Source: Candidatus Hermodarchaeota archaeon (GTDB taxonomy: Archaea; Asgardarchaeota; Lokiarchaeia; Sigyniarchaeales; SOKP01). Taken from it: a stretch of DNA of 37,963 bases. The notes beneath the pieces were generated by a model. The model was not told the DNA's origin and searched no databases. It saw nothing but the letters and a program-made list of their open reading frames with translations. Within the stretch, counting starts at the first letter, position 1, and the number at the start of each line of letters is the position of its first letter. This document shows positions 1-37,963 of the stretch, piece by piece. Location: NCBI GenBank assembly GCA_048885925.1, contig JBHLLG010000025.1, positions 1 to 37,963 of the forward strand. Reading direction: 5' to 3'. Position numbers and translations under genes: made by a program.

Positions 1-434
1 TATTCACAACTTAGCTTCTTAGCTAAATCTTCTGCTTCTAATCGGTCTACTTCTCTTTCTAAATCAACTTTATTACCTAAAAGTAACATAGGAATCGCTT
101 TTTTTACAGTTTTCTTAATAGAACTTATCCAACCTGGAATCTTTAATAAACTTTGGCTAGACGATAAATCAAAGACACCTAATGCTGCATTACTTCCTTT
201 AAAATAAATTGTTCGAAGTTTATGGAATTGTGGTTGTCCTCCTATATCCCAGAGGAGGAGACGCACATTTTTATTATCAATTTCTACATCTTTAATTAAA
301 AAGTTACTACCTATTGTTTTCTTTAAATCATCACTAAAATAATCTTTTATATAACGCAGCAATAAGGATGTTTTACCTACTCCACCGGGTCCGAATAGAG
401 TAATTTTGAATTTATACTGAGTATCTGAACTCAT
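1..434 (-). CDS. Rab/Ras-superfamily small GTPase (3' end runs off the window)
   Basis: Not in ORF track. Hand translation from ATG at 434: MSSDTQYKFKITLFGPGGVGKTSLLLRY...KKTIGSNF...LLLWDIGGQPQFHKLRTIYFKGSNAALGVFD...LLGNKVDLEREV. G1 (GxxxxGKT), G2 Thr, G3 (DxxGQ) and G4 (NKxD) are all present. Confidence 0.95.
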   Translation of the reverse strand, partial: MSSDTQYKFKITLFGPGGVGKTSLLLRYIKDYFSDDLKKTIGSNFLIKDVEIDNKNVRLLLWDIGGQPQFHKLRTIYFKGSNAALGVFDLSSSQSLLKIPGWISSIKKTVKKAIPMLLLGNKVDLEREVDRLEAEDLAKKLSCE

Positions 435-633
435 CTTCAACTTCCTCGTAAGATCTTAATATTTGGGGTGATTATTTAAAAGTTTTTCTACAAATTTCTA
501 AATAAGTTGGAATTAACTTGATTTTATTATAATATTAATTAATTCATTACTTATTATTTCATATGATCTTTTAAAGATATATATCTTTATATAAAGCTTA
601 ATTTTTTTTAAAATCCTTCATATGAGATACTTT

Positions 634-1905
634 TTATGAATTCTTCTTCTTTTGTCCCATACTCCCGATTTTTGTCATAATCCATTCAGGTGTTCCAACA
701 CCATTAAAATATTCTAGCCAAATATACATAAGTAATCCTAAAAAACCACAATAACCCACCCAGACAATTGGTAAAAATATAATTGAGAATTGGCCGGGAT
801 ATATTGGAAGGAATAAATATTGAATCAGAAACAATGAGAGGCTTGTTTTTCCGTAAAAAAAAAGTAATTTTACAACATCGTTGGTTTTATTTTTTATATC
901 AATAAAGTAAAAACATATCGCAATGAGTACAAAGGCTACTCCAAGATTATAGAACATATTTTGGGCAGTACATCTTATCATATACATCGGCATTGCGTCA
1001 AAAGGTGTAAATTTTTGTCGATTAGCAATTTCGAGTAATTGAACATGCAAATATTCTGACTCTACGATATAACCTGGTGAGGTCTGAAAAGGAAAAAGAG
1101 CTGGTTTTACTCGCGACAACCCAATTTCCCATATCTCAAAAGAAACGCCCCTAGGAACGATAATAAATAAACCAATTAGAACTAATGCAATTCCATAAAA
1201 AGCAAATATTCGAAACAACCTATAATATGCCTCTCTAGTACCTGAGATCATAGTTTCGTGAAGATATTCCCCAAATATGGTAGAAATAAAGCAAACTGCT
1301 AAAAAGGGTAAAATTGGTACTTGAGGCAGTGGAGATGTTATAATAAAATGAAGTATATAAACTACAGCATTTGCATTCTTAAATTCATAAAGGACATCAC
1401 GAATCCAAGGAGAAATGTAGATAATAATTGTACCAATTATAGCTCGTACCATTTTAGAGAATTTTAAAACATAATAACATAAAATCTGAGAGAAACCAAT
1501 AAACATTAGAATATTCCAACCCCACAAATTTGCAGGAAAAGCAACTACTTCACCGGCTGTTTGTAAAGAGACTGGATTAAAAAGCACCCCAATAATTATA
1601 ATCACTAGCCCTCTCATTAAAATACCATTGCGAATAACTTTTTCTGGAATATCACCTTTTTTTCTTTTAACACTGAAAACTACACTTAATGCGGAAAGAA
1701 AAACAAATAAAGAAGGTCCAAGAACATCCAAAAATGCAAATACCAATCCATATACATATCTCCAATCTCGATCAAGCCAACTGAGAGCAGCATGAGCTAA
1801 AATTATCCATACTAAAGCAAATCCTTTGACAAAGTCTATTGAAGCAATACGTTTTTTAGTATTATTTTTAAAATCATTTATTTCTTCTTCATTTATTATT
1901 GACAT
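634..1905 (-). CDS. Multi-pass membrane acyltransferase, HGSNAT/DUF1624-like
   Basis: N-terminal RIASIDFVKGFALVWIILAH matches the R.xS.D..(R/K)G......H motif; many TM segments; paralog of 3406-4806. Confidence 0.75.
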   Translation of the reverse strand: MSIINEEEINDFKNNTKKRIASIDFVKGFALVWIILAHAALSWLDRDWRYVYGLVFAFLDVLGPSLFVFLSALSVVFSVKRKKGDIPEKVIRNGILMRGLVIIIIGVLFNPVSLQTAGEVVAFPANLWGWNILMFIGFSQILCYYVLKFSKMVRAIIGTIIIYISPWIRDVLYEFKNANAVVYILHFIITSPLPQVPILPFLAVCFISTIFGEYLHETMISGTREAYYRLFRIFAFYGIALVLIGLFIIVPRGVSFEIWEIGLSRVKPALFPFQTSPGYIVESEYLHVQLLEIANRQKFTPFDAMPMYMIRCTAQNMFYNLGVAFVLIAICFYFIDIKNKTNDVVKLLFFYGKTSLSLFLIQYLFLPIYPGQFSIIFLPIVWVGYCGFLGLLMYIWLEYFNGVGTPEWIMTKIGSMGQKKKNS

Positions 1906-2089
1906 TCTTTTTCCAACTCAAATAAAATAGTAAAATATTAATTTCCTAAGTAAAATTTTAATATTATTATTATTGAAAATTTAAACCATATAAAACCTTT
2001 TTGTTATTCTTACGGTAGGCTGCTTTTAATAAACTTTCCTCTATAGAAATTACAATTCTTAAAAATATTATACATATCCTAAATAAGAT

Positions 2090-3373
2090 CTATCTAATTT
2101 GATTTAGATAATACACAAGTAAGCAGTAATATAATAAAATCAACAATATTAAGCCTCCCGCATTAAAAGGGAAAAAAGTGTAAGTTAAATAAAAAAGACC
2201 CCAGAAAACAACCATCAATATAGCTATAAGATAATGAAGACACTTGAAAAATTTGTAATATTTGAAAGTTTTATTGGATAATATAAAAAAAATCAAAAAT
2301 GGAGTCAAAACAACAAGATGATGAGGCCATGAATCAAAATATACAATTAATAACACCAAAATCCCCGCAAAATAACCATTGATTAAATTAAGAGGTTTAT
2401 TAGTATTTTGAATATGTAGAGACCATATTGGGATTAAAATGATCAATGTGATAATTACAAAAATTATGAAACCATTTACATCAAGACGAAGTAATTGCAA
2501 TAAAATTAAGACAATTCTAGTGAGACTAAATGAAGGATTAATTTCTGTGCCTTGTTCAGTAGTATAAGTATATTCCCCAGTTAAATTAATACTAATAAAG
2601 TCTGATAGCATTTGGGGATGAATTAAAAAGTAAATTGCTGATATTAATAATAAAATAATGGGTCCTAAGAATCTTATTGTCGTTTTTTTAAAATTGAAAA
2701 AGAATTTCTTATTTTCTCTATTATAACCTAAGAATATTAAAAATGGTAAGATTATAATTAAAGTAGGACGAATTAAAATTCCAAATCCTAATAAAAATCC
2801 TCCGATCAATTCATTCTTAACATTCTCTTTCAAAAAGAAATATAAAGAAGAGAAAATAAAAATAGAAACAATTATATTAATTTGTCCTAAAAAGAAATTC
2901 ATAAATTGTGGTAATGTTATAAGAAAGATAGCATTTTGATGAAGAATTGATTCATATTCTGCTTTATTAAATATCTCTTTGAAATTATTTAATTTATAAT
3001 TAAAATAAGGATTAGTAGGTATTTTAATCCAAATTAGAATGATATTATAAATTAAATATATAATTATAAAATTCAAAAAAAAATTGAAAATTTGAAAAAC
3101 AAAATAACCTAATTTTAATCCCATTAATGAAAATGGTGTAAAAAGATAAGCAGAAAGAGGAAAATATCTGAATGGAAATGGAGATAGTGAAGAGTTGTAT
3201 AAATTGGGTAAATCTTCAATAACATTCAAACCAGCATAATAAAATGATAAATAATCATTCTCATTGATACTCATTAAAGGACTATCTAAAAAGTAAAAGA
3301 AAATAAAAGTTAGGATCAAATAAAACGCATTTATAATGCAGGCTATTAAAAAGAAAAATCGCGTTTTATACAT
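2090..3373 (-). CDS. GT-C fold membrane glycosyltransferase (GT87/DUF2029-like)
   Basis: First loop NDYLSFYYAG...LY...PFRYFPLSAYLFTPF, then GQIN, GFLLGFGILIRP and SWPHH; polytopic membrane protein. Confidence 0.75.
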   Translation of the reverse strand: MYKTRFFFLIACIINAFYLILTFIFFYFLDSPLMSINENDYLSFYYAGLNVIEDLPNLYNSSLSPFPFRYFPLSAYLFTPFSLMGLKLGYFVFQIFNFFLNFIIIYLIYNIILIWIKIPTNPYFNYKLNNFKEIFNKAEYESILHQNAIFLITLPQFMNFFLGQINIIVSIFIFSSLYFFLKENVKNELIGGFLLGFGILIRPTLIIILPFLIFLGYNRENKKFFFNFKKTTIRFLGPIILLLISAIYFLIHPQMLSDFISINLTGEYTYTTEQGTEINPSFSLTRIVLILLQLLRLDVNGFIIFVIITLIILIPIWSLHIQNTNKPLNLINGYFAGILVLLIVYFDSWPHHLVVLTPFLIFFILSNKTFKYYKFFKCLHYLIAILMVVFWGLFYLTYTFFPFNAGGLILLILLYYCLLVYYLNQIR

Positions 3374-3405
3374 TAGAAATCCTACATTACCAATTTATTG
3401 ATTTT

Positions 3406-4806
3406 TTATTCATTTTCACCGTTCTTACTTAATTTCTTCATGAAATCTTCCATTTTCTTTACTTTTTCTCTCTTTTTAATTCTAGCATACATCTTTTTAG
3501 TTGTTTTTTTGACAGCTTGCCCTGATTTTTCTCCGATCCGACCAAACATTACCATAATCCATTCAGGTGACCCAACTCCTTTACCATATTCCATCCAGAG
3601 ATACATGAAGATACCTAAAAATCCAATATATGAAAGACTAATTATAAGGAATAAGGTAACATCAAATTGATTGAAAAAAAGTGGTATAAATAGAAAATGA
3701 ATGAGGAATAGACTTAAGGAGACTTTCCCAAAATAGATTAAAATATTTGTGATATCGTTAGATTTTTCTTTAATATCAATAAAATAGAAAAAAACAGCTA
3801 TAATTAATAAGGCAGCACCTTGATTATAAAACATATTAGCACTTGTGCCTCTTATTAGAAAATTAGGCATACCCGGGATTATAAAAAAATCTTGCTTATT
3901 AGCTGTATTTAATAACCTTAAATGGGGATATTCAGATAAGCCTCCTACTAGGGATGTAGGTGTTTCTAATGTCCACCCAGGTTGCCAATCAGTAAAATCA
4001 AATCCATTGGGATAAAAGGAGAAAATACCAATTAGAATAAAAATAATTCCCCATACAAAAAATATTCTAAACAAACCAATATATGCATTTTTAGTTCCCT
4101 TATTCATCGCTTCAAATATATATTCACCAAATATTGTAGAAATGAAGCAAATCGAAACCCATGGTAAAAGAGTTAAATGAGGTGTTGGAGAAGTTACAAT
4201 ATAATGAAAAAAGCTCAAAATTAGGTTTCCATCTTCTTTCCCTTGATAGAGAATAGCCCTTAAGGCTGGAGATAAGAAAATTATTAATATACCAATTATT
4301 ATCCGTCTAGATTTCTTTAATTTTAAAATATAATATGAAAAAATTTGAGAAAAACCAATAAAGGTAATAATATTCCACCCATAAATTGCAATCTTTATTT
4401 CTCCTTCTTCAAGAATTAAAATATTGGTAAGCATTCCTATTACTATCATAACAATACCGCGAGTTAAAACTCGATTTCTAACAATTTTTTGACGTAAAAT
4501 ACCTTCCTTTCTTTTAATACTAAATATTACACTTAGAGCTGAGAGAAATACAAATAAAGAGGGTCCTAAAATATCTAACAGAGCAAACATTATTCCATAT
4601 AAGTATTCTGAATCTGGTGCAAGCCAACCACTCGCAGTATGTGCAAGTATTACAAAAACTATTGCAAATCCTTTAAGAAAATCAATTGATGTAATACGTC
4701 TAGGTGAGGCGTAATCTCTTAGATCCTCAAGAGGAATTTCTTGTTTAAGATAATTGAATAAAGGGGGGGACTCAGTTTCTATTTCTGTTATGGTTTTTGA
4801 AGACAT
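3406..4806 (-). CDS. Multi-pass membrane acyltransferase, HGSNAT/DUF1624-like (paralog of 634-1905)
   Basis: RITSIDFLKGFAIVFVILAH; shares LGPSLFVFLSALSV, GWNI..FIGFSQI, CFISTIFGEY and G.G.PEWIM with 634-1905; Lys-rich C-terminal tail. Confidence 0.75.
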   Translation of the reverse strand: MSSKTITEIETESPPLFNYLKQEIPLEDLRDYASPRRITSIDFLKGFAIVFVILAHTASGWLAPDSEYLYGIMFALLDILGPSLFVFLSALSVIFSIKRKEGILRQKIVRNRVLTRGIVMIVIGMLTNILILEEGEIKIAIYGWNIITFIGFSQIFSYYILKLKKSRRIIIGILIIFLSPALRAILYQGKEDGNLILSFFHYIVTSPTPHLTLLPWVSICFISTIFGEYIFEAMNKGTKNAYIGLFRIFFVWGIIFILIGIFSFYPNGFDFTDWQPGWTLETPTSLVGGLSEYPHLRLLNTANKQDFFIIPGMPNFLIRGTSANMFYNQGAALLIIAVFFYFIDIKEKSNDITNILIYFGKVSLSLFLIHFLFIPLFFNQFDVTLFLIISLSYIGFLGIFMYLWMEYGKGVGSPEWIMVMFGRIGEKSGQAVKKTTKKMYARIKKREKVKKMEDFMKKLSKNGENE

Positions 4807-4942
4807 TTTAACTCACGATGTTTCTTTTTGATTTCTTTCTTCTTATTAAGAAAAATTAATATTTTCAAAATTTATTTTATTAATATTCTTTTTGGATTTT
4901 TATAATTTTTTAATTTAATAAAAAAAAATTGAATGACAATTC

Positions 4943-5365
4943 ATGGAATTTAAAAAATATATAAATTCTTTCCTTTTAGGAGTAATTGGTTCTATTATAT
5001 TAATATTATCTGAATTTTTTTCATGGTTTTCTGATTATAGTTTAATCGAGATTTATATTATCACTATAGATGTTGCTCTAGAAGACTCTTTTTTATTTTT
5101 ATTTCCATTATTAAGTGGGATAATTTGTTTAGTAGCAAGTATCCTAATTATATATAAGATAGAGTTAAAAATTAAATCAATTATAACAATGTTTATTGGT
5201 TTAGGCTTTTTATTGACTTTTTTTATAGATTACATTTCTCAAGAAATTCAATACTTATCTAATGCAGGTATTGGATTTTATTTGGGAATTGTGGGATTTT
5301 TATTAATACTATTTAATGTGCTCAATGTACTTCTATCAAATCAAAAAGTAAAGGAGGGTAATTAA
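4943..5365 (+). CDS. Small 4-TM membrane protein, unknown function
   Basis: 140-aa ORF with four hydrophobic segments, ending GIGFYLGIVG. Confidence 0.7.
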   Translation: MEFKKYINSFLLGVIGSIILILSEFFSWFSDYSLIEIYIITIDVALEDSFLFLFPLLSGIICLVASILIIYKIELKIKSIITMFIGLGFLLTFFIDYISQEIQYLSNAGIGFYLGIVGFLLILFNVLNVLLSNQKVKEGN

Positions 5366-5367
5366 GG

Positions 5368-6258
5368 ATTTCTGAAGGATCTAATAACATAAAAAATGAG
5401 AGTAATGAAAAGGATACTGAATCAAGTTTCTATTATGCTTTAGGACATGAAATACGAAGAAGAATAATAAGAATTATTGGAGATAATGAATATGCAACTT
5501 TTACAAAGCTTAAGAAGGAACTTAGAGTTAGCACTGGAACCATATATCATCATTTAGATACGTTATCAGATTTAATTGAACAAAAACAAGATAAAAAATA
5601 TTATCTAAAAGAGTTAGGGATATATGCATATAATTCTTTAAAGAGCAACATTATACCAATTCAATCACCTGATTTTGCACATCGGGAGTTTAAATCTCCA
5701 GTATTGCGTAAATTATTAAGGATTACTTTAAAACGTTTTATCCAGTTTGAAGAAAAAGATAAACCCATTACCTTAATAATTTCTGTTCTTATATTGATAG
5801 TAGGGACAATCTTATGTTTTTTAAATAATTACTACCCCTTTTTATTATTTTACATAGAGAGTGGAGACTATATTTTAGATATATTTTTTCAGATTTTAAT
5901 GATTGCTAGTTTTATAATCAATTTTTTTATATTTTTCATCATTATTGAGGGAATTTCTAGATTATTTTACAAAAAGAATGAAAATACAACAAGTTTTCTA
6001 ATAACTTTTCCGATTGTTCAATTCCCAATGATTTTTTATCTTACCTCACATTTGATATTAAAATGGGTTAATCTATTAAATATAAGTATTTTTAATTTAT
6101 TTGACAAAATTTTGTTAATTATTTTCCAAGTTTGGTCATTGTGGTTGTTATCATTTAGTTTATGTATAAAGAAGGAATTAAAGATTGAAATTAGTTTAAT
6201 AATTTCACTTTTTCTTCACTATGGGAGCTTCATGATAATCCTATTTTTATTGGCTTAA
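5368..6258 (+). CDS. ArsR-like winged-HTH domain fused to a multi-TM C-terminal domain (membrane-tethered regulator); start uncertain, probably ATT at 5368
   Basis: The frame of track ORF 5704-6258 is open back to 5362 and encodes FYYALGHEIRRRIIRIIGDNEYATFTKLKKELRVSTGTIYHHLDTLSDLIEQKQDKKYYLKELG. No ATG/GTG/TTG occurs in frame before 5704; GGAGG at 5353-5357 precedes ATT at 5368. Confidence 0.8.
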   Translation: MSEGSNNIKNESNEKDTESSFYYALGHEIRRRIIRIIGDNEYATFTKLKKELRVSTGTIYHHLDTLSDLIEQKQDKKYYLKELGIYAYNSLKSNIIPIQSPDFAHREFKSPVLRKLLRITLKRFIQFEEKDKPITLIISVLILIVGTILCFLNNYYPFLLFYIESGDYILDIFFQILMIASFIINFFIFFIIIEGISRLFYKKNENTTSFLITFPIVQFPMIFYLTSHLILKWVNLLNISIFNLFDKILLIIFQVWSLWLLSFSLCIKKELKIEISLIISLFLHYGSFMIILFLLA

Positions 6259-7540
6259 TAACATTAAAATTTAAATCCTTCAAAGATTGAATTATTTCAT
6301 TCAACCTCTTATTTGAAGAATTCAAATCTTTAGTTTTTGTAGCTACAAAACAGGAGTAGTCATTTGAACCATTTAGGGATATTGGTGGAGTAACGAATTC
6401 AGGAATTAACTTAATTAGTTTAGGTATAAATTCATTATTGAAAGATTCCATACTTTCAAATTCATCTGAAGAGAAATCAATCCGAGTGAAAACTGAATAA
6501 AATTTTGGATGTATCTCAGGTTTACTTGGAAAATTAAACTTGGAATTAATTATTAATTCTGCACAATTAAGATTTATAACTTTTCTCAAGCCAATATAGG
6601 AAGTGGTTAATCTAGGATTTATCTCAATTAAAGAAAAAGAAAGATCATGTTTTGCTATAAAATCAATACCAAAATATCCTTCAATTTTGAGGGGTTGAAA
6701 TTTATTGATTAAAAATGATATTTTTTTAAAAATATCTTTTAAATCTTCTATAGGGCAATAACCACCATAATATTCAGATTCAAAATTTTCTAATTTGACG
6801 TTCTGTGAATTTATACTTAAAATTATTGGATGTAGGTCTATTTGTTTCGGACAACCTATTAAAGATATACTTAAGTCTCTACCTTTAATAAATTCTTGAA
6901 GAATGTAAGTCCTCTTGGATTCTAATTTGTTATTAAGGCTACTAAAATAGTTTAATATATGATCTTCTTTTTCAAAATAATAAATTGATTCTGCTCCAAC
7001 ACCATCTTCAGGTTTAATCACAATAGGGCGTTTTAATTCTCTAAATTTTTGAAGAATAAAATCTAAATCTATAAACTTTTTTTTATAAGGAATTTTATAA
7101 GTTTTGGGTGTATAGATATCATTTTTTTTAAAAAATTTAAAGGTTTTAAGTTTTGAACTGCCAAGTTTTATTCCTGTTATATTGGTACTTAAAACGATTT
7201 TATCATATTTTTTTGCAATATGAGTTAATTTATGAAGAATATTGGAAGTTTCTGGGGCAATAATAAAAACATAATCGCATTTCTGTGCAAAGGTTTTAAA
7301 AATTTTTATATAATCTTCATTAATATCAACTCGTTTAATAATATCAGCTTGTAAAAACTGTGATAAAAAAAATACTCTATAATCCAATATTGTATGAATC
7401 TCAAAATCTAAAGCTTTAAAATCTAAGATTATGGATCTTAGCATTCCAAATCCTTCACAAAAAATTGAAGTTGGTATGTTAGTTTTACTAAAACCTCCAC
7501 CAGAGACAAATTCAAAAACAAAAATTAAATTTTTGGCCAA
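6230..7540 (-). CDS. ATP-grasp ligase, tyramine-L-glutamate ligase (MfnD)-like
   Basis: N-terminal IFVFEFVSGGG...EGFGMLRSI, IIAPE; ATP-grasp motifs VIKPEDGVG, LQEFIKG, GYFGIDF and IEINPRLTTSY. TTG start. Confidence 0.75.
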   Translation of the reverse strand: MAKNLIFVFEFVSGGGFSKTNIPTSIFCEGFGMLRSIILDFKALDFEIHTILDYRVFFLSQFLQADIIKRVDINEDYIKIFKTFAQKCDYVFIIAPETSNILHKLTHIAKKYDKIVLSTNITGIKLGSSKLKTFKFFKKNDIYTPKTYKIPYKKKFIDLDFILQKFRELKRPIVIKPEDGVGAESIYYFEKEDHILNYFSSLNNKLESKRTYILQEFIKGRDLSISLIGCPKQIDLHPIILSINSQNVKLENFESEYYGGYCPIEDLKDIFKKISFLINKFQPLKIEGYFGIDFIAKHDLSFSLIEINPRLTTSYIGLRKVINLNCAELIINSKFNFPSKPEIHPKFYSVFTRIDFSSDEFESMESFNNEFIPKLIKLIPEFVTPPISLNGSNDYSCFVATKTKDLNSSNKRLNEIIQSLKDLNFNVIKPIKIGLS

Positions 7541-7756
7541 TTTTAAAATAAAATCTATAATTAGATTTTTATAGATTAATTTTTAATATAAATTTTTTGC
7601 TATTTTACTTGTAAATAAGGTTTCACGTATTCATATAATAAAATTCAGAGTAGAATAAATGAATATTTTATACAAGATTTAACTAAATATTATTTAAAAT
7701 TCAATTTTAGGAAAAGAAAAAATAACATCAAAAGATTTTAAAAGAAATATTAAATA

Positions 7757-9028
7757 TTGTTATATAACTCAAATCTATTAAAAATTGCTGATTCTGATAT
7801 GTTTTTTGATGAAGAAACCATGATGCGGATTAGGTATCTTCATTTTAAAATTAAAAAACTTGAAGATGCCATAAAAAAGGAAGAAGAATCTTTTAGTTTA
7901 GACGATCTAAATTTTATATTAGAATATACTAAGATCTTAAATATTAATTATAGAACAGAAAATCCTAAAATTATTTTAAAAGAATTAGATATTACATCTG
8001 TTTTTATTGATCCCCTAACTAATCAGGAGATTGAAATTCAAGATATTATGTTTGAGTGCGCTCGAGTGTTATGGGTTATGGCGAGAGCATATTCAATTTT
8101 AGCAGAAAAATATGAAGCTGAAGAAGAATGGGAAAATGCTATAATAGCAATGACTGAATGTAGTAAAATGTATAAAACTGCTGCCTACTTTAGTGCTTCA
8201 GTAGTGTTTCAAGAAGAAAAAGGTGTAACTCTCTCTTCCGAGAATTTAGAATTAAAATCAGAGGAATCTAGAATCCTTGCTCAAAGTTTTGCTTCATTAA
8301 GAGAAGAATTGAATAATAATATTTACTTTTCTTCAAAATTATATGCAGGTCTTAGTCTATTGTCAAAAAGACTATTTTATTTAAAAAAACACGAAGAAAA
8401 AAAGAAGCAAAAAATTAGAGCCCAATTTCATTATGATATGGGGAAATCGTGTTACCTTAAAGCTCGTGCTACTTTGGAATCGTCAATTACAACAATTAAT
8501 AAGGAAAAAGTCACTAAGTTACAACAGAAAGCTATTTGGTATTTCTCGAAAGCGAATGATATATGGGAGGATATGTTAAAAAACATCTCCCTTTCAAATG
8601 AGGAAAGAGAAAATATTGAATTAAATTTATCTATTGTAAAAGAAAATATAAAGGAAAATGATGTAGAGCAATTAGGATACGAAGAAATAAAGAAGATTCA
8701 AGATCCAGAACCAATCATAATTATTCCAGAGAATTTAGCTCCATTTGTACCTAAAAATATTATATATTTAACAAAATTTGTACCTAAAGATTTAAATGTT
8801 AAACGATTTAAGTCTTACCAACATAAAAAATTGGATGAAAAAATTCCTTATAGTAAAAAGGAAAAATTGATGGATAAAAAAGCGGGAGTGGTAAGAACTA
8901 TAAATGAATTAAAGTTACTAAAAGAAAGTAACGAAATAGATGTGGAAAAATTTGCAGATCTAATGGAAAAATATTCCACAAAATTGAAAATGATAGATTC
9001 AGCTATAGAAAAATTAGCGAAACGTTAA
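7757..9028 (+). CDS. Helical protein, candidate BRO1-like domain plus C-terminal helical hairpin (ATG at 7799 is an alternative start)
   Basis: Long ORF. VFIDPL..QDIMFECARVLW..ARAYS, LSSENL...ILAQ, SKL and KEND...DPEPI occur in the same order as BRO1-domain motifs (aligned by eye). Confidence 0.55.
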   Translation: MLYNSNLLKIADSDMFFDEETMMRIRYLHFKIKKLEDAIKKEEESFSLDDLNFILEYTKILNINYRTENPKIILKELDITSVFIDPLTNQEIEIQDIMFECARVLWVMARAYSILAEKYEAEEEWENAIIAMTECSKMYKTAAYFSASVVFQEEKGVTLSSENLELKSEESRILAQSFASLREELNNNIYFSSKLYAGLSLLSKRLFYLKKHEEKKKQKIRAQFHYDMGKSCYLKARATLESSITTINKEKVTKLQQKAIWYFSKANDIWEDMLKNISLSNEERENIELNLSIVKENIKENDVEQLGYEEIKKIQDPEPIIIIPENLAPFVPKNIIYLTKFVPKDLNVKRFKSYQHKKLDEKIPYSKKEKLMDKKAGVVRTINELKLLKESNEIDVEKFADLMEKYSTKLKMIDSAIEKLAKR

Positions 9029-9052
9029 AATTAAACTTAATTTACTTGGAAA

Positions 9053-9556
9053 TTATAGCAATTCAGCAGGTAAATGCCCTTTTTCTCTTTCAATATACTT
9101 TTTGCGATTGGCTTCTAATTCAAAATCTCGTTGGGACGCTTCTAAAAATAATAAATCGTAAACTTCTTTAAATATTAAACCTATTAACATTAATTCCAAT
9201 AGAAAGATAAGAAATATCAAAATTAATTCTAGATTATGCAGATCTCTAAAAAAAAGTGTAGCAAATGCAAAAATATGAGGAATATAGAATAAAGTTACAA
9301 ATCCGATTACTTTACCAAACTTAATTATAACTTTATTTTCTAACTTGAAAATTTTTTCTAATTTTAAAGCGATCCTCAAATAATAAGAAGAAAACAAAAG
9401 ATTTATTGAACATAAAATAATAATAAAATCTCGTTCTTGAGCTTGTAAACCAATATAAGGCTTAATTATAAAGGTCCCTATTAAAAGTGTTAATGAGAAA
9501 AAAAATAAGACCAACGATAAGCTAGTCAACCCATCTTTAAAATCCTTAAAATCCAT
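9053..9556 (-). CDS. 4-TM membrane protein, unknown function
   Basis: 167-aa ORF, four hydrophobic segments, charged C-terminus. Confidence 0.7.
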   Translation of the reverse strand: MDFKDFKDGLTSLSLVLFFFSLTLLIGTFIIKPYIGLQAQERDFIIILCSINLLFSSYYLRIALKLEKIFKLENKVIIKFGKVIGFVTLFYIPHIFAFATLFFRDLHNLELILIFLIFLLELMLIGLIFKEVYDLLFLEASQRDFELEANRKKYIEREKGHLPAELL

Positions 9557-9714
9557 TATTAAATATATAAGTTAATTCAAGTAAAATATTATATCCATTT
9601 TTTAAACCAAATTAAATTGATAAGATAAAAAGTTGAAATTTTATTAAAGACAGAAACAACATTATATTAATTGATTTTATTGAGAAAAATCAAGCTTTTC
9701 TATGAACTTTTTAA

Positions 9715-11400
9715 TTGAAGATGAACAAAAAATTGAAAAAAATTCATCCAATTAAGTACATCTTTAGATTTTCATTTTTAATTATAGGAATATCTATAAT
9801 CTTTATAGGTCTTTTACTTTTTTTAATAGATTTTGATTTTGGGATTCTAATTAATGATATTAATATCTCCTTTATAATCAATATTTTGATTCTTATTATT
9901 GGAATAATTATAGCTTCAAGATTCTTTATTATGCCATATTATTTACGAGAAAATTCAATTACAGTTAAAAATTTGCTCGATTTAGAAGAACCTATAGATT
10001 ATTATGTAAAATTCTATTCATTCGCAATAACAAGACTAATAGCAGCTATATTACTAATTACAGCCGGATTAATATCGTTCCTCACCTTTGGATCAGAAAT
10101 TAAATTCAATCAAACAAGATATGGAATTGCTATAATTCTTGGTAATCGATCATTTTTTTACATAACTGGAGTTCCAGCTCTAGGGATTGGATTTAGTTTA
10201 TTATTTTATTTTCTTCAAAGTCCTTTTAGAGGAATTTTTTCTCAATCGAAAAATTTCTACTATTTCTTTGAAATGAGACCTTTATGTCCATATTTAACAG
10301 AAATTCCAAAAAAAGAGATTGAACTCATAAAGTATCAAAATAATCATTTAGATTCAAAATTATTTTGGATAATTCTATTATTACCTTTTATAATAATACA
10401 ACTTATGATAGGGGTCTCTTCATTTGTGGAAAAGAACGTTGATTTATATTATATTCCATCGTGGACTTTTATTATGATTTCAATCTTAGAAATAATTGCT
10501 CTAGGATTATTAATAATGTTTCAGCAAAATCAATTTGGGATTTTAACAAAAACTCACCTATATAAGTTGTGGTTTTCTCCTGTTAAGTTAAGAAATCGTT
10601 CAGATTTAATGAAAAGTTTTAGTAATTTATTAAAATATGAAACTGGAGAATCTTTCACACGTAATCACAATAATAACTCAAAATTCTTAGATTTAGATAA
10701 TAGACATATACAGTTGTTTAAATTTATTTTGGCACTTTTCTTAATTATATCAGGACTCTTTATGCCAACTAATATAATATTATTTGGTCCATTATTTTGG
10801 TGGATTGCAGTAATGTATGGTTTTATTTTATTAGTAAAAAGCATTTCCCTTGATTTTAGTAAAAAAGGAGGAGATAAATTTTATTATGATAAAGAAATGG
10901 AAACTTTTATATTTCAACGAAAATTTAGCTATAAGTTCCAATATGTATTTGCTTATCAAGTTAAATCTCTCAAAATAAGAAAGTGGTATAGAAATTTGGA
11001 TTTTTTTGATTTTTTCGGACTTGGAAGTATATTAATAATAATAATGATTCAACAAATAGAAAACTGGACTATTATTGATACGGTTTCGAATATTGATAAT
11101 AAGGTAATAAGTAGTTTATATATGATTGTTGTAGTTTTTTTTATATTTTTATATGTATGTGTTCCTATTGATGTAGTTGAATTTAAAACACCTTCAATAA
11201 CTCATAGGATTCATGTTACATTGAGATCTAAAAAGCAGAATAAAACTCAAAAGGTTTTCAATAATATGAAAAAATTTCCAACTGAAATTTTAAAGGAGGA
11301 TATGATTAGGACATTTTACATAAGACTATTTATGATTCTTTTATTAATTTTAGGGTCTATAATTTATTCAGTCTATAAAATAACCTCATTTATTGACTAA
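9715..11400 (+). CDS. Polytopic membrane protein, unknown function (ATG at 9721 likely start)
   Basis: 561-aa ORF with paired TM helices alternating with short soluble segments. Confidence 0.75.
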   Translation: MKMNKKLKKIHPIKYIFRFSFLIIGISIIFIGLLLFLIDFDFGILINDINISFIINILILIIGIIIASRFFIMPYYLRENSITVKNLLDLEEPIDYYVKFYSFAITRLIAAILLITAGLISFLTFGSEIKFNQTRYGIAIILGNRSFFYITGVPALGIGFSLLFYFLQSPFRGIFSQSKNFYYFFEMRPLCPYLTEIPKKEIELIKYQNNHLDSKLFWIILLLPFIIIQLMIGVSSFVEKNVDLYYIPSWTFIMISILEIIALGLLIMFQQNQFGILTKTHLYKLWFSPVKLRNRSDLMKSFSNLLKYETGESFTRNHNNNSKFLDLDNRHIQLFKFILALFLIISGLFMPTNIILFGPLFWWIAVMYGFILLVKSISLDFSKKGGDKFYYDKEMETFIFQRKFSYKFQYVFAYQVKSLKIRKWYRNLDFFDFFGLGSILIIIMIQQIENWTIIDTVSNIDNKVISSLYMIVVVFFIFLYVCVPIDVVEFKTPSITHRIHVTLRSKKQNKTQKVFNNMKKFPTEILKEDMIRTFYIRLFMILLLILGSIIYSVYKITSFID

Positions 11401-11471
11401 TTTAGATTTTTATCTTCGAATTATTTTTTTGTAATCATTATTGTTTTATTATAAGCACTATTCTTCTAATT

Positions 11472-11738
11472 ATGTCTGAACAAACTTCAATATTGTTATA
11501 TATTAAAAATATGCTTGCAGATTTAATTTATATCAATGGTATCATAGCCACAGAGTTAATTAAAGTTACCGAAAACACTGCTACAATCCGTAAAGGAGAA
11601 GAATTTTTGGATAAGACAAGCTGTCTGGCAGAGCATCATACATTAAATCAGAAGATAATTGAAATATTAAAAAAATATCAAAGAAAACCTGGAGATACAT
11701 CGAGTTTAGAAAACCACGTATTAAAACATCAAAAATAA
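11472..11738 (+). CDS. Small hypothetical protein
   Basis: 88-aa ATG ORF heading a co-oriented run (11472-13895) with short spacers. Confidence 0.7.
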   Translation: MSEQTSILLYIKNMLADLIYINGIIATELIKVTENTATIRKGEEFLDKTSCLAEHHTLNQKIIEILKKYQRKPGDTSSLENHVLKHQK

Positions 11739-11754
11739 ATTCCAAATTTGTATT

Positions 11755-12195
11755 ATGATGAAAAATAATTTTGATGACTTTGTAAATAAACTTCAAAAAA
11801 AAATATTAAAGATGGATATTGAGGAGTATAATGAAAAGATAGTAAATCTATATTATACACCCTATAATTGGGGGAAACCTCCGAAAGAAGATATAACAAT
11901 TTTCGAAGAGGGAAGAGGTGGGCTTAAAAATTATTTTTTAGGGTTATATTTAAAAATTGAGAATGATAAAATCGTTAAAGCATATTTTCAAACTGATGGA
12001 TGTGGTGTAATGATAGCAACTGCGAGTCAAACTATGATATTAATTGAAGAAAAGTCAATGCAATTCGCTGAAGATTTAAAAGCAGAAGATATTAATAAAG
12101 CACTTATGGGTTTACCTGAAGATGAAAAACATTGTATTGATTTTACAATTAAAACTCTTAAAAGTTTAATTAAAAAATATAAAGGAGAAATTTAG
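11755..12195 (+). CDS. IscU/NifU-N type Fe-S scaffold homolog, degenerate first Cys motif
   Basis: Y.P.NWG, LYLKIEND.I..A.FQTDGCG..IA.AS and LMGLPEDEKHC; the usual CGD motif is absent. Confidence 0.85.
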   Translation: MMKNNFDDFVNKLQKKILKMDIEEYNEKIVNLYYTPYNWGKPPKEDITIFEEGRGGLKNYFLGLYLKIENDKIVKAYFQTDGCGVMIATASQTMILIEEKSMQFAEDLKAEDINKALMGLPEDEKHCIDFTIKTLKSLIKKYKGEI

Positions 12196-12207
12196 TTTAG
12201 AATAATT

Positions 12208-12930
12208 ATGATGTCATTAAAAATTGAAAATATAGATATTCCTATTGAATCAGAGGATATCATACTTAAAGGATCAATTTATTATATGTCAGATACTCCA
12301 TCGAAAGCCCCATGGATAATTAATCTAGCAGGATTTTTAGAACATCGAGAAAGCAAATTTGTTAAAGGGTTTTCTGAACGTTTTGCTAGCTCTGGATATT
12401 ATGTTTTATCGTATGATTATCGTAATCATGGTGAAACTGCAATTGATGGAGAGAGAGTTGATTTTATAAAAACGACACCAAAGATTTTTTCTGATTTAAA
12501 CGAAGTAATTAGTTGGTTATTGAAAAATCAGTCAGATAGACTTCTAGAAGATAAAATCGGGCTTTTTGGAAGAAGTTATGGTGGGGCAATAATCTTAACT
12601 CACGGTTTTATAGACAGAAGAATAAAAATCTTAATAGCTCTATGTACTAGATATGATTATAGCACAGTTAATTTAAAAATTCCTGAAGATCTTATAAAGA
12701 GAGTAAGTCCAAAGTATTTTTTGAAAAAGGATCCTTTAAATAATAAAAGAATCTTTTTAGCCCATTGTAAAGATGATTCAAGAATGCCTTTTCATAATGT
12801 TATTCAAATTAAAGAACATTTAGGTTTAAATGATGAAAATGTAATAATATATGATACAGGAGGTCATTCATTTAAAGGGCATCGAGATCATCTATTTGAA
12901 CAAGTACTTAAGTTCTTGAAAAAAATATAA
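12208..12930 (+). CDS. Alpha/beta hydrolase
   Basis: YDYRNHGET, nucleophile elbow GRSYGG, HCKDD acid and GGH His. Confidence 0.9.
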   Translation: MMSLKIENIDIPIESEDIILKGSIYYMSDTPSKAPWIINLAGFLEHRESKFVKGFSERFASSGYYVLSYDYRNHGETAIDGERVDFIKTTPKIFSDLNEVISWLLKNQSDRLLEDKIGLFGRSYGGAIILTHGFIDRRIKILIALCTRYDYSTVNLKIPEDLIKRVSPKYFLKKDPLNNKRIFLAHCKDDSRMPFHNVIQIKEHLGLNDENVIIYDTGGHSFKGHRDHLFEQVLKFLKKI

Positions 12931-12977
12931 GAAAAGCAATCATAAAATAAGTAATAAAATTCAAAATTAAATTTTTA

Positions 12978-13895
12978 TTGGGTTTAAAAATGGAGAATAA
13001 AATTTTGATAACTGGTCCTGCCTCTCAAATTCTCGGTTTGAAGATTGCTCAAGAGCTAGGAATTGAAGCAATAAATACAGAGACAAAAAATTTTCCAGAT
13101 GGAGAGAATTATTTAAGAATTAATATAGAAGATGAAACTATAATAGCAGGGAAAGAAGTTATAATTGTTCATTCAACAGGTCCTAGCTCGAGCGGTAATC
13201 AAAATTCTCGATTATTAGAACTTTTGATGATGATTGATTCTGTTAAACGTATGGGTGCTATCAAAGTTATCGTTGTTGTTCCTTATTTAGCCTATGCACG
13301 CCAAGATAAAATATTCAGACCAGGAGAAAGCCAATTCGCTTATGTAATTATACGCTTAATAAATTCCTTAGGTATTGACGAATTTTATGTTGTTGATATA
13401 CATGCTCCTTCAATTATAGATGAATGCATATGCAAAGCAATAAATATAGATTCTATGAAATTACTTGCGGATTATGTTAAAGTAAAAGGAGCTAGAGATA
13501 TCGTTGTTATAGCTCCAGATAAAGGTGCTATTGAAAGATCTACTGCTTTTTCTAAGCACCTTGGAGAAAATATTCCTGTAGAAGTATTAGAAAAAGAGAG
13601 GGATGTTAAAACCGGTAAAATACAAATGAGTGGAAATTTAAATCTCAAGGATAAAGATATTGTTATTGCTGATGATATTATTGCTACAGGAGGTACCATG
13701 GCTACAGCAATAAAGTTAGCAAAAGAAGCTGGTGCTAGAAAAATTTTTGTTGTCGCTACACATGCATTATTATTAGAACAAGCAAAATTTAGAATCATAA
13801 AAGCTGGAGCTGATGAAATTATTGGAACTGATTCAATTGATAATGAAGCGAGTAAAGTTTCATTAGCAAAAGTAATTGCTGATTATTTAAAATAA
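12978..13895 (+). CDS. prs: Ribose-phosphate pyrophosphokinase (ATG at 12990 likely start)
   Basis: FPDGE, VPYLAYARQDK, VDIH, IAPDKGA, PRT loop IADDIIATGGTM, ATH and GTDSI. Confidence 0.97.
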   Translation: MGLKMENKILITGPASQILGLKIAQELGIEAINTETKNFPDGENYLRINIEDETIIAGKEVIIVHSTGPSSSGNQNSRLLELLMMIDSVKRMGAIKVIVVVPYLAYARQDKIFRPGESQFAYVIIRLINSLGIDEFYVVDIHAPSIIDECICKAINIDSMKLLADYVKVKGARDIVVIAPDKGAIERSTAFSKHLGENIPVEVLEKERDVKTGKIQMSGNLNLKDKDIVIADDIIATGGTMATAIKLAKEAGARKIFVVATHALLLEQAKFRIIKAGADEIIGTDSIDNEASKVSLAKVIADYLK

Positions 13896-13908
13896 GTAAT
13901 TTGTAAAA

Positions 13909-14505
13909 TTAATAAGTATTAATAATTTCTATAACGACTTTTCTTGTTTTTTTCTTTAAATCCTTAATTGTAGAATTATTTAAGATCATATAATTGGCAA
14001 TTTCTATAACTTTATCTAGTCCAAAATTTATCTCTCTTTTATCTCTCTCCTTTAAATCTTCGAGAGTTTTTGGATCATCACTCCGACCTCTACTAATAAG
14101 GCGTTTAAATCTTCTTTTTTCATCAACAACTATTGCTACAATTGGGAATTTCCAATATTGTCTAAATATATTAACTTCAGAGAGAGATCTAATCCCATCA
14201 ACAAAGATTACCTCTTCATTTAAATCTTTTATTAGATCTACACATTTATCAGCAATTATTGCAGGTCCGCCTGTTTTACGCAACTCAGTAGCAATTTTAC
14301 CAATATTATTACGAGTAGGTTTTAAATTTCTTTTATTAGTTTCATTTCGAACAATATCACCCATGGTAACAACAATTCCTAAATCTTCTATTGCTTTTAT
14401 TGCAGTTGATTTTCCAGAACCTGGAAGTCCACAAATTGCTAACACTTTTCGTTTTATATCTCGAGTTTTTTTGTTATAATTTAACTTACTTTCATCCATT
14501 TGCAT
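13909..14505 (-). CDS. UPF0200 / archaeal dephospho-CoA kinase-like P-loop kinase
   Basis: GLPGSGKS, MGD.VR, VDGIRS..EV, R..RL..RGRSDD and RD.RE..FG. Confidence 0.85.
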   Translation of the reverse strand: MQMDESKLNYNKKTRDIKRKVLAICGLPGSGKSTAIKAIEDLGIVVTMGDIVRNETNKRNLKPTRNNIGKIATELRKTGGPAIIADKCVDLIKDLNEEVIFVDGIRSLSEVNIFRQYWKFPIVAIVVDEKRRFKRLISRGRSDDPKTLEDLKERDKREINFGLDKVIEIANYMILNNSTIKDLKKKTRKVVIEIINTY

Positions 14506-14715
14506 TTCATAAGTTCTATAATTAATAATTATTACATTTACACTTTTTACTAATGTTCTTTACTTATTTTATCTTTTTAAAAATTCTAAGATTAGAATGA
14601 GAAGAATAATTATCATTGACTATAATTTAAATAGTTAAACTTTGTTTAAATTCTATATAGAATAATTTATTATATTTTTAAAGAATAATATCGCAAATCA
14701 ATAATTACTAGATTT

Positions 14716-15843
14716 ATGCCAAAAAAAAGAAAAGTTGAACCATTCAAGTCTGAAGTGTTATTAAATTTTAAAGCATATAAGAGAATCGTAGGTTATTCGA
14801 TAAGATATGCCAATAACGATCAAAATCCAGATAAATGGCGAGAAGTATATGGAATTTTAATTGGATCTATAGAAAATAAATCTAAAGTTATTGTAAAAGA
14901 TGCTATTCCTATGGTTGTTGGAGATAGAGCAGGTGTAAAATATGAGAATAAACAATATGTCGATATGGCACAAATTGATGCATCGGTATTCGAAAGATCT
15001 ATTCAAGATGAAAAAAATGATTTTATCATAGGTTGGTTTCACACTCATCCAGGATTCGGTTTCTTTTTTAGCCCGATCGATTGTATGACACAATTAGGAT
15101 ATCAAATACCTAATCCATTTGCAGTAGGACTAATTTTTGACCATTGTAAAAAAAAGTCTAATTTGCATTTTTTAGGAGTTGCTGGACTGAGATTAAAAGA
15201 TCCAGAATTAGGGATTTCTTCTACATATGATTTAGTTGAATTAAAATATGAATTAAAAAAAGAAGAGATGGTAGCAAAAGTTGATAAAGTAATAGAAAAA
15301 GTAAATAAAAATATAGAAAAAGTACTAAAGGAACTTCAATATATTGATGTGGTTCTCCGTAAAAAAGCATTTGCTCAATTACAACGAAATTATGGTTTAA
15401 TTTTAGTACCTAAGGAGGATATTATTGTAACAGATGATATTGAAGTAGCGGAAGAGGATGAAAGATATTTATATGAATGGGATCCTGATTATTTCAAAAA
15501 GTCATACCGTATTCCTAGATTTAGAGAAAAAATAGAAAATATAATTGCTAATACCTATGATGAATTAGATGGACTTTTAGAAAAAAAAGAAAATGAAAAA
15601 TATAATACTAAAAGAGTGAAATTAACCAAAAAAATTCAAAATATGTTGAAGACCCCAAATGAATGGTATGAAAAATTAATAAATGACTTCTCTAAAAGAA
15701 TTGAAAATGTATTTCCTTTTTACTTATATCTTGACACTAATGAAAGAAAAATCATTGAATATTTAGAAGAGAAAAGTTCTGATTATTACAAAATCTTAGA
15801 TGAGTTAAATAAAAGATCGGAATTAAAATTCAGTTTGGATTAA
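14716..15843 (+). CDS. MPN+/JAMM metalloprotease (Rpn11/CSN5-like) with helical C-terminal extension
   Basis: EVYGILIG, DAIP and IIGWFHTHPGFGFFFSPIDCMTQ give an intact E...HxHx7SxxD motif. Confidence 0.9.
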   Translation: MPKKRKVEPFKSEVLLNFKAYKRIVGYSIRYANNDQNPDKWREVYGILIGSIENKSKVIVKDAIPMVVGDRAGVKYENKQYVDMAQIDASVFERSIQDEKNDFIIGWFHTHPGFGFFFSPIDCMTQLGYQIPNPFAVGLIFDHCKKKSNLHFLGVAGLRLKDPELGISSTYDLVELKYELKKEEMVAKVDKVIEKVNKNIEKVLKELQYIDVVLRKKAFAQLQRNYGLILVPKEDIIVTDDIEVAEEDERYLYEWDPDYFKKSYRIPRFREKIENIIANTYDELDGLLEKKENEKYNTKRVKLTKKIQNMLKTPNEWYEKLINDFSKRIENVFPFYLYLDTNERKIIEYLEEKSSDYYKILDELNKRSELKFSLD

Positions 15844-16003
15844 TAAAAATTTATTATGTTGCTTTTATCAAACTTTAAAAGTATAAAAAGATATAATCAA
15901 TTTAAGAACTTTAGTAAAATTTTATATTATTATTAAAATTATTAAGAATTAAGCTTCTTTTTAAAAAAGTATAAAATTTTATTGCGAATAATGAGGTTCG
16001 TAC

Positions 16004-16330
16004 ATGGTTAATGAAACTACAATTATAATAAGACATAGAAACGACAAAGAGAAATCAATTAAAGATGCAATTTTTGCTTTTTCTGGGGGTAGGAAATCAT
16101 TATTGATAAAGGGTGAAGGAGATGAAATTAGCACTGCTGTTGAAGTTGCTGAAATATTAAAAAAACGCATGTATCCAAGAATAGAAATTGCAAGCGTTTC
16201 TTTAGGAAGTCGACCTTTTTTCGATAATAGAGAACGTAGGTATCATAAGAAAAATATAAATTTAAAAAATAAAAATAAAGATTTAATTTCTAATATTGAA
16301 ATTACACTTCAAACCAAATCAATTGATTAA
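16004..16330 (+). CDS. Alba-superfamily nucleic-acid-binding protein (divergent)
   Basis: LLIKGEGDEISTAVEVAEILKKR...I..V.LGS...ISNIEITL follows the Alba pattern IKARG.aIs.AV.vae...S.IEI.L. Confidence 0.8.
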   Translation: MVNETTIIIRHRNDKEKSIKDAIFAFSGGRKSLLIKGEGDEISTAVEVAEILKKRMYPRIEIASVSLGSRPFFDNRERRYHKKNINLKNKNKDLISNIEITLQTKSID

Positions 16331-16334
16331 GTTT

Positions 16335-16520
16335 ATGAAATCAGATGTTAAATCTAATTTTGAACATTTAGGACCATTGCTTGAGGAGACTCGTCTCGAA
16401 GCTATATGTGAGATTTGTAATAATTTCATTTATAGACAAATTTATTATGATGAGAACTCTAAGAAAAAAAGGAAAACTGTTTTTGTTTGTAAGAATTGTT
16501 TAAAAAAACAAATAAAATAG
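16335..16520 (+). CDS. Small CxxC...CxxC zinc-ribbon protein
   Basis: CEIC and CKNC; ATG at 16335, 4 nt after the Alba stop, is preferred over the track TTG at 16296. Confidence 0.65.
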   Translation: MKSDVKSNFEHLGPLLEETRLEAICEICNNFIYRQIYYDENSKKKRKTVFVCKNCLKKQIK

Positions 16521-16522
16521 TA

Positions 16523-17353
16523 TTAATTTAGTCTTGATTCTTTATTTTGAAGCTTCTTCTGACTCCGCTTCTCAAGATATTTAGTCCAATTAAAAGACAT
16601 AATAAAAAACATAACTGTAATTGTAACTATTAGAAGTATAGCTTCTGAAATTATACTTGAGATATCATTGGACTCAAGCCCTTGAGCAACAAATCCAATT
16701 GCAACAAAAATCGGCCAACAACAATAAAATAAAGTTGTAAAATTTTTACCTAACCAACCAGGAATAATGCATTTCCAAAAAGGATATTTAATCATACCTA
16801 AAGGTAAAAATAAAATATCATCTGGAAGAGGTGTTAATGCAAATAGAAATATGTATAAAGGTGTACGTTTTTTATTTTCTAATATTAATCTTCCAAAACC
16901 ATCTATATTATCTAAAACAATTGAATCTCTTTGTTCTGCTATCTTTTTTGTTCCATACCCTACAGCATAGCCAGAAAGTTCCCCTAATGCACTACCCAGT
17001 CCGCCTATTAAGGCAAGACCGATAATTTCAATCCAGAAAGCTCCGTTTTGTAATACTTGGGTAATTTCTAATCCTATATTGGAATATTTAAGATAAACTG
17101 AATTAGAGAGGGAAAATAAAACAAAAGGAAATGGTATTGGAAAGCCTATTGATGCAGAGCCTAAAAAGCATATTACAAGAGAAATCAATAGCGCCCAAAA
17201 ATAGTTTGAACCTTGTGTAATAACTATTAAATTTTGTCTTAAAGTAATAATAAATTTTTGAAAACCGGGTACAAGAATAAATAAAAACAAATAGATAAAT
17301 ACAATGAAATAGCAGATAATAAATACTAAAGTTAATTTTTTAGAAACTGCCAT
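16523..17353 (-). CDS. DedA/VTT (SNARE-associated) family membrane protein
   Basis: IGFPIPF re-entrant segment, GLGSALGELSGYAVGYG, FLFALTPLPDD..F.PLG...YP and GK. Confidence 0.9.
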   Translation of the reverse strand: MAVSKKLTLVFIICYFIVFIYLFLFILVPGFQKFIITLRQNLIVITQGSNYFWALLISLVICFLGSASIGFPIPFPFVLFSLSNSVYLKYSNIGLEITQVLQNGAFWIEIIGLALIGGLGSALGELSGYAVGYGTKKIAEQRDSIVLDNIDGFGRLILENKKRTPLYIFLFALTPLPDDILFLPLGMIKYPFWKCIIPGWLGKNFTTLFYCCWPIFVAIGFVAQGLESNDISSIISEAILLIVTITVMFFIMSFNWTKYLEKRSQKKLQNKESRLN

Positions 17354-17357
17354 ATTC

Positions 17358-17735
17358 TTATTTTGTCCTTAATAATCTTGTGTTTAATCCATTTCTAGCA
17401 TTCAAGACTTTTTCAAGATTACTATTTACTTTTCCAATTAAATTTACTTTATTTGGCATTTCAATATTTTCAATAACTATTATTAATTCATCCGTTTTGG
17501 GATTGTATATAATATCACCTTTTTTTACACTGGTTGTTGATTTGGGATTAATTCCTTTAAATATTTCTACACCAGGCAACGTCCAATACTTTTTTGAGCC
17601 AAAACTAAATCTTCCTCTTAAGGCAAAAGGTAATTTATCAATTAAAGCATCAGCAGTAAGAGGATTAATATGTCGAATAATGGTGGCGTCTAACGTGACA
17701 ATTCCAAACAATTCAATCTTTATTGGTACACTCAT
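17358..17735 (-). CDS. Cyclophilin-like fold protein (DUF369/TM1367-like)
   Basis: NPLTADALIDKLP, V.KGDI.Y.P and VNLIGKV. Confidence 0.75.
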   Translation of the reverse strand: MSVPIKIELFGIVTLDATIIRHINPLTADALIDKLPFALRGRFSFGSKKYWTLPGVEIFKGINPKSTTSVKKGDIIYNPKTDELIIVIENIEMPNKVNLIGKVNSNLEKVLNARNGLNTRLLRTK

Positions 17736-18330
17736 ATTTTATAAATAATGAAATTTATAGTATTTATTTTATTTTAATCTAATTCATAAATTCATTTAAT
17801 TTACGTCAATACAATTATGAATATATTATTTATTTTAATAAGAAGATTTAAATAAAAAAAGTTTCATATATTTAGTTGGAGGATAATAGGTTTTTTGCAT
17901 TGGTATTTGATACAAAATTACGGTTATTACGCCGGATTAGTTATATATACTTATTGAATCAATCCTTAATTTCTGACATTTTTTTTGTTTCTGAGGATTC
18001 AAAATATTCTTGTAAATTTTATATTCATTTTTCACCTTAGTGCTTAAAACAGAAGATTTAGGTTATACTTTAATAGCAATATTTAATTCAGCACTTTGGA
18101 TTAACATTTAAAGTTTTTCGTTAAATTTGCGATTTAATTTATACATAGTTGGACCTTTAAGACAATTTAACACAAAAATTTGAATTCTTGTGGAATTTTT
18201 TGGTATTTTTTTTTTACCTGAGACAAGGAGACATGTATTACATTAAATCGGAATTATTAAATAGGAGCTTTGATTTCATAATTGGTTCATTGGATATTTT
18301 CTTTTATTCCCATGAATAATTATACTTAGA

Positions 18331-19209
18331 TTAATCGGAGCACCTATTGTCCTCTCTTTTTTTTTTATTAAAATTAATTAAATCTTCTATACTATCAATA
18401 TCAGTAAAATCGTACCTAGATTCTACCTTAAAAGTCAAAATTTTCTTTTTATTTTCTATTATATAATTTAATGATTCCCAAACTGTTTTTACTGGGATTT
18501 CTTTTTTTAAGCTAAAGATTTCATTGATTATTTCATAACTGAATACAAAAGATGGAATTACTTGATTTATTACATCCTTAGGAGAAAGATTTTTTAATTT
18601 AACTTGGTTTATTTTTTTCAAATTCATCTCTAAACCAATTTTTTCAACTTCAGCGACAGATATAGACTTTTTTCCTGGATACGATTCTTTAAAAGTGTCT
18701 AATTCTATTTTTCTATAAAGTACAAATGGAAATGATTGAATTAATTTGAAATTTTTACAAATTATAGATAAAATTTCCTCTAATAGGGGAAAATCAAAAA
18801 TAGTATCACCTGGAATTAATAAATAGTTAAAATTTGGCTTAAAAAAAGTTTGATTCTTAGTTATAGATAAAAAAGAATATAAAGATCCTAATTTATATTG
18901 ATTTTCAGTATCAATTATTATTAACTTATCTTGAAGCATAGAATTTTCTTTTAAAAGAGCAGAAATACAATTTCGAATAGCATCTCCTAAATAGCCTACT
19001 ACTACAGCAATTTTTTTTATTTCTAATTTAATTAAATTATTAATAGTATGACTGAGAATTGAAGAATTATTTAATGTTCCTATTTTAATTAATGATTTGG
19101 GTAAGTTTTTGGTAATTTTTTTGAGCCTTGTTCCTTTCCCCGCACATAAAATAACTGTAAATAAATTGTCTTTATATTCAGTCTTGGGTTGTGACAATTC
19201 TATTCCCAT
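18331..19209 (-). CDS. Nucleotidyltransferase (sugar-phosphate/LicC-like NTP transferase)
   Basis: ILCAGKGTRL...LPKSL, VVVGY, GD.IFD and DIDS.EDL; 5' end overlaps the 3' end of map. Confidence 0.85.
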   Translation of the reverse strand: MGIELSQPKTEYKDNLFTVILCAGKGTRLKKITKNLPKSLIKIGTLNNSSILSHTINNLIKLEIKKIAVVVGYLGDAIRNCISALLKENSMLQDKLIIIDTENQYKLGSLYSFLSITKNQTFFKPNFNYLLIPGDTIFDFPLLEEILSIICKNFKLIQSFPFVLYRKIELDTFKESYPGKKSISVAEVEKIGLEMNLKKINQVKLKNLSPKDVINQVIPSFVFSYEIINEIFSLKKEIPVKTVWESLNYIIENKKKILTFKVESRYDFTDIDSIEDLINFNKKKREDNRCSD

Positions 19210-20119
19210 CCGTATCTAATATTATAGTATGCTCTTCTTGAGCTACAGGCTCTTTAGTTTTTTCAATTAAAATATAATATTTATCTAAAACTTTTTTTCC
19301 TAAGAGAAAATCAATACTTCTCTGTATTTTATTTTTAGGGATAAAATTTTGTTTTTCTATCCACCGTGGTGAGAATGGAAGATGTTTGAAGTGTTTTTCA
19401 ATTTTATTTATATATGACAAATATTCATAAGGCATATTTTTTTTAATTTTTTTAATAAATCTTAAAATATACCAATTATTGCCATTCTCCACCTTACCTA
19501 CCCCAGAAGTCGCAAAAGGTTCACAAGCATATGCATCTCCAGGTTTTAATTCTTGATTATGCAATTTTTCTTTATAATTTGGAATAAAAAGCCCAGCATG
19601 AAGATCAAATCGTTTCATTTCATGACCTCCTAAATTTACAATAGGCTTTAAACCAAAATTTATAATTTTTTGAGCAATCGCTTCTCCTAATTCGTATAAT
19701 TTTGTTCCTGGAGCAAATAATTGAATGGCAGCATCAAGAGCTTCTTTCGCGGCTTCAATATAAACTTGTAGCTTAGGATCTTCATCAATATTAATTGTAA
19801 ATGCTGAGTCTGCAATATAACCATTGTAATGTGCACCAATATCAATTTTTAATAGTCCTTTTTCTGGAACTATAGTTTGATCATCAATTAAAGGGCTATA
19901 ATGAGCTGCAATTTCGTTTAAAGAAATATTAATAGGAAATGCTAGTTCACACTCATTATTTATTACTTCAGCTTCACATAAATTTGCGATTTCTAAAAAA
20001 GTTTCCCCTGGTGCTATAATTCTTTTCGCTAATTTCTTAGCAGCTATGACTCCTTTACCTGCTTTGATATAATCTTGTATATAATTATTTGGCATTTCTT
20101 TCAAATGTTTTGCTATCAT
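19178..20119 (-). CDS. map: Methionine aminopeptidase type II
   Basis: AFP.N.S.NE.AAHY, KIDIGAHYNGYIADSAFT, NLGGH, LHAG, EPFAT and AQEEHT. Confidence 0.96.
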   Translation of the reverse strand: MIAKHLKEMPNNYIQDYIKAGKGVIAAKKLAKRIIAPGETFLEIANLCEAEVINNECELAFPINISLNEIAAHYSPLIDDQTIVPEKGLLKIDIGAHYNGYIADSAFTINIDEDPKLQVYIEAAKEALDAAIQLFAPGTKLYELGEAIAQKIINFGLKPIVNLGGHEMKRFDLHAGLFIPNYKEKLHNQELKPGDAYACEPFATSGVGKVENGNNWYILRFIKKIKKNMPYEYLSYINKIEKHFKHLPFSPRWIEKQNFIPKNKIQRSIDFLLGKKVLDKYYILIEKTKEPVAQEEHTIILDTDGNRIVTTQD

Positions 20120-20137
20120 TCTCCTTTAGGATAATTC

Positions 20138-21457
20138 TTATGGAGTTAATCGATCTGGTGTTCTAGGATACATAACTGCTTCTCGGATGTCTTCTAATCC
20201 ACATAGGATAGTTAGCCATCGATCAATACCTAACCCAAAACCTGCATGTGGAGGCATACCATAATCGAATGTATTAAGGTGTGAAGTGAATGCTAAAGGA
20301 TTGAGCCCTTTTTCTTCAAGTGCCCTTATAATTTGTTCTTTATTGTGAACTCTAGTACCCCCTGATGTTAGTTCCAACATTCCTTTTTGTAAATCAAAAG
20401 ATTCACTGTATTTAGGATTTTTTGAAGGCATAATATAAAAAGGTTTTATAGACATTGGCCAGTGAGTAATATAATAGTAATCTTCAATTTCATCCCCTAA
20501 TCTTCTATAAGCCTCAGTAGAAATATCTTCTCCAAACTCAATATTAAAATCAAACTTATTATTAATTAAATCAATTACTTCCTCATATTTATATCTTGGA
20601 AAGGGAATTTCTGGAATAATTGTTGTATTTTCCATTTTTAAAAATTTCAATGCTGATAATTGATTTTTTCTTATATCTTTAATGACATTATGAACTATTT
20701 CTTCTAATATTTCAAGAATATCTTCCATTGTAGAGAAAGCCATCTCAACATCTAAAGTAAAAATCTCACAAATATGTCTTTTTGTTCTACTTTTTTCAGC
20801 TCTAAAGCAATCACTAATTTCAAAAACTCTCTCATATACTCCACTCAATTGTTCCTTATATAATTGTGCAGATTGAGTAAGAAACGCTTCTTTTTCAAAA
20901 TAGATAATAGGGAATAATTCAGTACCCCCTTCTGTTGCGGAACCTATAATTTTGGGAGTTGTTATTTCAGTAAAATCTCTTTGAAATAAAAATTTCCTAA
21001 TTGATCTGAGTAATTCTCCTCTAATCTCGAAAATAGCTTGATTTTTTAGAGACCTTAAATCCAAGGCTCGATGATTTAATCTAATGTCTAATTCTGATAT
21101 GGTTTCTCCAGTCATATCTATTGGAAGCTTTTCAGGAGTGACATTCAATATCTTTATTTCTGAAGGGATGATTTCTATACCCCCTGGTGCTTCATCAAAA
21201 GCTTTAACAATACCTTTTACCATTAAACAGTATTGGTATCCAATTTTAGCTTTTTCAAACAATTCATCTGAAACACTTCCCTTTTTCAAAGTTATTTGAC
21301 GTTCTCCATACTTATCTTGTAAAGAGATAAACTTTAACCCTCCTAGATCTCTAAAATTACGAACCCATCCACCTATAATTACTTCTTTACCGTCTAAATC
21401 TGGTGAAATTTCTTTAGTATAATGTGTTTTTCTCCAATCTCCTAGATCATCTAGCAT
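20138..21457 (-). CDS. aspS: Aspartate-tRNA ligase, archaeal type (probably non-discriminating)
   Basis: OB fold GWV...RDLGG, motif 2 QSAQLYKE...FRAE...LDVEMAF, ELTSGGTRVH and motif 3 GMPPHAGFGLGIDR; Pro in the APGG anticodon loop. Confidence 0.93.
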   Translation of the reverse strand: MLDDLGDWRKTHYTKEISPDLDGKEVIIGGWVRNFRDLGGLKFISLQDKYGERQITLKKGSVSDELFEKAKIGYQYCLMVKGIVKAFDEAPGGIEIIPSEIKILNVTPEKLPIDMTGETISELDIRLNHRALDLRSLKNQAIFEIRGELLRSIRKFLFQRDFTEITTPKIIGSATEGGTELFPIIYFEKEAFLTQSAQLYKEQLSGVYERVFEISDCFRAEKSRTKRHICEIFTLDVEMAFSTMEDILEILEEIVHNVIKDIRKNQLSALKFLKMENTTIIPEIPFPRYKYEEVIDLINNKFDFNIEFGEDISTEAYRRLGDEIEDYYYITHWPMSIKPFYIMPSKNPKYSESFDLQKGMLELTSGGTRVHNKEQIIRALEEKGLNPLAFTSHLNTFDYGMPPHAGFGLGIDRWLTILCGLEDIREAVMYPRTPDRLTP

Positions 21458-21548
21458 ATATTCTCATCAATTTGTTATTTATTATACAAAAAATATAATT
21501 TTAAAAGTTAAATTAAAAATTAAATTTTTCTTTTCCTATCTATTATTT

Positions 21549-23036
21549 ATGGTAATTTTGAAATGGAAAGGCAAAAATGAAAAAAGTGATTTCTTTCTAA
21601 AAAATAGCGATACTCATCCTTTTCATATAATTGATAATTATCCTGTTTCTGGAATAGGTTTAAAATCAGAAAAAGAATGGCATAATCTACTAATTTGGGG
21701 CGAAAATAAGCAAGTTTTAAAATCATTATTAAATGATTTCAAAAAAAAAATTTCTCTAATTTATATTGATCCTCCATTTGCTACAGGTGGAGATTTCAAT
21801 CTTAAAATTCAAATAGGAGAGGATGGTAATTTTTTAGATAATGTAGCCTATAAGGATAAATGGGAGGAAGGATTGGACTCATATTTAGACTTCTTATATG
21901 AAAGACTTAATATAATGAAAAAATTATTAGCTAACTCTGGTTCTATATATGTACATTTAGATTGGCATATCTCTCACTATGTAAAACTAATAATGGATGA
22001 AATATTTGGAATTGAAAACTTTAGAAATGAAATAATTTGGGCATATCCTGCTGCTTCAGTCAAAACAAGGAGATTTTTTATTAGATCATATGATACTATT
22101 CTTTTTTATTCACGATCAGACGACTACATTTTTAATGACGACCCGAATATCTATCAAGAATTTTCAGATCGAGTAAAAAATGCATTAAAAAAAGATGATA
22201 AAGGAATATTTTATTATAGAGGGGGAAGTCACAATGGAAAGAAGTTATCGAGAAAAGTTTATGTAGAAAAAGAAGGAATCTTTCCTAGGGACCTCTGGAG
22301 AGATATTCCATATATCCGAGCTAACACTTTAGAATATCAAGGTTTTTCCACCCAAAAACCAGAACGTCTTTTAAAAAGAATCATTTTAGCTTCTACAAAT
22401 ACGAGTGATCTTGTAGCAGATTTTTTTTGTGGTTCTGGTACTACTCTAGCAGTAGCAGAAAAACTTGGAAGACGTTGGATTGGATGTGATTCAAATTGGC
22501 AATCGATTCATATGACCAGAAAAAGAATTCTCGATGTTAAAAAAAGTAATGATATTTTAAATTGGTCGAAGCCTTACAAGAGAGAATATAAATCCTTTAA
22601 AATGTTAAGCCTTAACAAGAAAAATGAATTAGCATCATTGCCAAAAGTATTTTGGAATAAAAATGTCATTGATGAAGATATTTTTAAAATTAGTGACGCT
22701 TCAAATATAAAATTAAAAGTCCATCAGAATAAAAATGAAGTCAAGGTGGAATTGATTGAATATAAAATATGTTTTGAGGAACTATTATCTAAAGATGTAA
22801 AAGAAAATGTTAAATCCTATTCAGATTGGATTGACTATTGGTCTATTGATTTTGATTATCAAAGTAAAGATTTTAAAAATATTTGGTTTTCTTATAGAAC
22901 TCCTAAAACTAGGAAAATAAGGTTAATATCTAATTCTTATTATTATAAAGATCCCGGAGATTATATGATTCTAATTAAGACGATTGATATTTTAGGGCTA
23001 GAAACAACAAAATCCTTTAATGTTAAGATTATTTGA
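21549..23036 (+). CDS. Beta-class N6-adenine/N4-cytosine DNA methyltransferase (Mod-like), no adjacent restriction gene
   Basis: LIYIDPPF (motif IV) precedes TQKPERLL and DFFCGSGTT (motif I); C-terminal DWIDYWSIDFDY segment. Confidence 0.93.
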   Translation: MVILKWKGKNEKSDFFLKNSDTHPFHIIDNYPVSGIGLKSEKEWHNLLIWGENKQVLKSLLNDFKKKISLIYIDPPFATGGDFNLKIQIGEDGNFLDNVAYKDKWEEGLDSYLDFLYERLNIMKKLLANSGSIYVHLDWHISHYVKLIMDEIFGIENFRNEIIWAYPAASVKTRRFFIRSYDTILFYSRSDDYIFNDDPNIYQEFSDRVKNALKKDDKGIFYYRGGSHNGKKLSRKVYVEKEGIFPRDLWRDIPYIRANTLEYQGFSTQKPERLLKRIILASTNTSDLVADFFCGSGTTLAVAEKLGRRWIGCDSNWQSIHMTRKRILDVKKSNDILNWSKPYKREYKSFKMLSLNKKNELASLPKVFWNKNVIDEDIFKISDASNIKLKVHQNKNEVKVELIEYKICFEELLSKDVKENVKSYSDWIDYWSIDFDYQSKDFKNIWFSYRTPKTRKIRLISNSYYYKDPGDYMILIKTIDILGLETTKSFNVKII

Positions 23037-24414
23037 TGAATTCTCTTATTAACATTGTTGCATAACTTCCTTTTTGAAGAGAAAATTCTAATTTGACCTT
23101 TTTCTTTCCTGGGTTCAATTCATCATCATTTAATTCTAATAATTTTAACATTATTGGCTTAGTTGTCATTGCTCTAATAGATCCTTTAAATTCTGGTTCG
23201 TGATTTAAATTATTATTAAATATAGCCATGTTAATTTTTTCTTGTTTTAAAATATCCTCGTATAATGGTTTCATTACAGGAAATTCATCTAGATTTGTGT
23301 TAGTACCAAGAATAGGGATTATTATTGCTGCTCGATTTAGTTCTAATGCTTTTTTGAGAAATTTATCATAAGCTTCACCAAAGAGATATTTTACATGAGT
23401 AATATTTCCATTATAGTCATCTAAAATGCTAATTACATCACCCTTAATAGGTTTATACAAATTAAAGCCTTTCTCAAGTCTTAATGAAATAATCCTATTA
23501 AAGAGATAAGATTGAAAAGAGCTAACTAATAATTTCTTCAAATCGGTATGTAGTGTGTCAATACTACCTTTATAATCTTCTGGGTTCTCAATCAAATATT
23601 GAATCATGTTTTTTTCATATTTCAAATTATTTGGGAAACTTTGATATGCTTTTTGAAAATCTCTTGAATTCTGAAATTCTCTTCTTACGTTTTTAGATTC
23701 TAATGATTCAGTAGAATAAGTTGTTGATACAAATTCCTCAAAGGCTTCCTTAAACTTGCCTTCTAGAATATATCGTCCAACTATATGTGAATTGGGTCTA
23801 TAAGTCCCAAATCTTTGAAGTCCAAAATAGTTAGGAAATCCAAATTCATTTAAAAATTTAATATATTTCTCTACCTTATTTTTTAGATTCAAACTATTTT
23901 CTATATTTCTTAGAATAATTGTAAAATGGTTTCCGCGGTGGCTGCCAAGTTTAACAGGTTTTCTTGTTGGAAATATATTTCTAATGAAAATATCTTTTAG
24001 TTTTAAATTTCTTAATTCTTCGACATAATCCCCTTTTACAGAGATCTTTTGTACGGAAATAGAAAATTTATCCTTAAGTCCTGAATAATTAAAGTAATCG
24101 TAAGGAACTTTTAGCTTTTTGCTAATTTTCTTTATTGCCTCGAAGGTATCCATATAAATTTTTACTAGGTTAAAGGTTGTATATCGATCTTTTAACTCTT
24201 CAGAAAAAGAGTGAGTTTTAATGTCTTCTTTAATATCAAGGATTTTTCCATTATTAATGATCTCTCTAACAACAAAATCTTTTAAATTTCTTTTATATTC
24301 TCCTCCTATGATCCCCATCTTATTTGTAGCATAAGACTGAATTCCTACAAACTTTTCTACTTCTCTTTCACTATTTTCTTTAAAAGAATAAGTATCTTTT
24401 TCTTGTTCTGACAA
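23029..24414 (-). CDS. truD: tRNA pseudouridine(13) synthase
   Basis: DFVVRE, SGLKDK, GNHFTI.LR, FPNYFGLQRFG, SFQSYLFN and FSLQKGSYATMLIRE; TTG start. Confidence 0.96.
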   Translation of the reverse strand: MSEQEKDTYSFKENSEREVEKFVGIQSYATNKMGIIGGEYKRNLKDFVVREIINNGKILDIKEDIKTHSFSEELKDRYTTFNLVKIYMDTFEAIKKISKKLKVPYDYFNYSGLKDKFSISVQKISVKGDYVEELRNLKLKDIFIRNIFPTRKPVKLGSHRGNHFTIILRNIENSLNLKNKVEKYIKFLNEFGFPNYFGLQRFGTYRPNSHIVGRYILEGKFKEAFEEFVSTTYSTESLESKNVRREFQNSRDFQKAYQSFPNNLKYEKNMIQYLIENPEDYKGSIDTLHTDLKKLLVSSFQSYLFNRIISLRLEKGFNLYKPIKGDVISILDDYNGNITHVKYLFGEAYDKFLKKALELNRAAIIIPILGTNTNLDEFPVMKPLYEDILKQEKINMAIFNNNLNHEPEFKGSIRAMTTKPIMLKLLELNDDELNPGKKKVKLEFSLQKGSYATMLIREFIK

Positions 24415-24436
24415 TTTTTATCTTATAGTTACAATA

Positions 24437-24793
24437 TTATAATAGTTTTAAGTCTCCAGTAAATTTATCTATCTCAGATGAAAGAATAGGACCAATCCCA
24501 ACAGCTGTTATTGTGCCAGGTGCTAATTGTGTCAATCCCGCATCACTTACAACAAAATTTGGAATTTTATTCAATTCAAGTTTATTTACTAATTCTTTTA
24601 ATTGTTCAAGACTATCGATTTTTAAGACAACTTTTTTTTGTCCAGTATTCTTCCAATTCTTCCAAACAGGTTTATTCTGGACTCGAACTAAATCAGATGC
24701 GGAGATACTAGCATGACATGATTGAACACATTTTTTCCCTGTACCCATCTTTAAATCCATTCTGACTAAAATAACCTGTTTATATTCTTCCAT
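24437..24793 (-). CDS. pth2: Peptidyl-tRNA hydrolase, Pth2 family
   Basis: [15 protein letters not shown]...[25 protein letters not shown] and TGDLKLL. Confidence 0.97.
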
Positions 24794-24840
24794 AATAAAC
24801 CTATTAAATATTAAGAAAGTAGTTAATTAAACATTACTAA

Positions 24841-25362
24841 TTATTGAAATTCAACTCTAGTAACTTTTTCAGTTAACTCGTAAATTAAATCCTCGAGTTC
24901 TTCTTTAGTAAATAAAAATTTTTCCCTATCCTCCTCCCAAAGGACAGCCCTGAATTCAATATCACCAGTAGCTAAAAAAATTTCGTTCAAAGATACTAGT
25001 TTATATGGAGCAATCAAAGCTTCAACAACAGGGCGAGGTTTATTAGTTTTTTCAATTAGAATTATCTTATCAATTTCATAAGTTTCTTTGATCCAATCTA
25101 ACAATTCTTGAGTTATTTTCAATTTATCTTTTCTCCCAACAACTAATATTACTACATCTTCGTAATCAATAGCTTTATAAAATGAAATATTTTTAAGATA
25201 ACCAAATTGCTCCTGTTCTTCCTCTAGTTGCATAAGATCTCTTGCTAAATCAATCTCAAACTCTGTAATTTCTCCAGTATCAAGTCTAGATTGACAGTTA
25301 GAACATAAAAAACCGGAATTTATGCAAGTTTTATCCGCAGGTAATACTTTAACCTTTATCAA
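24841..25362 (-). CDS. Archaeal NusA-like transcription elongation factor homolog (Cys-rich N-terminus, KH-like)
   Basis: CINSGFLCSNCQ..LD.GEITE.E, L.APY, and position upstream of pth2-truD. Confidence 0.7.
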   Translation of the reverse strand: MIKVKVLPADKTCINSGFLCSNCQSRLDTGEITEFEIDLARDLMQLEEEQEQFGYLKNISFYKAIDYEDVVILVVGRKDKLKITQELLDWIKETYEIDKIILIEKTNKPRPVVEALIAPYKLVSLNEIFLATGDIEFRAVLWEEDREKFLFTKEELEDLIYELTEKVTRVEFQ

Positions 25363-25689
25363 CTCTACAGAGTAATTTAAGAATATGAAGTAATCTCATA
25401 GTTTTTTAAAATTTTCTATATACATTTTCTAAATATCTCAATTTAGAACTCAAGATTCTTTGTATGCAAATATTAATATCTAATTAATTTTTTCTTTTTA
25501 GATATATCCTTTTTATATTGATTAATTCGTATTATTTCTTACTTTTTTGAATTATTAGGATACTCATTAAATTCTTTTTTATTCCTTCTTATTTTTGGTC
25601 TTTTTACGCATTAATTATAAAGAATTTTGTAACCCTTTAATCTGTTTAAGTTTTGCTTTATGTACATCAATTAGAATATTCTGTAAAAC

Positions 25690-25935
25690 ATTTTAGAATA
25701 ATTCAATGATTCTTTTTTTTATCTAAATAACAATTTAGCCTTAATTTTCTATCTTTTATTTCTTCTTTAAGAGATTTAGCTTCTGTTTGGTATTCTATAA
25801 ATTTCTCATCATCTCGAAGTTTTTCAGAGATCTCAATTAAATTCCTTGAAATCTCATACTTTTGAATGAAATTCTCTTCGATTAGATATTTGGATTTTAA
25901 TTCTTCTCTTTTTTTAATAAATCTTCTCTTATATT
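25690..25935 (-). pseudogene. Frameshifted fragment homologous to the 3' half of the longin-like gene 32156-33082
   Basis: IEENFIQKYEISRNLIEISEKLRDDEKFIEYQTEAKSLKEEIKDRKLRL versus IEENFIKKFEMSKKLIEISEKLRDEEKFIEYQTQSKSLKDEIRDRKLRL. Homology continues out of frame across A-runs on both sides (REDL upstream; ESLNYSK versus ESLEYSK downstream). Confidence 0.85.
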
Positions 25936-26001
25936 GATGATTTACTGACAAAATATTATTAATAACAAGAAAAAAAAAATTAAAAATTAGATTTAATTTG
26001 G

Positions 26002-28443
26002 CTATAGTGTAATTTTTATTAATTCTATGTCGGTATAGATTTGATTGATCCTATAAATTAAAACGTCAGCTAATTCTTGAGAAATTTTTCCTCTATTCAA
26101 TAAGCAATCAACATTCCATATTGCTTGATCTAGTTGTTTTTGAGCACTTGTTAGGATACATTCTATATCTTGGTTCATTGAGATTTTGAACACTGCTTTT
26201 TCTAATTTGTGTATAGCTGCTCTAAGTAAATTATTTAAGCACCATCTATTACAGTAACTAATTTTTTCTTCAATAAAATCTACTAGATTTAATAAATCAA
26301 TTTCAATATTAGCAATCTCATAAGCTTGTTCTAATCCAGTTGAAACGCCCATTAGAATAACGATATTATCTCTAATGGAATGGATTGAATCAATAATATA
26401 TTCTACGTTTTCATCATCAATTAAATCTAATTTACCAAAAATCTCCACTTTAAATTCAGCAATTTGAATCATTATTTTCGCTATAGCATCATGAAATAAG
26501 CCACAGGTTATTTTACCATTTTCAACATAATTAAAAGCTTTTTGTAATTGTTCTTGAGCTAAGCATAATTTTCTATTAAGTATTTGGGCAAGAAATGAAC
26601 ACAGATTATTTTCTATGTATATCTTTAACTCTTCTAATTGCCAATAAACATAATTATAGGCATTATTCAATGTAATTTTAATTGTCTTTGAAGTATATCT
26701 TGTTTCTTCATCACCAATCCAATCTTGATCGTTATTTGTTGCATAAATTGATATTGTATAGTTACCAATTTTTAAAGGGATTGAAATGGTATAAAAAATA
26801 TCCTCCTCTGAAATAAATCCTGATGTTATAATATTTCCATTTTGATCTTTCACTTCATATTCAGCTGTACCGTAACTATCAATTATTCCATCATTTTCAA
26901 TGATTTTTATATTCCAATTAAAGGTTGTATAATCAAATTCATTTATAATAATTTCTGGAGGAGTAATATCATCATCAATAATCGTAACTGTCTCTGGACC
27001 ATAATAACTCGTTTCTTGATCATCTTCTCTATCGTTATCTGCATTTGCAGCACTCACTTCAATTTTATGATCTTCAGGGATATTGGGAACACTATAATTC
27101 CCTTCGATAATTCCACTTTGAATACCATCAATTAAGATTGAAATAGAGTCCACTCCGCTTTCGGGATCAGAAACTTGTACATTCCATTGACCAGGATCGC
27201 TATCAAGAGAAACTCCTGAATATTGAACATTTATTATTGGACCTGTAGTATCATCATCATTTATTGAAATTATATTCGATATCATGTTAGTTTCTTGATC
27301 AATTGTACCTCTATCAAGATCATTATTCCAAGCCTCTACTTTAATTTCATGTTGACCTAATGAATTCGGGACATTATAATTACCCGTAGAAGATCCAGCT
27401 AATAAATCATCGACATAAACTCTAACTTTTTTGATACCACTCTCAGGATCACTTACAGAAACCTTCCAAAATCCAGGATTTTCATCAGTTAATTCTCCAT
27501 TGTAATCAATATGTATTTGTGGTATACTGGTATCATCGTCGATAATATTAACATAATCATACTTTTCACTCCATAATCTATCATCATATCTATCATTATC
27601 ATTATCTTCAGCATAGATATAAAATATATGAGTACCTAACGAATTTGGTATCATTTGTGAACCAGATTCTTTCAAAAATGCGATTAATTTGCCGTCAACA
27701 TAAACAGATAAATCAAAAAATGAGCTTTGATCTGATACAATCCATGAAAACGTTCCAGGATTTCCATCTGTTCTTGTAACTATTCCTGTTGGGTTAATAG
27801 ATGTTGGTAATGTGGTTTGGATAGAAGGAGGATCACTATCATCGTCTAAAAAACTTAAAGAGCCTGCAGATTTCAGTATTGAGGTTAGATGATAAGTATT
27901 TCCTCCAGAATTTACTTTCAAATCTGATTTAACAAGAAAATAAGTCTCTATTGCATACCATATAAAACTATTTGTTGGAGAATTATAACACTTCCAGGTC
28001 TTAATATTTCCAATATTAGGAACATATAGTAATTCTTTTCCAATTACACCAAATATTCTATCATGATCACCCATACTAATAATTAAACTTCCACCGACAC
28101 GTAAATAATATTTGGGTGCGATATAAGGATCATGAGTATAATCAGAATAAATACTATTGCTATTATGAATCATTCTAGATTCTAAATCAACAGTCCAAGT
28201 CCAATGTTGACCATCATAGGACCCCCCTATAATGGTAAACTCTGCATTATAACTCTCTGAATCAGTATAAGTATATATTAAGTGTCCATCAAATACATCA
28301 GAATTTAATGTACAATCATATATTAAATCACAAACAACATTTGGGGACCCATTAAGGAACATTGAGAAGCAGTTAGAAATGGGCATTACTAATATTAGCA
28401 TTAAAAATAATATTATTTTTGCCTTTTGAAATTTAGATTTCAT
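26002..28443 (-). CDS. Secreted protein with four acidic Ig-like repeats and a helical C-terminal region
   Basis: Signal peptide MKSKFQKAKIILFLMLILVMP; repeats begin DDDxxxP and contain W...VSD.ESG, V.VDG, P...G.H.I...A.N.D.DR. Confidence 0.85.
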   Translation of the reverse strand: MKSKFQKAKIILFLMLILVMPISNCFSMFLNGSPNVVCDLIYDCTLNSDVFDGHLIYTYTDSESYNAEFTIIGGSYDGQHWTWTVDLESRMIHNSNSIYSDYTHDPYIAPKYYLRVGGSLIISMGDHDRIFGVIGKELLYVPNIGNIKTWKCYNSPTNSFIWYAIETYFLVKSDLKVNSGGNTYHLTSILKSAGSLSFLDDDSDPPSIQTTLPTSINPTGIVTRTDGNPGTFSWIVSDQSSFFDLSVYVDGKLIAFLKESGSQMIPNSLGTHIFYIYAEDNDNDRYDDRLWSEKYDYVNIIDDDTSIPQIHIDYNGELTDENPGFWKVSVSDPESGIKKVRVYVDDLLAGSSTGNYNVPNSLGQHEIKVEAWNNDLDRGTIDQETNMISNIISINDDDTTGPIINVQYSGVSLDSDPGQWNVQVSDPESGVDSISILIDGIQSGIIEGNYSVPNIPEDHKIEVSAANADNDREDDQETSYYGPETVTIIDDDITPPEIIINEFDYTTFNWNIKIIENDGIIDSYGTAEYEVKDQNGNIITSGFISEEDIFYTISIPLKIGNYTISIYATNNDQDWIGDEETRYTSKTIKITLNNAYNYVYWQLEELKIYIENNLCSFLAQILNRKLCLAQEQLQKAFNYVENGKITCGLFHDAIAKIMIQIAEFKVEIFGKLDLIDDENVEYIIDSIHSIRDNIVILMGVSTGLEQAYEIANIEIDLLNLVDFIEEKISYCNRWCLNNLLRAAIHKLEKAVFKISMNQDIECILTSAQKQLDQAIWNVDCLLNRGKISQELADVLIYRINQIYTDIELIKITL
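26670..27846 (-). repeat. Four tandem 94-102 aa protein repeats inside the 813-aa ORF
   Basis: DDD triplets at 27838-27846, 27532-27540, 27250-27258 and 26968-26976 (spacing 306, 282 and 282 nt). Confidence 0.85.
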
Positions 28444-28660
28444 AACCTATTATCTCATTTAAATCTTAAAAATCTAATTTTTATTTGATTATTATCTTTT
28501 TAATTAGATATCGGTTAATAAATATTAAGTTTGACCAGATTTATAAATATAAATATTTTTAAATAAACGTAAGCAAATATACCATAACTAAATAATTTAC
28601 TAAGAAAGAGAAAAATATTAAATTAAATTTTGTAATTGATTTTTGGGGTAAAAGAATAAT

Positions 28661-30223
28661 ATGAATTTTAAATTCAATAGAAAAATATTGTTCATTCTTT
28701 TATTTTTTTTTCTTCTAAATAGTTTTTTTTTTGTAACTAATGATAATAATATAAAAATATCATTTCAACATAAATCTGAGATTGATAACTATACTCCCAG
28801 AATCGCTGACGAATCTGATATCTTCTCTAGTTTATCTCATGAATTACCTCATTTCTCAAATGCAAATTTTTCTATGCTTCACCAAATAGAAAATGACACA
28901 ATTTTAGCACATAATAGTCCTTTTACTCAAACTATTACTGTAACAATTTTTTGTGTCGATTTTCCAAACAAAGCTCACACTTTAACCGGGCAAGAAGTTG
29001 AAGAAAGATTCAATTCTGCTACATTAAATGATCTTAGAGACTATTGGAGTGAACTTTCAAAAGATCATTTAATATTAAATTTTGATATTCATGATTGGTA
29101 CACAGCGCCTAATAATGTTGAATATTATGCTACAGAAGGTTACTATCAAGGTTATTATATACCAGATAGAAGATTACTTGATTTAGTTGAAGAGGTTTAT
29201 GACTATTATGATGATACAGTTGATTTCAGTAATTATATATTCCAAGATTTGGCAGGGAATACAAGAAGTTATATTGGATTTATCCTACCAGGTTGGTGTG
29301 AATCATTTGGTCAGATTTATTCGGGTGATACATCAGATAGAGAATTTTGGTCATGTAAATGGGCAAATTATATAGATTTAGATGGTATAACAGTAAATAA
29401 TTTCTTTATAACTTCAGAATTTCCCAATTCTCCTGGAATTGCAACACATGAGTTTGGACATATGCTAGGTTTACCAGATCTCTACGATTTAACCGGTGTT
29501 GGAACTGGTGTGGGTGAATGGTGTTTGATGGGATATGGAGGAGGTTTAGGATATATAAATAATGATATTGATACTTTCGGTACAACTCCAGGACACTTAT
29601 GTGCATGGTCAAAAATCAAATTTGGTTGGGCAGACACACAAACTTTAAGGGTTGCTATAGAAGCTGAACAAGTTGAAATTGATGCTTTTAACCCTAATGA
29701 ACCATATTTTCCACGTATATATAAAATCCTTCGGTATACGAATGAGATAGAGTATTTTCTCCTCGAAGCAAGATTCCAAACCATACAAAGTTTTGATTAT
29801 TATATTGCTGATGAAGGACTTTTAATATTGCATGTTGATGAGGATAATCAACAGACTTTAGAAGGAGGTTATATGGTTGATGTTGAGGAGAATGAAGAAA
29901 CTCAAGAATTAGAAGATCAAACTTTAGAAAATTATGGGGATGAGGATGATTGCTGGGATGAAGGTGACATTTTTAGTTCAACTTCAAATCCAAATTCTAA
30001 TTGGTATGGGGGAACAGATTCAAAAGTGACTATAGAAGTAATTTCAATAGATCCTGATGAACGAATTATAGTTAGAATTACGGCTCCTAAGCCTCCTGAG
30101 CCTCCAATTGTTAACAGTTTTCCTATAGTAATATTATTAACAATTTCTTTTGCTGCAATTACCGTTGTATTGAAAAATACAAATGTAAAATCAAAGAAAA
30201 AATCACATTCTAAAAAATGTTAA
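28661..30223 (+). CDS. M6-family (immune inhibitor A-like) zinc metalloprotease with C-terminal membrane anchor/sorting signal
   Basis: Signal peptide; VDFP, DYW.E.S, HEFGHMLGLPDLYD (His codon at 29447), W.LM..G, P.HL.AWSK..GW, EYFLLEAR and GLLI.HVD; ends PKPPEPPIVNSFP + TM + KSKKK. Confidence 0.93.
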   Translation: MNFKFNRKILFILLFFFLLNSFFFVTNDNNIKISFQHKSEIDNYTPRIADESDIFSSLSHELPHFSNANFSMLHQIENDTILAHNSPFTQTITVTIFCVDFPNKAHTLTGQEVEERFNSATLNDLRDYWSELSKDHLILNFDIHDWYTAPNNVEYYATEGYYQGYYIPDRRLLDLVEEVYDYYDDTVDFSNYIFQDLAGNTRSYIGFILPGWCESFGQIYSGDTSDREFWSCKWANYIDLDGITVNNFFITSEFPNSPGIATHEFGHMLGLPDLYDLTGVGTGVGEWCLMGYGGGLGYINNDIDTFGTTPGHLCAWSKIKFGWADTQTLRVAIEAEQVEIDAFNPNEPYFPRIYKILRYTNEIEYFLLEARFQTIQSFDYYIADEGLLILHVDEDNQQTLEGGYMVDVEENEETQELEDQTLENYGDEDDCWDEGDIFSSTSNPNSNWYGGTDSKVTIEVISIDPDERIIVRITAPKPPEPPIVNSFPIVILLTISFAAITVVLKNTNVKSKKKSHSKKC

Positions 30224-30226
30224 ACT

Positions 30227-32023
30227 ATGCATCATTTTTATAATAAATCAATAAACTTTTTTTCTTTTCTTTTAGTAATAAGCACGGTAATTTTTCTGTT
30301 ATACATCATTTTACCAATAAAATTACTCAATTATCCTTTAGTGGAGTTCTTAAGAGTTTTATCTCATTTATTTAATCTTCAAATAATATTTGATGAAACT
30401 TTCAATACTTTCTATGTTTATACACCAGAATTGGTTGTACAATTAACAAACGAATCGTCAGGTTTTATATTTAATAGCTTTATTATTATTTTTGGCATTT
30501 TTTCGCCAATAAAATGGAGAAATTGTTTAGTTTCTATAATTATTTTTATTCCACTAAACTTTTTTTTAAATGCTTTTCGAATGCTTTTAATCTTTGTACT
30601 CTCATCTGATATCCACCTGTTTTACTTTTGTCATACCTTTTTTTCCATTTTCTATTATATCTTTATTTTTACTCTCTTTTTTCATTATATTTTGTTTAAA
30701 TATCCCCAGAATCCTATTAATCTATTTAATTTTAGTGTTTTACATAAAAAAAAAGAAAATAGGAACTTGATAAAAACTGTGGTCAATAAATCTAATTTAT
30801 TAGAATTATTCATTCTATCTTACATTATAGTTTCCTCATCAACTATCATTGGGATAACTTATGCTATATTATATCGAAATAGAACAATACAACCATATCC
30901 TATTGATATTGATAGGTATTTTAAACCAATAAGAATGATAAGAATTAATGAAACTCTTTACTTTGTCTGGGATTCTGAAAATAATATTAAAACAAGTATA
31001 TATTCACTTTATGATTCAAATATCACCAGTAAAATTTTTATGCAAAAAAGATCCCCTTCTCAATATTATATAGATCCTTTCATTCAATATGACAGTATTT
31101 CAAAAAATTTTATTATTACTGGAATATGTCAATATAGTGGATACATAGGAGATACTTGGATGCGTATCAAAGATGAACTTATAATTAATCAAACTGAATT
31201 ATTAGATTCAAATTTAAACAATGGGGTATACTTTCATCTAAGTAATGAGGAAACTGAACTTTTTAATAAAATACCACCTCCATCGTCCAATTTTATTAAT
31301 GAGTATTACTTTTTACTTGATGAAAATCAAAATCCTATATTTTTTATAAAAAGGGGTTTTGATGCAATTAAAATATTATTTTCTTATAATTTGACTAATT
31401 CACGTACATTATTCTCTGGAGAATCACGAAATTATAGAGTATGTGAAGATAACTTAAATAATACATATTTTTTCTTTAAATCTGAAAATAGATATTTTTA
31501 TTCAAATATAAAAAATTCAAATTTTAGTATTCCTCAAAGATTATCAAATCTTATAGAAATATCTACTGAAGCTGATCAACTTAATGTTTTTTGTGATTCT
31601 TCAAATGCTTTATACTTTATATGGTTAGAAAATCAAACACAAGTTTTTATAACATCTAATAAAACTGGTTCGTTTAGTATACCCCAATTATTGTATAATT
31701 CAAGTATTAATATCTCAAATCCAGTAATTGAATACTTAGATAACAGTACAGGATATATGACTTTTTGTGATGAGGATTACAAAATATATTTTTTTGAATT
31801 AAATGGGACAAAAATTATACATAATCGAATTTTCCAAGATGAAAGCTTATATCCTAAACCTTTAGTCTTTCCAGATCTGGAAATATTCCCAGATTTTACT
31901 GTTGCTCTTTTCTGGCGAAGAATATTAAAAATGGATTATAGTATTGCTCAATCTAAAAATGACATTGGATTCATTCAATATCTTGGTAATGGAAAATTTT
32001 CAGATTTAATTTATATTAGCTAA
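30227..32023 (+). CDS. Exosortase/archaeosortase-like membrane domain (Cys replaced by Ser) fused to an extracellular beta-propeller-like domain
   Basis: VVQLTNESSG (position of the v...CSG motif), P.NFFLNAFR (N..R motif) and FYFCH (His) with family-like spacing on TM helices; then a further TM helix and repeated D..N..YF.W....SN....FSIPQ.L units. Confidence 0.7.
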   Translation: MHHFYNKSINFFSFLLVISTVIFLLYIILPIKLLNYPLVEFLRVLSHLFNLQIIFDETFNTFYVYTPELVVQLTNESSGFIFNSFIIIFGIFSPIKWRNCLVSIIIFIPLNFFLNAFRMLLIFVLSSDIHLFYFCHTFFSIFYYIFIFTLFFHYILFKYPQNPINLFNFSVLHKKKENRNLIKTVVNKSNLLELFILSYIIVSSSTIIGITYAILYRNRTIQPYPIDIDRYFKPIRMIRINETLYFVWDSENNIKTSIYSLYDSNITSKIFMQKRSPSQYYIDPFIQYDSISKNFIITGICQYSGYIGDTWMRIKDELIINQTELLDSNLNNGVYFHLSNEETELFNKIPPPSSNFINEYYFLLDENQNPIFFIKRGFDAIKILFSYNLTNSRTLFSGESRNYRVCEDNLNNTYFFFKSENRYFYSNIKNSNFSIPQRLSNLIEISTEADQLNVFCDSSNALYFIWLENQTQVFITSNKTGSFSIPQLLYNSSINISNPVIEYLDNSTGYMTFCDEDYKIYFFELNGTKIIHNRIFQDESLYPKPLVFPDLEIFPDFTVALFWRRILKMDYSIAQSKNDIGFIQYLGNGKFSDLIYIS

Positions 32024-32155
32024 TGAATATTAATTATATGAAAAGATTTCTTAAATATTATATTTAAAAAAGGCTATATCCAATATTCAAAAGATTTTTT
32101 AAATTATAGGTGTTAAATACCGAAAATGGTTGATTGGTAAGTTTAAAAAAAGTAA

Positions 32156-33082
32156 TTATATTTTTAAAGATAGTCGTTCATTAACTTCTTCTTCAATCAT
32201 CGATATATCTTTAAGAGTTTGCTTAAATTCCTCTCTTGAGACTTTGCTTTTATTAAGAATTTTTTTCGAAAGAGTTTTGTATTTCTCGATTAATGCGGGT
32301 TCAATAAAGTTTTCAAGTTTTAAACAAAAAGAATAAAGATATGAATAAATTTCTGCGTATTTAGAATATTCTAATGATTCCATTATTCGATCTAGATAAT
32401 ATTTTAATCTTAATTTCCGATCTCTGATTTCATCTTTAAGTGATTTGGATTGAGTTTGGTATTCAATAAATTTTTCTTCATCTCGAAGTTTTTCAGAGAT
32501 TTCAATTAATTTTTTTGACATTTCAAATTTCTTAATGAAATTTTCTTCTATTGAATACAATTTCTCTAATTCATCTCTTTCTTTTGATAAATCTTCCCTT
32601 AATTGCTCTGATAACGACCCTTTTTGTTCCCATATAGACTTTAATATCATGCTCTGATCTGCTGTTAGTGAGGATCCCGCTATAAGTTTTTTATTTGAAA
32701 GAATTAACTGAATAATTTTTAAATCAAAAATTTCAAGTTTTTCTGGTTTCCTATCCCAGTTAATAAATAAATCTTGATGACTGAGAATTGTTTCATTTAT
32801 TTTCGGTATTAACTTTTGAACTTCCTTTATGTCATCCTTATCTACAATAATGACTAAATCTGATAATATTTCAGAAATTCTTTCAATTAATACGAAATAT
32901 ACTCCTAATTCAATAGTACTTAAGGTTTCAGTGCTGCTTTCTGTAAGTTCTGATACAAAAGTTTGTAAAGCAGAAAAAAAAGAATCAAACATTTCTAATT
33001 TTTCATCACTTTGAAAGCTTTTATTATAAATAAGATCCTTTGTACTACTCTGAAAAATGTATAGTGCTTGTATCATTGCCAA
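32156..33082 (-). CDS. Longin-like N-terminal domain plus helical C-terminal domain (ATG at 33076 likely start)
   Basis: MIQALYIF....DLIY...F, FDSFFSALQTFVSEL, LSTIELG and LVIIVDKDD fit the longin-like beta-beta-alpha-beta-beta-beta-alpha pattern common in Asgard proteins. Confidence 0.7.
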   Translation of the reverse strand: MAMIQALYIFQSSTKDLIYNKSFQSDEKLEMFDSFFSALQTFVSELTESSTETLSTIELGVYFVLIERISEILSDLVIIVDKDDIKEVQKLIPKINETILSHQDLFINWDRKPEKLEIFDLKIIQLILSNKKLIAGSSLTADQSMILKSIWEQKGSLSEQLREDLSKERDELEKLYSIEENFIKKFEMSKKLIEISEKLRDEEKFIEYQTQSKSLKDEIRDRKLRLKYYLDRIMESLEYSKYAEIYSYLYSFCLKLENFIEPALIEKYKTLSKKILNKSKVSREEFKQTLKDISMIEEEVNERLSLKI

Positions 33083-33301
33083 ATTATTTTAATATTATAA
33101 TATTAATATTATGATGATTTTATCGAGAAAAACATTTAATCTGAGATTAAAATACAAATAAAATAATTTATAATTAACTTTTTCAAAAATCTTAAGTATT
33201 AGTTAAAATCAATTTTTTTTATTTTTTTTAGAGAAACTAATACTTTAAAAATCTATAGTTTTTTGAATAATTTCAGAAAAGTATATCAGAAAAATTATTT
33301 C

Positions 33302-33496
33302 TTATAGTTCTATAATATCGCAACTGATATTTCTTAATAATCTCTCTGCTGTTGTTGGATCTGTTTTGTATGTGAAGAGTGTCTTTTTAGTTCTTAATTT
33401 CAATTTTACAATATCTTTTAAACGTTTCACCCGACAATGTATAGCATATTCAGATAACTCAATAAACTTGGTCTCATCAAAAATTTCTTTTGGCAT
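33302..33496 (-). CDS. rpl38e: Large-subunit ribosomal protein L38e
   Basis: MPKEI.D..KF.EL...A..CRVKR....VKLKLRT...L.T.K.....AE.L. Confidence 0.92.
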   Translation of the reverse strand: MPKEIFDETKFIELSEYAIHCRVKRLKDIVKLKLRTKKTLFTYKTDPTTAERLLRNISCDIIEL

Positions 33497-33685
33497 GTTA
33501 ATTCAACAAATACTACATTATGTAAAGTATAAGTATTACTATTAAGTATAGAATTTTAATTTTTTTATATTTCAAAATGTTATTAAACAAAAATTTTATT
33601 TTGTATCCTATGTTTTAGAAATTATTCTTATTACTGATATTCTTTAGTTTAACTTTAATTGGAAAAAAGTAGTGAATGATTGATT

Positions 33686-33850
33686 ATGAGTCCGATCGAT
33701 GATCCAGTCAAACGGAGAATCGCTAGATACCACTTATTAGAAAAAACTGTATGTAGAAGATGCGGAGCACTTAATCCACTTAGGGCAAAGAAGTGTAGAA
33801 GATGTCATGGAAAAGATTTACGATTAAAAAAAAGGGAACTTACTAAATAG
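33686..33850 (+). CDS. rpl40e: Large-subunit ribosomal protein L40e (54 aa, absent from ORF track)
   Basis: Hand translation MSPIDDPVKRRIARYHLLEKTVCRRCGALNPLRAKKCRRCHGKDLRLKKRELTK; matches CRxC.A.NP..A.KCRxC...LR.K. Confidence 0.96.
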   Translation: MSPIDDPVKRRIARYHLLEKTVCRRCGALNPLRAKKCRRCHGKDLRLKKRELTK

Positions 33851-34060
33851 ACAAATAATATCTTCTTTTTTTTGAAATACTCACTTCTTAATTAAATAAT
33901 TTATTATCTCAAGTGTTTGCAAGTTCATTATACAATGGAAAGATAAAATTACTATATCTAATAAAAATATCATAGTAATGGAAATACCAAATTTGTGAAT
34001 TGAACCAATGCCCTCCTTCAATGAAGAACATTTAAATATGGACCTAATAATATTATCTTT

Positions 34061-34067
34061 GAGGTGA
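34061..34067 (+). promoter_or_regulatory. Shine-Dalgarno site for 34075 ORF
   Basis: GAGGTGA 7 nt upstream of ATG 34075. Confidence 0.7.
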
Positions 34068-34074
34068 TGAAACA

Positions 34075-35424
34075 ATGGTGAGAACTAAATTTAAAGTTTC
34101 AATGGGTTTGTTCGTTGTAGCACTAGTATTTATTAGCATTCCTATTGGAGCGGTTGCATGTAGAAGACCTCAATGGAGATTAATGGCTGGAGCATATAGC
34201 TTACCAATAACTCCAATGACAACAGCTGAAGGAATCCCTATTCATCCTGATGGGTCACAAGTTTACCTAGCAGGATTTGGTTCTTTTGGGAGTAGACCTG
34301 CTTCGAAAGTTCATGATGACATCTACGCAAGGTGTTTGATCCTAGATTATGATGGTAAGACAATTGTATTCGTACAACTTGACCTAATCGGTTTTATGAT
34401 TGATCAGGTTGATTTGGTGAGGCAAGAAGTAGAAAATTTATATGGGATAGAGGCAGACAATGTTATTATAGCCTGTACACACACACATTCGGGACCTGAC
34501 ACCTTAGGACTCTGGAATTCATGGTATCCAGCTCCGGGAGTCAATTGGCCGTATATGAATTATATAAGAAATCAGATCCTAGATTGCGTAGGCAATGCAT
34601 ATCTAAGTATGGAACAGGCTAGCATACGATTTGCTTCGACAACTGTTCCAGGATTGATGAAAAACTCTCGTGACCCTGGCAGAGTATATCCAGATTTGGA
34701 AGTAATGAAAGTCGACAACAGGAGAGGCAAAACCATTGCAACAATGATCAACTACGCAGGCCATCCTGAGGTCCTTTGGTCAAACAACCTAGAATTAACC
34801 TCAGACTACGTTGGTTATCTTTGTAATAAAGTTGAAGAAAAGCTAGGAGGCGTTGCGGTCTTTATGAATGGGGCATTAGGAGGAATGATAACTCCAGATA
34901 CTGATGAACATACATTCGAGAAAGCAAAAGAGATTGGACATACTCTCGCATATGCTACTATAAGAGCACTAAAATCTCGCAGATCCTACGCGTGGGGCAT
35001 TTTTATCCCTAGCTGGAAAGGAACTTTTAAAGTAGAAAAACAGATTTTTGAAGTTCCCTTGGAAAATCTCGATTTTTTTTACGCTATGATGGGAGGTATC
35101 CTTTATAGATCCGATCCTTGGTATAAATTTCCATACGGTGAGTTCCCTTTAGGCATAATTACAACTGAGGTCAATGTAATTACTATTGGAAAAGCTCAGA
35201 TGATCACAATGCCAGGAGAAGTATTGCCTAGTATAGGATACCGCTTGAAAGAGGCTATGACGGGAAAATTTAACTTCCAAATTGGACTGGCTAACGATGA
35301 GTTAGGTTATATAATTCCTGCAGATGAATGGAATCCTGATGAATACGAGGAATCAATGTCCGTAGGCGTGCAAACTGGTATTGCCATGGAAGCAATTCTC
35401 ATGGAGATGCTTGAAGGAACTTGA
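34075..35424 (+). CDS. Secreted neutral/alkaline ceramidase-like metallo-amidohydrolase
   Basis: Signal peptide; ITP, LAGF, VHDDIYAR, IACTHTHSGP, NYAGHP, GALGG, PGE, GLANDELGYI and YEE. Confidence 0.85.
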   Translation: MVRTKFKVSMGLFVVALVFISIPIGAVACRRPQWRLMAGAYSLPITPMTTAEGIPIHPDGSQVYLAGFGSFGSRPASKVHDDIYARCLILDYDGKTIVFVQLDLIGFMIDQVDLVRQEVENLYGIEADNVIIACTHTHSGPDTLGLWNSWYPAPGVNWPYMNYIRNQILDCVGNAYLSMEQASIRFASTTVPGLMKNSRDPGRVYPDLEVMKVDNRRGKTIATMINYAGHPEVLWSNNLELTSDYVGYLCNKVEEKLGGVAVFMNGALGGMITPDTDEHTFEKAKEIGHTLAYATIRALKSRRSYAWGIFIPSWKGTFKVEKQIFEVPLENLDFFYAMMGGILYRSDPWYKFPYGEFPLGIITTEVNVITIGKAQMITMPGEVLPSIGYRLKEAMTGKFNFQIGLANDELGYIIPADEWNPDEYEESMSVGVQTGIAMEAILMEMLEGT

Positions 35425-35463
35425 ATTATCCGACCAAAACTTTTTCTCAAAGAAGGATTTTAA

Positions 35464-35488
35464 TTTTTAACTCTTTCTTTTTTTTTTT
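35464..35488 (+). terminator. Oligo-T archaeal-type terminator after ceramidase-like gene
   Basis: TTTTTAACTCTTTCTTTTTTTTTTT about 40 nt after the stop; low specificity in an AT-rich genome. Confidence 0.4.
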
Positions 35489-35712
35489 ATTATTCGCCTG
35501 ATTGGATTGAAGATCCATAAATAACTTATTATTATAAATTTTAATGGGTAAAAACACATTTCTCAAGTGAATAACTATATTTCTTAGATAAATTACATAT
35601 TAGAATTCTAAATTCGTAAACTTTTTTAATTTTATGACTTAGAGATCTATATAAAGAAAATAGTTTATCAAAAAATTATTTCAATAATTAAATTAACAAA
35701 AAGTGAAAAATA

Positions 35713-37401
35713 ATGGCACAATTAGGCGGAACGCCCATATTAATAATGAAAGAAGGTACAGAACGACAACGCGGTAAAGATGCTATGCAAAACAACATTG
35801 CTGCTGCAATTGTTATCGCTGAAGCAGTTCGTACTTCACTAGGTCCAAGAGGTATGGATAAAATGCTCGTTGATCAGTTCGGTGACGTAGTTATAACTAA
35901 TGATGGTGCAACAATCTTAAAAGAGATTGACGTACAACATCCTGCTGCTAAAATGATGGTTGAAGTTGCAAAAACTCAAGATTCAGAAGTTGGTGATGGA
36001 ACAACCACAAGTGTAATCCTTGCTGGTGAACTCTTAAAAAGAGCGAAGAAACTCTTAGAACAAAAAATCCATCCAACTGTTATTACTGAAGGTTTCAGAA
36101 AAGCAGCGGATAAAGCTGTTGAGATCTTAGATGGCATTTCTATAAAGAGTGGAATTGATGATGAAAGGGGATTAAAAAATGCAGCTATGACTTGCATGTC
36201 AAGTAAAATTGTCTCTGAATCAAAAGATAAACTAGCTCAGATTTGTATGGATGCTATTAAAGCAATTGCTGAAAAAAATGAAGAAGGAAAATGGACTGCA
36301 GACATTGAAAAAGTCCAAATCCAAAAGAAAGAAGGCGATTCAATCGACGATACGAAATTAATTAAAGGGATTATCCTAGATAAAGAAGTTGTAAGTCCTG
36401 GCATGCCAAAGAGTGTTCAAGATGCAAAAATCTTACTTTTACAAAGTGCTATAGAGATTGAAAAGACAGAATTTGATAGTAAACTTCAAATTAACAGCCC
36501 CGAACAAATTCAGCAATTTTTAGATGAAGAAGAACAAATGCTAAGACGTATGGCTGAAAAAGTTAAAAATTCTGGAGCTAATGTTGTAATTTGTCAAAAA
36601 GGAATTGATGATATGGCTCAACATTTCCTCTCTAAAGCAGGTATCGTAGCTATAAGAAGAGTAAAGAAATCTGATATTGAAAAACTCGCAAAAGCCACTG
36701 GCGGCACAATCTTCACCAATCTTGATGATATTGTTCCAGAAAAACTTGGATGGGCAGGATTAGTTGAAGAACGTAAAATTATGAGTGATTCTTGGGTTTT
36801 TATTGAAGAATGTAAAGATCCTAAATCGGTTGTAATTCTTATAAGAGGAGGAACTGAACTCATCGTTGATGAAGTTGAAAGAGCAATTCATGATGCACTG
36901 TGCGTAATTAGAGATGTTGTTGAAGACGAGAAAATTGTTGGTGGAGGCGGTGCCCCTGAATTAGAAACTGCTATTCAACTGAGAAAATTTGCCTCCACTT
37001 TAGGTGGACGTGAACAACTTGCTGTCGAAATATTCGCAGATTCGCTTGATATAATCCCAAAAACCCTTGCTGAAAATGCTGGTATGGATCAAATTGAAAC
37101 ATTAATGAAACTAAGAGCAGCTCATCAACAAGGACATAAATTCGCCGGTAATAACCTCGATACCGGTGAAGTTATCAATGATATGATGTCTGTCGGCGTC
37201 GTCGAGCCAACCGTTGTAAAAGTGCAAGCTATAAAAAGCTCCACTGAAGCTACTTCCATGATCTTACGCATAGATGATGTAATCGCAGCTGCTAGGACCG
37301 CTGGCCCTCCAATGCCCCCTGGAGGTCCAGGAATGGGTGGTATGCCTCCGGGAATGGGAGGTATGGGCGGAATGGGAGGATATCCTCCAGATATGTATTA
37401 A
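35713..37401 (+). CDS. ths: Thermosome subunit (group II chaperonin)
   Basis: [35 protein letters not shown] and ILRIDD; GGM-rich tail. Confidence 0.98.
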
Positions 37402-37410
37402 TAATTCTAA

Positions 37411-37459
37411 TTGTTTTTTTTTAATTTCTTTTTTCTTTCTATTTTTCTTTTAGTTTTTT
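37411..37459 (+). terminator. Oligo-T terminator region after thermosome
   Basis: Several consecutive T tracts directly after the TAA at 37401. Confidence 0.55.
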
Positions 37460-37702
37460 CATGAGATTCTGGGCTAGTTCACTTTCGATCATATCAATTA
37501 CTTTAATTATCAATTTTATTATTCCTAATGATAGCAACAAGATTATTCTATGAGCCAATTGCTAGATTATTTGTTTTTGTTTTAGGATCATATCTAATAA
37601 ATTCTAAGTATAAATCATCCAGATATTGCTTTATATTTTTTATATTTATTGCAATAATATCTGCAATCCTTTCATAAAAATTAAGAAAGGGTTACAAAAG
37701 AT

Positions 37703-37963
37703 TCAATTAATTTTATTTTTACACACGTGACATATTGATTCACCTTCCGAAAGAATGGCACCACAATATTTGCATATTAATTCACCATTTGTTTCCTCTT
37801 TACTAGTAGGTCGTTTTTCTTGAGATTTAGGGATTAATTCTGCATCTCCAGGTGGAGTGGGTGGTATGAAAATATATGGGTATGGGAAAAATCCACCTCC
37901 CTCATCATTATCAAACTCCTTTCTCTTTCGTTTAATTTCTTCTTCTCCTTCTGCTGCCGCTTG
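37703..37963 (-). CDS. 3' end of a protein with a PYPYIFxPPxPPGD motif and C-terminal zinc ribbon (5' end off window)
   Basis: Hand translation: QAAAEGEEEIKRKRKEFDNDEGGGFFPYPYIFIPPTPPGDAELIPK...ICKYCGAILSEGESICHVCKNKIN*; 87 codons including TGA at 37703-37705. Confidence 0.85.
   Translation of the reverse strand, partial: QAAAEGEEEIKRKRKEFDNDEGGGFFPYPYIFIPPTPPGDAELIPKSQEKRPTSKEETNGELICKYCGAILSEGESICHVCKNKIN

Follow-up and report, generated by a model that had tools for sequence, protein, structure and literature searches.

A putative pseudo-sortase membrane module carrying a variable, predicted surface propeller in an Asgard archaeon

Exosortases and archaeosortases, which are regarded as cysteine enzymes, are built on a polytopic core in which an outward sheet precedes the catalytic helix; in ArtA, the third catalytic position is an Arg. 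Throughout this family, Cys, Arg and His are nearly perfectly conserved, as stated in the accessible part of 10.1101/2023.06.07.544157, which also describes dedicated enzyme–target pairs encoded by neighbouring genes. A serine enzyme that processes a C-terminal tripartite signal is known as well, i.e. rhombosortase acting on GlyGly-CTERM proteins, which the accessible parts of PMC3237569 and 10.1101/2023.06.07.544157 present as an intramembrane serine sorting protease of another fold. Its fold, that of the rhomboids, is unrelated.

The window analysed here, i.e. the whole stretch of 37,963 nucleotides from a Candidatus Hermodarchaeota archaeon, contains two adjoining genes that the original prediction took for a dedicated sorting pair consisting of a serine-type exosortase/archaeosortase homologue and its likely substrate. 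The upstream gene (28661..30223, + strand) encodes an M6 family metalloprotease of 520 aa, which is recognized by TIGR03296 with 130.6 bits (cut-off 110.8) and by PF05547 at 2e-11, occurs as a single copy in the genome and features an N-terminal hydrophobic signal-like segment, an HEFGH zinc motif (also found in 4/4 full-length orthologues) and a C-terminal anchor. The M6 reading frame ends with AAA TGT TAA (stop codon at 30221-30223), which is followed by ACT and then, at 30227, by the ATG of the second gene (30227..32023, + strand), whose 598-aa product is termed X here. Reading out the sequence confirmed that X starts 3 nt past the M6 stop codon on the same strand and that a tail-bearing M6 gene adjoins X in an operon-like arrangement. 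Also as predicted, the X translation contains the strings VVQLTNESSGF, LNAFR and FCH, and the codons TCG (30455-30457, S77), CGA (30578-30580, R118) and CAT (30632-30634, H136) are in place, with the TCG of S77 being two substitutions away from TGC or TGT.

For the N-terminal domain of X (residues 1-165; 30227..30721, + strand), the proposed exosortase/archaeosortase layout stands in part: TIGR04178, ESM and hhalign give signals above chance, but support is moderate and a reciprocal HMM search gave no significant result. TIGR04178 is the only one of 18,950 NCBIfam models that the domain alone matches at E<=10, and it was the sole NCBIfam match in 3/3 domain-only queries and 4/4 full-length relatives. 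With the domain alone, three relatives score 24.1, 23.9 and 22.9 bits, i.e. two of the three reach the curated cut-off of 23 bits, and full-length X proteins all remain under it (19.8, 20.3, 19.9 and 18.5 bits). When the whole genome was searched in six frames, X (25.8 bits) came second to the true archaeosortase H (39.1 bits), with the next matches at 14.6 and 13.2 bits. The TIGR04178 match of X spans only model positions 14-89 of 97 and begins past the Cys motif, and in a scan of 61 genomes unrelated membrane proteins reached 17.2-17.7 bits (two of the four sub-cut-off matches were inspected, and both were unrelated). The sole Pfam match of the domain at E<=10 was PF09721, with just 7.9 and 11.4 bits, and the genuine archaeosortase H (ArtH) is also without a match to PF09721. 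When a 9-row alignment of the family's N-terminal domain was compared by hhalign with 28 Asgard sortase cores, a probability of 67.5% and an E value of 5e-5 were obtained over 108 columns, whereas four reversed-sequence controls were 3-4 orders of magnitude weaker (E 0.046-0.5); against six ArtH-type sequences alone, E was 0.41. In the ESM Atlas, all of the 30 neighbours of X residues 1-170 were Exosortase_EpsH (PF09721) clusters (score 0.91, 204/256 features in common).

On the other side of the balance, an HMM search in the reverse direction with the X-family profile retrieved no sortase significantly (best full-sequence E 0.92), and a purpose-built Asgard-sortase HMM scored near zero on X after bias correction. 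Composition effects are strong, as without composition correction the X-family profile assigns 244 bits to a polytopic ORF of 3005 aa. The AF2 model of the domain (pLDDT 68, i.e. middling; 10-row alignment) places helices at residues 2-28 and 31-48, three strands within 54-73 and further helices at 77-92, 97-125 and 129-158. X would thereby resemble the exosortase/archaeosortase family (TIGR04178/PF09721; e.g. ArtA of Haloferax volcanii) in having a polytopic core with a short sheet before three helices; the model found no structural matches in a comparison set from which solved sortase structures are absent. Also common to X and the sortases is an Asn..Arg motif, N115-A-F-R118 (30569..30580, + strand), whose N115 and R118 align with the N..R of Asgard sortases, and the spacing of 18 residues from R118 to H136 equals that from R160 to H178 in the genome's ArtH. 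Residues ~1-165 of X are thus probably a remote exosortase/archaeosortase-family domain, judging from these profile and alignment comparisons.

Where X differs from this family is in its catalytic residues, as seen in an alignment of ten X relatives, eight of which cover N115, R118 and position 136. A Cys is missing at or near the nucleophile position, as had been predicted, and no column of residues 60-140 contains a conserved Cys in the ten rows, nor is a Cys conserved elsewhere in the N-terminal domain. The segment that replaces the Cys-small-Gly motif, which in sortases sits where a membrane helix starts, is T74-N75-E76-S77-S78-G79 (30446..30463, + strand; codons ACA AAC GAA TCG TCA GGT). 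Ser77, the supposed nucleophile, is Ser in 2/10 rows, Ile in 4/10 and Leu in 4/10, with relatives of 55-56% identity carrying Ile, and His136 (30632..30634, + strand), said to be kept, is His in only one of eight rows, Asp in six and Gln in one. The idea of a serine nucleophile therefore fails, because neither residue 77 nor His136 is conserved. High conservation is found at position 74 (Ser or Thr, 10/10), N75 and E76 (10/10 each), S78 and G79 (9/10 each) as well as N115 and R118 (8/8 covering rows). The register of the Cys equivalent is ambiguous within residues 73-77, as it falls on S77 with HMMER, on L73 or T74 with hhalign and on N75 in the relative P0009, and the candidate columns read L/F at 73, S/T at 74, N at 75 and S/I/L at 77. 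[S/T]74, N75-E76, R118 and the mostly acidic position 136 sit at one membrane depth. These residues suggest that catalysis has been lost in X, although the polar set ([S/T]74-N75-E76/R118/136) is also compatible with an active site that has been re-tooled. X does not resemble a rhombosortase either: it is without a conserved Ser-His pair, and no rhomboid model in Pfam or NCBIfam matched its N-terminal domain at E<=10.

X also differs from the exosortase/archaeosortase family by an added helix and a C-terminal beta-propeller of 380 aa. A basic loop (residues 158-190, 7 K/R), presumed to be cytoplasmic, precedes an extra transmembrane helix (residues 188-219; 30788..30883, + strand; AF2 helix, hydropathy and loop charges), which leads to the predicted extracellular domain (residues 220-598; 30884..32020, + strand). 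The fusion of the sortase-like domain to a large ectodomain had been foreseen and was confirmed, with AF2 and Foldseek pointing to a beta-propeller. The AF2 model is all-beta (pTM 0.67; residues 82-184 of the 382-aa model are of low confidence), and a Foldseek search with X residues 217-598 returned at least 500 matches at E<=0.001 (listed range E 1.2e-8 to 1e-5, probability 1.0, TM 0.45-0.56), headed by the seven-bladed Photorhabdus PLL lectins (E 1.2e-8, TM 0.49-0.56) and followed by sialidase-like hydrolases. The likeness to the PLL/PHL lectins and to the six-bladed sialidase-like propellers is one of predicted fold, at a sequence identity of 7-12%; no Pfam family matched this domain, and the ESM lead was a weak BNR_4 assignment in 12% of one cluster. 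The propeller contains 12 N-X-S/T sequons, compared to 5.4 +/- 2.0 in shuffled sequences, and is probably N-glycosylated. It would face outward and, going by the modelled fold, may have a binding role. None of the 28 extracted Asgard sortases has such a propeller fusion; the long forms examined have N-terminal membrane repeats.

The same organism has a canonical system of the same general fold family, i.e. an archaeosortase H (NF041736, 311.7 bits, cut-off 200) with Cys110, R160 and H178, which is presumably the enzyme for Loki-CTERM proteins. X itself has no match to NF041736 at E<=10. A regular expression found 27 PGF-like tails in the genome, about 20 of them of the form I[PS]G[YF], and four control tails all match Loki-CTERM from position 1 (14.9-27.2 bits, two of the four above 19.9). 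The tail of the M6 protease (last 45 aa; 30086..30220, + strand) has the predicted succession of motif, transmembrane segment and basic residues, with a Pro-rich linker PPEPP, IVNSF, a hydrophobic stretch and a basic end. It is like Loki-CTERM in its helix and basic end but differs in having VNSF in place of IPG[YF]; its match to NF033507 covers model positions 4-22 only, leaves signature positions 1-3 unmatched and, with 15.5 bits, stays under the cut-off of 19.9. This degenerate tail is unique in the genome. No Loki-CTERM match at E<=10 was found for the tails of the M6 orthologues P0016-P0018 and of the remnant in genome G001, and the orthologues have a common PPxPP[IV].[GS][FI][GP][EI] ahead of the hydrophobic helix. 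With VNS replacing IPG in the tail and the catalytic Cys missing from X, enzyme and signal both look disarmed.

The X gene was found in 4/399 genomes of the phylum (Promethearchaeota/Asgard), and in a set of 1.84 billion representative proteins the family makes up three clusters at 50% identity. M6 relatives occur in four of 134 family genomes, being intact in G000, a remnant beside X in G001, a 38-aa relic in G270 and a different, 866-aa protein in G243. The pairing of one enzyme with one substrate, as originally envisaged, turned out to be weakly conserved: beside X, the M6 gene is intact in one of four genomes, a 115-aa remnant next to an intact X in another (G001) and absent in two (none upstream of X in G244; neither gene intact in G022, where X is frameshifted into 114 + 482 aa). 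Adjacency of M6 and X is seen in two distinct genomic contexts, those of G000 and G001. Full-length open frames of 579-716 aa exist in at least seven relatives (P0002, P0003, P0005, P0008, P0009, P0010 and G001). The N-terminal domain is under purifying selection, with dN/dS of 0.17 (G001 vs G244) and 0.31 (G000 vs G001, saturated), and no relative carries the Cys, a pattern other than that of a decaying copy among Cys-bearing homologues. The ectodomain is fast-evolving and variable: the copies of G001 and G244 yield dN/dS values of 0.48-1.15, a single N-terminal contig in G244 perfectly overlaps two different C-terminal contigs (119/119 and 121/121 nt), and the identity of G000 to G022 amounts to 41-45% for X, compared to 67-92% for the flanking genes.

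At a larger scale, X is part of a strain-specific island of 6.7 kb comprising genes for surface proteins, i.e. X, the M6 metalloprotease and, as the third gene, an 813-aa protein with repeated Ig-like modules (26002..28443, - strand; Big_7 at 3.7e-6). The latter gene has a 282-nt periodic repeat (family D2) and, in 10/10 other loci, is missing from the interval that separates the 308-aa from the 170-aa gene. The island is bounded by 175-nt direct repeats that are 80% identical and spaced by 6669 nt. Copy 1 (25714..25888, strand not assigned) is a fragment of the island-bounding 308-aa gene, as its translation aligns with the 308-aa protein over residues 156-232 (E 2e-29, 64% identity); copy 2 (32383..32557, strand not assigned) lies within the intact gene (32156-33082, - strand).

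The explanation that we prefer, and hold with moderate confidence, is that X is an Asgard surface protein in three parts, in which a membrane module of the pseudo-sortase kind displays a variable propeller at the surface. The first would be a remote exosortase/archaeosortase fold from which Cys and, in most relatives, also His have gone, and which keeps the Asn..Arg motif plus a polar patch, [S/T]74-N75-E76, near the outer membrane face. The second would be the basic cytoplasmic loop with one further transmembrane helix, and the third, formed by the last 380 aa, an extracellular propeller of the lectin/sialidase type. The sortase-like part would no longer cut C-terminal sorting signals and would serve as the constrained carrier of a fast-evolving binding domain. 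A pseudo-enzyme had been mentioned in brackets in the original prediction and fits the data better than its serine-type enzyme; X is more probably a surface protein without cutting activity than a new serine-type sorting enzyme. An active, dedicated enzyme with a non-cysteine nucleophile, in which [S/T]74, or S78 aided by E76/R118, cleaves the M6 tail, appears improbable. Such an enzyme would fit the invariance of [S/T]74, N75, E76 and R118 and the near-invariance of S78, the purifying selection on the domain, the one hhalign run that puts T74 on the Cys column and the precedent of rhombosortases as serine sorting proteases (accessible parts of PMC3237569 and 10.1101/2023.06.07.544157). However, other alignments put L73, N75 or S77 on that column, position 74 switches between Ser and Thr, residue 77 is Ile or Leu in 8/10 rows, the third catalytic position is occupied by H, D or Q, and relatives can do without the M6 partner. 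Equally improbable in our view is a generic polytopic anchor without sortase kin, for which the weak profile matches would be due to a composition rich in Ile, Phe and Leu, as encoded by an AT-rich genome. The non-significant reverse search, the 244 bits of the uncorrected 3005-aa ORF, the unrelated membrane proteins at about 17 bits and the lack of structural matches in a set without solved sortases speak for such an anchor; it is at odds with the exclusive TIGR04178 and PF09721 matches, the far weaker reversed controls, the uniformly exosortase ESM neighbours and the ArtH-like N..R motif and R-to-H spacing.

A somewhat less improbable, though still unlikely, explanation is that the dead sortase-like domain binds the uncut, degenerate M6 tail and tethers the protease to the lectin-like propeller in a two-protein surface complex. 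The 3-nt distance of the two genes on one strand, their co-occurrence despite the extreme rarity of both X and the M6 orthologue group, the adjacency kept in two genomic contexts and a tail that retains a Loki-CTERM-like helix with VNS for IPG and a common motif in its orthologues all speak for such a holder, as does the pattern of adjacent enzyme–target pairs described in the accessible part of 10.1101/2023.06.07.544157. Against it, X persists without M6, as is clear from the states of G244, G001 and G022. Decay, by which a sortase fusion that was once active would survive in the window copy as a relic without function, would account for the patchy distribution, the frameshift in G022 and the M6 remnants in G001 and G270, but is very improbable in view of the open frames in relatives, the low N-terminal dN/dS and the invariant polar motifs. 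On a further-reaching view, which we consider rather unlikely, the locus would encode a disarmed pair, with a pseudo-archaeosortase lacking Cys and His that recognizes but does not cleave a tail lacking Pro-Gly, so that the M6 protease would be held on a lectin-like propeller at the Asgard cell surface; in a bolder variant, [S/T]74-N75-E76/R118 would be a new, cysteine-free active site.

If true, such a disarmed pair would provide the first example of a sortase-family fold that has been repurposed into a dedicated membrane receptor of a C-terminal tail. More generally, a selected, propeller-fused branch without Cys and His would show either reuse of this fold beyond cleavage or a different chemistry. 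The practical value of the finding is limited because the X family is so rare, as its cluster and genome counts indicate. In other microbes, comparable loci are signs of an interaction with viruses, partners or prey polymers. To the scant knowledge of the Asgard cell surface, the locus adds a fast-evolving, strain-specific surface module in which an M6 protease and an Ig-repeat protein are encoded alongside the propeller within 6.7 kb.

The window is contig C25 of a 3.9 Mb genome assembled in 181 contigs and has a G+C content of about 26%. It carries the gene for the 598-aa protein X (30227-32023, + strand) directly behind that for a 520-aa M6 metalloprotease (28661-30223, + strand). Read directly from the sequence, the TAA stop codon of the protease gene (30221-30223) is followed by three bases and then by the ATG of X, exactly as the original prediction had it, and the upstream gene product is indeed an M6 protease, matching TIGR03296 with 130.6 bits (cut-off 110.8) as well as PF05547. 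Also correctly placed were the codons of the proposed serine-type catalytic set, i.e. TCG for S77 (30455-30457), CGA for R118 (30578-30580) and CAT for H136 (30632-30634), all on the + strand. A scan for promoters (31 sites observed versus 31.2 expected) and terminators (0) was uninformative. Further downstream (34075-35424, + strand) lies the gene of a 449-aa protein whose N-terminus is signal-like and which hits the neutral/alkaline ceramidase N-terminal domain (PF04734, 7.2e-15); the approximately 2 kb around this gene have 37% G+C versus about 26% elsewhere in the window.

Homology of the N-terminus of X to the exosortase/archaeosortase family is probable, if short of proof. Full-length X had no Pfam match at E<=1, and its sole NCBIfam match was the exosortase/archaeosortase signature TIGR04178 at 19.8 bits, below the 23-bit cut-off, with three relatives scoring 18.5-20.3 bits. 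With the N-domain alone, TIGR04178 was the sole family at E<=10 (24.1, 23.9 and 22.9 bits), and when all six frames of the genome were scanned X came second (25.8 bits) after archaeosortase H (ArtH) on contig C58 (39.1 bits), the third and fourth matches reaching 14.6 and 13.2 bits. When a nine-row family of X N-domains was aligned by hhalign to 28 Asgard sortase cores, the probability was 67.5% with an E-value of 5e-5 over 108 columns, compared with 0.046-0.5 for four reversed-sequence controls. In the ESM Atlas, residues 1-170 fell to exosortase (PF09721) clusters in 30/30 cases (score 0.91; 204/256 features in common). The AF2 model of the N-domain (pLDDT 68, pTM 0.57) consists of two helices, a three-stranded sheet (54-73) and helices 77-92, 97-125 and 129-158; no solved sortase structure was found for comparison.

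Other profile searches speak against this homology. A reverse HMM search from the X family profile retrieved no sortases (no significant match) and, with composition correction off, gave composition-driven matches only. Against six ArtH-type sequences alone, hhalign was negative (E 0.41), X scored near zero after bias correction with an HMM built from the 28 Asgard cores, and PF09721 gave only 7.9 and 11.4 bits for X N-domains; TIGR04178 itself also yields about 17 bits for unrelated membrane proteins. The dominant match in composition-uncorrected searches was a 3005-aa open frame on contig C3 of the same genome (from 29231, + strand), a giant polytopic protein made up nearly entirely of hydrophobic helices.

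The genome also has a canonical sorting system. Its ArtH (G000:C58, L001:1174-2085) matches NF041736 with 311.7 bits and has Cys110, R160 and H178. By regular expression, 27 PGF-like tails were picked out at protein C-termini; roughly 20 belong to the I[PS]G[YF] type with a helix and a basic end. All four genome tails tested against the NCBIfam model Loki-CTERM matched from position 1 (14.9-27.2 bits); Loki-CTERM was not mentioned in the limited literature collection searched. In a sister genus, two loci (L044 in G188 and L047 in G186) encode long ArtH-type archaeosortases of 570 and 486 aa, in which two copies of an N-terminal four-helix membrane module precede the sortase core, one of the proteins ending in a Cys-rich, zinc-ribbon-like tail.

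Cys, Arg and His are described as almost perfectly conserved across the otherwise divergent exosortase/archaeosortase family (10.1101/2023.06.07.544157), and mutants of ArtA are reported to have borne out the importance of its predicted active-site residues (PMC6098224; 10.1101/2023.06.07.544157). By this standard, the serine-nucleophile reading as originally stated is unsupported, because both S77 and H136 vary. In a ten-row alignment of N-domains, read column by column, position 77 is Ser in two rows, Ile in four and Leu in four, with Ile found in relatives that are 55-56% identical over the domain. As for the Arg and His said to be kept, R118 is present in 8/8 rows, as is N115, but H136 occurs in the window copy only (1/8; Asp in 6/8, Gln in 1/8). 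The N-domain alignment contains no conserved Cys column (C71 in 2/10 rows; C100 and C135 are confined to the window copy). As no relative has the Cys, an error in the sequencing or a recent Cys-to-Ser change was rejected. Which residue falls in the Cys column is itself uncertain: HMMER puts S77 there (N75 in the 25%-identical relative P0009), hhalign T74 or L73, and the TIGR04178 match starts only at X residue 80, i.e. model position 14, the Cys being model position 7 by alignment of ArtH. The surrounding segment is conserved, with Q72, [S/T]74 (10/10), N75 and E76 (10/10 each), S78 (9/10) and G79 (9/10), and the conserved hydroxyl at position 74 leaves room for a weaker form of the serine-type proposal. 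In the limited literature collection searched, no paper was found that describes an exosortase/archaeosortase as cysteine-less or inactive.

Selection on the N-domain speaks against decay or relaxed selection, which had been named as a way for the proposal to fail. Its dN/dS is 0.17 between the copies in genomes G001 and G244 (195 codons, 94% identity) and 0.31 between the window copy and G001 (saturated), and full-length open frames of 579-716 aa are found in P0002, P0003, P0005, P0008, P0009, P0010 and G001. Against a frameshifted copy in G022 the value is about 0.5. At least the window copy therefore does not appear to be decaying, and a recent pseudogene was rejected for it on these N-domain values.

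Whether X and the M6 protease form a dedicated enzyme-target pair, as had been suggested, received a divided answer. A functional link is favoured by the 3-nt spacing, by adjacency retained in two different genomic contexts, by co-rarity and by an unusual protease tail, the sole example of its kind in the genome. M6 relatives occur in 4/134 family genomes, as the intact window gene, a remnant of 115 aa immediately preceding X in G001, a 38-aa relic in G270 and a different 866-aa protein in G243. The tail scores 15.5 bits with Loki-CTERM, below the cut-off, aligning only from position 4 and with VNS in place of the signal's IPG. Three metagenomic orthologs have in common PPxPP[IV].[GS][FI][GP][EI] ahead of a helix and a basic end, and among the 45 M6 relatives listed only these three and the window protease have such a tail. 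However, X in G244 has no M6 gene upstream, in G001 the protease is truncated and X intact (although one of the metagenomic orthologs, P0017, is intact, its tail differing at four positions), and in G022 X is frameshifted and the protease absent, so that X can persist without M6. A complex prediction for the X N-domain and the last 96 aa of the protease, run without controls, was neutral on binding (score 0.01, mark 0.32). The G270 relic (L026, G270:C7, ~41015-41128; 61% identity to the C-terminal region of M6) sits between genes, away from any X gene, and is what remains of a cassette copy that has been lost.

The predicted fusion to a large ectodomain was borne out. Behind a loop with seven Lys/Arg (residues 158-190) and one further helix (188-219), the last 380 residues form an all-beta propeller in the AF2 model (pTM 0.67; model residues 82-184 of 382 are of low confidence). 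Of its PDB matches in Foldseek at E<=0.001, numbering at least 500, the best are to seven-bladed Photorhabdus PLL/PHL lectins (E 1.2e-8, TM 0.49-0.56), with sialidase-like hydrolases next. ESM clusters for the propeller were mostly unnamed, with a weak BNR_4 lead, and no fusion of this kind was found described in the limited literature collection searched. The domain contains 12 N-X-S/T sequons versus 5.4 +/- 2.0 in shuffled sequences; this excess, together with the positive-inside pattern, suggests that the propeller is extracellular. It also evolves rapidly, the copies in G001 and G244 giving dN/dS values of 0.48-1.15. In G244, one contig end with an X N-terminus overlaps two contig ends with C-termini (119/119 and 121/121 bases; L020, L021, L022), and these C-termini are 85% identical, which indicates two paralogs or two strain alleles with a common N-domain. 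The G244 sequences would fit diversifying selection on the propeller beside a constant N-domain.

X is very rare: nine proteins at E<=0.001 in a set of 5.8 billion, seven in a representative set of 1.84 billion (three being full-length clusters), and 4/399 genomes of the phylum including this one. Scanning genome contigs gave only three loci, from two MAGs, the named relatives being Promethearchaeota (Asgard) MAGs. Two scans of metagenome contigs (alignment A1; P0009) gave zero loci, as did viral contigs, so there is no sign that the gene rides on a virus. Between this genome and G022, flanking genes are syntenic and 67-92% identical, X 41-45%. A 308-aa neighbour gene is present in 22/24 genomes of the genus and directly adjoins a 170-aa gene in all ten loci fetched from these 22, whereas in the window 6.7 kb lie between the two, encoding the M6 protease, X and an 813-aa protein (26002-28443, - strand). 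Two copies of a 175-nt direct repeat flank the insert (25714-25888 and 32383-32557; 80% identity, spacing 6669 nt); the repeat is a piece of the 308-aa gene. By this gene order, X is part of a strain-specific island of surface-protein genes. The 813-aa protein has a signal-like N-terminus, Big_7 and Y_Y_Y matches and no NCBIfam match; its Ig-like modules repeat every 282 nt, each opened by a DDD-rich motif, and a helical domain lies at its end.

How, then, is X to be read? That it holds the tail of the M6 protease would fit their adjacency, but the copies persisting without an intact protease make this unlikely. Still less likely is an enzyme with a new nucleophile, for which the hydroxyl at position 74 would be a candidate and against which the variable S77 and H136 speak; an N-domain with no sortase homology at all is just as doubtful, the failed reverse search being set against the hhalign and TIGR04178 matches. 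A decaying gene, as the frameshifted G022 copy might suggest, is highly improbable given the N-domain dN/dS and the open frames of relatives. We somewhat favour the reading of X as a pseudo-archaeosortase membrane module, constrained but not catalytic in the way known for the family, which would carry a variable extracellular propeller as part of an accessory surface island.
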